Origin: Tubulanus polymorphus
Taxonomy: Eukaryota; Animalia; Nemertea
Reading direction: 5' to 3'
DNA length: 64,000 bases
Assembly (NCBI RefSeq): GCF_964204645.1
Contig: NC_134033.1
Location: 9,246,655-9,310,654, forward strand
Position numbers and translations under genes: made by a program. The notes beneath the pieces are model-generated. The model worked only from the letters and a program-made list of their open reading frames with translations, made no database searches and was not told the origin of the DNA. Position 1 is the stretch's first letter. Every line of letters begins with the position of its first letter. Positions 1 to 64,000 of this stretch are shown piece by piece.

Positions 1-319
1 TTAGATTTCTTTGACATTTATATTAGAGAAATTTAATAAGAATAGTATTATAAGTATTCTTCAAATGATGCTAGATAGTTAAAGTTAAAGAACTCTAGTA
101 TTGACTACTGATACTAGCTATTTGAATTTAAAGAATTTCTATTCGGATCTATTCAAAATATAAAGTATTCTCTTTTTGAAAAAAAATTTTAAAAATATAA
201 TAGAATTCACTAGCAGTTGAAGTTATTGTTTTTTTATTATATTTTATTTAAATTAGGATTTAATATCTCACTACTATTGTCTATCTATTAGGAGCAGTAA
301 CTATAACTGTCCAGATAAG

Positions 320-997
320 TCATTTCGGATCCTTGATATCAAATTCCTCAACGTATCGTTCATTATTTGGATTATTGTTCCATTGATCAATAAATTTCTT
401 TGCTTTTGTTAACTGTTCTAAATATAACTGTAAATCTAGTTTATTAGATTTGATTTGATTTTCTTTCTTTTCTAAAGGTCTTAAATTTTTCCAACCCCAA
501 ATAAGTTTTTTATTGTATTCATCATTCATGTTAAATTTAGATATTGGTAACACGTGATCAATATGGTAATAATCCCCATAATTATCTATATTCATTTTAT
601 CATCGAATTGATATATAATCCATGATTTTAGAAATTCATCTGAACAAGCCAATAAATTAGATAATGTTTCTGAATGTGTTTCTTTGTTGAATAATTGTGT
701 TAATCTAGACCGTAAACATTGTTTCAATCTAAAATTAAGATCTGTTTGATATCTTTCTCTCATATATTCTGTCATATAATCATTGTAATGTTCTATATTA
801 TCTTCTCGATATTGTTTGGTATATAGTTTAATGCAAGTTTTACAGTAATATTGAAAACCATCTTTGCTAATCTTACGCTTACTAAATTCTGTTAAAGCTA
901 ATTTATCTAATTCACATTTAGAACACTTTTTGTAATATATATTTATAACACCAGTGTTATTTGTAATATTGATAGTTTGTGGTTGTTCTGGTTCCAT
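320..997 (-). CDS. Intronless Zn-finger + HNH endonuclease-like protein of the large-DNA-virus/Polinton type
   Basis: N-terminal CSKC...CKTC zinc ribbon; C-terminal YHIDHVLPISKF...WKNLRPLEKKENQIKSNK resembles the HIDH..P....F...NL.PL...N..K HNH motif; no introns; very AT-rich. Confidence 0.75.
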   Translation of the reverse strand: MEPEQPQTINITNNTGVINIYYKKCSKCELDKLALTEFSKRKISKDGFQYYCKTCIKLYTKQYREDNIEHYNDYMTEYMRERYQTDLNFRLKQCLRSRLTQLFNKETHSETLSNLLACSDEFLKSWIIYQFDDKMNIDNYGDYYHIDHVLPISKFNMNDEYNKKLIWGWKNLRPLEKKENQIKSNKLDLQLYLEQLTKAKKFIDQWNNNPNNERYVEEFDIKDPK

Positions 998-1149
998 TTA
1001 TTATACGTATTTTTTTACTAAATTGGTTAATATTTTATAATCCTCTTCCATTTCTTCGACCAACGTCATCCTTTTTCATTCTTCGTTGCTTTTGATAAGT
1101 TGTTTCAATTCCTTGATATCTAAATAATACCACTGGGCAAAAACCCAGT

Positions 1150-1470
1150 TTTTTGCTTAATGCGCATGCGTTAATCATAATTATATATTCATTCTATAAA
1201 TTCTGTAAAATAGAAACAACACATGCGTTACATGCGTCACATGCGGCCATTTATGGCCGGTTTTGATCAATGCGCATGCGCTAATCATAATTATAAATTC
1301 ATTCTATAAATTCTGTAAAATAGAAACAACTGAACATAGAAAATTCAAACGCATTCATGTCCCTCGTCACATGCGTTACATGTGTCAGTCACATGCGGCC
1401 ATTTATGGCCGGTTTTGCTTAATGCGCATGCGTTAAACATAATAGAAACGACTGAACATAAAAATTCACA
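1150..1470. repeat. Imperfect tandem repeat (2-3 units, ~110-150 bp) with TGCGCATGCG and GCGGCCATTTATGGCCG motifs
   Basis: AATGCGCATGCG occurs three times, CACATGCGGCCATTTATGGCCGGTTTTG twice and ATTCATTCTATAAATTCTGTAAAATAGAAACAAC twice. Confidence 0.85.
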
Positions 1471-2142
1471 AATCAGATTTACACAATACATTATACAAGT
1501 TGTTCAGTCATTTCTTCTAATACATCATTTGATTTCTATAAATACAATTTATAATTACAAACATTTTTTCAATTGCTGGTAAATATTTAACTACATCAAC
1601 AAATGTTAAACTTAATCATTGGAGTCTTAATGTTTTTGAAATTCTTATATAGTTTCTTCGTTGATCTTTTGGTGTTTCTTGTGTTAATTTCTATTGGTTC
1701 GATATCCATTGCTGTTGATTCCTCAGGCAGAAAGAGTATCTTGAGTTTCTCTATCGCTTCTTGATGTGTATGACTTTTTATTAATCTAAAAGATATTAGC
1801 GGTAACTCTAACTATCTAAAAGATATACTAAATACGCTTAAATATATCTAAAGGTTTCATATTTAATAGCCCTAATAACTACAACAAACAGTACTTACAT
1901 TTAGATTTATAATTGTATACTATAAACTCCTTATTTCGTTTCGAAAGATAGAATATCCTGAGCACAATATTACAGCGTATATCCATTTCCGGGGTGATTT
2001 CTAGAATGAACACGTCGTTGATTATGCCACGTCATCTAGTTCCGGCGCGCCTTTTCTAGAATATTCTACACGTTTCTGATTATGACGTGTCATAATGTCT
2101 CGTCGTTATAGTAACAACTGTAACAGCTGTGAATTTATAGAT

Positions 2143-2415
2143 TTATTCTATAGCTCTGTACATTGAATGTATATAGGCTAAAATAGAATCATTTTCTAGT
2201 ATAAACATCGTATCCTCAACGTATTGTTCATTATTTGGATCAGTGTTCCATAATTCAATAAATTTCTTTCCTTTTGTTAACTGTTCTGAATATAACTGTA
2301 AATATTCTAGTTTCAATTTATTCTCTAAATGTGTTTTAGTTTTATTGTGTCTTGCTTTTTGGGATTTATCTATATCGATATTACATGTTGGGCAGTAGTA
2401 CTTATTTGCTTCCAT
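2143..2415 (-). CDS. Small C2H2-like zinc-finger protein sharing a C-terminal segment with the HNH ORF
   Basis: YYCPTCNIDIDKSQKARHNKTKTH (CxxC..H.....H); LQLYSEQLTKGKKFIELWNTDPNNEQYVE nearly matches LQLYLEQLTKAKKFIDQWNNNPNNERYVE of ORF 320-997. Confidence 0.55.
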   Translation of the reverse strand: MEANKYYCPTCNIDIDKSQKARHNKTKTHLENKLKLEYLQLYSEQLTKGKKFIELWNTDPNNEQYVEDTMFILENDSILAYIHSMYRAIE

Positions 2416-2495
2416 TTTAATACTATATTTTTTATTAAAATTGATTTTAGAAGTTCAATGATTTAAATGTTATTCATATATATGAATATTTTAAG

Positions 2496-2763
2496 AGTAA
2501 TAGGGATAATAGGCTTTCAAGCTAAAGGTTGAACGGGTGGGTGAGTAAAAAATGAAAAACATAAAAATAATTACAATTTCTACTTGAATTAGGAGTGAAA
2601 CTCATAAAAATGAAAAATAAATTCGAGCGTGTGAGAATTTATTTTTCATTTTTATGAGTTTCGCGAGTAATTCAAGTAGAAATTGTTATTATTTTTATGT
2701 TTTTCATTTTTTACGAGCTCGACCGTTCGACCTTTGGCTTGAAAGCCTATTATCCCTATTACT
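2496..2763. repeat. Foldback/long palindrome (~130-bp arms, ~10-bp loop), MITE-like
   Basis: AGTAATAGGGATAATAGGCTTTCAAGC...GCTTGAAAGCCTATTATCCCTATTACT; the arms pair almost to the centre. Confidence 0.9.
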
Positions 2764-3343
2764 ATGGTCGACTATCAGGTTTCTGACTGCCGATTGCCGA
2801 TTGCCGACCCGAGAAATGGTCGACAATCAGGTTTCGGGCGGCAATTTGAAACCGAACCACTCCCCTCGTTTAAGAAAACCCTGCACGATGAAACTATTTT
2901 GACCTATTCTGGAATTGAACTGACTAGTCTAAAGCTGCATATGAAATACTGTATGAAATTGTTATTAACGGTTTAGAATACTCTAATAATAGAATACACA
3001 ATATTTATATACATTATTTACAAATTTACATTATTCCTAATAAAATATCGCTCTATTCAAAATCTAATTCGTTTCTTTTTAGTAGCGTAGTGTTACACTG
3101 TCTAAATATCCTGTCTTTAAAAATAAAGACAAACGTACGACTGAGGTACGACGATACGTCTTTTACTACCGCGTATAACTAAGGGACTAAGATCTTAATA
3201 AATATATCAGCAGAGCAAGCTGTCGATCACGATTATCGTAAAAACGATATAAGGAGACGGCTATATCTAACTGAATAAATATTATCGTAGAATTGATTAC
3301 AGCCAACCAACTACGTGAATGGTCGGTCAGCCCGGCCAAAGAC

Positions 3344-3670
3344 CATCCTCGCTTGCCAGGGGTGTCGGTATCACTCCCGAACCCGCTTCCACCAGCGCCC
3401 TGGCCTCACGACGCGTGATTTCATTACTGGCGCTGTTGCGCATGACGTCATATATCGATTTGCGAAATACTTCCTTGTTCGGTAAAACGTTCGCTGATTG
3501 GTCCATTTAAAGGCAAAACCAACAGAAGTCTACTGTCGTTTGTTACAAGCGCTGTGATTGGTACGACCGGATTCCGGTCGGCTAGTAACGACTCCAACGA
3601 CTCGTGAGGTCAAGGAGTTCGGGGAACAGCTTTAGCGTAGTGGGTTCGAATCCCTTGACGGGTGAAGATG
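3344..3670 (+). mobile_element. Non-autonomous DNA transposon (MULE-like, 9-bp TSD), family A copy 1
   Basis: CATC...GATG ends with ~20-bp imperfect TIR; perfect 9-bp TSD GCCAAAGAC (3335-3343 and 3671-3679); highly similar inverted copy at 18800-19112. Confidence 0.8.
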
Positions 3671-4695
3671 GCCAAAGACCGGAGCTGACCGACAAACCAA
3701 CTAATGCTTACCAGGTCTGGCTGTCAATTGTCAAACTGAGATGATGGGAGTCAACACGACCGGTAAAACAGTTAATATCGTCAAATAATGATAAACGGTT
3801 GACCCCAGCATCCCAGCATGACAACGGGCAATTCAGCCAAGCGACCAACCCCGCTAGCCCAACAACTAGCATGACAACAAACCAACACCAGCTGATAGCG
3901 CCGCCACTCGCGTGCTACGGACACTACCAGCATGAATGAAATCAACGGATATTTAGCCGGTTAAAATACGAATTTAAGTAAGTGATCCCACCCAGCCCCC
4001 CTCCCCCCATCTATCCAACATATCAATACACAATATCTTTATACAGTAAACATCTTAAAAATTAAACAACAGTAAATAGATTTACATTTAACATGCCTAG
4101 CCCGCCCCTCTAAATATTATTCAATACAATTCAATACAATACAATATAGTACATTTTAATAATAACAATTGTTCAAACGCTACACTGGTATCTGTAAAGC
4201 AATGCGTGAGATCAATAGAAATAAAGTGAAAATTAAATTGCATTGAATTCACAGTGTAATTACTAGACAAGATGATTGATATCCTGTCCGTCGGTCCCGT
4301 ATTAACATCTTGCTGTAGTAGACATTTTCGGGGCACTTAGGGCCAGACAATCATTATTCATAGAATATCTTACCTTCAATGAGCAGAAGTACCGTGTAAA
4401 CGCACGTGTGAAAAAACCAGGAAATGCGGTAGACTGGTTGCCTGTCCCATTCAATATGGGACAGGTTTTGCCCGTCCGCCATCTTCCGCGGATTTTACGG
4501 ATCCAATCAGATTTCAGTATTCCATCACGTGAACAATGTAACATAGCCGCCTACACTGTGTCTCGATTTACGTTCCATGGACCTCTTTAAAGTCATTTTT
4601 TATACCAATGAAGAAAGAAATTCCGTTAATACTACCAGGTAACGCTTCTGCATGCACTTGTTTAGCGTGTGGTACCGAAAATATCGGTATTCAAT

Positions 4696-5061
4696 AGAGA
4701 ATTTCGTTATCTCTAACGCCATTTCCTCGGGGTTGCCAATGGCCACTAGATGGCGCTTAACAATCACCTTGTAAAGACGATTAAATCTTCATCTACGACT
4801 AAATGATCATTTGAGGTAAGTATCGAGCAACTGATTTATAATCAGTGTGTTATTATCATTCTTAGGGTGCTATAGACTTACCTAATCGCATCCGTAGGCC
4901 TGAGAAATATCCTATTGTTTCGCGAAATGTGCGTATATATTTCGAGTGGCTGCCAACCATTTTAGTTCAAAGTAAAATATGCAGTGGTGCTCCTAGGAGA
5001 GTGACTATGGGAAGCCGTAAAGGCCAAAATATATTCAATTCAATTTAATTTCAGTGTTATT
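4696..5061 (+). repeat. Left TIR of the ISL2EU element
   Basis: Reverse complement of 10935-11299 with scattered mismatches. Confidence 0.95.
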
Positions 5062-5637
5062 AGTGATCTAAGTGCACCGCTGGCCCGAATGTCTATTTCA
5101 TTTAGCTATTTTAGACATTTTCAAATGGATGTTTTTTGTTTAAATATTCATACATGTACTTAATGTATACGACGACCCCGTGATTTTTTCGTTATCCTTT
5201 GTCTTGACACCAGCCAGTCCGCTCACAATCCTCGCCGGTCACTTAATCAGAAAACATCTTAACTCGTATTGGAAATGATACTGACGAATTTAATAATTTA
5301 TCAAAACATTTACATATGATTAATGAAAGTTGATTGACATTATTACAGATTGAAATATAAAACAAATATATTATCTATTGAAATGCTTTATACAGATTGT
5401 AGTTTTTACTAGGCATACCAATTAAAATTATTATTAAAGGTATTTACAGTCGGGAAATATTAGCTACGTACATGTATGTACATAATAAATTAAAAATACA
5501 CTGTACAACTAAATTGAAAAAAAAGGTTCAAATAATCTTGTTGGGCTGTACAAAATTATATTCTAGCTATATATACATATAATTCCTTCATTTGGAATCG
5601 TCGTAGCTAGTGATCGCTTCATCCGTACATGGCTTTT

Positions 5638-7434
5638 TCACTTCCTTTTGAGATATTGTATGATCTTGTCTTTGAAAAATATTGCCGAATTCGTTTCGAT
5701 TCTCTCCCATAAATCATTGTCAAATGAAATTTGTTCAATGAACAGGTCATAACCCGTCCACACAACGAAGAAACACGCCGATATACCCGTCACTTTCATT
5801 TCGCAGTTGATTTGACTGTAGTAGTTACTGCTGCGATTCAGTTGAATTTGACCGCCGTTCATAACCAGAATTGCCGTCTGTTGATTGTTCTTTAAAATGT
5901 TTTTTCCTCTTATCGAATACGGGCATTTAATTTCCACGACAAACTTCCCACAAAATTTGCACTCGAAAATCGCATCTGGGGATGCAGCAATATAGGGCTT
6001 CTGTTTGTCGCAAAACAGACCACATGTCGATACAGAACAATCGACATGGCCCCTATCTTTCATCGTCGAAAGGAATTTCGCTTTTGCTTCTTCCTCTTTT
6101 TCATTGCCCCAAATTACGGCCGGAACAGAAGCTAATGAAGGGCCAGCCGTACAAACTCGGAAGAGAAGATTTTCGCAGTCGACATCTGCTGCCCTTGATC
6201 GTAACATTGTGTTGACCTTGAATGAAAGGATAGTTTTTTCATTATAATCAATGAGCCTATGATTGAGCAATGATGATAATCGTTCAAGTACGTAGCTTGG
6301 TGTATACGTTATGGCACACGGAGCCAGTAATTCTGCCTATTCGATGAATTTTCCATATATTCGATGAAGATTGTCCTCTTGTTGCGCCCTCAAGTACTTC
6401 AATTTGCGCATTAGATATTGAAATAATCGTTTCAATTATTTTACAATCCTCTTCATGATCGATTATTTCCTGAATAGTTGGTGGAAGTGCAGGTGCTATC
6501 TGTGAGTTGTTTCGCAATGACAAAACCGAGATAAGTACTGATCTATTCAGCTGTAGTATGCAGATTTTCATATAGTGACGCTAATCTTGTTTCGTCAATC
6601 ACTCTATGTTGTGCTGTTCTCGGTTCAAAGTTCTTTCTCGAAATAACTGGCGTAGTATCGTTTTCATCAATCTCATCATCGTCGTTTCCATCATAATTCA
6701 AGGCTACCGCATCAGTTCTGAATTTCATATCACTAACTCTCATTGGTTTGATCTGTTTCCTGGCTTGATTGTTCCACGCGCATCCTTCCTCCGTACATGA
6801 TTTATCATTTAGGTAATTTTCACTAGCATGATTAAGTTTATAAAGTACTGCGATTACATGATTGCACGTCTCTCCATAACCTGCTGTGCAACTGCACCAC
6901 GCTGTCTTGATATCACTAGTCTGGCGATCACAAGATATCCAACCGTTATGAGGACTATAATCGTTGATTTTCTGCGAAGGTGTTACTGTTGATTTATATA
7001 CGATGATTGGAATAGATAAATTAATTAATTCATACATGATTGGTCCGACGAATCCGCTTGCAAAGTAGGAATAGGCCTTCATGGTTTTGTACTTTCCGAT
7101 GTAATCCATATTGTAATCTCTGTGTTCAAGGATGAATTTGAATATCTGTCCTATGTTCAGCATGGTCCAATTTCTCATATCGGTGGACCAATTCGAAGTT
7201 GATTTCGGATCGACAGTCCTGCCTTTATTAGCGTAAGTTTGTAATCATCGATTAGTTTTTTCTCGATTTGTACGTCGCTTATTTTAGATGGAGTTTTTTT
7301 TCCCATGCACAAAAGCATCTTGCGAACAATTCAGCTTTCGTGCCCGTCGTCCTTAAACCGCGAGCGCATAAATACGATTTTAATTTGTCTACAGTGAATT
7401 TGACAAAATCATCGTATCCCTGGATCTCAGCCAT
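5638..7434 (-). pseudogene. ISL2EU accessory gene: SAP + SWIM Zn-finger + YqaJ (lambda-exonuclease-like) nuclease, disrupted
   Basis: ATG at 7434 gives MAEIQGYDDFVKFTVDKLKSYLCARGLRTTGTKAELFAR (SAP-like), stop near 7280; AWCSCTAGYGETCNHV (SWIM); TRGQSSSNIWKIHRIGRITGS, IAASPDAI, VEIKCPY, YYSQIN (YqaJ); frameshifts near 6550 and 6280. Confidence 0.88.
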
Positions 7435-7510
7435 TCTGAAATGAAAATAAAATCAATTTTTCAAATTAAGAAGCTTTCATAACTAACATGTGTATTACGT
7501 TTATTTACAG

Positions 7511-10265
7511 ATGGGGAAAAATGACAATATTGCTGTTTTTGTGAAAACGCAAGAAATTATCCGTTCTCAGAGATAAAGAAACCTCATGTAGATGGAAAAT
7601 TGATATATTACGACATTGTCCGACGCAATGATCCAACATTTGAAAAACTGGGTAAGCAGCTAACAGTGACGTCGAAGGTCTGCTCAAATCATTTCATCGA
7701 TGGGAGGCCGACCGATATCAACCCTTATCCATACGTTACAAACGAGGAACAAAATATGCCAAAGAAGCGAAAAAATAGAGATTGTTCACGTTCAGTGATT
7801 AGTAAGAAGACGACAACGCAGCCGATATATACGGATGTTGCGGTAGACGGTTCAGGTGATGGGAACATGATGAGCCTGACATCGTGCGTCGCATTTGATG
7901 AGATGACGCGGGATGTTGACGTAAAGTTCTTTACCGGTTTCGATAATCGGGCAACTTTGAAAACTATTTTCAATTTCTTGTCTGAAAAAGCTGCCTGTAT
8001 GGTTTATTGGAAAGGTGGTCAAACAAGAGAAACTCTGTCGAACAATAAGATGGGTAGAAGGAGAAAACTAATCCTCGAAGATGAATATTTCATGGTTTTG
8101 ATGCGTTTACGTCTGGGGTTATTGGTTCGTGATTTATCACACCGCTTCAACGTATCAATTTCTGCCGTTAGCTCGATATTTTCAACGTGGATACGTCTAA
8201 TGAGGCTTGAATTATCATGTATCATTATCTGGCCTTCAAAGAATCAAACCAAAGCTCTTCTACCAGCTGCATTTGTTTACTTTTATCCGCATATAAGGTG
8301 TATCGTGGACTGCACTGAAATTTCTATTGAAACACCAACAGCGCTCGACCTACAAGCAGCTACTTGGAGCGACTACAAACATTCTTATACGATAAAGTTT
8401 TTGATTGCCATTACTCCAAATGGATTGATATCGTACGTTTCGCCTTGCTACGGAGGTCGTGCTAGTGATAAATATATATTCACTGATTGCGGTATTCTCG
8501 ACTTCATTGAACCACACGACGAAATAATGGCCGACCGAGGTTTCAAAGTTCAGGAAATTTTAATGTCAAGACACGCAACGTTAGCAATCCCCTCGAGTAT
8601 GGGCGGCCATTCCCGCCAAAAATCAGCGTTTCGTCTATTTGTCTGTACTTTGACAAAATGTCATAGTACACCGCCAAAATGTGTAAGCGTAACGTCAAAT
8701 TGTGTAATGCGGCTAAATAACACAGGGGGGCGACACTGTACGGACAGTATTTTGCGGTATTTTTCTCGCTTTGCGATCATCTCAAGGTCGTCTCATTGAA
8801 ATAATTTTGCGAGTATCAAATCGACAAATCGTATCATATTCCCTAAACCCAATAAAATGAATTTATTATTACTTTATTAGTTATCTCGGAACTCATAAAC
8901 TCAAGATGTCGTCTCAGGTATGGAGGCCCTATATGGAAGCCCTGAGACGACACCTTGGGTTCATGAGTTCCCAAGTTCATAACTTCCAGAGTTTATGATA
9001 TTTCTTCACCCAGCACTGGCAGTGGTTGTCTCCACCAGTGATCTCCGTCGCTCTACGATCCTAGTGTAACCAACTGTGGTACAACTGTGGTACATCAGAC
9101 ACTAAGATTCTTGGTGAAGATATTTCGAGTTTATTTGGGCATGTACAACACTATGAAATTATGCGACATAAAGAATCCTATTATAAGGATGTTAAATCCG
9201 ATTACGTCATGAATTAACTAAAAAAATGATGTCCAGCATCAACCAAGACTGGTTGACTGTCCCCAATTCTGCACTGGCAGTCATATGAAGTCGACCGGCA
9301 ACCAGTCTATCATCAGCTTTCTTGATGGTTTATAGAAAATAAATAGATGTTTAAAAATTTCTCATAACGAGCGTTTGTTATCTTTTTCATCATTAAAACC
9401 CGAGCAGATTCATCGAGAGTCACCGGTTATTCGGAGTCACCCTTCTCTCTAGCCCGCGCACAGAAAATCCGAGCTACCTACCAGAGGAGGAACGGAGGCG
9501 CCCTTCAACATACCATTAATCGCTGGTTATTCAGTGTCGTCTGAGCCTGAGACGCGGGTCTTTGATAGAGCATCGTGTTTACATTCGACGTTTCGGTATC
9601 GCAGGCTTTTTTCATTAGACGAACTCATGAACTTGAGAACTCAGGAAGTTATGAACTCGGAACTCATGAACTCAAGATGTCGTCTCAGGGCTTCCATAGG
9701 TTTACGGCAAAGTATTTACTTCCGCTATTTTACCGTACATTATTACTATATATTATAGTATTAACTAACTAAAGTAACAATAAAATCATTTTATTGGGTT
9801 TAGGGAATATGATACGATTTGTCGATTTGATACTCGCAAAATTATTTCAATAAAACGACCTTGAGATGATCGCAATGCGAGAAAAATACCGCAAAATACT
9901 GTCCGTACAGTGTCGCCCTCCTGTGTTATTTAGCCGGATTACACAATTTGACGTTACGCTAACACATTTTGGCGGTGTACTATGACATTTTGTCGAAGTA
10001 CAGAAAAATAGACGAAACGCTGATTTTTGGCGGGAATGGCCGCCCATACCCGAGTGTTTATCATAATGCACAGATGACCAACGATTCAGTGAAAACTACA
10101 TCCCGAATTGCAACCGTCCGGATATATATTGAGCAAGCTATAGGGCGGATGAAGAATTTCAGAATTTTAAAGAATACGCTGGAGGTCAAAACCGTTCCTT
10201 TAATGGATGATGTAGTTATTGTTTGCGCGGCAATATCAAATCTCAAGCGCACACTTCGCTCTTAA
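7511..10265 (+). pseudogene. ISL2EU transposase (THAP + HTH + DDE_Tnp_4-type), frameshifted near the start and interrupted by an insertion at 8598-10048
   Basis: MGKND../YCCFCEN...KVCSNHF (THAP); LMRLRLG..VRDLSHRFNVS (HTH); IVDCTEI, SDYK, YGGRASD, MADRGF; resumes after the insertion as PSVYHNAQM...RIYIEQAIGRMKNFRIL. Confidence 0.92.
8598..10048. mobile_element. IS3EU-like non-autonomous element inserted in the transposase
   Basis: ~285-bp TIRs with TATGG...CCATA ends; 6-bp TSD CTCGAG/CCCGAG (one mismatch); removing the element plus one TSD copy restores the frame LAIP(P/S)SVYH. Confidence 0.8.
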
Positions 10266-10934
10266 ATTAAGGATCATGTTGTTATTAATTAATTTTTGAA
10301 ACAATATCTGTGTGTACTAATTCAATAATTACTATGAATAATGATATGATAAACTGTGTTAATTTAATTCTACCTAAAATAAAGTTATTTAATAATAAAT
10401 AATAACTTTATTTCGAATAGGCTTATTAATTAGGCCTGGCCTATTAACTGTTAGGCCTTACTGTAAATATTTATTAGCTGTGAATTGTATATCGAATTAT
10501 AAATGTTAGCGTTGAAATTGGTTTTCAAAGGATTTGGTTTCCTTAACCTTAATTAAATAATAAAGCATTTTTATTTTCAACACATTTGTTTGGTTTTATG
10601 GCCATAAAGAATCCCCTGTTTGATACATGTACCGGACACGTATGTCTACCCCGGATCCGGCTCGTATTGCCTTGCTCCAACTGTTCAGATTAATCTAAAA
10701 TCAGTCATGATTCAAAAGTTCCTAATTCTCTCTCTTGGAAATGGCTGGTTGAATACCCAGTGGCGGCATCGTAAGATAGAACTGTGGTACCGGTACCCGA
10801 CAGTTAAAACTGACCCCGCTGGGACGTTAGATCAGAGACTTGTGATATCTTTTGTAATCTATTGAGCCATGGCTCTTAGCCTAATGTTTCATTGTTATTT
10901 CAGTAATTTATTTGATTTCACTCGGGTCTTGAAA

Positions 10935-11299
10935 AATAACACTGAAGTTAAATTGAATTGAATATATTTTGGCCTTTACGGCTTCCCATAGCCACTCTCC
11001 TAGGAGCGCCACTGCATATGAACTTTGAACTAAAATGGTTGGCAGCCGCTCAAAATATACGCACATTTCGCGAAACAATAGGATATTTCTCAGGCCTACG
11101 GATGCGATTAGGTAAGTCTATAGCACCCTAAGAATGATAATAACACACTGATTATAAATCAGTTGCTCGATACTTACCTCAAATGATCATTTAGTCGTTG
11201 ATGAAGATTTAATCGTCTTTTACAAGGTGAATGTTAAGCGCCATCTAGTGGTCATTGGCAACCCCGAGAAAAATGGCGTTAGAGATAACAAAATTCTCT
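10935..11299 (-). repeat. Right TIR of the ISL2EU element
   Basis: Reverse complement of 4696-5061. Confidence 0.95.
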
Positions 11300-14200
11300 A
11301 TTCAGAATGGCAGCGTGACAGCGCCGTCGAAACCCACCGGTCGTCAATCAGCAATTTGGACTGGTGGTGGTTGGAAACAACAATTCATAAAATACTACTA
11401 TACAACTACTGACATACTGAACCATGCAGCAGAGGCCATTTGTTTGTTCACTCGAGGCGATTGATTGATTGTTCTTAATGTGACATTGGACATCAGCAGT
11501 TGATCCAGTGAAAATAATGACATAAAAAAGGTAACTTCACCTACTTACTTACTGCGTAAAAATGTGAACATTGAATATGAGTGCTATTTCACAAACACTA
11601 TATTGATTATCTACTGTAGATTATTGTGAGCGTGTTAGTGATGATTTTGTGAGTCACAACTCGTAGGATGTTTTAAGAAATTAAAGTAATGCGTATCAAA
11701 TTAGCTCAACATGAAAAGAATAGATTGCAATGCGTCAAGGTAAGTTTGAAAAATGGATTCTGAACCATTAATTGTAAAGTCAATCCAGGTTTAATTGTAA
11801 GTGTGATATGTATCTTAATTTCAGAATGATAACATCATGCAGTAATCAAAGAGAATAAAGAATCAGCATTAGCTGTCATGAAATGAGATTCCAAATAACA
11901 GGCGGTGAAACTCCTTGATTTTGATAAACTCATCATCATCAGTTACATCAGCAAGCGCCGCTGCACCAAGATGTTGTGTACTTTATTTCTCCACTGCTCA
12001 CGATCTGATAAACTGATGAGGTTTAAAGAGCTGGATTCTGTGAATAACTGCACTAGCGAGCCTTCAATTTGAATTGTGATTGGATTATCTGTCTGGTCGA
12101 GACATGGTTTTGATGATTCTATAGACACTGTAAAATTGTAAACTTTATTCAGTTACTAAATAAAGTCATTTTACAACACTTTTAAAACATCAATTCACTA
12201 AATACATCTCACGAACGGTAGATGTAGAAATGATGTCCCCTGTTCCTTCAGAATGTTCTGTATTCAGTGACGGTCGCGGCAGATCTCACCTCGCATTAGA
12301 TTTCGATCCTTGTTAGTTTATATTCCGAGTACCAGGTACATTATCAGCGGATTTATCTGATACTTAAGCAATTAATGTCTCCGTCCATTGTAAAGGGCAA
12401 TTTTGATATCGCTCGAAGCTAAGCAGATTCGAAGAGACGCCATCTTAACCAGGAAGTAACTTGCTACTTTACATGTTTGACCTTATTTGACGTGCATCGA
12501 AAATGTAAAATGGAGGATGGGCACAACCGGTCTCTAAATGCGGTAGTGCGCGGTGTCTATTGTACGGAGACGCATCGGGGTCATTCACAAATATAATCAA
12601 AGAAGCCGAAACTTTGATCTGTTGAAACAAAATGTCAACATTGCGACTGAAATATTATGAAATAGAATTTAACCTTGATCTCGATTGATTCGAATTTAAA
12701 ATAGAAATCCACCATTCGGCGAATTCTGTCCACACTTGAATTTTAAAAATGTTCCTAATAGGCTACCATATTTCTTGGATCCAAGAAACGATAGTTCATA
12801 GGTCGAGCCACGTTATTCGAGAGTTAGGCGCGAGTCAGACCCCTACGTTTAGACAGGCCTGGAAGTCAATCTAGACGTTTTTCCAGCTAAAATTATGTGA
12901 AAATGTTTGAACAACACCCAACACCCTTTATAGTTCTAGCAGTCCGGGTCTATTTTGATTTCACAGAAGCGCATGTATTCAAAAAGAATGGCAATTTGCT
13001 TCGATTTTGGTATATTTTCGATTATTTCACAAAAACACGAGTCCAGAATTCTATGAAATTTACAGATTGTAAAATAGATACTATATGACACCTCCGATAA
13101 AAAAATCAGATCTCAGGACCATCTAGATAAAAATTGTGCCACCCGTTTTACTGAAAATTTTCGCGATAGGCAAATGCCTCGGAAGCCCAGGGTAGCTACG
13201 TAAAAAATCCTTAAGTCGACGATCAGGAACCAACGACGAGAAAACGTTCTTAAAACTTCAAACCGTAAATTTCACTTTATTTTCTTCGATATATCGGAGA
13301 GACGAGGCTGGACATCCAACCCGCTCAAAAGCTACAACTCGAATCTCTGTTTTCTTTCAACAAATTTTCCACCAGGATACTATTACATAAGACACCAAGG
13401 GTGGCAGAGACCAGAAGGCAGTTATCAAAACAATACAACCTGACTGACACTTCAAGTACATTTCTAAAACAAACAAACAGTCCGACACTCCAAAACTGAT
13501 TGCCATCCTGCCCCCTTAGTAACATCGATGAAAATAAGACAATATTTGTAAAATAAGAAATAGAATTCATAACTAGACCTAAAAATGCTCTGTTAATTTA
13601 GACTAAATTTAGTTAAATATCTACGGTGTTATAGAATAATGAAATGTAGGCTGATAGTAAAACACACGGATATTGGTATTGATATTAGACCTATATGATA
13701 ACAAATGAATAATCAATCATTACGCCCCGGTTAACAATTTCCGAGACACCCTGTACATATATGTATAGAAAGAATCGGATTGCTTTGGTTTCAATAATCT
13801 GCGACAATAACTTCATACAATTTTGGTCTGGTGCGTATGGCATTGAATACACGCAATAAATAACTGTTGTTTTTTTCTGGCGGTGAACTGTTTTTATGAC
13901 AGATTAACTTCCGTTTTGCAATAGATATCAGTTATGCGATATCTGAGTAAATACCATTTTGTATTTGATTGATAACTATATATGGATATAAGAATGATGA
14001 TATTTCATTGTTTTACCCTTGTTTCCGCTGCCATTCCATTCCAATTAGTGCAACATGTAAGTACGCACAAAATATTTTAAAATGTTCATAATTTACAATC
14101 AGAGTGCCAGATCACGTCGTTAATATAATATCATACCTCTGTTAATATTATTTGGATGAACCTACAATATTTTAAATGAAAACATGAAGGTTTCCACAAG

Positions 14201-14764
14201 CCAACTGCTCCGTTCAATAGAATTGTGCTGGCTAGGCGCCAAACCCAAATACATATTTTATAAACGTACTGCATCGTTTGGTGAGGGTTTAGAGTTGTAA
14301 GCGGTAACAGCAGTAGCGAATAGCCAGTGAACTGTCTACGAGGATACACTGTGGCCAAGGAAAACGGAAAGAAGATTTTTTCCGAATCTTCAGCAATCGG
14401 GTGTCCCAGTTTATGTTCATCATACTTCAGTGGTTTAGACCCTCATGGACCGGGCAACAGATATCAAGTTGATGGGCCCAGAACCCGAATTTACGAGATG
14501 TTTTGCACAAGTGAAACCTTAGATAATATTTCCTGGCTGAACAGTCTTTTTCTAGATTTTCGAACACTCAGACTGGTTGTGTCACTCGTCAGCAATATTA
14601 TTTTGACGAAAAGAAATCTAAATGTTTTGTGGGAAAATTGGATTTTACAATGGAAAGGAACATATTAATCAGTTTTTTTGCGCCGATTATTTTACCGAGT
14701 GTCATTGCTACGAGTGTAACGCATTTAGAACAAGCTCATGTTTAACTGCTGGTCAAGTGGACTA

Positions 14765-14838
14765 GTTCGATTGGCCTACTGGTTAGCACGCTTGCTTTCT
14801 ACGTATGAGACATGGGCTCGATCCCCGGTGAGTGCGCG
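14765..14838 (+). mobile_element. tRNA-derived SINE head or tRNA pseudogene remnant
   Basis: A-box-like TGGCCTACTGG and B-box-like GGCTCGATCCC at tRNA-like spacing; no convincing cloverleaf. Confidence 0.5.
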
Positions 14839-14945
14839 TTATTTCATTGTCACATCTCATAGACGTTACAAAAAGTAGCCTAAGATATTTAACTGTGTTG
14901 GCGTATACTGTGATATACTAATGATCAAAAACTAACATAAGTAAA

Positions 14946-15350
14946 ACCGTAGTTCACAAAGGGTGATATGTCAAAAAAATTTCAACTAATTTCAGTACTT
15001 GCTTCATTTTTGAAAATACTTGAGATATTGGTGTATAACACACGTATTTGATTTTCACGCCTGATTAACTTTGGGTATATGTTTGAAAAATAAAGTTTTC
15101 CGGCAGTGCTGTTCTGTTCTGTATAGAGAAACTACGCTGTTTATTCGTTCTCTCGTTTTTGCGGGTCTATTTCGTCTGCACACCAGGGAATCTACCACAA
15201 AAACTTACAAAATTATAACCGTAGTTCACACATGGTGATATGTCAAAAAATTAATAATCAATTTCAGCACTTGCTTCTTTTTTTTAAAATACTTGGGATA
15301 TTGGTGTATAACTATCATTACTGCTATTACCACTAACACGTATTTGATTC
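14946..15350 (+). repeat. Local direct duplication (~110-130 bp; 14946-15052 and 15218-15349)
   Basis: ACCGTAGTTCACA...GGTGATATGTCAAAAAA...GATATTGGTGTATAAC...ACACGTATTTGATT occurs twice. Confidence 0.8.
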
Positions 15351-16849
15351 TGTAACTAGCATTGCATTATCATACTAGTTTGGTTTCTTCAGCAAACACT
15401 CAATGTGCCCGTATGATAAAGGTTCCACATGCAATTTGAATAATAGATTAGTTACTTAAGGTGTTCTCCATGGTTTAATATGACATTTGTGACCGTTAGA
15501 CTTCCAGGATTAGGGAATGCGAGCAACGGTATTACATTTCTTGCGAGTGATTTTATTTCGTCAAACTTTCAGACAAAATTTTCTCAAATCAAACTGCACT
15601 GACAAAATGACGCAATCATATTGTGTGGGTTTCTAAGAGTGTAGAATATACGTGATTTACAGTCCCCACCTAATGTGACCTTGTAGAAATTGTTCATCAG
15701 TCATTCACAAAACCGTGGGTCAAAGCTAATACAATGTTCGCGAATGATTTATTTTCGTCATATAGTTTGACCAAATTTCGTCATTTTTTTGCGTTGACGA
15801 ATCAATGAATTAATCATCAGAATCACCTAGAAAAGCTAACGTGACATGCATATTGCATATTGCAGAGTCCTAATTGTTTCGAACAATCTTACTTTATAAT
15901 TCTTCGAATCGATAACTAAGGCTCAAAGAGACTTTTTCTTTTTTAGATGAATGAAAACAAATTGTTTGAAGTGAACTGGTGGCCCACCCGTTAGCCTTTG
16001 ATCTTTTTTAAAGTAAATACTATGATAGAAAAAAATGACACTTTAATAAAACATTTTCATTTACCGGGTATATTTTACTTCAATTTATGTATGGAATAGT
16101 TGTAATAAGACACTGGCTTGTGGTTAGCGGTGCCATCACACGTCACGTGATGTTGGAACTAGCCGTGGTTCACAGCCCAGAGCTTTGTCAACCAATTGTT
16201 TTCAAACTTTTGAACCCTATTGAAAATTTGTACGATTATAAGTTAAGCAGAGACACTAGGGGGCCAACGAAAAAAATCGTAAATAGCCCTGAGGCCGCAG
16301 TTATCTACCTATGTTTTTCAAACTTTGTACACAAGTACGGTATCACGTATTCGATTCAAAGTATGACCACCAGGGGCAACATAAAAGACAACGTTAACAG
16401 CTAGAAGCTGCAACTGCCATTTCTATCAAACTTAATGGTACCGCTACACTAAAGTAGGAAATCCGTTGGGTCGATCAAATTATGGCCACCAGGCAGCATA
16501 ATGAGTAAAGTGTGAGGTTCTATAGGATTGTAGGACTATTGATATGTTATGATGTCACCGACATAAGGTGTAAATTGCTCTTAGTTATATTCTCTCAGTA
16601 ATTTTTAGTGTGAAAAAGAGGATAATAATAATAATAGTAATATTTCATTATGAATATGTTCCTTCATGGTAATCTAAAACTTCACTAGTTCAAGAATGTA
16701 TCTTATTCAAAAAGGCTGTATTGCTGCTTGTCCTTTGGTGACAGCGGACTGCTTTCTAGCGACCATCCGAAACCAAATCTTCTCTTTTAAGCAACGACGA
16801 AATCTAATCGTACAATCAATTCAAATTTCAGATTTCACGACCTATAAAC

Positions 16850-19465
16850 ATGAATAAATTCCTGGTCGTTGCTGTTTTGATATACTCAGTACAAGTAAAT
16901 ATATTTTATATTCGCGTTTCAATCAAAATTCCTATGGTCATTTATATTGCAGCGTTTTCTATTTGTTTTTTTTTCAGGCATCTGTCGAGGTACCTTATCG
17001 GTTTGATGATTATGACCAAGGTATATGAATAGGTTTTAAAATATTGCTACCGTTCGGGGGAGAGATGATGATACTTCACGTCCAGAGTTATTTCTATTGA
17101 GGGTTTAACAATTCGATGTGTCACCTTCCAAAAATAACTCGGTTCGTCACTGATTGTAAAATTGGTAATAGGAAAGATAGTAAATTATGGCATTTTTAAT
17201 TAATCAAAGAAAAGATGTTGACTATCATTCGGTATTTGTAAAACAGTTTGATAATCGAATTGCTATTACCCAGTGGCATGTGAGATGGGGTGGTGGACTC
17301 GATACATCACGCCCGGGCATCATGCAAGTAGACGTTTTGATTAAGCTGAAAAAAATTGTTTGGTAATGGGTTACGTCGGCACGTTGCATCGCACGTTTCT
17401 CAAATGTACCCTCCAGGGTAGAAGGCATCTTCATGCGAACATGTCTCGGATGCTAAATGACGAATCCCATTTCTTTTGGAAAAACTTGTTCTCTGACGAA
17501 TGCCTGGTACCAATATGGAGGATATTAGCACCGTAATTGCGGCAAGCGCGGATTTTATGAGGACCAACTAGGTTTGCTAGTTGTGACTCGTTAACTGCGC
17601 TTTTCTTTTATTTCAATGGAATAATTTTTATATAAAATTCAATCAGCTCCAATGATGTTACATAGTACACTCCAAAAGAAACCATAGTATCATCGGCATC
17701 TTCATGTAAGTGTGTTTTATCCCGCCGGCTCACGGACCTGTATGCGCTGAATCTTTTTTCCCAGAAATTTTAAGAGAAGCTTATCCCAAATATATGGACT
17801 TCATTACGAAAGCAACAGATGGTTGCGTAACCTTCAAAGAAATAGATGACAAAGATGTGTTTCACATTGGAATCGTACATGGCGAGGTGTAAGTAAACTT
17901 TTTAACGATGTTATGAAAAACCCAAGCGTGCCAATTTCGCATTGGGTTAAGGATATTGAAAAAAATTCAAGCACTGCGAGATATAGTTCATGTAATATAT
18001 TTTCGTTGCTTTAAGTGATCGGACTCATGGCCACTGTGTATGGCTTAGCGGTTGGGACGTTCGACATTAAAGGTTGCTGTAGTCGGTAACAAATCTGTGG
18101 TTTAGTTTAACGATAGGACATTTCACAAACCAAAGCCAGGAATAGGGAGGTCATTTTTCAATTTGTGGGAGGGTTATATTGTCAAAATACACTCCCCGTT
18201 CAATATGATTTACACAGTACAATCGTGTTTTGTAGCACAGACGGCAGGAACGAATACCGATATCAATCGTTTCCCTCGTCGCATTGAGTTGAATGCAGAA
18301 TAAAATCAAATTGGATTTGATGTTATTATGTTCAAAGAAATAAAATGAATTGGATTTGATTTTTTGCGGAATTTAATTTGACTGAATATGCAATTCGAGC
18401 ACACGGCTAATTAGCATATCAAGGTCATCCATCCGATATGAGAAAAAAGTTATTTTACCGACCTTAGTTTGTGCATATGTCAAGATCGTGTCACAAGTAT
18501 GCGATACAGAGAAAATTGCGGCGTCGGAATCTAAGGAGAAATTGCTAAAATTCTCAATTATGATTGATCGCTCAAAGCATTCATGAAATTTGACTATTCA
18601 TGAAACTGTCCCCCGGCTGTGAACCCTTATTGGCATATACCACCACCCAAGATTCTTATGAACTTCTCGAAATCCTTGACAAATTATGTTGTTGAATCAT
18701 ATCGTAAAATTCAACTTGGGAGATCGTCACCTAGTGAGTTTTTTTACGGATATCCATACAAAAACTCCATCGATGGAATATTTACCGATGGATTTTTACC
18801 AGCTTGACCCGTCAAGGGATTCGAACCCACTACGCTAAAGCTGTTCGCCGAACCCCTTGACCTCACGAGTCGTTTGAGTCGCTACTAGCCGACCAGAATC
18901 CGGTCGTACCAATCACAGCGCTTGTAACAAACGAATTTGGGCTTCTATTGATGGACCAATCAGCGAACGTTTTACTGAACAAGGAAGTATTTCGCAAATC
19001 GATATATGACGTCATGCACAACAGCGCCAGTAATGAAATCACGCTTCGTGAGGCCAGGGGGCTGGTGGAAGCGAGTTCGGGAGTGATACCGGACCCCTGG
19101 CAAGCGAGGATGGATTTGTACCTACATACGAGCAAAAGTATCTAATCTAATTGTTGTCTCTATTTGTAGTTGTTTTGGCTTGAATAAAGGACACTACAAT
19201 ACCATTGGTTTCAATACATTTTGCAATGTGGGTCGGAATATTTATGCATTACTTAAGTATGGTGTGAGAGTGGAAGGACTTCCTGATTATTGGAAAGATC
19301 GAGATTTACTTATGCAAGGAATTCTTTCTTCTAATGAGTGTAAGTTCTTTTTGGTTGAATATTTTACCTAGCGTATATTCTTAACTTTAACAGCAAACTG
19401 AATTTGCATTTTCAGGGTCGATTCCAGCCGAATATATGTCTTTGTTAAAGCAACAGTACTGTTAG
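16850..19465 (+). CDS. Secreted 143-aa astacin-like protein, predicted non-catalytic; exons 16850-16894, 16978-17020, 17765-17888, 19170-19339, 19416-19465
   Basis: All introns GT-AG with matching phases; 432 nt give MNKFLVVAVLIYSVQASVEVPYRFDDYDQEILREAYPKYMDFITKATDGCVTFKEIDDKDVFHIGIVHGEVCFGLNKGHYNTIGFNTFCNVGRNIYALLKYGVRVEGLPDYWKDRDLLMQGILSSNEWSIPAEYMSLLKQQYC*; VPY, T.GC..F, G.C, DRD and terminal YC align with astacin landmarks. Confidence 0.72.
18170..18390. repeat. Dispersed repeat with a diverged inverted copy at ~21150-21440
   Basis: GGGTTATATTGTCAAAATACACTCCCCG is the near reverse complement of CGGGGAGTGTATTTCGACAAATATAACCC; adjacent blocks are collinear. Confidence 0.7.
18800..19112 (-). 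mobile_element. MULE-like non-autonomous element, family A copy 2, in intron 3 of the astacin-like gene
   Basis: Reverse complement of 3344-3670; 9-bp TSD GATTTTTAC/GATTTGTAC. Confidence 0.8.
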
Positions 19466-22400
19466 TGCTTGATTCTCTAATTGATGGTCGATTAAATTCA
19501 TAACGTAAACAAGTATTACCACTTCTGATTTATGTAGACGACTTACGGATTTGTCAGTTTATCAACAACATATTAAAGCTAGAACAGCTCGATTTTTGGA
19601 TCTTAAACTTAGCATAGTTATCAAATTTGACAAAATCAATCGTGAGACACTGATACGAAAATTGATATAAATGAGTTTATTCAGCATTAATTATCAAATT
19701 GTTATTGATGAAGGAAACAAAACAAATTGATTATAAGTGGTTTTTTCTGTAAAAGAAGACTATCATCGTTGTTTGAAATACGATTGGGCAGCAGCAGCAG
19801 CTTGATTATCATCCTTTGTTAGGTTCTTCAAAGTTGATACCTTGTTTCTCATCGAATCGCGAAGCCGCCCGCGCCACTCCCGAAAGCCAAAATAAAAAGA
19901 AAATAATTAAGTCCGAAACCCACATCAGATTGCTTACGGTCGTCTCTTTTTTTGAAATAAAAGACCCCACGCACGCGTTATAAAGCCATCTTTTTTCATG
20001 CATTGTCCTTTTTATCGATAATCAGTATTGAGTACCAGTACGGTACTGCACTGATTGAACAAGTAATAGGGGAAATAAAAATAATCGAGTAAAAGATACC
20101 TTCAGTAAGTTGTGTTCTTGTGTTCTAATAAAACAGTCGATCTAGAGAAAAATTAGTGCAGTGTTCTTTGGTCTATTCATAGTTTAGGCATGATAAAAAG
20201 GATGGCATTCCCAGCCATTCACAACATGATTGGACATGTGATCTTGGAGATTGCCATTTTATACTGTATTTGTTTGAAATTTTTTAGTTTAGATGTTTTA
20301 CTAACGGATCAATAAGTAGATATCCAAATGGGTCCACGTATCCCTGTACCTCATGGACATCTAGGCGCTCCTACAAATTAACTCCGTAAGTCATGAACTG
20401 AAAAGACGGATTTCGATTGAATTTGTGTACGCTTCTTAGTACGACATTCAAATCAGCAAGAAAAGTCAGTCCCTGAAAAAGTCGTCGTGGATATTCGTGT
20501 CTTAAAAACCCATAACGGCCTGCTTTACGGTACCTTTTTACACTGGAAAAGTTGGTACCGGTAAAGTTCCAGGTTGATTTTCAAAGAATAAATTGAAGCT
20601 CAGCCACGAGTGAAGGAATTAGCGTGATTATTAGGCCAGCCGTAAGGCTGGGTCTTTTACTATACATGTCAAATGGAACGAATTTAAATGACGTGGTTTC
20701 CAGAGATGATGGCCCATTGACTGTGCAACCGAGCATACATACATTCATTAAAGCATTATCCATTCTCCAAATCATAGGGAGCTGAATTTTGAAAAAGAGC
20801 CTCGTTGAAATTTACATGAACGTTTTCCCAAAAATCTGAACACAAAATATCCGTTTTAAAAGGCCAATCAGAAAGCAAAGACTCCTCTATGATTGGCTTA
20901 ACCGCAGAAATCAGCAGGGTTCACATGAACCCGCGGTATCGTCAACTGTTTTACTTCCGAGTTTTATTTTATTTATTTAGAATTTTATTTCAAGATCGAT
21001 TTCTGGGAAATCTTGAGTTGATTTGGCTTTTGAGAGGAATATTTTTATTTGCACTACAGAAAATATCATTGACAATAATGCAAAGTCCGGGAAAAGGAGC
21101 TTTCCTCAAATCGGATGGATGACGTTGATATACTAATCCCCCATGTGCTGGAATTGCAAATTCAATCAAATTTCATTCTGCAAAAATATCAAATCAAATT
21201 TGATTTTGCTTAGTTAAACAAATGAAACATCAAATCCAATTCAATTTTGTTCTATTGAACAAATTTCAGAAAAAAAATCCAATTCTATTTCGCATTCAAA
21301 TCAATATGAGCAAGGGAAAAGTTTGATCTGAGGTCGTTCCTAACCAGCTCCCAGTCTGTGATACTTATGAAAACACGATGGTTATACTGTGTAAATAATA
21401 TTGACTCTGAGCGGGGAGTGTATTTCGACAAATATAACCCACAGAATGCATCATTTGCCATTTATGAAAAGCCGACAGGCTGGCCATAGTGCCCCTTGGG
21501 GCCGGCTCTTGTTGTGATATTAGGAAAATGGCCTAGGAAAAAATGTGGCAAGGGGCGCTACATATACTTAATAATCGTCTTCACATTCACTACTGATTCT
21601 GCATCAGGTTAACACGGCTCCTTCAAAGCCTTTTATATATGTTTATTTATGTGTACCTATGTATGTGTTCATAAAATAAATGCCTATGTTTACTGTATCC
21701 GTCTTGCATAATATATTAACTAATTACTCATGCTCGTCCAACTATTCGATTCCTTTAAAAAAGCTAGATACAGAGATCGCGATTGACAAAAATAGTTTTG
21801 TTTCTATCGATTCTAGCCTAAAAACAATTCTAAACGTGTATGTATGTATTACAAGGATATAACTCTATGGAATACAATTAATTAGTTTTTTTATTTAAGT
21901 GAAGGATTTCGAGTGGTGGTTATTGAACGGGTACCACCTGTTAAACTCTGAACATACAGGCGCCCTTATATCTCTGTCTACAGGCAGGATTAGAATGAAT
22001 ATTAGATTTTCGAAGAGGATTAAAATCATATAACTAGTGAATGGATTAAATTGCATAATTATGTGAATAGTTTATTAGGTTAGTATACATTAATCACCTT
22101 TAATCTTTCGGCAAATAATTCACAAGGCCTAACCTTCGTTTCAATATCAATTCGGCATTTTCCCGGTGCTGGCGGTAAATTAGATTTGGCTTGAAATGAA
22201 GCCGTAAAAATACCCTTTTCTTCAAGAAACATATGTAATATCGTAATTTTATAATCATAATTTGATCATTTTGGATGCATGGTATGCTTTATAGGGAGAA
22301 TCATAGAAGCTATGCAGATCAATACAAAATTCTAAATATGATATTTACTATACAATAATATCATAATATATTCTGAAATATCATCTCAGATTAATTCAGA

Positions 22401-24224
22401 TACTGCGAAAAAGACAGGTTTAAAATTTGTGTCGGGTTATTTCTTACTTCTGTATCAATTCATTACTGAAGAAAATTTATAATTCGATTAATGAAGGGAA
22501 GTGACAATTTTCATTATCCTGTTGGATGAAGTTAGTTAATCAAGGGTTTGAAAGCTTCTCTAAGAATTCACAACGTTAAAGGTCGAGGATGAAAATATTT
22601 GATTGAATGCTTAAAACATATACCGTGTTTATTATGACCGGTCATTAAAATAAGTGAGAAAAGTGAGGCCAAATCAACTAGCAAAAAAATTAAAAACAAA
22701 TTGCGGCTGCTGGGTCAGATCTTTGACTTTTTTTTCTTTTTTGAAGAATACAACCGGGTAGGTGTAGAATTTACTGATCAATATTTATTTTTATTTCGGA
22801 CATTTTTATGATATGTCTGTACCGTATCTGACCGTTTTAGCTGCTTTGACTGCTAGGTCTGACAGCACAACACCGATGCACCACATGCCAGTGCCCTTTT
22901 ACACGAGCTAAATGGGAGAAGCGTGGATAAAAAATATTATTTTTTATTAGTTTGCATCATTGGTTTTTATTTTTTAAATAGAAAAGAAAGATTAGCTACC
23001 GATTTATGTGAACAATTTCACATTTTTGAAGGAGAAACATGATATCTTTATAAGCCTGATCGTCTATCTATTCTAAGCGTAATAGGTGGCACCAACATCA
23101 CACTTTCATTTGTTACCCCCGGGCTGTTACCAGAATTTCTCTCAGGGGTTTAATGATGGGCTTGTGTTTTTGATGGTTGCTTGGATTGATGACCTGTGTG
23201 TTGCTTAGATCTGTAATGAATAAAAATAGAGGTTTCTTCAATGAAAGTAAATCAAACAATCAAATCAAACAAGACCCCCGGTGTACTTAGATTTTATCCC
23301 AAAAGTTGGGACAGTCACGTGATTATTGATATGCTTGTCAGGATGCCATTAAGTTTAATGCTTTGCAAGTTGGAAAAATATAGTATGCTCATGTATCCTC
23401 AGGTCAACTCAAAGCACGTGCAAGACAGCATAAATCGAATTTAAAATTGATAACTTGTATGTCAGGCAACAGTGTGAAATAAAATGGGCTTGGAAATTTG
23501 CTGGGCGACGATTGTTGCAGATATCATCTGACCCTTATGCCTAGCCGTACTGGAGATCATTGCATTTAAAACAACAAGATATGAACTACGGGGGTCCCCT
23601 ATCAGCGCAAATGACTTCTTCATCCAGAATTCCGACTGGCTACTTTCGTTCAAAATATCCACAACGTAGCCCGCGCGCATTTACGATTAATTCCCACGGA
23701 AAAATCGCATACAAAAAGACCAAACATGTTTGATGTGATGCTTATAATTTGATGATTAAATCGAATCAGATGTCACAGCGTACCTTTACGATAATACCAT
23801 AAACCTAGATTTCGTATGTGATAAACGGGGATCATATGATGAATCGCAAAGGCGCGCGGTGGGCCTTGGATGCAGGAAAATTGTCGGAATCGGAAAAAAA
23901 AATTAATGACTGAAAAATTAATGCTGGGCGCAGTACGCAGAGCACCCCTGCTGGATACGCACCTGATTTGGATGACTTAACTCAAAAGGAACAGTTCAGA
24001 GAGTTTAATAGGACAAATAATATCGAATTTGAACGACTTTGAAAGAGGGGTGATTTTGCTTGCTCTCGCGCGAAGCTTTTCTCCCTCCCGCTGTCCCAGC
24101 TACTGGAGAGGACCCAATTGAGCATCAGCGGCAAAGCCTACGTTACGGCACCTCATATCATGCGGCAGCCATCGACTAGTATATTGTGTCGCATAGATGT
24201 CGCATAGATGTCGCAACTAGTAGC

Positions 24225-24332
24225 ACATGCTGTGCAGTCATATTTTTCGTCTCTATCAGTTGCAAATTGCACGTGCGTCATGCTGTACAGTCATATTTTT
24301 CGTCTCTATCAGTTGCAAATGGCAAGTGCGTA
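24225..24332 (+). repeat. Tandem duplication of a ~53-bp unit
   Basis: CATGCTGTRCAGTCATATTTTTCGTCTCTATCAGTTGCAAAT occurs twice. Confidence 0.85.
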
Positions 24333-27300
24333 CACGAAAAAAGGAGGGGCGGAGGAGTGCGTTAACTGCATTTTTCAAAAAGTTCCAAATTTTTTATTTA
24401 AATTCACGAAAAAATTGTCTCACATGCGTTTCTTTACTGTTTGCTCTCTGCGGTTCTAAGCTCAAAATCAATAGGTTCCAAAGCGCCATACGCAAGACAG
24501 GTGTCACTCGCCACTTTTCCGATTAAATCACCAGATAATATCCGTACGATTACTCTGATCTACAAATACTGCCACTGTATAACAAGAGGACTTTAGAGTT
24601 CTGAGGTTCGAAGAAGCAGTCTTATTAGGAATAGGTTCATAGATGGCAAACTATGAAAAAAGTGAATGGCTAGGAAATATAGAAAAACATCTCATCGATG
24701 TGTGAATAGTACTTTGTAATCAATAAGGTTTAGTCAAGATTATTCCATTTTAGGAGTCAGTTTAAAGACTTATGATTGGTGGTTACACGATGCAAAATAA
24801 GTCAACCAAGTTATAACCACTGGAAAACTCGAGTAAAGCGCAAAACGATTTATCAAATAAATCGAATGTAGCCACATGACATGATTGAAAAAACGCTGAT
24901 CAGTGTTGTGACGATAATATAACGAGATTCCACAATAATGATGAAAAAGTCCGAGATTGGTTCCTTGAGCTGGAGGTTTATTCTAAAGTTTCAACTATAG
25001 CCATCTTCAGCAATACTGAGTTACATCAGAAAACTATGAAATATTGACCAAGAAGGTGTGATCAGTCATGAAAGAAATGTATCTGTCAAACGTTTCTGTA
25101 AAGCTGTTGATATCCTTAAAAAAATATTCTAATATCATGCGCAGAATACCAAAGGTCGGCAGAAATTATTTGAGACTTTGTGAATTAAAATGTGGAGACT
25201 ATCGAATTATTCCATCCACTAGCTGGCTTAAGTCATAATAATCGATCAAAAGTCAAAGGAATCTCTGTTACGCCTATTCAAATACATGTATGTATTCAAA
25301 TATTTTTTTCTTATTTTTCTGTTTGCATTGCGCACGTGGTAATATTATTGTTCATATCTGACGTCATCGACAAATTGAGGCTCGAAGCTCCGCTTGTCAA
25401 TCAACTTCATTGGTTCATACACCAGACCCAACCAATTCCATGAATGATTTTTTTTTCCAGGAAAATGGACCAGCTTCCCAGAATATTTTCCAAAAAAGAA
25501 ACGTTTTCTAGGTAATTTTACAACACCGCTTGTATGCCAAACTTTTATGAACCTGATAATCAGATAAATCAAGATGATAATTTAAACCTTTTTTGATTCA
25601 CAGCCTTTATTTAACTTAGACATTATTGTTATTGACCCATTTGAATATGTTTGCATTTTGTGATGATGCCTTTCGAACCTCTATTGTCTGATGAGCATAA
25701 CCTCCTAAGGCTCAGTTTATGAAAAAGATCCATGGACCCTTTAAAATGCGGATAATTGGAAGAATTATAATCAGGTGAATGAAAAGCCTTCAATTAGATG
25801 TGACAACACTAGATCGGACCAGTTTTTCGCGAAAGTAGAAAGGAGAATAAAAAACATGACACTGGCCTAAATGATTTACTTTTGAACGGATTGCAGGACC
25901 TAGGTAGTCAGTCTCTGAACAATGCGGACCAATTTACACCGGTCTAACTACATGTAGTTGTCGTGTGAACGTAGCTATAATGTTTACCGTGAGACGCAGC
26001 TGTTTCAATGAAATGAAATTACAAGTTGGGAATAGCGTAGGGCCTGCCATAGGCCTATGGGCCCCTCCATTCAACTCGCTGTAAGTACCTTAGGCCACAA
26101 GTCAACTAAAATCAGACTAAAATGCATCAACTTACCCCTATAGCGTCAATTCACAAACATCGCAAATTCCAGTTTCAATTCCCTTGTCTCAAAAATGACT
26201 ATGGTAGACGGATCTGTTGGTGCTACAACTGTATTTTCAACTCTCATTTTTCATTTTCAAATAACAATAGAATCTGATATCCCATGGTTACAGCATTACC
26301 AATATAAAAAGTGTCAGTATTAGTATGATCAGCCATTGCATTTTCAAATTATCAAGTTATTTCATTAACATATGATGGAATGACTTTAAATGAGAAAAGA
26401 ATGTTTGGTATCATCAACAATTACTTATTGGCTGTTGTTTCTATAGTAACTGGCTCCATAACTAATGATAACTAATTATTCGAAAAATTAATTTAGAGGG
26501 TCTTAAATCACTTTTTTCAATTACTGACTGATATTGTAAATTTTATGTAAAAAAAAGTCCTTAGAAAAGAATTCAACCCCCAAATTGCAGTAAAATACAA
26601 AAAAGTGCACCGTTGCCATAGTAACATCCTTGTAAAATTGCTTTAACATTGTTGTCCAGATAACATGTCAGCAGGTATGTTGTAAAAATATCCCAATTCC
26701 ATTTTATAGACGAGGTAATTCCAATTAATTCAATAAAACATTTAACCAGCTATGACTATATGAAAATTCATGGTTTTCCCTAAGCATCCCGTCACCATGG
26801 CGACAGTTGGAAGTATCCCAAAATGTTGTTACTACCAGATAGCCATTGACCCGTGCTAACATGACATGTATAGATTTGTAAAATATTTTATCATACTGGG
26901 CTGCACTAACAACTTATTTGGGCTTCTTACTGCGAAAATGAAGTTATTTTTAATAAAAAGTAAAATTTCGGCATGATAGCATTGTTGAAACTGTTCATTG
27001 TTGCTTTTATCGGATAGGCCATACCCAATAATATATAGGTAGGTCTAAGAATTTTCAATTTATCTACAATACTTTTTGAGTAATCCACCGTTTAAAAAAC
27101 CTTCCTTACAGCATATATTTTACCAGCACGTTACCTTAGCAACGCAATATCTCGGCCCGGCTTATGTTTCCAGGGTTACATATCTGCCCAAATAAGCTTG
27201 AGAATCTTATCTTTCTTCAATGGAAATTTGGGCTTTGAGGTATTCCAGGTAAGCGAAATCATATTTCTAGAGTGTTTTTGAGACTTGGAGCCTGGACTAA

Positions 27301-27944
27301 TATATACGAACCACTGATACATTTGTGTCTTCCTTGTTAAAAGAGGTTGCGAAATCAGTAATCCGGAAAAGTATTGGACAATGCTTAATTCTGCAACTAA
27401 GTGCAAAAGACAATGAAGCTAAATGACAACCATATTTTAAACTGCGACAAAACCGCTGATAAAGTAACTAAAGCTATCTATAACAAGTTCTATTTTTTCA
27501 TTTTTCGGAAACTTTATCAGTTTTGGGGTCAGAGTTTAAAGTTGCTCGATTTACATTCCATCTCTCGAGTGCAAATCTCGGAGTAATTCTCCATATTACG
27601 TGTCTTCTCCAATTCTTCTTTCCCTACGTGTTCCATTCACATATGTCGCACGAAGTAGTTAATAAGAGTATCACAACCATCTTGGGCAACATCTCGTAGA
27701 TACTGCTTTCCCGCCACAACATCCGCAATGGGAAGGAACGCCAAACCATCAAGTTGCCCAGAATAGCTTGAAATCGTCATCATTGTGGTACCTGAATAGA
27801 TAAGAATAAATGAGTCAACAACAATCTGAAGAAAATGAAAAAAAACATTGTCATTTTCTTACCGGTTTGCCATCCCGAGCTCGAGTATCTTGCGCCAGAT
27901 TGATTGTCTTAGGTGGTAAAAACAACCCTCGAACTGCAATGCTT

Positions 27945-28396
27945 GACCGATGAGGTCTCCCCTGCTTCTGCGTATGAAGAGACTGGGCAAATTAAGGTAC
28001 CGGTACTGCAGACGTTCTATGTAAGACAAGCGTTTAATGTTAGTTATCATTCTTGTTGCACGCCTTAGAATGGATTCTAATTTTTCTATATTTACACCGA
28101 AGGAAGGGTTCCAACTAGCTACTGAGAACACCAAACCCTTGTAAAGTTTCAATATTTTTTTTGTATAAGTAAGTTATTGTTTTGCTATGGAATAAAGGAC
28201 TCTATTAGCAGAGGTCGTAATGTCGTCAATATGCGAGTGCGATTTTAAGTCAGCTTGAACAGTCACTCCTATGTCGCGTTCGTTTGATGTGTACTGGAGA
28301 GCCTTTTTTTCGGATTGTGTTTTCATTGAGTAGGAGTACTCTACCTCGGATGTTCCTAACCTCAAAACGTGGCATTTGTCAGGAATGGAATTGCAA
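27945..28396 (-). mobile_element. CR1-like LINE ORF2 C-terminal fragment
   Basis: DKCHVLRLG, ERDIGVTV, LYKGLV, WNP, LESILRRATRMI, SYIERL, LPSL..RRSRGDLI; frameshifted. Confidence 0.85.
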
Positions 28397-28444
28397 CAGA
28401 TTGATTGTCTTAGGTTGTAAAACAACCCTCGATCTGCAGTCCCT

Positions 28445-28537
28445 GGTCGGCTAGTAACGACTCCAACGACTCGTGAGGTCATGGGTTCTGGGAACGACTT
28501 AAGTTTTTTGGGATCGAATCCCTTGACGGTGAAGATG
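28445..28537 (+). mobile_element. Partial 3' end of the family A element
   Basis: GGTCGGCTAGTAACGACTCCAACGACTCGTGAGGTCA...TCGAATCCCTTGACGGTGAAGATG matches 3577-3670. Confidence 0.8.
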
Positions 28538-29749
28538 TGGCGTGCTGGCGTGGCACGTTATCTATATGGATGCGGCGCATTGCTGTGGCGCGCTATCGTG
28601 AATGCGACAACAGGCCTGTTCTTAAATAGAATTTTTGCTTGGAACGATGTCTGAGCTTACCTTCTTTCCGTCGTTGATAGAATCGTCTCACTGGAAATGC
28701 CGGTATGTATTTCTATAACGTTCAACACAGACAAGCAAATAATCCATGGGAAATCATTTTCTGAAGCGATTGTTAAAAAGCGATCTCCAAATTCGCGACC
28801 TTGGCATTGTTTTTGTGAACACTGAATTCACAGTCACGGCAGAAAACAATAGAGCGAACATAATACAATAGAACTTTATTGAAATCTTTTGAATAAAACG
28901 ATGCAACAAATATAGAATTCCGTCCCAAGTAAGACAATTTAATTAATATCATATACTTGATAAAACGAACTATCGGTTATAACGAACTATTTTCTATAAA
29001 GTTCGCTGTAACGATGTTCCACTGTACATGGTACCCTTTTATAATAGACCACCTCACTCTTTAAGATTTACATTTTACAAGGTGCAGTAGCGATTTGTAT
29101 TTATGAATCGATCAGCGTTCGATATCGTAGTACAGGCAAACCTCGTTAGTACTATTCGGCTTAGAACGAAAACCTCAGTAACACGATGAATTTAAGAATT
29201 CATGGCTTTCCGTATAGCATTTTCCTATAAAAGTATTAGCTCAGTACGATCACGTACATATATTGTACTTTCTTATTTTAAAATTTGTAACTTAATTGGA
29301 TTTATGAATCTCATATGTAATAAGTATCAATAAAGAATTGAATAGTCACCTTATACACATGCCATCAGAGGACGCAGAGCCGTATATAACAGCTATGCTA
29401 TTATAAATTGCTAATCTCATGAAACCTGCATACCCTTAATATCGAACTTATTTTCTAAAACATTTGAATATTGAAAATATAGCTCCAAAGCAGCGATAAC
29501 GGGTTTTCTGCACATCCTCGTTCGTATTCTTGATCTTCTGAATACTGTGTCGACGATCGCGTGTACGCTGATCCAGCCGCATCATGCCATAAAAATCGAA
29601 GGTAAGTTAGAATCCTGTTCAACTGTCAAAACGGTTTTTTCAAAGGACGGTTGACAAACAGTCAATGAGACCTACTTTGAAACCATGGATGACATGGATC
29701 CGATGGTTATTTGACTCGAAAATCGACTGTTAGGCCTCAATTAGTCTTT

Positions 29750-29889
29750 ATGGATTTCAAAAGAGCGTTTGATAAGGTCCAACATCAGCGATTACTAAAT
29801 AAGCTATTCGGAAACGGTATCAATGATCGGTCGCTTAAATGGACCAGCAGATTTCTCTGAAGGAAAACAGGTGGCCGAATTCAACGAAA
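29750..29889 (+). mobile_element. CR1-like RT fragment, 5' part (continues at 35703-35800 after a TIR-element insertion)
   Basis: DFKRAFDKVQHQRLLNKL; continuation TSGVTQGSILS; uninterrupted paralogue at 45630-45860. Confidence 0.8.
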
Positions 29890-32800
29890 AAGGGTGTATG
29901 CGACAAATAAGGAAAATACAGTTAATTTCCCTTTTTTCGGCTTAATTTTGAAGTAGATGAAAACCTGTTTTCTTTGAATTGAAGCCACGGGAACCACTTA
30001 ACCTCATTTTCAAGCCGGCTTAGAATAGGCGATGTTGGGTTATTATGTCATTGATTTGCACAAAACGGACACCAGTATAATCAAATTCCCATCCTCGATG
30101 GCGAGCGTTTCCAAAAACCCAGCAACAGTGAGTTCCGGGAACTCATTTTGACATGGAATGTCGGAATCCCAGCCTTTGATAATTTCCCATCTCCACCATG
30201 ACCCAATAGACTCAATTACTGAAATAATTTGCGGACCTCATTTTGACACGACGTTAAGAATTCAAAACCCGCCAAGGAATCGACCACGAAATTGAATTAA
30301 TAAAACTGTTGATAAATGAATAAAAGTTTACCGGTAGGAAATTATACGGAACAATTATCATCTTACCCACGTACGTGTATATTTATACCCAGCATTATAG
30401 ATATTATTGAAGTTTTCAGTTAAACAAGCCATAACAGAATTTACGTGACATGAACTACTACCACAAAATAAGCTTTTCATCTTATTCCTAAAGGAACTGG
30501 TTCAACACTAATCAGTTATCTATTTTGTTACTAGCATGCAAAGCAAAACATTCAAATGTTTTTGATATATTCTAAATGTATTGTTTGCTTTTATTTCTAT
30601 TAACGGAATTGATGGAAAAGTTGTTTAGCTGAATCGCAGTATCGTCTCGCAACTGGATCTTTTATGACACAGTGTATTATACTTTTTCCACTGTCGGGTT
30701 ATTTTCAAAGTGATTCACAATACGCGAGCGGATCTATTGCTATATGATAGTGATGGAGATTGAATACTAATTAAAGATAGAATGTCAGCTCTGTATTAGT
30801 GTATTAGTGTATATAAATATATATATTTATTAACGTGTCATCTCGATTAACAAGCCAGCCTATAATAAGGCTTACAAGACACATTAACATTTACAAGTAC
30901 AACAAACATGTGACATTGGATTAAGAATAAAGAATTTAGAATTTCGAAGTTTCATTGCGGCTGATATGAATCCGCAAACACTTACGATACGACTATTACT
31001 TAGTAGAATTTTAGTTTTTACGGCATTAGACAAAAGATTGATATCTAGTTCTAGGATACCATTGATCTTAGAAAAGAGGTCATTACGTAGATTAACGTAT
31101 TTGTAGCAAGTGCACAAGAAATGTTCCTCTTCTCAACTTCATTCGCTGTACATGCAACACATATTGTTCAATTGGCAAATTGCGGTAGCGACCTAGTTCT
31201 ATGTTCAAGGGGAAAGTACCATTTCTTAACCTTGCTATTGTGGAGCGGTTTGAACGTGATGTGTGTAATTTGACATAGTCTTCTGTTCCAAATTTTGGCT
31301 TAAGTACGGTATAAGTACGGAGTTTTGATTGCAGAGGAACATTTCTTGACCACGTTATTGCATAGTTTCTATATAAAATTATTCTAATATCATTCAAAAC
31401 CTTTTTGATTTGATGGGTATTTAAAATAGATGTTCTCATAAAAATATTCCATATTACATTCAGTTAGAACTGACTTGACGAATGAACACCAATTAACTTT
31501 GCCAATAAAGGCCTGTTCATAATCATAGAGAAACAAATGTTTGGTTAATCTAGTATCTGGCATATTACAAAGACGAAACCATAGGCGCAAAACCTCAATA
31601 CGATGCCTAATAAATACCGGTAGCCATCCCATATCACCTTCAATCGATAACAAAGATGATTTGTATATGCCCATGTAATAGCTAGAAAGGACATAAGTAG
31701 CAAATAATCACGAATCTGAGAATGTTCAATGTATACACTGACTTTTAAGTGTTCTTAATATCCAGCAGTGATGTATAGTGCGTGTATTATTGAAGTTCGT
31801 TTAAGTGTCCATGTGCAATAGGTATTATCGGGTAGACGGAATGGCCTGGTCGCTATCGGTCTATATAGCTTTATGCCCTAATGTTACGGAATTATAAATA
31901 AAATGCTCTAGTATAGGCCTACAAAGAAAGTCTTTACAGCGGTCAAATGCATGGTCTCGAAGAAAGAGCGAACCATGCGAAAGTTGTTTACAAAATAATG
32001 TGAATTATCAGGCCAGTAGTAGGCGGCATTGCAACTGATTCGAAATAGTTGTGTCATCACTAAGAAATATCACTTTTAGATTAATAGTTTTAGCCGGTGC
32101 TCGTGGTAATTCTGATGCGAGAATGGTGTGATCAGATTAAACCAAATGATATTTTAATTTTCGTATAGTAATTACAATTGGTCGTTTGATTCAATTGTTC
32201 ATTTTCTTGAAAATAGAAACCCTTATAGAACTCAGATGGAAAATCCACTATGTTAATCCACTAGTTTAAGCAAGTTTCGTTTTATCTAAATAATAGGCCT
32301 ATGTTCAGTGAGTTTCGATCACAATGAGTTAAATTAGATATGATTATCATTGTTATGAGTATGAGCCAATTAGATTGGACTTATGATTGAACGTTCCGGT
32401 TTCATACAACAAAACAAATAGAATGGATATTCTATATCATGAAAATATATCAAATAATATGTGAAACATTTCACATTGACACGATGCAGTGATATTAGTG
32501 AGCTATTTGTTCTATTGACGTTGACCGTGAACATGAATAAATGTACTTGTACCAGCAGAACAATTTTTGTCAGAACAGTCTTTGAACAGTTGAGTTACCT
32601 CCAGTTGAAGAATTAACTTTATAGTATTTGAAAAAAATGGATTTTAATGCCTGATTCATAAGTCCTCATTTAATATCTTCTGATATCTGTCTCATAATCG
32701 GGCAACGCATATGGTATAGGAACAAACCTCACGGGTTTCAAAGTCCTGAAATAGGCTTTTGAGATCGGAATCGCTGTCGTCATCTTGTTATCATTTTAAT

Positions 32801-35702
32801 ACCTTCAACATTATTCAGAGCTTATCTCTTATTTATTTGGTGTGTCCCTACTAACCCACCACTCCTGCCGGGACTGAATTACGGGCTCGGATTTTGAAGT
32901 CAAAATTCGGGGTAACGAATATTCTATGTATGGATTATCGCAGATTCACTGAAATTTCAGTTTATATAAAACATCCAGTTAGGAAATTCCAGTTCAGTAA
33001 ATAATTCCATTCAACCTGCACCAGCAAGCAACGATCTGGGGCTTTTAGTGTCGGCATTATATAATTATATATAGGCCTACTTTGAAATTCTGAAATAACT
33101 GAGCCATATTGACTGTGTTTTTTCTGCTCTCGTTTTCAATGAATTAATAGTCCGAAAGTTAATATTAACACATAGACTATATAGGCACGCTACGGTTAAG
33201 ATAATAGTGAAATCGATCAGTCTAATGCGACACAGATTAAAGGTATCGGTAATGAAAACTAGTCTATGAAAAATAGGGTGTGAGTGCTGACTCCTACACC
33301 CTAAATTCTAGTAAAGAAATTATTTTTTCATGTGGTCCAACCAGTATTTGATAAATCTATGCCAATGAACCTACAGAAAGATCGCATAGGAGACAGTTTA
33401 GGTGATGGTCTCACTGTATAAACTAATAGGGTTGCTCGTTCAGCCGCTCTCAAGTGCTCTCAAGAATACTTAGTTCTAATCCATCCCAAAATAAATTGTG
33501 CCATTTCTATTTGAAGCCTTTTACCTTATACAGAAACAAGAGGATATCGCCATAGTTGCACCATGGGCTCGCTATAACAAAAACAACTGAGGAGGTCAAT
33601 AGTCAACGGGATCCAATATCCAGTACTCTGCTTTGCAATTAAAATGGACCTACAAAAATCCGAATACATCTCTACATTTTGTTTCATGTCTTTCGATAAA
33701 ATAGAAAAAACCACACTATCAAAAACGATGATATCTAAAATGTGCAATGAACATCTTTAGGCAAATACTGACCTTCAATTTCAAAGATTGTATTTATGGA
33801 TTAATAATACACGATATACATTAATAGACATAATTTAGTTATCGAGCCCATTGCAGGTCTATGCAATCTAATATTATTTGAATATGTATTTATCAAGTAA
33901 GTTAACGCATTAATACGGTTGTTGATTTATAAGCGTGAGTCTATCCGGGTAACGGGTAATAATCCGCCACATAAAAATCTAGCCCTTCCAAATTGAATTT
34001 CATAACATGTTAATCGATGATTCTCATCTTGATTAAGAAAAACATTTATCGATGTTACTTTTTCTACTGAGCACTAGATGATCGACAGTAATCCCTTCAA
34101 AGTGTACTGCGAACGCTAGCGAAGCACACGAATCATTTTAAGGAATGATAACTTGAGGATATTTTGATTCTAGGAGTACGAGTTGTTGATTAGATTCGAA
34201 CCTCAGCCCATAGAATAAGACAATTGGCTAATAAAGGTCACGTGAAAATGAATAATGTCTATTTAACCTAAATTCAATGATTTTACATATATATATTCCT
34301 CAACACCGTTGTAAAAAATATTATCCACGGGTTTCTAAAATATTGCATGTTTCCACTGTTTCCCAATCTCTGCAGTATGCAATCCTTACGTCGAATTAAA
34401 TACTACGATCAGAATTACAATTTCATAACCTTGTTTATCAACTTTAGGTGACAGTGATCAAATGATAATTGAGAATAATAAAGAATATTGTTTCTGAAGT
34501 ATATTTCAGAAACAATATTGCTTGGGGTATGTTTTTCGATTGAATTCGATTAATTCGCCATATAAAACAAAAGCGATCAGACCATTTAGTACCCCGATAA
34601 TACGGATTTAGGCACGGGTATTTGTGCAGGCATCATCATCTCCATATACATATGATAAATTATTGCTGGAGATTTATAATATAAGTCAAAGCACTGATGC
34701 AGCATTGTAGTAAAGATTGACTGTTTATTTCCTGACGCTCGTTATTGCCTATAGGCCTACACAAGAATAGAGATCAGATGAAATGAAGTCCTGTCATTCA
34801 ACCAAACGGATATTCAATTAATTTCGTTAATAAAGAAGCAAACCAAACTAAAGAAATAAAATCATTTCTTTGACAGAATTTGAACTTGGACCCTGAATGC
34901 TTTGTTTTGCACACACCCAGCTACTAACAAAATACACAACGGTTTGTATTGCCTATTGATTCGTTGCGCATGCAGTGAAGTCATTGTAGTGTATAATACT
35001 ATTTCTCGTGGATTTTATTGGAGGTTGGAAAATAAATGCGCTTACACTCTGCAAATATGATTTACACTCTATCAAGCATCAGAATTTGATAAAGTAACTT
35101 ATCTATAATAATTGTGACTTTCATAATTACGGAACTTTGTTCCAGGTTTTGGAACCTAAAACTTCGATTGTTATAATATATTTAAAAAGATGTATAGTGT
35201 ACAACCTACTGATTAATGAGGTTTCAACTTGTTTATATGTAGTGGACTTAAAAATAGTAATATATAAGATAGAATAGTTTTTTGGGAGTTTTTCTTTATT
35301 TTCTACTTGATTTAAATTCGAGTCCCTGGCAGGTTTAAAATGTTTAATGCCGCGTTAACTCCGTAAATCACGGTATTTGACCTTATTGGGCCATTAGGAA
35401 GACGGGAAATTATCGAAGGCTGGGATTCCGACATTCCATGTCAAAATGAGTTCCCGGAACTCACTGTTGCTGGGTTTTTGGAAACGCTCGCCATCGAGGA
35501 TGGGAATTTGATTATACTGGTGTCCGTTCTGTGCAAATCAATGACATAATAACCCAACATCGCCTATTCTAAGCCGGCTTGAAAATGAGGTTAAGTGGTT
35601 CCCGTGGCTTCAATTCAAAGAAAACAGGTTTTCATCTACTTCAAATTTAAGCCGAAAACAGGGAAATTAACTGTATTTTCCTTATTTGTCGCATACACCC
35701 TT
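29890..35702. mobile_element. 5.8-kb non-autonomous TIR element with 4-bp TSD
   Basis: AAGGGTGTATGCGACAAATAAGG...CCTTATTTGTCGCATACACCCTT; ~300-bp near-identical TIRs, degenerate to ~400 bp; TSD GAAA (29886-29889 and 35703-35706); empty site visible near 45760. Confidence 0.88.
30825..31680 (-). mobile_element. 5'-truncated LINE (CR1/L2 group) 3' end nested in the 5.8-kb element
   Basis: GDMGWLP, RLWFRLCNMPDTRLTK, KLRTY..K....E.Y, RLRNGTFPLNIELGRY and a Cys/His tail; frameshifts; followed by AATAAA and an AT-rich tail. Confidence 0.82.
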
Positions 35703-35994
35703 GAAACTGTCTCATCTTGGAATAAATCGGTCTAACTAGTGGAGTCACGCAAGGTAGTATCCTAAGTCGTCTTCTCTTCACTCTCCTGATAGATGATATG
35801 TAGAGTAATTCAAAATGACAGAGTATATTTCCAAAACGACCAAATCTAAAATGTACCCGACAGAGTATATTTCCAAAACGACCTAAACAAGCTGTGTTCC
35901 GTCCATGGTCAGAAACATGGAAGATGGGCTTCAACCTGAAAGGCATGATATGGATATTGGATACAAAGAAAACCCAGGTTCAGATTATACCTTT

Positions 35995-37012
35995 GTGTTC
36001 GAATGAGAAGATTATTTTGTTCGAATAAAGATTACTCATTGTAACGAATCGAAAAGACTATTTAGTTCCACCAGAATTTTGTTCTGGAAAGAAAAACACT
36101 TTGATCGAATAATATGTCTGTTCGAACAAAAATCTTAATGTCCCGAAAAGAAAATCTTGTTCGAATGAAAACAATTCCATTTGATGGAACAATATGCTTT
36201 TTGTTCGAACGAAAACTTTTCTTCGTTCTGACAAAAAAATTTGTTCGAATAAAAAGCTATGTTATTGTTGAAGTGAAAAACTTTTTACCGCGACAAGAAT
36301 TTTGTCGGGTGAAAAAAATTTTGTTTCGACCAAATGTTTGAATGAAAATAATTCGGTTCGATTGAAAAACTTTTTACAATATACTTGTTCAAACAGAAAA
36401 CTTAACATTCTGACAAGAGAATGAAAACGATTCTGTTCAATCGAACAATTGCTCGAACGAAAAACATTTCGTATGGACAAAAAAAGTTTGTTCGAACGAA
36501 AACCACTTTGTCCTTACGATTTTTCAAATTGGTTCAATCGAACGAAATGTTTCTGGTTCGAAAGAAAGTTTTTTGTTTCGACGAAAAATATTCGAGCGAA
36601 GGTTTTTTTGAACAAAAAAAAGATCTTTCTGGGGATCCGCAGTAACTTAAGTCATTAGGAATTAATTCTTCATTTTTGCCAATAAAATAACGTTTATAAT
36701 TGTGATTGATCATTGGAACGATTCTATTCGATCGAACAATTGTTCGAACGAAAAACATTTCGTATGGACAAAAGAAGTTTGTTCGAACGAAAAAAACTTT
36801 GTCCTAACGATTTTTTCAAATTGGTTCAATCAAACGAAATATTTTTGGTTCGAACAAAAATTTTTTTTGTTTCGATGAAGAAAATTTCGAGCGAACGGTT
36901 TTTTGAACAAAAAAAGATCTTTCTGAGGATCCGCAGTAACTTAAGTCATTAGGAATTAATTCTTCATTTTTGCCAATAAAATATCGTTAATAATTGTGAT
37001 TGATCATTGGAA
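35995..37012. repeat. Degenerate GTTCGAACGAAAA-type minisatellite, including a ~295-bp tandem duplication (~36425-36716 and 36717-37012)
   Basis: Recurrent TTCGAA(C/T)(G/A)AAA; duplicated block ending GATTGATCATTGGAA. Confidence 0.85.
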
Positions 37013-37399
37013 GTCAGAACCAGTTAATCACTAATACATGCATTTTAATAAATCTGATTCCTCCTTTATAGTGAACTTAGCTTTAGCCTAGTAGAGGCTA
37101 CTAGCCTACGTAGGCCTATGTATATGCGTAGGCCTAACATCCGGACGGATTGGTGTTATGCCTATTGAATGTCAACCCTCCTGAACATCGTATTCCTACA
37201 CCTTATTTAACGGGGATAGGTCTCTGGGATATTCAATTCGTGAAATCGATTTCGTTTTCGGATTATGAAGAAGGATATCCTTTGTACATCGCAGGAATGT
37301 TGCTGGATTTTTTTTTGCAAATTTTGTTTTGGAGTTCAATCCATGAGTCCGTTAATTGTCACAACAATTACATGTGTTTGTTTGAGACAGTAAACCTCA

Positions 37400-38290
37400 G
37401 TACTGGTAGACCTAAAGGTCACGTACAACTCGATAAACATTTCAAGCGACCCGAGGAACGATCTCCTATCCCCCGCGGCGAACACTTATTCCGAATATAA
37501 GCGTGAGTTCAGCTTACGGATGGGAGTGTGTCATATACTTGTATTCAGTAAATATCTTGCGGATTTGGTAAAGATCGGTATGTACTGTAGGGAAAATTGA
37601 ATGAAGCTCGCGGCCGAATCAAGTAATACAATCTTTTATTTTGATACCTCGTCGACACTACAGCTTTTCTCTACTAAATCTGTTCGGCCTGTTCAGTTTA
37701 GGCCTTAGTCCTACGACTCGCCGGTACTTAAATGATTTATCGTAGTAAATATCCGGTAAATTTGGTAAAGGAAAATAGAATATTGTGAAACTTACTGTTT
37801 GAAGCCCGCGGGCAAATCACTGGTAGTAATAAATTTATTTGTACTTGATTTGATTCTCATGGCACGGAAAAATCGCAGCGGATCCGTGGATGGAACGACG
37901 ACGTAAAGACACACGTTGATTATCGATCTTTACAGCTCAATAGTGCGTATGATATTTATTATATTCAGAGTAGTATATATCATGTGGATCAAGTATACTG
38001 ATGAAGAAAATGGGTAATTGTTAAAATTACTGTTTGAAGACCGCGACTGAATGTGAAGGCTTGCGGCAATAAATTTGTTTATTTACACTTGAATTGATGA
38101 TCGAAGTGAGGACCAGCCTGCGGATGATTTCGGGATGACGACTCTTAAAAACATGTCGCCTCATTGGGGCTCAATTTTCGATGTTTACGGCCCGACAGTC
38201 CCATGCAGTATCTGTAGATCGAAGTGAGCTAAATGAAATAAAACGGATTGTATCGGAAACCGCGTTAAGGTAAGAAAGCCTTTGCAGTTT
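37400..38290 (+). repeat. Block paralogous to 48355-49275
   Basis: Collinear matches, e.g. TCTTTTATTTTGATACCTCGTCGACA and CTGTTTGAAGACCGCGACTGAATGTGAAG in both. Confidence 0.9.
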
Positions 38291-38367
38291 TGACGTCAAT
38301 TGTCAAATAATAATAAACACGTAGTCCAGATGCCGACGTTTTGCTGACTGCCTAATAATATATGTCC

Positions 38368-38497
38368 GTCGGTTCCCCGACCGTTTGCCAACCTCACCCG
38401 ACCCTTATCTGACCATACCCCGTCCATATTTGTCGATTCCCCGACCGTTTGCCAATCTCATTCGACCCGTTTCTGACCAAACCCCGTCCATATTTGT
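38368..38497 (+). repeat. Tandem duplication of a ~64-bp unit
   Basis: TTCCCCGACCGTTTGCCAA...TCTGACCA.ACCCCGTCCATATTTGT occurs twice. Confidence 0.85.
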
Positions 38498-41400
38498 TTG
38501 AGGAACCTCTTCCATAAGATACCTGAGACAGCTATAGAGAATTACATGTTCAAATTATTTTCCTTTAGTAGCAAAACAAAAATCGATACATAGTTTTAAA
38601 CAGACATAGATTTTGAGATAAACTATAAAAGTAACAAAATAGAAATCTTACGTCGAAATTTTTCAGATTGATAACCGATCATACAATATTTATATAACAC
38701 CAAGTCGTTTGAAAAGCATTACTTCGATTGATAACAACGATTTTGAACAATCTTTAAGACATTATAATTAACAAATAAACAAAGCGATATCTGAATGATT
38801 AATGCCTGAATAATATGCACACATCATCTAAGCGTTTCTTAAGAATTTTAGAAAAATCCACATTTTCTACTTCTAATAAGTATTACATAATACAAAAATA
38901 TATCCCTTCATACTACATAGATAATGGCAAGATCGGTATTAAAGCAGGGGACACACATATGAAATGTTATGTATACAGGTTTTAACTGCTGTTTAATTCT
39001 TTGCCAAAACTACAGAATTATTAGGATTTTAGGGGTTGACTAATTTTCCTCATCCAATTGCAACACTCCACCTTTCTAATCACCAATTTCGGTCGTCAGC
39101 GTGTTAAAGCCAAAGTTTGATGCATCCCCAATTCCCTCATTCACCGCTCAATCATTGTTGGTGTCTTTTATGAGAAGGGATCATCCGTCTAAAATGTCAC
39201 CAGTAAATAAGTCCAGCAGCCTAGTACTAGCTCAAAATGCCCTAAAACCTGATGATGTATCCATAATATCACCTATTAAACCTGAATCAATCAATTACAA
39301 CATAATGGTACTAATTACCTAATCATTTTAAGTGTTCTTTTAGCAATAAAATGCATTGAATTTGATGTCGCTTCAAATAGGCCTTTTCAGTTTCATTAAT
39401 CAAGCAGAAAATTGAAGCAACTCAGGCGCAAATGTCAAATACCATGTAAATACAATAACACTTACCGAATGTAACACTTGTAATTACACTTGATTACTAG
39501 AAGACTGATGAAAAACGATTTTGATAACAAAGAATACGAACAACAGAATGGAACCAAAATGGCGGCGGAAGACCTGCGCACAACGCGGCCTCGTTTTAAA
39601 CAAAACTTTCAATTTTTTATTCAGTTAAACAACCTTTTTTAATAACATATAATCAAACGTATGAGTGTATCATTGATTAATTACAGAAGTTGTGATATCG
39701 TTCTTATTTGAATAATTCTCAAATGGGACGAAAGAGGGCACCACCATCTTGGTAGGCATATGGTTAACGGGCCAACGTTGGCCCGACGACGAAAATATGA
39801 CCGTATCAAGAATTTATAATTTTGAAACAAAACTGCGCTATACATACGCACATACTATAATATATTATGCTGTAATTAGAGCGAATGCATCAGAAATAAG
39901 TATTCGCCCCGCCGGGGTCGGCGTGGAAACGTCGGCCCGATGGCGAAGCCGACTCACGTCCAAATGCCGACTAATTCGTCTGACTCAATGCCCACGTCGG
40001 GTCGACTAGAAATGTTAACTGGGACAGATCGTAGATAGCTTCGTCATTCCACCAGCATCCTCATGTCAGGGTCTTACTTTTATATCAGAGTTCCAAATCG
40101 TGTATACATCCGCCATTTTGACCGAATAATCCGATTTACTTATCATTTCTATTTACGCCTGCCGCTTCTGATATAATCATACATCCATTACTATTACAAT
40201 ACGTCTTCTAAAGGTATCCAATGCAATATAACATTTCGAACGCAGTCTCAAATGTTTTGTGACTTTCTCAAAATGTATCAAAAATTTAACTAATTTTTAG
40301 TTCATAAGTCCTCAAATATTCATAAATGAACAGTTAAAAATTGTTGAAACATGTCGACTCTGCTGTAAAATCAACCTATTAACAGTCCGGAATTTGGGAT
40401 AATATTGGGCTATAGAGAACATAATGCCCCCTAGGTCTTCAAATTTACAGAAAAGATTACGTAAGTGATTCACGCGCAGCGCGCGATAGGCGCACAATAG
40501 AAATCTGAGCCGCGCGTTCTTTGAGTGTCACCAATTAAGAGGACCGCTATTGTGAAAATTGACTGCGGGAGGAATATTCTTCCCAATGTCAATCGATGGA
40601 AACTTGACCATGGGGTCCGATATTTTAACAATTGACTTTGGGAGGAATATTCCTCCCAAGGTCAAACGAAGAGAATTTGACCTTCAGGTCTGATATTCAA
40701 AGTATCGACGTCGGGAGGAATGTTCCTCCCTATGTCAAACCATGGACGTATAATCTAGTTTATACGTCCATGGTCGAACGAAGGAAAATGGACCTGGTCT
40801 GATATTCGAAATATTTTCATTTGTCAACTGAAGGAAAATGAACCCGAGTCTTAGATTCAAAGTATATTGATTTAGGGAGGAATTTTTCCTCCCACCACTA
40901 AACGATATAACCTGAAATTTTAGAAAGATAGGTGTTTTGGGTGTAATTAGTTTTTTTAAAGCCATAAAGCCGGTAGATTTATGAATTTCGAGTGATACGA
41001 TACACAGTGTTCGAGGTAATGAGACGGTATGAGACATAGGCCTACATACAATTTTAGAAAACTAAATAGATTTTGTATTTTCTTTGTCTAACAGTAAATT
41101 GCTATAACTTTGTTGACAATCAATTGTAATCAGATTGTAATCAGGCCCTTCCCGATAAACATGTAGAGGGGAAATCGTAATTAAAACACGTGCATAACAT
41201 AGAAATTAAGTTTTGATTATACAGGGAATATATTAGGACTGCTTACAAATTTTCACTAGACTGCGATAAATCTAAATAGCTTAACGGCACGAGTTTAGCT
41301 AATTTACGGGTTTAAAGGTTCATTTTCGGAGTCAATGGACGTAATTTGATAAATGCATTCTTTAAATTGAAATTCTATAGTAATCGATACAAATCATTTA

Positions 41401-43642
41401 TATTAATGTGTTTTGTGTTAATTAAGAATGGTCATTCAAGGATTAAAGATCATTATGAAGCTGATACATTTCATTCGTGTGGATTCTTCTCTCATTACTA
41501 GCGTTAATAGGAGATTCGCGTGTCACGCATGATAAAAAAAATTATTCGAGTCGTATTTCTTTCATTTACGGTCGCAAATTAGCCATTGTCCTAGTGAGCA
41601 TTATTCTCATTTATACGTAAAAGTGTATTCGGTATGAGGGTTTGTTTCTTTCTTCACTCCTTTATATACAATTCAGAAATAGGAGTTGATAAGGAGGTTT
41701 TTACTCCTAACCGAACTCAGTTCCCATTCAGTTCAAGTTTATATGCATGGAGATCTATGAAATAAGGGAAAATACAATCCAGCCTACTAGCCACTGAACG
41801 TTAGCACCCAGAAAACGTCAGGAATTTGCAGAGAGAAAACATTATGTTACAAAAATATTGGATAAAATTCATTCTAAACATGCGTTACTAAGCCCAGAAC
41901 TCCAGATATCGGGATGTTATGTCTAAGGCAGATTTCTCCCTTTGTGACACAACCATTTAATTACTCATGTGACCATTATGTTAAAACACCTCTCACAATC
42001 CAGCTTAAGATTAAGTGGCCTGCGGTATGAATGCTTTAGTATTGATTCATATAGGAAGCATTATAGTCTTTACATTGAAATTAGTTGATAGAATGCATCT
42101 TACTTTTTCTCGACTTAATAATTATTATTTGATTGACATACCACGGATTCGGAAACTAGTTGATTAAAAGCACAAACGCATATAGTCGCTATCCTGGTAA
42201 TTAAATCTACTTAAAAATCGATTGATTGTTATTGAAATGATGAAAGTTGAAAAAGACAATCAACGTTTTTATCAGATATATGTTTCGTTGTTCGTGATAT
42301 TCAGCATACACCAATGTCCAGTAAAATTTAACAATTCAAAGTTATTACAAAACTTGCAAATTCTAATGTTTATTTAGCGGAAATTTTCCCCTTGCCATTT
42401 TTCCAACGTTTATCCAAAGATTGAAATACTTCATTAGTACTAAACTAATACTAAAAGTTATCGCACTGGTAAAATAATATTTCAAATTTCAATAGTATTT
42501 CAAAGATATTTCAAATAAAAAGTTTCAATAATTTATCGCATCGCACAGCAAAATCCGTGAAATACATTTTTGATTTACGGGTGCCTCTTAGGCCTGTCAT
42601 CGCTTGTACATTGTCATAATGAATTCTCTTTAATTGAGCAATATTTACTTAGGACTTAATCACTGACTTCCTATAGATAATGAGCTATACAAAGCCTAAA
42701 CCGATAAAATTCAGTGGCTTGTAATTGTCAGCTTGCTTGTATACCAAGCTTCGCTAACATAAACGATGATGTTGCCCTTTTTACTGAAATCTTGACGTAT
42801 CAAACCATAAATAAAAAAAACTGCAAAAATTGCTTCAATCGTTTTTACGCATGAGGAATCGATTTTGATTTGAAAGGCACTTGTTGACGTGTGGGGAAAA
42901 ATTGAAAATTTTCACAGAAATCCTTTAAAACGATTCCAGTTATTTTGGACTTAATTTTGCAATACAAACGAAAACATACCAGCGGCAGCAAATCATAAGC
43001 TCTTTAATTGGTATTCTTAGGGGATTTTTACCGGGGAATTTCGACCATTACCGTGTAGACGAGCTGGTAACAAAAACCTTTGGAAACAACAAATTATTCG
43101 CTTGTATGAATTTACGCCACTTTTGATAGGACTGCCTAATCAAATATTTCAATCATGAAGATGGCGAGTTGACTGAGCCCGAGGCGCACAGTCGATAGTA
43201 GTTATATAGAAACAACACACATAATGCATTTTCCTTAAAAGTGTTTGATCTATAGAGATTTAATACAACTTGTCAACAGTTCAATTTCTATAATGCGATG
43301 ACCTATGTATGAAAATATGTTTTCTGTTTGTGTTACGCGTGATCCAGGGGGATAATACCTTCGCCCAAACGTTCTACACACACATGATACGATTTAATGA
43401 ATCCGAAATATATCCAGGCCTAGAGTTCATGCTGAAGGATGAAGACTAAGAATATCTTAGCAATATAATTTTTAGAAAGAGATTTTTGTCCACTGAAGTT
43501 TAGAATAGCACGCCGGACTCTTTGTTAGGATCGACCACAGTTCTATAGCGAATTGATTACAAGTAGTTAATTTAGCAAAACAAAGTTAATTGTTCATTAC
43601 AGTGCATTGCTAAGGGTTAGTTGTAAAAAACCCAGAATGTTG

Positions 43643-43778
43643 GAAAAATGGCCAAGGAAAAATGGCCAAGGAAAAATGGCCAGAAAAGAATGGCCAAGGA
43701 AAAAATGGCCAAGGTAATTTGTCCAGGAAAAAATGGCCAAGGTTAAAATGGCCACGGAAAAAAAGGCCAAGGAAAATT
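43643..43778 (+). repeat. GGAAAAATGGCCAA 14-15-bp minisatellite (~9 units)
   Basis: Directly visible tandem units. Confidence 0.9.
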
Positions 43779-45629
43779 TATGAGAACTACTGCTAATGTT
43801 AATAAAACATTAAGCTTTCAATATAATGACATCACATATTTTTCATGGGGCTTAAAACAATTAAAATCGGTATTAATGAATTCAGAAATGTGATGAACTT
43901 ACATTTCATTTCATTGCATATAATGAATATATCGAGAACTATCATGCAAGTGGTCAATGAATAAACTTACTAGTGATTAACTTAAACTTGATAAAATAAC
44001 TAAGTCAATAATTCAAAACATCTAAGTAAGCGAGTAAAAATTCCCTCGGTAAAAATCCCCAATTCTTCAAATTAGGTAATCCCCTCCCTTTGAAGGGATG
44101 ATAAGTAGATACAATCTTAAGGTCAATTAATTCGTATTATTGATACGTATATCCAATTTATTCATATTTTACTGTCGAACACCGTAAGGATATCAATATG
44201 CCTATACAAACTATGCTATTTAAATTAAAACATACTACAAATTAACCTTTCATTGATACTAAATTAGTACATATACATGTAGTTATTGCACAGCTTAGTG
44301 AAGGGGTTCATCGCACATTTCAAATATATAACACTAGCTTGAATCTAAAATATTTAATATCAAAAGTACGTTATTTCTAATAATTCATGGCATCGCACAG
44401 CTGAAATTCAAAAATATTCCAGTTCGAATCTTAAGATATTACAAATAAAAGTTTATTACTCTTATTAATTCTTACAATTCATTTTATCCGTAAGAATTTA
44501 TCGCAACGAAAGATTTCATTTAAAAGTTCAAACATATTTCAGTCTCATTGCAAATTCGAGAAACATCGTGCTTTGACATGTTCTTGACAATCACCCAGTA
44601 TGAATATTTGAGGGATTTTTACCCAGGGTATGTTTACGTAGGGTTTAGATTTTTTAGATTTCTACATAGGAAATCTTTACCAGGTGATCTTTTTTGAACG
44701 GATCAAAGTATTTTGAAGAAGATATTCTGGGGGATTTTTAATTGTCATATCTAGCTACAGTAGATACTTTGATTATTCGCTACGATATTTATTACATATC
44801 ACACAAATCCGCATATACGCTAGAATCCATACTGTTAGCAAAAATCACTAAGAATCGCAATTTGCTCATTTTGTAATATTTTTGAAATCGTCCAATTTTA
44901 TTGCAGAGATTCCCCGATATATCACGAGTAATGAAACAGATATCACGTTTAAACGTAGATTTTTCTTTTATTTTGAAATCCATAGAGCAAACATTGGAAT
45001 CTAATGTTATTGAACATAAAGCTCCCAACCCTCCCTGCATTTATACATCGAGAAATCCTACTCGACTATAATAGGCTTTTTATCATGGTGTAATATAGCT
45101 TGTGCAACAGGACGTCACTGAGTCATTACGTTAATTGTGAGGTGTTTATACATAATAGTTTCGTGAGCAATTCATATGGTGGGATCATAATCGGGAAAGA
45201 TCCGCCTTAAACACTTTATCGCCTTAGGGAGTTTGAGCTTCTCGATAAAATTCCCCAAAAATAATTCAAAATCGCCCTATCCAATATCTAAAGGCCATTC
45301 AAAGCAATATATTTTGTCAATTCATTTTGAATTTATTCATAATCAATAACATATTCTTAATAGTAATGATTTTATTATTAGGAATCTGATCTAATATATT
45401 TCTAGTTGTAAAATGTAGCTGTCGGATTTACGAGCAATTATCACATTAATGAGATGATCGCTCGTAGGTCGGATGGATGGACATATTAGTGTGTACCGGT
45501 CTACAGTGTCTTTAATCAAAGATTCCATTTGATATCTGTCGTATTTCTATGAAAGAGTACAAACAGAAATATAGCTGCAAAGCAGCGATAACGGGTTTTC
45601 TGCACAGTCTTAGAATCCTGTTCAACGGT

Positions 45630-45860
45630 GGATTTCGACAATGCATTTGATAAGGCTCAACATCAGCCATTACTGAACAGGCTATTAGGAAACAGTATCA
45701 ATGATAGGTCGCCCAAATGGCACAGCAGTTATCTCTGAACGGAAACTTGTAACCGAAATCAACGGAACGCCTCATCTCGGAATGAGACGGTCTAACTAGT
45801 GGAGTCACGCAAGGTAGTATCCTAAGTCGTCTTCTGTTTAATGTCCTGACAAATGACATA
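45630..45860 (+). mobile_element. Decayed CR1-like RT fragment (uninterrupted paralogue of 29750-29889 + 35703-35800)
   Basis: DFDNAFDKAQH...TSGVTQGSILSRLLF. Confidence 0.75.
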
Positions 45861-45949
45861 CACAGTAATCCAAAATATACCAGACCGAGTAAATTTCCAA
45901 AACAACCTTAACACACTGTTCGACCAAAAACTTAATGTTCCGACAAAAC

Positions 45950-48270
45950 CACGGGCGACAAAACCAAAATTATGAATTGTCGCGGGTGACAAAACCAAAA
46001 TATTGAATTGTCACGGGCGACAAAACAAAAATAATGAATTGTCGCGGGCATTAAAACCAAAATATTGAATTGTTGCGGGCGATAAAACCAAAATAATGAA
46101 TTGTCGCGGACGACAAAAACAAACTATTGAATTGTTGCGTGCGACAAAACCAAAATAATGAATTGTCGCGGGCGACAAAACCAAACTAGGGGTCAAGGGA
46201 CACCATGCTCACTTGGGCAGTGGTTTCAAATGCTCAACAATCTAACAATTTCAATACAGAACGCCCTCTAGTGACCATATACATAAACCAATGACCTTGA
46301 AACCCACCACAATCATAGAACATGTGAGCAGCTATGATTTTGTAATTGATTGTGATAACAAAATATGCCTCGTTACCAATTTAATATGGAAATACTAAGT
46401 TATTCTACTATTCAACGCCCCCTGGTGACCATATGCAAAACCCAATGACCTTAAAACTCACCACAATCGTGGTACATGTCATGAAATACAACTTTGCAAT
46501 CGATCATAGTAACAAAATATGCCTAGGTACCAATCTAATAAGGAAATACTAAGCCATTCTACTATTCAGCGCCCCCTGGTGACTATATGGAATAACTAAT
46601 GTCCTTAAAAACTCACCACAATCATAGAGGATGTCATGAACTACAACTTTGCAATGGATCATGGTAACAAACTATGCCTAGGTACCAATCTAATAAGGAA
46701 AAACTAAGCTTTTCTACTATTCAACGCCCCCTGGTGACTATATGGAATAACTTATGTCCTTAAAAACTCTCCACAATCATAGACGATGTCATGAACTACA
46801 ACTTTGCCATTGATCATGGTAACAAAATATGCCTTGGTAAAAATATAATATAGCGATACTAAGTTATTGTATTATTCAACGCCCCCTGATGGCCACATAC
46901 AAAAACCAATGACCTTGAAACTCACTAAAATCATAGAACACGTTATGGGCTACAACTCTCCAATTGAATATAGGAACACAATATGCTTAGGTATCAATTA
47001 ATTGTGGAAAAACTTTTTCCCACCTACGAATGAGTACTGATGAAACCAAGATGGCCGCCAATTGCGTCATAATTGGCTGATCAAAAATACCTGTCCCAGG
47101 TATAAAACATCCCTCTCTAAAGAATATCCATCAGCAATTGCAATGAGAAATGGCAAACCAGTAGGAAGCTACAGGACCTAGAATTCTGGGCAAAATTGAC
47201 ATTTTTGGGCACTAAAAAGGTCATAGGACGGCCATCTTGAGTCAGATCGACTCAATTTTCTTATGCTGATGGGCCTTTGGTAGATTCAAATATAAACGAA
47301 AAATCAAGGTAATTGATCAAAGCGTCTTCAAAATTTTCTTCGGGCCACAAAACCAAAATAATGAATTGTCGCGGGCGATAAAACCAAAATAATGATTTGT
47401 CTCGTGCGACAAAATCAAAATAATGAATTGTCGCAGGCAATAAAAACAAAATAATGAATTACCGCTGGCGATAAATCCAAAATATTGAATTGTCGCTGGC
47501 GATAAAACCAAAATAATGAATTGTCGCGGGCGACAAAACCAAAATAATGAATAGTCGCGGGCGATAAAACCAAAATGATGAATTGTCTCGCGCGACACAA
47601 CCAAAATAATGAATTGTCGCGGGCGATACCAAAATAATGAATTATCGCGGGCGACAAAACCAAACTAATGAATTGTGGCGCGAGAACAAAAACCAAAAAA
47701 AGAATTGTCAGGGCGACAAAACTAAAATAATGAATTGTCGCGGGCGATAAAACCAAAATAATGAATTGTCGCGGGCGACAAAACCAAAATAATGAATTGT
47801 CGCAGGCGATAAAACCGTAATAATGAATTGTCGCCGGCGATAAAACCAAAATAATGAATTGTCTCGGGCGACAAAACCAAAATAATGAATTACCGCGGGC
47901 GATAAAACCAAAATATTGAATTGTCGCAGGCGATAAAACTAAAATATTGAATTGTCGCGGGCGACAAAACCAAAAAAAAAATTGTCGCGGGCGACAAAAA
48001 CCAAATATAAAACCAAAATAATGAATTTTCGCGGGCGACAAAACCAAAAAGAAGAATTGTCGCGGGCGACAAAACCAAAATAATGAATTGTCGCTGGCGA
48101 TAAAACCAAAGTAGTGAATTGTCGTGGGCGATAAAACCAAAATATTGAATTTTTGCGGGCGACAAAACCAAAATAATGAATTGTCGCAAGCGATAAAACC
48201 AAAATATTGAATTGTCGCGTGTGACAAAACCAAAATAATGAATTGTCGCGGGCGACAAAATCAAAATCAT
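45950..48270 (+). repeat. 30-bp satellite (CGGGCGACAAAACCAAAATAATGAATTGTC) in two arrays, ~45950-46185 and ~47340-48270, split by an insertion
   Basis: Dozens of visible units; the long ORFs here are repeat artefacts. Confidence 0.95.
46186..47340. mobile_element. Inserted element containing a 154-155-bp tandem array (5 units)
   Basis: Interrupts the 30-bp satellite; CGCCCCCTGGTG-like core at 46262, 46416, 46570, 46725 and 46880. Confidence 0.7.
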
Positions 48271-49467
48271 TGTTTTCTCGCGTTATTTTAGTTTTGTCGT
48301 TTTGTCGTAATGTCGCCCTCATTTGCATATTCGTGTTTTTTTATCTTATCAGCCACCATACTAAAGCCTTAAGGTCGCGTAAAACTCGATAAACACTTCA
48401 AGCGACACAGCTAACGATCTCCTTTCCCCCACAGCGAACGCTTACTCCGAATGTCAAGTGTGAGTCCAGCATACGGATAGGAGTGTGTTATATACTTGTA
48501 TTTAGTAAATACCTTGTGCATTTGACAATGATCGGTATGTACTGTAGGAAATATAGAGTATTGATAAATGGTTGAAGCCCGCGGCCGAATAAAGTAATAT
48601 ATTCTTTTATTTTGATACCTCGTCGACATAACAGCTTTTCTCCGCCATATCTCTTCGGCCTGTTTAGTTTAGGCCTACGATTCCCCGGTACACTAAAGAT
48701 TTATCTTAGTAAATACACGGTTAATTCGGTAAAGAAACATAGGTATTGTTAAACTAACTCCTTGAAACCCGCAGCCAAATCACTGGTAGTAATAAATTAA
48801 TTTGTACTCGATTTGATTCTCATGATGAGGAGAAACTCGCAGCTCATCCCCGGAACGTCGATGTAGTAACACACGTCGATTCGTCGATGTTTACGGCTCG
48901 ACAGTGCTTTTAGAATCTAAAGTAGTAAATTTCCAGTGTATCGGTAATATGATTTGATGAGGAAAATGGGCTATTGTTAAAATCACTGTTTGAAGACCGC
49001 GACTGAATGTGAAGTCTGCGGCAATAAAATAGTTCATTTATACTTGAATTGATAATCGAAGTGACAGTCGGCCTGCGGGTTGATTTCGGGATGACGACTC
49101 GAAAAACATGTCGCCCCATTGAATGGGGCTAAATTTTCGATGTTTACAGCCCGACAGCGCTTTTGTAACAATGATTCGTGAAAAAACACGCGGGCTATTT
49201 GTAGATCTCAGTGAGCTGAACGATATTATATGGATTGTATATGAAACAGCGGTAAGGAAGCAAAGCCTATGTTCTTTTGGTAAAAATAGTGTGGAAGAAA
49301 ATAATAATAATAATAATCACGCGGATATCAATAGGGTTTTCTGTGAAATAACAGAAAACCCTAAATATAAACCCTCTACAGGGTACAAATCAGAAGTTAA
49401 AACTAGGACAATGGCTAATTTGCAAACATAAAGGGAAAGATTTCTCCCAACAATCATGACCCACATA

Positions 49468-49726
49468 AGCCGCGATCACACGGAGACGATTTGGCCCGGG
49501 CCAAATTAGCACCGATCAGGCTCGGGCCAAATTTGGTAATTAGAGAGCGCGTTCACACGCAAACCATTCACTCGATACTAAACAATGCTCAAACAAAGCG
49601 AAGTGGATCATTTACGGTGCTAGTTGCAATTCAAACGCAGTCATTTGTCTGGTGCTCGGGCCTGGTCCGACGTTTTTGGTCGGGCCAAATTTGGCCCTGG
49701 CCAAAAATACACGTGTGATCGCAGCT
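49468..49726. mobile_element. PIF/Harbinger-like MITE, followed by a partial diverged copy to ~50010
   Basis: TIR AGCCGCGATCACACG/CGTGTGATCGCAGCT; 3-bp TSD ATA; internal GGGCCAAAT palindromes. Confidence 0.65.
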
Positions 49727-51194
49727 ATAGAGACGATTTGTCGGGGCTAAATTGGCTCGAATCAGGTCCGACTTAAATTTTACGCATGGCTTACCAAAGA
49801 GCGCGCAGATTTTCATGTTCAAATTCATTTCACATTCAAATTCAAACCCATTCATTCGTTACTAAACAATGCTTAAACCATGGAATCTAAAACGAGTCCA
49901 TACTTAAACCAAGCGAAGTGACTGACTTCCAGAACCAGTTTAAATCAACACGCTTAATTTGACTCAGGTCTGGTCCGTAGTTTTTGGTCGGGCGATTAGG
50001 CACGGGTCCATTTTGCGCCCATTACTTTGAATATCAGACCTGAAGGTCAAATTCTCTTCGTTTGACCTTGGGAGGAATATTCCTCCCAAAGTCAATTGTT
50101 AAAATATCGGACCCCATGGTCAAGTTTCCATCGATTGACATTGGGAGGAATATTCCTCCCGCAGTCAATTTTCACAATAGCGGTCCGCTTAATTGGTGAC
50201 ACCCAAAGAACGCGCGGCTCAGATTTCTATTAGTGCTCCTATCGCGCGCTGCGCGTGAATCACTTACGTAATATTTTCTGTAAATGTGAAGACCTCGGGG
50301 GCATTATGTTCTCTAAAGCCCAATATTATCCCAAATTCCGGACTGTTAATAAGTTGATTTTACGGCAGAGTCGACATGTTTCAACAATTTTTAACTGTTC
50401 ATTTATGAATATTTGAGGACTTATGAACTAAAAATTAGTTAAATTTTTGATACATTTTGAGAAAGTCACAAAACATTTGAGACTGCGTTTTCGACGTTCA
50501 ACCAGAGCTCATTATATAATCACAGGAAGACATTCTACATCTTTGTCAATGATATTTTGCCAAATAGCTTGTACGTGTACACATAGACCTGTGACGTTTT
50601 GCACATCGATTTACGGTTGTCGTTTGTAAAATGACGCTGAATGGTTAACATTGTTTAGGTTTCATAATGGTAACGTTTTATAAGGCGTCAAAAAGCCGCA
50701 GGAAAGAGTTAGCTGGAAACCGCTCGTGAAAACTAGGCTTACTTTCTTACCGTTATGCGCAACGCGCCACTCAGGTTACGCAACATGACACAACAACGTA
50801 CCGCTGACACGCGGTGCCGACGCACCGAGCCGTTTTGGACTAGTAATTGTCATAACGCGGAATTAAAGAATCACGGAGTTTCTTCATTTTCACTATAAAA
50901 AGTAACCGTGTTTTCCCGTGGGGATACCCTTTGTAGGACAAGGCACACTGCTGCATGTTTTCATTATCGCTACCCGGTGCGTCTAATGCAATCATCCATA
51001 TAGCTTTTTGTATGTAAATTAGATTGTAGATGCAGATGAAACACTGGTTTCCATGGTTACAACAACAAACAGTCTTTCTCTTTCTCATCGGTTGTTTATC
51101 GGCGGAAAAACATGTAGCGAAACGTAAGTAAGCAAGGACGAACTACGGGACTATCTTTGGAAACTGTAGTTTAACTTTAACATGTATAACGTAG

Positions 51195-54100
51195 GTGGAA
51201 TCCCGACAGATGGCGGTAATGCACGAGGTCGTCCGTGTGTATTCCCGTTTCTCTATAAAAATAAAAATTTCACCTCATGTACGCTCGAGGGCAATAAACA
51301 GCCGTGGTGTAGTGTAACTAGTAACTATGACAAAGACCAGCAATGGGGTTACTGTGAAGGTAACTTATATTAATCTTACAATAAAAGATGTACCCTGATT
51401 TAGAGGAGAGTTATATAAATGTCACGTATTTCCAATTCAGGACCAGTGAGAGTGCATGGTGGAAACAGTGGAAATGGCTACTGTGTATTCCCGTTCAAAT
51501 ATCAGGGTAACGATTACAAAGAATGCTTACTCCAACCTACGTCATCGATACCGTGGTGCTCTACAACATCGGATTATGACAAAGACAAACTTTGGGGCTA
51601 CTGTAAACGTAAGATGTGTTTTCACTGAGCTACATCGTTTGTTATCGATTGAAAAATACACCGTACTCGCTTCATTGCGTTGTCCTAAAATAGGTCTATT
51701 GCTCTCGGATTAAACGCCAATAAAACGAACGTTAAGTCGTTTTGGCCCGTTACATTGAACATCATTTCATAAAACATGCATTATCTAACTGAGCCTTTCG
51801 GTTTTTCTTCTTTTTTGTATCACTTAATAAAACGTAGCTGTGAGATGTGCAACTGGTAAAAATTTGCTTTGGAACCTGTTTGAAAATCGAGCATTTTTGG
51901 ATCCTCCGAAGAGCACCGAGAAGGCAGTACGCACGGTTCTGGAATGTCAACAGTTTTGTTTGAAACAAAAACAATTCCACTGCAGATCGATAAACTATGA
52001 TAAAAGCACAGGGACATGTTCGATGAATGATTACACCAAACCATCGCCGGGTGGCAGTAAATTCGTCAAGAAAAGAGGGCATGTTTATACCGAATGGAGT
52101 TGCGTAGCAGGTGGGATTTTTATATACAATCTTTATAGAAGTGGTTTTGATAAACTTCGTCTTTGCAAAAAAATTAATGAATTGAACTTCGGTAGTCTAT
52201 TAGATGACAAGGGGACAGAATCGACTAAATATCTTTTAGAAAGGTTGTTGGCGGAAAAAATAATTTGAGCATTCGTTGAATCAAGAGTGGGCATATATGT
52301 TGGTCTAGCGGTTGGCTAAAAAACGAATAAAGAAGATATTTTCAAGCTTTCATAAGACATGGATTGACAAAAATGAAGTATTCGTATGTAAAGCGTAAAG
52401 TCGGATATAAAGATCTATATCCGGAATAACATTCATGGATAATTTCATAATTGATTTCATATAGGATAAAACGAAGTATCTGCTTGATTCCATAGTCAGT
52501 CCATTGACGGCCGTGCCTTTCCAACAGTGCCCCGAAATTGGGAAACAAGCTCGCTAACAGCTTATGAATTTTTCATTTTTGCCCACTTGGCACTTAAGTT
52601 GGAAAATACCCGATATCAAGAATTATGTCAAATCGTAAAGACTAAGGCCGCAGGCCGATGGCTGAAAGTCTCTTATTAAAATTGTGTAACATAGCGCCCC
52701 GTTGGAATAAAACGTAATTTAATGTATGGTTCAAATGTATATTGTTACATAGAAAGTATATTGCTCCTTACTAATGTATTACTGTAATTTTGTTCCGTAT
52801 TGTATGATAATTGTCACCTTGTTGCGATGAATAAGGGTGTTAGATATATGTATTATGGATTGATATTATTCCATATCCATTTACGCAGGTAAAGTAAAAA
52901 CAGAAGGAGGAACGGCAGATGGCGCTGCATGTCAATTTCCATTCACTGTAAACAATATAACTAAATACTCGTGTATGACGGACAAACAGAGACACAGTCC
53001 GTGGTGCGCTACAACTGAATCGTACGACAAGGATAAACAATGGGGGTTCTGTCAGGGTAAGTTCAACAAGATGTTCAAATCACCAAATGCTTTAACAGGA
53101 TGCACGTATTAAGGAACATCAGCGCGTTTAAACAGACAAGTCAATAATTGTTATTTGCAGCGTCAGTAGGGCTGCGAAGCGAAGCACCCCGATGTAACTG
53201 ATGAGAAATGCGACCATAGCCCAACTCGATAAACTGCGCTAAATTTCTAGCTACTGACGAGGAAGTGAAAACATTCTGAAATGGCTGAGATCTATTTTTC
53301 TATTGCCTAATTTTTCTTTTATCGAAGAGCAAAATAAAATTAACAATACATATTTTAAAACCAATTAAGCTAATAGCCATTACTATGTAGCTATGGGCCG
53401 CGAGAATTCGCAGGCACACATAACAATGGCTATTATCGTTATTGGTTCTAACATATGTAATGTTAAAGGGTAACTGACAATCTTTCAAGAATTTTCTACT
53501 ATTGCAATAAAAATGATTCATTATAGTATACTATTTAGATTGACAATTTGAAAGATCGGAAAAAATTTTCAATTTATAGTATAGTTATCAATTTATAGAA
53601 GGTTTGGTTTACATTTCGAAATACTTGAATTTGAAAGTTTATGACTAATTACAAATGACGCTAACTAGCGTTCATAATTTATACTATGTATATGCGGTCT
53701 CTTATTGGTTGGAACCCTTGCGCTCAGTTCCGTCGCGTCGCAGATGAGCTTATGTCGGCTGCGATCGAAAGCAACTGTCCGCTGTACCGACCAAATCAAT
53801 CATCAAGAGAGACGTCAACGAGTATCAAGATAACAGCATTCAATAGGCCAATGCTAAATTCGACTAAGTCGAGTAGATTCTCTAGTTGCCTCTGACATAT
53901 AGTCCAAATCATTTCCAAAAATGCCACACAAGCAAAGACTACGCAAACACACATATCAACTACTTAAGGAAATCTGCGTAGCAAATTAACATATGTCACT
54001 GTCTTAAAGTAATACTGGCAGGTAGTTTGTCGTGCAGTGCGGTGCTTTAAAGTTCACCGCTGCGCTTTCCTGTTGGGAAGTAAAACGGTGTCAAAGTTAT

Positions 54101-57100
54101 ACCAATGCATTGAATGATATAAATCCATCATTTTGAAAATATTTAACCTTCCCAGCGTCGAATTCAAAGAAGCTGCATAAAACTGAAACGAGCCTATTAC
54201 TCCGTTCGTACGCAGCGGTCAAAAATCGAATGCATTGCAACGGTGGCAAAGCAGTTAAATGAATACACCACTCTGTATGAACCGCACTATGCTGGAACCA
54301 CGCGCATGTGTCAAAATGTGGTTAGAAAGATACACAGTATGCAAACTATTTGTGTACGCAGTGTAGAATCGTTACTTTTAAATTGTTATCAAAAAATCTT
54401 GTATCCATCAATAATTGTAATCGTCTCTCCAATTTGGTTTGTCATTTTCTATGAATTCTTCATTGTATACTCCTATAAGCGTTCATCGCTCGTTTTATAC
54501 TTTTTTTTCTTTTGTAGGAGCGTTTAAAACGGAAGGTGGATCCGCGTCTGAAGCTTCCGGCAACCGGCTATGCATATTTCCATTTAAGTATCAGGATACT
54601 TATCACTATAACTGCGTCAAATCCAAAACTGCGAGATCTTGGTGTGCTACTACGGATAACTATGACATCGATCGACTTTGGGGATTATGTATAGGTACCA
54701 GAACTCATTTTCACAGTTTCAAGTTATGTTCATAACTACGTATAGTAAATTTCAACCGACAACCGTCGAGCAGGATCCAAGTGCATCATTTTATTTTAAA
54801 TAGCGATAACTTAGTTTGCAAACACTAATGGCTTGGTTAACAAACAAATATGAAGACCAGTCTGAATACATTTTCTTTCTCCTAGCCTTTGACATAATGA
54901 ATGTAACCAAGGACCTGTAAAATAAGTCATTGTTACCAGAAACATAAATACTTAAAAAGTTGAATGATCGATCTATGAAGAGGAAAATCTGAATCCCAAA
55001 CGGTTTAGCCTCTCGTCGGAACCTTCGCTATTCGTTTCAAAGATTTCAAAGATTAGGTTGTGATCCTAGAATAATATCATTTGAAAGTCCGTATATGCTT
55101 AGTTTGTGGCAAAGGATCTTTTTAAATTTGCCGGGTTTAGAAACGGTTGTGAGATCAACTCAGATCTCAATGCAGTTTCTGCAGAAACGATCTAACGGCG
55201 TAACCATCTGGATCTTATCTTGACTGACAGTATTTAAAAACTAAAGCGTTTAAAGTAGGCCTTAGTCAGATCGGAGGTACGAGACGGGTGATGGGAATCC
55301 TCCCACGGCAGGGATTCGAACTTGATGGCATCACTACACTCAGCTACGGCACGAACCCCTACCACAGTAGACCTGGTGCGCAGGTGCATATGCACAGCCT
55401 TGCCGCACAAAATGTTTGCGGCACCAATCAGATTGCTCGTTGTATAATCGCTAATGTAAATGTTCACGGAAGGACTATACATCGGAAAACCCAGGCAAAA
55501 ATAAAATGGGATATCTGATTGGCTAACAATGACGTCATCTAAGCTGTGCGTGTAGCTGCGCACTAGGTCTTATGCGGCAGGGCTTCGTACCGTGGCAATC
55601 TCGATGCCATCAGGTTCGAATCTCTGCCGGGGTAGGATGGGCGATGGGATGTTTTTCAAAATTATACGTTTAGAGTCGTCTTTGATACACTGTCGAGTGT
55701 TGATCAAATTGACCGCTTGACAAACGTTGTTACATTCTCATTAAGATGAATACGTTCATTCTCAGTCTATAAATTGTAAATGACATGTATACACATAGTT
55801 CATGTCAGTAAAAGATAAATGAATAACAGACAGGTCTATTCGGTATCAATTGTGGTTTGCTTTTTTTCTTACAGAGAAAAAGTGCCAACGAACGGAAGTT
55901 CTTATGAACGGAACATGCGTCAAAAGTAACCCAAAAGGTATGAACGGCCCATGATTATTAGAATCCAATAATGATTCATTTTTATGGGGCATATTTCAAC
56001 TGTTTCCTTCCAGCTAATGTCGTATCAACTGAAGGGGGTAATGCTGGTGGTGCCCCATGTGCGTTTCCGTTCATCTACAAACGTGTTTTACATTATACCT
56101 GTATAACAGACGACAGTACTAAACCGTGGTGTGCAATCACTAAATACTTCCCACTCGACCGAAAATGGGGGTACTGTAAAGGTAAAGCTAAATTGAGAAA
56201 TACGATGTAACTAAACAAGGCGCATCCTGTATGCAAAAATCTGTTTTCGTTTCTTTTTTTCAAGTAAAACACTCCCACGCGCATCCCGAGAAACTTGATC
56301 ATACTTTATCATGTTTTTGTCTCACGGTTGATACAGTCAATCGTTACAGTCGCAGATGAGCTTTTCGGTAACGAAGTGTATTCCATCCTTATTTACGGTC
56401 GTTGACGCCTTAATTTCCCCATTAACAGAATGAATAGAATATAGTTGACCTCGTCACTTTTCGAATTTGGAACAAGGCTTTTTATTTCGCTATTTTATTA
56501 AAGGGGAGGAAAAAAATAAAAGCCGCCTCCCTCGTCACTTTTCCAAAAACTTTTGATGAGAAACCAGAGTATTTTTTTTTGCGTGGCCGAATATAGAAAA
56601 CAACTTGATAGGAATTTGGATGAAAATGTTCAAAAATCATCATTTACCTATAGAACTGCATTTAATCATCATATTGAGGCTATAATAAAGGTCATATTTC
56701 AGCAATATGATATTGATATTCATGTGTGCATATAAATGATGAATTCGCTTTTTGAGTCTATTTTTCAATCTGTGTTATTTCCTTTAGGGTCATTAAAAGT
56801 ACATGGTGGAAACTCGGACGGCGCATTCTGTACATTTCCGTTCAAATATCACGGCAAGAATTATTACGCATGTACAAAAAAGGGTTCTATAGCCGCCTGG
56901 TGCGCTGTCACACCCTCATATGATGAGGACAAACAATGGGGATTTTGTGAAGGTAACTGTAACATATTTTCAAAATGATGATTTTGTAACTCGATAAGAT
57001 TGACTCCTGACACTGCAGTCTGCTCAATATATACTCGGTGTTATTGGCGCAAAGCATTTCTTGATGACGTTAGATGTAAGTGATACTAAACCACGTGCAT

Positions 57101-60100
57101 AACACAAAAACGGAAACAAATTTTGAGCTCTATTTTCCTACACAACATGGGCAATAAAGCTTGGTTTACTTGCACAATGCAAATAGCATGGTTACATTTA
57201 AAAAATGGAATGCGCACGTTTGCCATTGAAATTGTCAAGTTGTTGAAATTGAGTTTGTAAACATCATCTCAAAAATTTCTTTTCTAAATAACGCGTGATC
57301 TTCCTCACAGTGCTTGAGACTTGCCGCATATAAAATAAAAACAAGGAAATCAGGGGATTTCCGAACTTCGAGGGCCTGTCATGTAAATCACTTGTTTTAT
57401 TTGCCAGCCAATGGCGTAGTCAAGTCGAAAAAGCACATGCCTGGCTGCATAACCTCTAATTACCTCTTCATAGTAACCTGGATATATACTCCGTACCGGT
57501 ACCCAATTTATATGGAAAACCGCTGAGATAAAACGAAATCCGCTAAAAGATAAAAGGACGTTGGATGTCGACACAGGTCAAATCGAAGCTATCGGTTGAG
57601 TGATTTATACTCACTCATGTTGAGTGCATTATAGAGTTATCGTCCAATGTGACTAATCTGTTGGCCGAGCAGTATGTAGGGTTGATTTTGAAACAAATCA
57701 ATATTCCCAATCTATTCCTGGGAATAGTCCCAAGCTCACATTCGTATTTCGCGTACTGGTCTCGTCAATCTGTTTGCTCGTTCTTGTCACTTTTAATCGG
57801 AAAACAAAAACTCCAAATACAATTATGCATAATGTCACCCTCAGGGGTATTGGGGATAAAAAGGCAGCACACATCCTCAAATGTTTAGTGACCTTCTTCA
57901 TTGGTGTAGAAATGGAAGCAATTTTTGGTCTTCAAGTCCTCAAAATTAACGAAACCCTTAATTAGAGTCTATAAGTAATAGGGATATTTCGGTATCTACC
58001 AAGTTCAATATCAATGGGAAACGTTCCATTTCTTATGCGTGCAATGCCAGATCCGTTCTTTCCTGAAAGTGGAGCTTTTACATTAACTATCAGTTTTAAA
58101 ATCAAATTTCAAAGTGCAATACGTTCAGGAAGTGAGGTAATAATTCTAAGCCATTTAGTTCGATAAAATGATTACCTTAATATAAAATAATTACCTTGTC
58201 CGATTCCCTTGTATTTATAAGTGTGATAGCGAGAGATGGCGTTAAATTAAATTTGGGATATACAACCAATCCCCTGGTTACTCTACTCGTATTATTTCCT
58301 ATATGTTCGTAGTATTGAGCTATATTTAATATATACATGATTGAACTACCGTCTTTACACCAGGTATTTTATGTTAACGATAAATGATAGTCCCGAAGAA
58401 TTTTTTTTTGAAATCCTATAGGCCCCTAATCTGGCTAGTTGCATAAACGGAATTTCGGTCACAAAGTTTCTAGCTGGTGGCGGATCTCGACGGCGGTCCA
58501 TACCATATCACCCTCCAGTGTTACGAGTGCTGAATATTTTCAAACACCGAGAAAAGATCTCATCACTCTATATTGAACATTTTCTGCCACTTGCAATGTT
58601 TTGCGTCCCCATACACCGGCACTGTAATCCATAAAAGGAACCACTGCTGCATCGTAAAGTTTAGAATATACCTCATACGGTATCCCATTAGTATATGAAA
58701 TTTTTCGCTAGAATCCCTGCTAGACTTTTACTCGCATCCTTACTCAAGGCGTCCATTGTATGGTCAAATTCAGAGTTTAAATCTAGACCTAAATATCGGT
58801 AGTTTTGAACAATTTCTAGCAGTTCTAGTCAATTTAAAGTTAAAATCTGTTTCGGTCGATGTCTTATTTCGGAAGTGTCGCTTTTGTCTTATCGGTGTTT
58901 ACGGACATACGCCATTTATCGCATCAGCTAAGTAGTACATTTATCATACATTTACCCTGTAACGAATCATCACTATCACTGATTAAGATTGTCATCGGCA
59001 TATAATAATGTCGACACTTTTATTGGTTGTTTTATATGCACGGTCACAGGTGTTTGGTCACCTTGGTTATACGACATTCTCGCCGTGTTGTGATTGTTCA
59101 AGTGGAACGGCTTTGACGGTGTACAGTACATTGTACGGTATATCGCGTGTTGGATTTTCCAATTTCGAAAGAAAATTTCGGTTTTTCGATGTTCCTACGT
59201 AGCCTACTACATCTCATGGTTAATCGACAGTCACTGGTATAGATATTGGTATCCAATTCCATTAGGCAACGTTTTTGATAGAGCCAAAGTGCAGCGTGTC
59301 CATTTGCGTCCGCCATCTTGTTTCATCTCTAGAAGGTTTTTTTACGGGGATTTCAGAGGGGTTTTCTGTGTATTTAGTGTTTTCATCCTTTTACATCGTT
59401 CGAGTGTACTAATCCTTCACTTAAGTATTATGTCGATTCTGTTTGAATGAGAGAAATAGCTTAGAATCAAGATTGAACTTCCCGTCTGAAGAGTGTTGTA
59501 TCATATGGTCGATGGCTGTCACAACCGAATACATTTTTAAAACTCGCTACAGGGAATACACATTACTGCTTAACTGAAATTGTATTGTAAATTTTTTAAA
59601 GAAATTATACATCTTTATTTATATATCAAATTTTACGGACGCGATGCGAATTTTCTAGTTGGCGATTCAATTCGCACGAATCAAACGTGTTTGATATCAT
59701 CACCGAATTTAAGTTTCCGATTGCTAAGTTAGAATAATGGAACCATTTGATCGGCGAATATATCCGTCGAATCTGTCTTCGCCTTAAACGTGTCAACCTT
59801 AATCTCCTAAATTTTATCACAGGCGAAATATATACGTCGATGGTTAGTCGAGGAAACCTAGTCGGTCACGAGCTTAAGAGATTTTGATAGACAGTATTTG
59901 GAATTAAGGTTGGCGTGAATGAGTGGATTTAGAATATCAACTAACCGCAAATATTTCAACTTTCGAGATAAAGCATTGCGCTGAAAAACCTATTTTGCAG
60001 TCGAAACCGAGTCTATTGACTGAGTGTTAAGCATATACGTACAATGCTGCAGCTAATCCATTGATGAGCTTATTCCAAAAAAAGCTGCGTTTTGAGGACT

Positions 60101-63100
60101 TTAGTTATTTATTGATACTAAACATTTAAGAAGGGGTTACAGGTGGCCCTTAAAAGCACAGTGTCTCTATCAGGGTAGAGTAGACTCTGTCTCGTCGTCG
60201 CGGACATCCGTGAAACTGGTGTAAAGATCAGGAGATTTCTGTCCCTGTAAATGTGAGAAAAATCTGAATGTCTATAGCCGTAAAATAGCGTCGGTTCCGG
60301 TGCTTTCGCTATAGGCGGAGTCAACTCTATTATTTTCTAGAAAAACTGTGCATCGAAGGAGAAAACCTAGATTGGATTGACGCCAATAGCAAGGAATTAA
60401 GTGGACATGACGATCGAGTGGTGCCATCTGTTGATTGTTTGAAGAAATGTAAGAATTTATGCATCGCTGAAAAATCCTTTCGCTGTAAATCAATCGAATA
60501 CGACCGAACTGCACATGCATGCTACTTGAGTAAAGAAAACCGGAAGACGAACAATGTTAAGTTGAAAATATCGAAGAAACGAATTTATTCGGAATGGGCG
60601 TGCAGTCGAGGTTTGTTTCTTTTTCACTATCGAAAGTTGAAATAAAAGAGAAATTCCAAAACTCATTCTACTTTTCCCGGTGGAACTCATTATAAATTCA
60701 GTATCAACCACCAAATGACTTCTGTCACATACACTGACAAGTAGAGCTTTTGTCCAAGCACCTTAGTCATTAATGGCATATAAATTAACGTATTTTATCA
60801 AATTGGTTCAATCTCAAATATATAATAATTATTGTGAGGATACATATTGTGATATACATATTCATGTTCGTTGGCGACAGGCTTTATCGACACTGAAGGA
60901 GGTAACGGAAATGGTTTGAAATGTAAGTTCCCATTTCGGTATAAATCGGAAGAGTATATCTCGTGTACGACAGCTGATAGTGAACGACCCTGGTGTGCTA
61001 CATCAGAAGATTATGACTTTACACCTACGTGGGGATACTGTAAAGGTGATAATACACAAAACAAATCATAGCTTCTTAATCCGAATAAGTCAAACGTTTA
61101 TAAAAAGTGGACCGCTTAATCCGAATCAGTTAACTACGATCTTGATCCAATATTGAATATTCGTCTTCCAGCAATACTAGCCTATTTATTTTGGCACGTA
61201 TAACTCAAAACGCATTTCAAACTTCTATTGCAGATCCAGTTTTGACTATCGGTGGCAACGGAGATGGTGCCTATTGCACGTTTCCGTATAGATATAAAGG
61301 CAGATTTATGTACGATTGTTTGGAAGAAATGCGAGGGCATCCCTGGTGTTCTGTTACATCGAACTATGACCTGGATTTAAAATGGGGATTTTGTCGAGGT
61401 ATGCTTAAGAGACGGATTAGATCATGTAGCTGCTTTAAAGACACTTGTGGAATTCGTGGGTACCAAGTGTGGATTGTGGCCGTCTTAAGATATCAATTTT
61501 TATTCTAGAGGGTGTCTTGGAAAATGTGTTACCGAAGCTATAAGATCAACTATTCATTAACCATGTTGTAACTAATTTAAAATTACAATTTATCATTCAA
61601 TCTTAAATCTTCGTTAACACATTTTCGAGACACTCCGTATATATATGAATACCCCACGGATGGGCAAAATTTGTCTGTATCTTACTTACTTTGATAGTAT
61701 AAATAAGGAAGTTCGATTTTTGAACAATATGGGAACCCTCCACCTGTGTTGTTAGATCATTTAACGGATTGTGGCATCCCAAACTACGGTGTCTATTTCC
61801 TTGTCATCTAACTATTCTATCCTCCATGAGCCTTGTTCTACTTTTCACACTTTCCAAAATCTTGCAATTTATACAATTGACGCAAACACTCCTTTCTTCT
61901 GTGATCTTTACTTTATTATTACTTCATACAGCTATTGATTGCGTGGTCTCATTCAAACCCTCGATTTTACTTTCTTACCATCTTTACTCTTGTTCTCCCT
62001 AATTGTTCTTTCTTTTGATATCCCTCCCGAGCCGAAATCTTTGACTTATACAGTCAGGGTTCGATACACTGCCCTCCGATACGTCGCCAGACTTGCTTAT
62101 CGCCAACAATTTTAAAAATACGGAAGCCTATATCTCTGTTTTACGACAATTCTGATTTACCGCCATCTATCACCTCTGCGTACTGCCACCGCCAATGAAT
62201 CTCCTTATATGTACATTCCTATACAAACACAAAGTTAGAATGTTCGATATTGCACCAGTGAAAAAGTGATTGCCCGGTAATCTACCAACGGTCTCTCAGT
62301 TTACCGTTTTTGCAAGCATTGCGTCATCATCGTATTGCCGAAATCCCATTGTTTTTCAAACTTACTGGCAACTGTAGTTTGTAAATGATATTGTTGACCA
62401 CACAACCACAGAACTGAAAACATTTAACGTTCGATGCTCATTAGACAACTCTGGCTGTTCCTCTGTTACGATTTCAGCTACATTTGGCACTAGACTCCGG
62501 CAAAGTTTTGTGACCGCGATAGTATACGAATCACCCCTTGAGTACATGGTGATCAATTTAGATTATTTACCTAAAACGTATGTTAATAGACTGAGCTCTG
62601 GGGTCATCTAAAAAAGTACAGGCTAAAGGTTTACATTAACGTCTGACATGATGATTCGGTAACCCCTGTAATTAATACCCCGATACACCGCCACACTATC
62701 TATTACACCGTCAGACTCACGAATCCCAGATGCTGGTATATTGAGATATTACTGTGTTCTAATTTACTCACCTTATCTGGTGTGTTCAGTACCCGCTACT
62801 CTCTTTCTACTCCATTCTGACCAAATCTAACATTTCCATATAATAAATATATATGTTTTGATAATAGTTACTAACAGTAACTAACAGCTCGTTACTATTA
62901 AAAACTAAGGAATGCAATCTATGTCCTGCAGCAAAAAATTCACCATTATAGATTGTGTCATTGATTTTGTCATTGACATGTCCTACGGTATTCGAGGCCC
63001 CACTTTTCACTTTTTTCGGTACTCGTCTCAATTTAGTCAAATCGTATCATTCCAGATAACAGATGTCCGAATTCGGAAAATGTGCACTGGATTATTGCAA

Positions 63101-63325
63101 AGGACCATGGTATCTTAGGACATAACGACAAAATATTGAACGGTGTAAGCAATGTTGACGAGTGCCAGCAACTATGCTTGACTGAAAAGTCATTTTATTG
63201 TCGTTCTCTAGAATACTACGTCCCTGGCCACGCCTGTTATTTGTCCAAAAGTAATAAGAAGTCAGCCAGTAAATACTATGAGAAACAGCCCGATCACATA
63301 TACAGCGAATGGAAGTGCTCAAGAG
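51195..63325 (+). CDS. Partial multi-exon gene for an extracellular FN2/PAN-apple mosaic protein; exons 51195-51359, 51441-51608, 51838-52110, 52889-53056, 54518-54694, 56014-56181, 56788-56952, 60341-60610, 60881-61045, 61234-61398, 63056-63325
   Basis: Eight exons match FN2 (GG...G..C.FPF.Y......C......WC..T..YD....WG.C) and three match PAN (C...C.....F.C.S..Y......C......); all AG/GT bounded, lengths divisible by 3, no stops; start and stop codons not found. Confidence 0.93.
55296..55639. mobile_element. MULE-like MITE (9-bp TSD) in an intron, related in design to family A
   Basis: ~90-bp imperfect TIRs, (A)ATCCT...AGGATG; TSD GGTGATGGG/GGCGATGGG. Confidence 0.7.
58590..59010 (-). mobile_element. 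Decayed LINE RT fragment in an intron
   Basis: Minus-strand translation across frameshifts gives LYADD, KWRMSVNTDKTK, LEIVQNYRYLGL and LYDAAVVPFMDYSAGVWG. Confidence 0.8.
61508..61637. mobile_element. Tc1/mariner-like MITE
   Basis: Imperfect ~30-bp TIRs (GAGGGTGTCTTGGAAAATGTGTTA/TAACACATTTTCGAGACACTCCG) flanked by TA. Confidence 0.6.
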
Positions 63326-64000
63326 GTAAGGGTTTGTTAGTTACACTTATAAGGGCTTTTCACTTTCGGTTGAAAAAATTCGGGTTAAGAGGGGGTTGGT
63401 TTTTAAGGACTCTCGCCTTAGCGAAGTCTATTTCGCTATCGTGTATGAGACTTTAAATTATTATCATTATTATTATCATTTTCTTCCTTTGTACAAGATA
63501 CATTCTTAACGAGACATTAGTTTCTCTTCGGAACTTTCAAAACATTCAACGCAGTAATAAAATCTCTAACCCTATTGAATTCCACCGGAATGCGTTGCTA
63601 ATTTACCAATTTAGTTATTTATTTGTTGTGTGAAGTACATTTCGTTTTGACTACAAAACTATTCTTTGAAAAAGAAAGAATACAAATCAAATAGATCTTT
63701 ATATGATTTTTCATAAGCAATACTCTTGCTCCAAACAAGCGCCAGTTTTAAAGGTAAATGAATTGGCCAATGTGCGATTTATTATGAGCTGGTGAGAAAA
63801 CTTTGCCACAAAACTTTGTATGCTTTGTATACACTGGCATTTAAACCAGCAAGGCAGAAATCCGTAGTCGCTACTTTGCAGCTATATTTCATATTATTGT
63901 TTTAATTTTGGGATACTCTTCTCAGACTATATATAATTATACATGCATATAGGGGTCGCATACATGCATATATACATGCAAAATAGCGTTAACTGTTACC

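What the first reader, a model, noticed from the sequence alone, without database searches (positions are those of the whole stretch)
4696..11299. Possible symmetric cross-over expression in an ISL2EU transposon: TIR splice donors and back-to-back acceptors at both start codons
Seen: the divergent ATGs (7434 minus, 7511 plus) are only 76 bp apart and the spacer consists of two 3' splice sites. Plus strand: TAACTAAC branch point (7480-7487) then TTATTTACAG|ATG. Minus strand: TTTTATTTTCATTTCAG|aATG (AG at 7437-7436). Each TIR has a perfect inward-facing donor GAG|GTAAGT (intron start 4816 plus, 11177 minus). Inference: transcripts start in the near-identical TIRs, run antisense through the nearer gene and splice it out as a first intron (4816-7510; 11177-7436) to reach the far gene. 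That would couple transposase and nuclease expression and generate overlapping antisense RNA. TIR promoters are known for maize MuDR, but I do not know this crossed arrangement as described for ISL2EU. Alternative explanation: spliced-leader trans-splicing onto these acceptors.
Basis: partly seen in the sequence, partly recalled or inferred. Interest (0 to 1): 0.85.

Follow-up and report, generated by a model that had tools for sequence, protein, structure and literature searches.

The report
Head-to-head ISL2EU transposon with TIR donors
A decayed two-gene ISL2EU transposon in a ribbon-worm genome has its genes in the opposite order to every relative examined, and carries splice signals that would let each end of the element drive the far gene by splicing over the near one; the signals are real and non-random, but no RNA data could be obtained to show they are used.

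Summary
The element (4696-11299; AT duplication in an A|AT|T target; 365-bp TIRs) is an ISL2EU transposon of Tubulanus polymorphus. It encodes a THAP-like/HTH/DDE transposase (+) and a SAP-SWIM-YqaJ nuclease (-).

New here:
- All other ISL2EU lineages I could resolve (7 in this genome, 3 foreign) have convergent genes that each start beside a TIR. Only this family is head-to-head.
- The acceptors abutting both ATGs are derived. Convergent relatives with the same MGKKD N-terminus lack them.
- Only 0.45% of ATGs in the window have an acceptor this good within 0-1 nt.
- The TIR donor GAG|GTAAGT scores in the top 0.1% of GT sites. It is the only strong donor upstream of either acceptor inside the element, and GT is kept in 15 of 15 TIR copies.
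- A 78-nt intron in the nuclease gene shows these transcripts are spliced.

The cross-over model is therefore coherent and has an evolutionary rationale (terminal promoters stranded by a gene-order swap). It remains unproven. The only runs holding the element behave as DNA, and other RNA routes were blocked.

Evidence against: a second, outward-facing GGTAAGT in each TIR, competing acceptors inside the proposed intron, and no promoter evidence. My probability for cross-over splicing is about 0.4.

The parts
4694..4695 (.). Left AT target-site duplication (right copy at 11300-11301); flanks read a-AT|...|AT-t
   Evidence: The same aAT|AGAG...CTCT|ATt junctions occur in four full-length copies with different flanks.
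4696..5061 (+). Left terminal inverted repeat (about 365 bp)
   Evidence: arms pair with 10935-11299 at 94-99%; 15 TIR copies aligned.
10935..11299 (-). Right terminal inverted repeat
4696..4815 (+). Candidate non-coding leader exon in the left TIR (mirror: 11299-11178 on the minus strand). Three short uORFs, all closed before the junction.
   Evidence: Inferred only; no transcription start site was mapped.
4813..4821 (+). Inward splice-donor motif GAG|GTAAGT (G of GT at 4816)
   Evidence: score 11.7, top 0.1% of GT sites; the only plus-strand donor scoring >=6.5 between 4696 and 7510. GT kept in 15/15 TIR copies.
11172..11180 (-). Inward splice-donor motif GAG|GTAAGT in the right TIR (G of GT at 11177)
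   Evidence: 11.7, against <=6.9 for every other minus-strand donor between 11299 and 7440.
4876..4883 (-). Second, outward-facing AGGTAAGT in the left TIR (mirror at 11110-11117 on the plus strand). Unexplained.
   Evidence: Lost or weakened in 3 of 15 TIR copies.
4745..4757 (+). CCACTAGATGGCG box in the TIR (mirror at about 11238-11250). The AGATGGCG core is shared with the terminus of convergent family B in the same inward orientation.
   Evidence: The reading as a promoter or binding site is inference from memory of YY1-type motifs.
5638..7434 (-). SAP-SWIM-YqaJ nuclease gene. Start at 7434, stop at 5640-5638. Several frameshifts in this copy.
   Evidence: Collinear with intron-less foreign YqaJ proteins.
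6217..6295 (-). Phase-0 spliceosomal intron of the nuclease gene. 79 nt here, with the donor mutated to CT; 78 nt with GTGCGT (L028) or GTACGT (L027) in the other full-length copies.
   Evidence: Foreign proteins align seamlessly across it (FTK|VNT).
7435..7510 (.). 76-bp spacer holding two back-to-back 3' splice-site motifs. Minus AG at 7437-7436; plus AG at 7509-7510; TAACTAAC at 7480-7487.
   Evidence: Both are conserved in all 6 copies that carry the spacer.
7511..10265 (+). THAP-like (C2CH)/HTH_Tnp_4/DDE_Tnp_4 transposase gene. It has a 2-bp frameshifting insertion at about 7527-7530 and is split by the nested element. Stop at 10263-10265.
   Evidence: An intact 439-aa version is at L035:1342-2658.
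8592..10054 (.). Nested, unrelated MITE-like insertion with 285-bp TIRs. Not part of the family consensus.
   Evidence: Absent from L027, L029 and L030; empty site shown.
10378..10399 (+). AATAAA signals about 115-130 nt after the transposase stop. On the minus strand, an ATTAAA starts at 5294, after the nuclease stop.

Best explanation
This is a degenerate copy of an ISL2EU (PHIS superfamily) DNA transposon family of the nemertean Tubulanus polymorphus. Its two genes have swapped positions relative to the usual ISL2EU layout. The usual layout is TIR, gene start, then tail-to-tail gene ends, then gene start, TIR.

In the usual layout a compact promoter in each terminal region drives the adjacent gene. 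In this family each terminal region faces the 3' end of the wrong-strand gene.

The most likely way the family was expressed runs as follows:
1. Transcription starts in the outer ~120 bp of each TIR (inferred).
2. It reads inward, antisense, through the nearer gene.
3. That gene is removed as a first intron, from the TIR donor GAG|GTAAGT to the acceptor that abuts the far gene's ATG. In window coordinates these introns are 4816-7510 for the transposase and 11177-7436 for the nuclease.

Each gene would then sit inside the other's 5'-UTR intron, and the two pre-mRNAs would be complementary over almost the whole element.

Shown here:
- the gene order and its uniqueness among relatives;
- the presence, strength, rarity and within-family conservation of the motifs;
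- that the acceptors are derived;
- that the family's transcripts need splicing, because the nuclease gene has a coding intron.

Inferred only: the TIR promoter, the transcription start site and the actual junctions.
For: 1. Gene order. Family A is head-to-head in four independent full-length copies with their own AT duplications.

2. Relatives. Seven other ISL2EU lineages in the same genome are convergent: L039, L040, L042, L047/49, L048, L050 and family B. So are foreign elements L064, L068 and L069.

3. Terminal promoters. In convergent family B the transposase ATG lies about 145 bp from the terminus with no acceptor before it, so ISL2EU terminal regions must contain compact inward promoters.

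4. Derived acceptors. L039 and L042 share the N-terminus MGKKD.., and L039 also shows its nuclease start. None has an AG next to the ATG. Family A has strong acceptors 0 and 1 nt from both ATGs, a configuration seen at 0.45% of ATGs in the window.

5. Conservation. Both acceptors and TAACTAAC are intact in the ~86% C7 copy, where about 11% of the other spacer positions changed.

6. Donor. The TIR donor is in the top 0.1% of GT sites and is the sole strong donor upstream of each acceptor. About 3.6 donors scoring >=6.5 are expected in 2.7 kb, and 1 is seen. GT is kept in 15/15 TIR copies, and the 80% copy has GGTATGT.

7. Upstream ATG. The unspliced plus leader carries an out-of-frame uATG at 7488 (AACATGT) that overlaps the main ATG. 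Splicing removes it and creates GAG|ATGG.

8. Splicing happens. A genuine 78-nt intron in the nuclease gene shows the host spliceosome processes these transcripts.

9. Poly(A) signals follow each stop well before the far TIR.

10. Precedent. TIR-borne promoters exist in MuDR (PMC3440606).
Against: - No RNA evidence of any kind. X1-X3 cover coding and non-coding parts evenly, have chimeric ends and show no splice joints. X4 holds none of the element.
- Each TIR has a second AGGTAAGT in the opposite, outward orientation. The model has no role for it, which suggests the motif could be something other than a donor.
- Four plus-strand acceptor-like sites as good as or better than 7510 lie inside the proposed intron (5213, 5652, 5806, 6018). 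AATAAA signals also lie on the antisense paths.
- Conservation has little power, because copies differ by only 4-20% and decay neutrally after insertion.
- No promoter was demonstrated in the TIR. The AGATGGCG box is shared only with family B and L050.
- The only intact transposase ORF (C8) sits in a copy that lacks the left TIR.
- NCBI models start at internal Mets and give no 5'-exon information.
Confidence: 0.4

Rival explanations
1. A compact bidirectional promoter lies in or around the 76-bp spacer and drives both genes directly. The acceptor-like and donor-like motifs are not used for 5'-UTR splicing. The T-rich tracts would be promoter or leader composition, and the paired AGGTAAGT motifs in the TIR would be transposase- or host-factor-binding sites, or chance.
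For: - Head-to-head genes commonly share a bidirectional promoter (general knowledge).
- AGGTAAGT occurs twice per TIR in inverted orientation within a shared 15-nt context. That fits a binding site better than a donor.
- The C8 copy with the only intact transposase has no left TIR, yet NCBI annotates it as a gene.
- No splice joints were seen in any run, though those runs look like DNA.
Against: - Two top-1-3% acceptors exactly abutting both ATGs are expected at about 0.45% per ATG.
- They are absent from the homologous start codons of convergent relatives.
- A conserved out-of-frame uATG at 7488 leaves only about 20 nt for a productive unspliced transposase leader.
- 76 bp is very little room for two core promoters and two leaders.
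- There is no cluster of further AGGTAAGT copies, as subterminal binding sites usually show.
Confidence: 0.3
2. The acceptors are functional but are fed from outside the element. The source would be either read-through transcripts from host exons (gene-trap-like expression, in either orientation) or a trans-spliced leader RNA. In the read-through version the outward-facing TIR donor could splice the transcript back into the host gene.
For: - The acceptors look selected.
- On each strand the order is acceptor, ORF, then an outward donor in the far TIR (7510 ... 11113 on plus; 7436 ... 4881 on minus). That is the layout of a cassette exon and would give the outward donor a role.
- The truncated C8 copy could be expressed only this way.
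Against: - SL trans-splicing is not reported for Nemertea in the library searched, and Nemertea is not in the phylum table of PMC2481426.
- The Rfam SL1 model finds nothing, although that search had no working control.
- Dependence on host donors is an unreliable strategy for a family that amplified at many loci.
- A host ORF spliced upstream would put the transposon ATG in an internal position.
- The outward donor is the less conserved of the two.
- A top-0.1% inward donor in the TIR would be left unexplained.
Confidence: 0.17
3. The family was already non-functional, or depended on another family in trans, when it spread. The splice-like motifs are then relics or accidents of the rearrangement that created the head-to-head order, with no expression role.
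For: - All full-length copies carry lesions, and copies are 4-5% diverged.
- Other, younger ISL2EU families with intact genes exist in the genome and could in principle supply proteins.
Against: - An intact 439-aa transposase (L035) and a nuclease that is intact once its intron is removed (L028) survive, so the master was coding.
- Cross-mobilisation by a 37-55%-identical transposase with unrelated termini is unlikely.
- Both ATG-abutting acceptors are kept between subfamilies.
Confidence: 0.08

Closest known systems
Canonical ISL2EU transposons (PHIS / Harbinger-like superfamily; PMC4482050, PMC4122938, PMC9179366)
   Same: - Two genes: a THAP-type zinc finger + HTH + DDE_Tnp_4 transposase, and a YqaJ-domain protein.
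- 2-bp AT duplication in an A|AT|T target.
- Animal host, and about 5 kb without the nested insertion.
   Different: - Gene order is head-to-head, not the convergent order seen in all 10 other lineages examined here.
- TIRs are about 365 bp, against a reported range of 6-259 bp.
- Termini start AG, not GG.
- ATG-abutting acceptors and a consensus donor in the TIR.
- The papers read in the library describe nothing about ISL2EU transcript structure, promoters or introns.
Maize MuDR (Mutator)
   Same: A two-gene DNA transposon with long, near-identical TIRs (~215 bp) that contain the promoters and transcription start sites for both genes. Its transcripts are spliced, and antisense RNA arises from read-through (PMC3440606).
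   Different: MuDR genes are convergent, so each TIR promoter drives the adjacent gene directly. Here each TIR would have to reach the distal gene by splicing out the proximal, antisense one. The transposase superfamily and host kingdom are unrelated. TIR promoter activity is proven for MuDR and only inferred here.
Convergent ISL2EU family B of the same genome (L051-L063)
   Same: - Same host and same domain set.
- AT duplication.
- AGATGGCG box in the same inward orientation near the terminus.
- Host-type introns in its coding sequence.
   Different: - Transposase ATG lies 145 bp from the terminus, with an unspliced leader and no acceptor at the ATG.
- Short GG-type terminus.
- Copies are essentially identical (a young family), whereas the window family is 4-20% diverged and mostly broken.

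Membership tests
ISL2EU (PHIS superfamily) | DDE transposase of the DDE_Tnp_4 type with an HTH domain | tested here: met
   PF13359 at 1.7e-44 and PF13613 at 5e-14 on the intact copy L035. The same domains are found on the window pieces.
ISL2EU (PHIS superfamily) | N-terminal THAP zinc finger on the transposase | tested here: inconclusive
   The C2CH spacing C-x2-C-x50-C-x2-H is present at residues 7-68, and homologues at 40-47% identity carry PF05485. Pfam THAP itself does not reach E<=0.01 on this protein.
ISL2EU (PHIS superfamily) | Second ORF encoding a YqaJ exonuclease-domain protein | tested here: met
   PF09588 at 1.4e-10 on exon 2, with SAP and SWIM on exon 1. Collinear at 31-34% identity with the YqaJ partners of foreign ISL2EU elements. 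The two exons were searched separately and were not joined.
ISL2EU (PHIS superfamily) | 2-bp AT target-site duplication within an A|AT|T target | tested here: met
   aAT|element|ATt in the window copy and in L027, L028 and L031.
ISL2EU (PHIS superfamily) | TIRs of 6-259 bp, usually starting with GG (PMC4482050) | tested here: not met
   The TIRs are about 365 bp and start AGAG. The source says 'usually', so this is a family-level deviation and not an exclusion.
ISL2EU (PHIS superfamily) | Transposase groups with ISL2EU transposases and not with PIF/Harbinger or Spy | tested here: inconclusive
   The best foreign homologues (40-51%) are THAP+HTH+DDE proteins whose neighbours are YqaJ genes. No tree including reference PIF/Harbinger and Spy sequences was built.
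TIR-promoter two-gene transposon (MuDR-like expression logic) | Promoter and transcription start site inside each TIR, reading inward | not testable with these tools
   No RNA run holds the element. There is only indirect support, from convergent relatives whose ATG is about 145 bp from the terminus.
   Read laying showed no such joints, but the runs behave as DNA.
   Both acceptors are kept in 6/6 copies that carry the spacer, including the 86% C7 copy. The donor GT is kept in 15/15 TIR copies. Power is low because divergence is small.

The most novel reading that the evidence does not exclude
A DNA transposon whose two genes are reciprocally nested. Each gene's only coding exons lie inside the other's 5'-UTR intron. 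Both genes use the same TIR-borne promoter, leader exon and donor. This would have evolved after a gene-order swap stranded the ancestral terminal promoters. Expression of transposase and nuclease would be coupled by the identical TIRs, and every round of transcription would produce fully complementary pre-mRNAs. That would be a built-in source of double-stranded RNA for self-limitation through the host's small-RNA pathways.
Probability: 0.35. Interest if true: 0.8.

Novelty: new variant of a known kind. Interest (0 to 1): 0.6.

Why it matters
Nothing is published on how ISL2EU elements are transcribed. The papers in the library give only domain content, target-site duplications and bulk expression.

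This family is a natural experiment. It has the same proteins and the same target site as its relatives, but inverted gene order. The inversion comes with exactly the new signals needed to reconnect terminal promoters to their genes: acceptors at both ATGs and a consensus donor in the TIR.

If confirmed, this would be a new expression architecture for a cut-and-paste transposon, with reciprocally nested genes sharing a TIR leader. It would show how splice sites can rescue a rearranged mobile element. It would also be a candidate mechanism for obligatory antisense RNA and self-silencing.

If refuted, the result still documents the first head-to-head ISL2EU lineage seen in this sample, and a very compact candidate bidirectional promoter.

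Tried and rejected
RNA evidence
- Laid on the full-length copy L027:301-5486, X1-X3 cover genes, spacer and TIRs evenly. They have chimeric loose ends and no splice-like joints, so they behave as DNA or Hi-C. X4 laid nothing. This gives no test of transcription.

Blocked routes
- The look-up of encoding contigs is blocked for the window's own genome.
Wide flanks of the distant families, and host tubulin and actin loci for an SL-signature test, could therefore not be fetched.

Negative results
- The Rfam SL1 model found nothing in the genome, but its control also failed, so the result is uninformative.
- Rfam over 4600-7700 gave no match.
- Hairpin between the two GGTAAGT motifs: z = -0.3, rejected.
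- Cluster of further AGGTAAGT-like sites, as expected for subterminal binding sites: none.
- More diverged copies of the spacer: none exist among the fetched loci. The older copies are deletion derivatives or solo TIRs.

Uninformative
- The five NCBI protein models start at internal Mets or bridge insertions, and say nothing about 5' exons.
- The literature holds nothing on ISL2EU promoters, introns or gene orientation.

Caveats
They are not a host-trained model, so percentiles against the window background are the meaningful numbers.
- The two-exon nuclease protein was not joined.
Full report
**What is there**

Window 4696-11299 is one copy of a two-gene cut-and-paste transposon.
- It is bounded by inverted repeats of about 365 bp (4696-5061 and 10935-11299, 94-99% complementary).
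- It is flanked by a 2-bp AT duplication inside a-AT...AT-t.
- The plus-strand gene (7511-10265) encodes a C2CH zinc finger, HTH_Tnp_4 and DDE_Tnp_4.
- The minus-strand gene (7434-5638) encodes SAP, SWIM and YqaJ domains.

These are the defining features of ISL2EU elements as given in PMC4482050 and PMC4122938. A 100%-identical annotated protein names the host as the nemertean Tubulanus polymorphus.

This copy is dead.
- A 2-bp insertion just after the transposase ATG breaks the frame.
- An unrelated 1.46-kb element with 285-bp TIRs is nested at 8592-10054.
- The nuclease gene has several frameshifts.

At least six copies in the genome carry the central spacer, and about 15 TIR copies were found. 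L027 (C4) is a 5186-bp full-length copy without the nested insertion. L028 (C1) and L031 (C7, about 85% identical) are also full length. All four sit in different flanks with their own AT duplications.

**The observation**

ATG 7511 is the real transposase start, because in the other five copies it reads MGKYDNCCFCEN... straight into the zinc finger.

I scored the sites with a heuristic splice-site matrix against the window's own background.
- The TIR donor GAG|GTAAGT is in the top 0.1% of all GT sites, about 0.02 expected per TIR and orientation.
- The two acceptors are in the top 2.6% and 1.0% of AG sites.
- Only 11 of 2444 ATGs in the window have an acceptor that good within 0-1 nt upstream, and both start codons here do.

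The two TIR donors count as one observation, because the TIRs are copies of each other.

**The main new result: gene order**

Protein-level searches of the same genome found many other ISL2EU lineages at 34-55% transposase identity. In every one where both genes are visible, the genes are convergent, so each starts beside an end of the element. These are L039, L040, L042, L047/L049, L048, L050 and the multi-copy family B, L051-L063. The same holds for three foreign elements recovered through homologous proteins: L064, L068 and L069. The window's family is the only head-to-head one.

In family B the element terminus can be placed exactly, because 12 of 13 copies are identical up to a shared boundary. 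Its transposase ATG is about 145 bp inside the terminus and has no acceptor in front of it. ISL2EU terminal regions must therefore contain compact inward promoters, as MuDR TIRs do (PMC3440606).

In the window's family those terminal regions face the 3' ends of the wrong-strand genes.

**The acceptors are derived**

L039 and L042 share the transposase N-terminus (MGKKDNCC, MGKKDKCS) but have ...CCGATA|ATG and ...GAAAATA|ATG. The L039 nuclease starts ...GTTGAAA|ATG. So an AG abutting the ATG, on both genes, occurs only together with the head-to-head order.

Within the family both acceptors and the TAACTAAC motif are intact in all six spacers. That includes the C7 copy, where about 11% of the other spacer positions differ.

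An out-of-frame uATG at 7488, in a good context and overlapping the main ATG, is conserved. It would burden any unspliced leader that starts upstream of it. Splicing at 7510 removes it and yields GAG|ATGG.

**Which donor**

On the plus strand between the left end and 7510, the TIR donor is the only donor scoring 6.5 or more. About 3.6 would be expected from the rate outside the element. On the minus strand between the right end and 7436, the TIR donor scores 11.7 and the next best scores 6.9. GT is kept in 15 of 15 TIR copies, and the 80%-identical copy has GGTATGT.

The family's transcripts do depend on splicing. A 78-nt stop-containing segment of the nuclease gene (GTGCGT...TTCAAG in L028; window 6295-6217, with a mutated donor) is bridged seamlessly by intron-less foreign YqaJ proteins (FTK|VNT). 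The two exons were analysed separately and were not joined.

**What argues against the model, or remains open**

1. No RNA. The runs that hold the element cover coding and non-coding parts alike, carry chimeric ends and show no splice joints. The possible RNA run holds none of the element.
2. Each TIR holds a second AGGTAAGT in the opposite, outward orientation, within a shared 15-nt context. GGTAAGT occurs only five times elsewhere in the window. The cross-over model gives it no role. It forms no significant hairpin with the inward copy, and there are no further copies. It is also less conserved. It fits a binding-site reading, or a cassette-exon (read-through) reading.
3. Four acceptor-like sites at least as strong as 7510 lie inside the proposed plus-strand intron, and AATAAA signals lie on both antisense paths. 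No donor follows those acceptors, so they could not define internal exons.
4. Conservation has little power at 4-20% divergence.
5. The only intact transposase ORF lies in a 5'-truncated copy without a left TIR, inside a 99%-identical segmental duplication on C8.
6. NCBI's five protein models for family copies start at internal methionines or bridge insertions, and carry no information on 5' exons.

**Rivals**

- A bidirectional promoter in the 76-bp spacer (0.30) is the ordinary expectation for head-to-head genes. It leaves the doubly abutting, derived acceptors and the uATG unexplained.
- External donors, meaning host read-through or a spliced leader (0.17), would use the acceptors and could give the outward donor a role. 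SL trans-splicing is not reported for nemerteans, and host dependence is unreliable for a family that spread to many loci.
- A family with no expression of its own (0.08) is contradicted by the surviving intact transposase ORF, the nuclease that is intact after intron removal, and acceptor conservation between subfamilies.

**Verdict**

It passes the sequence-level tests available here, but it lacks the one decisive piece of evidence, which is RNA.

I put it at about 0.4. It is the best single explanation but not the majority of the probability.

The element is a member of ISL2EU with a variant architecture: head-to-head order, 365-bp TIRs and AG termini. The proposed expression mode is not described for ISL2EU or, to my knowledge, for any cut-and-paste transposon.

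Earlier notes of this scan (s1-510544, s1-511968) record other intact ISL2EU elements in this genome. Neither concerns this family or this expression idea.

Noticed in passing
L051-L063 (e.g. L062:421-3400): A second ISL2EU family (37% transposase identity). Twelve of the 13 sampled copies are identical over more than 2.5 kb. It has an AT duplication, a GGGGCTCGCC terminus, an intact 400-aa frame, convergent genes and an intron of about 330 nt inside the THAP domain. It is probably active at present.
   Followed up: partly
window 8592-10054: A nested 1.46-kb non-coding element with 285-bp TIRs and internal inverted repeats, inserted in the transposase gene. It is absent from the other copies. 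The NCBI model for this copy (P0121, 313 aa) splices from about 8579 into it and ends there.
   Followed up: partly
L029 and L030 (C8:3603500-3610100 and C8:3213100-3219700): A 99%-identical segmental duplication of at least 6.6 kb, about 390 kb apart. It carries a 5'-truncated family copy (window 7226 to the right end). That copy has the only intact 439-aa transposase ORF, which NCBI annotates as LOC141910027.
   Followed up: partly
window 4748-4755 and 11239-11246; L062:450-457: The octamer AGATGGCG lies 30-60 bp inside the terminus, reading inward, in both the window family and the unrelated-looking terminus of family B. It resembles a YY1-type box (from memory). It could be a shared promoter element or a transposase-binding element.
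   Followed up: partly
window 4876-4883 (-) and 11110-11117 (+): A second consensus-donor-like AGGTAAGT in each TIR, facing outward, 58 nt from the inward one. No current model explains it.
   Followed up: yes
L032 / L016 (C1:15615959-15625958): An older deletion derivative of the family (76-89% identity) in which window 6765 is joined to 7783. This removes both gene starts and the spacer, so it is a non-autonomous relative.
   Followed up: no
L064:290-565 and L064:3909-4000: In a foreign convergent ISL2EU element, donor-like AAG|GTAAGA lies about 270 nt upstream of the transposase ATG, and acceptor-like TTTGTAG lies 9 nt (transposase) and 20 nt (nuclease) upstream of the ATGs. 5'-UTR introns may be common in ISL2EU elements.
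   Followed up: no
L033 (C4:16789100-16793100): Directly beside the full-length C4 copy lies a further partial copy (a TIR plus about 950 bp), so three TIRs fall within about 8 kb. This is a local cluster of family insertions.
   Followed up: no
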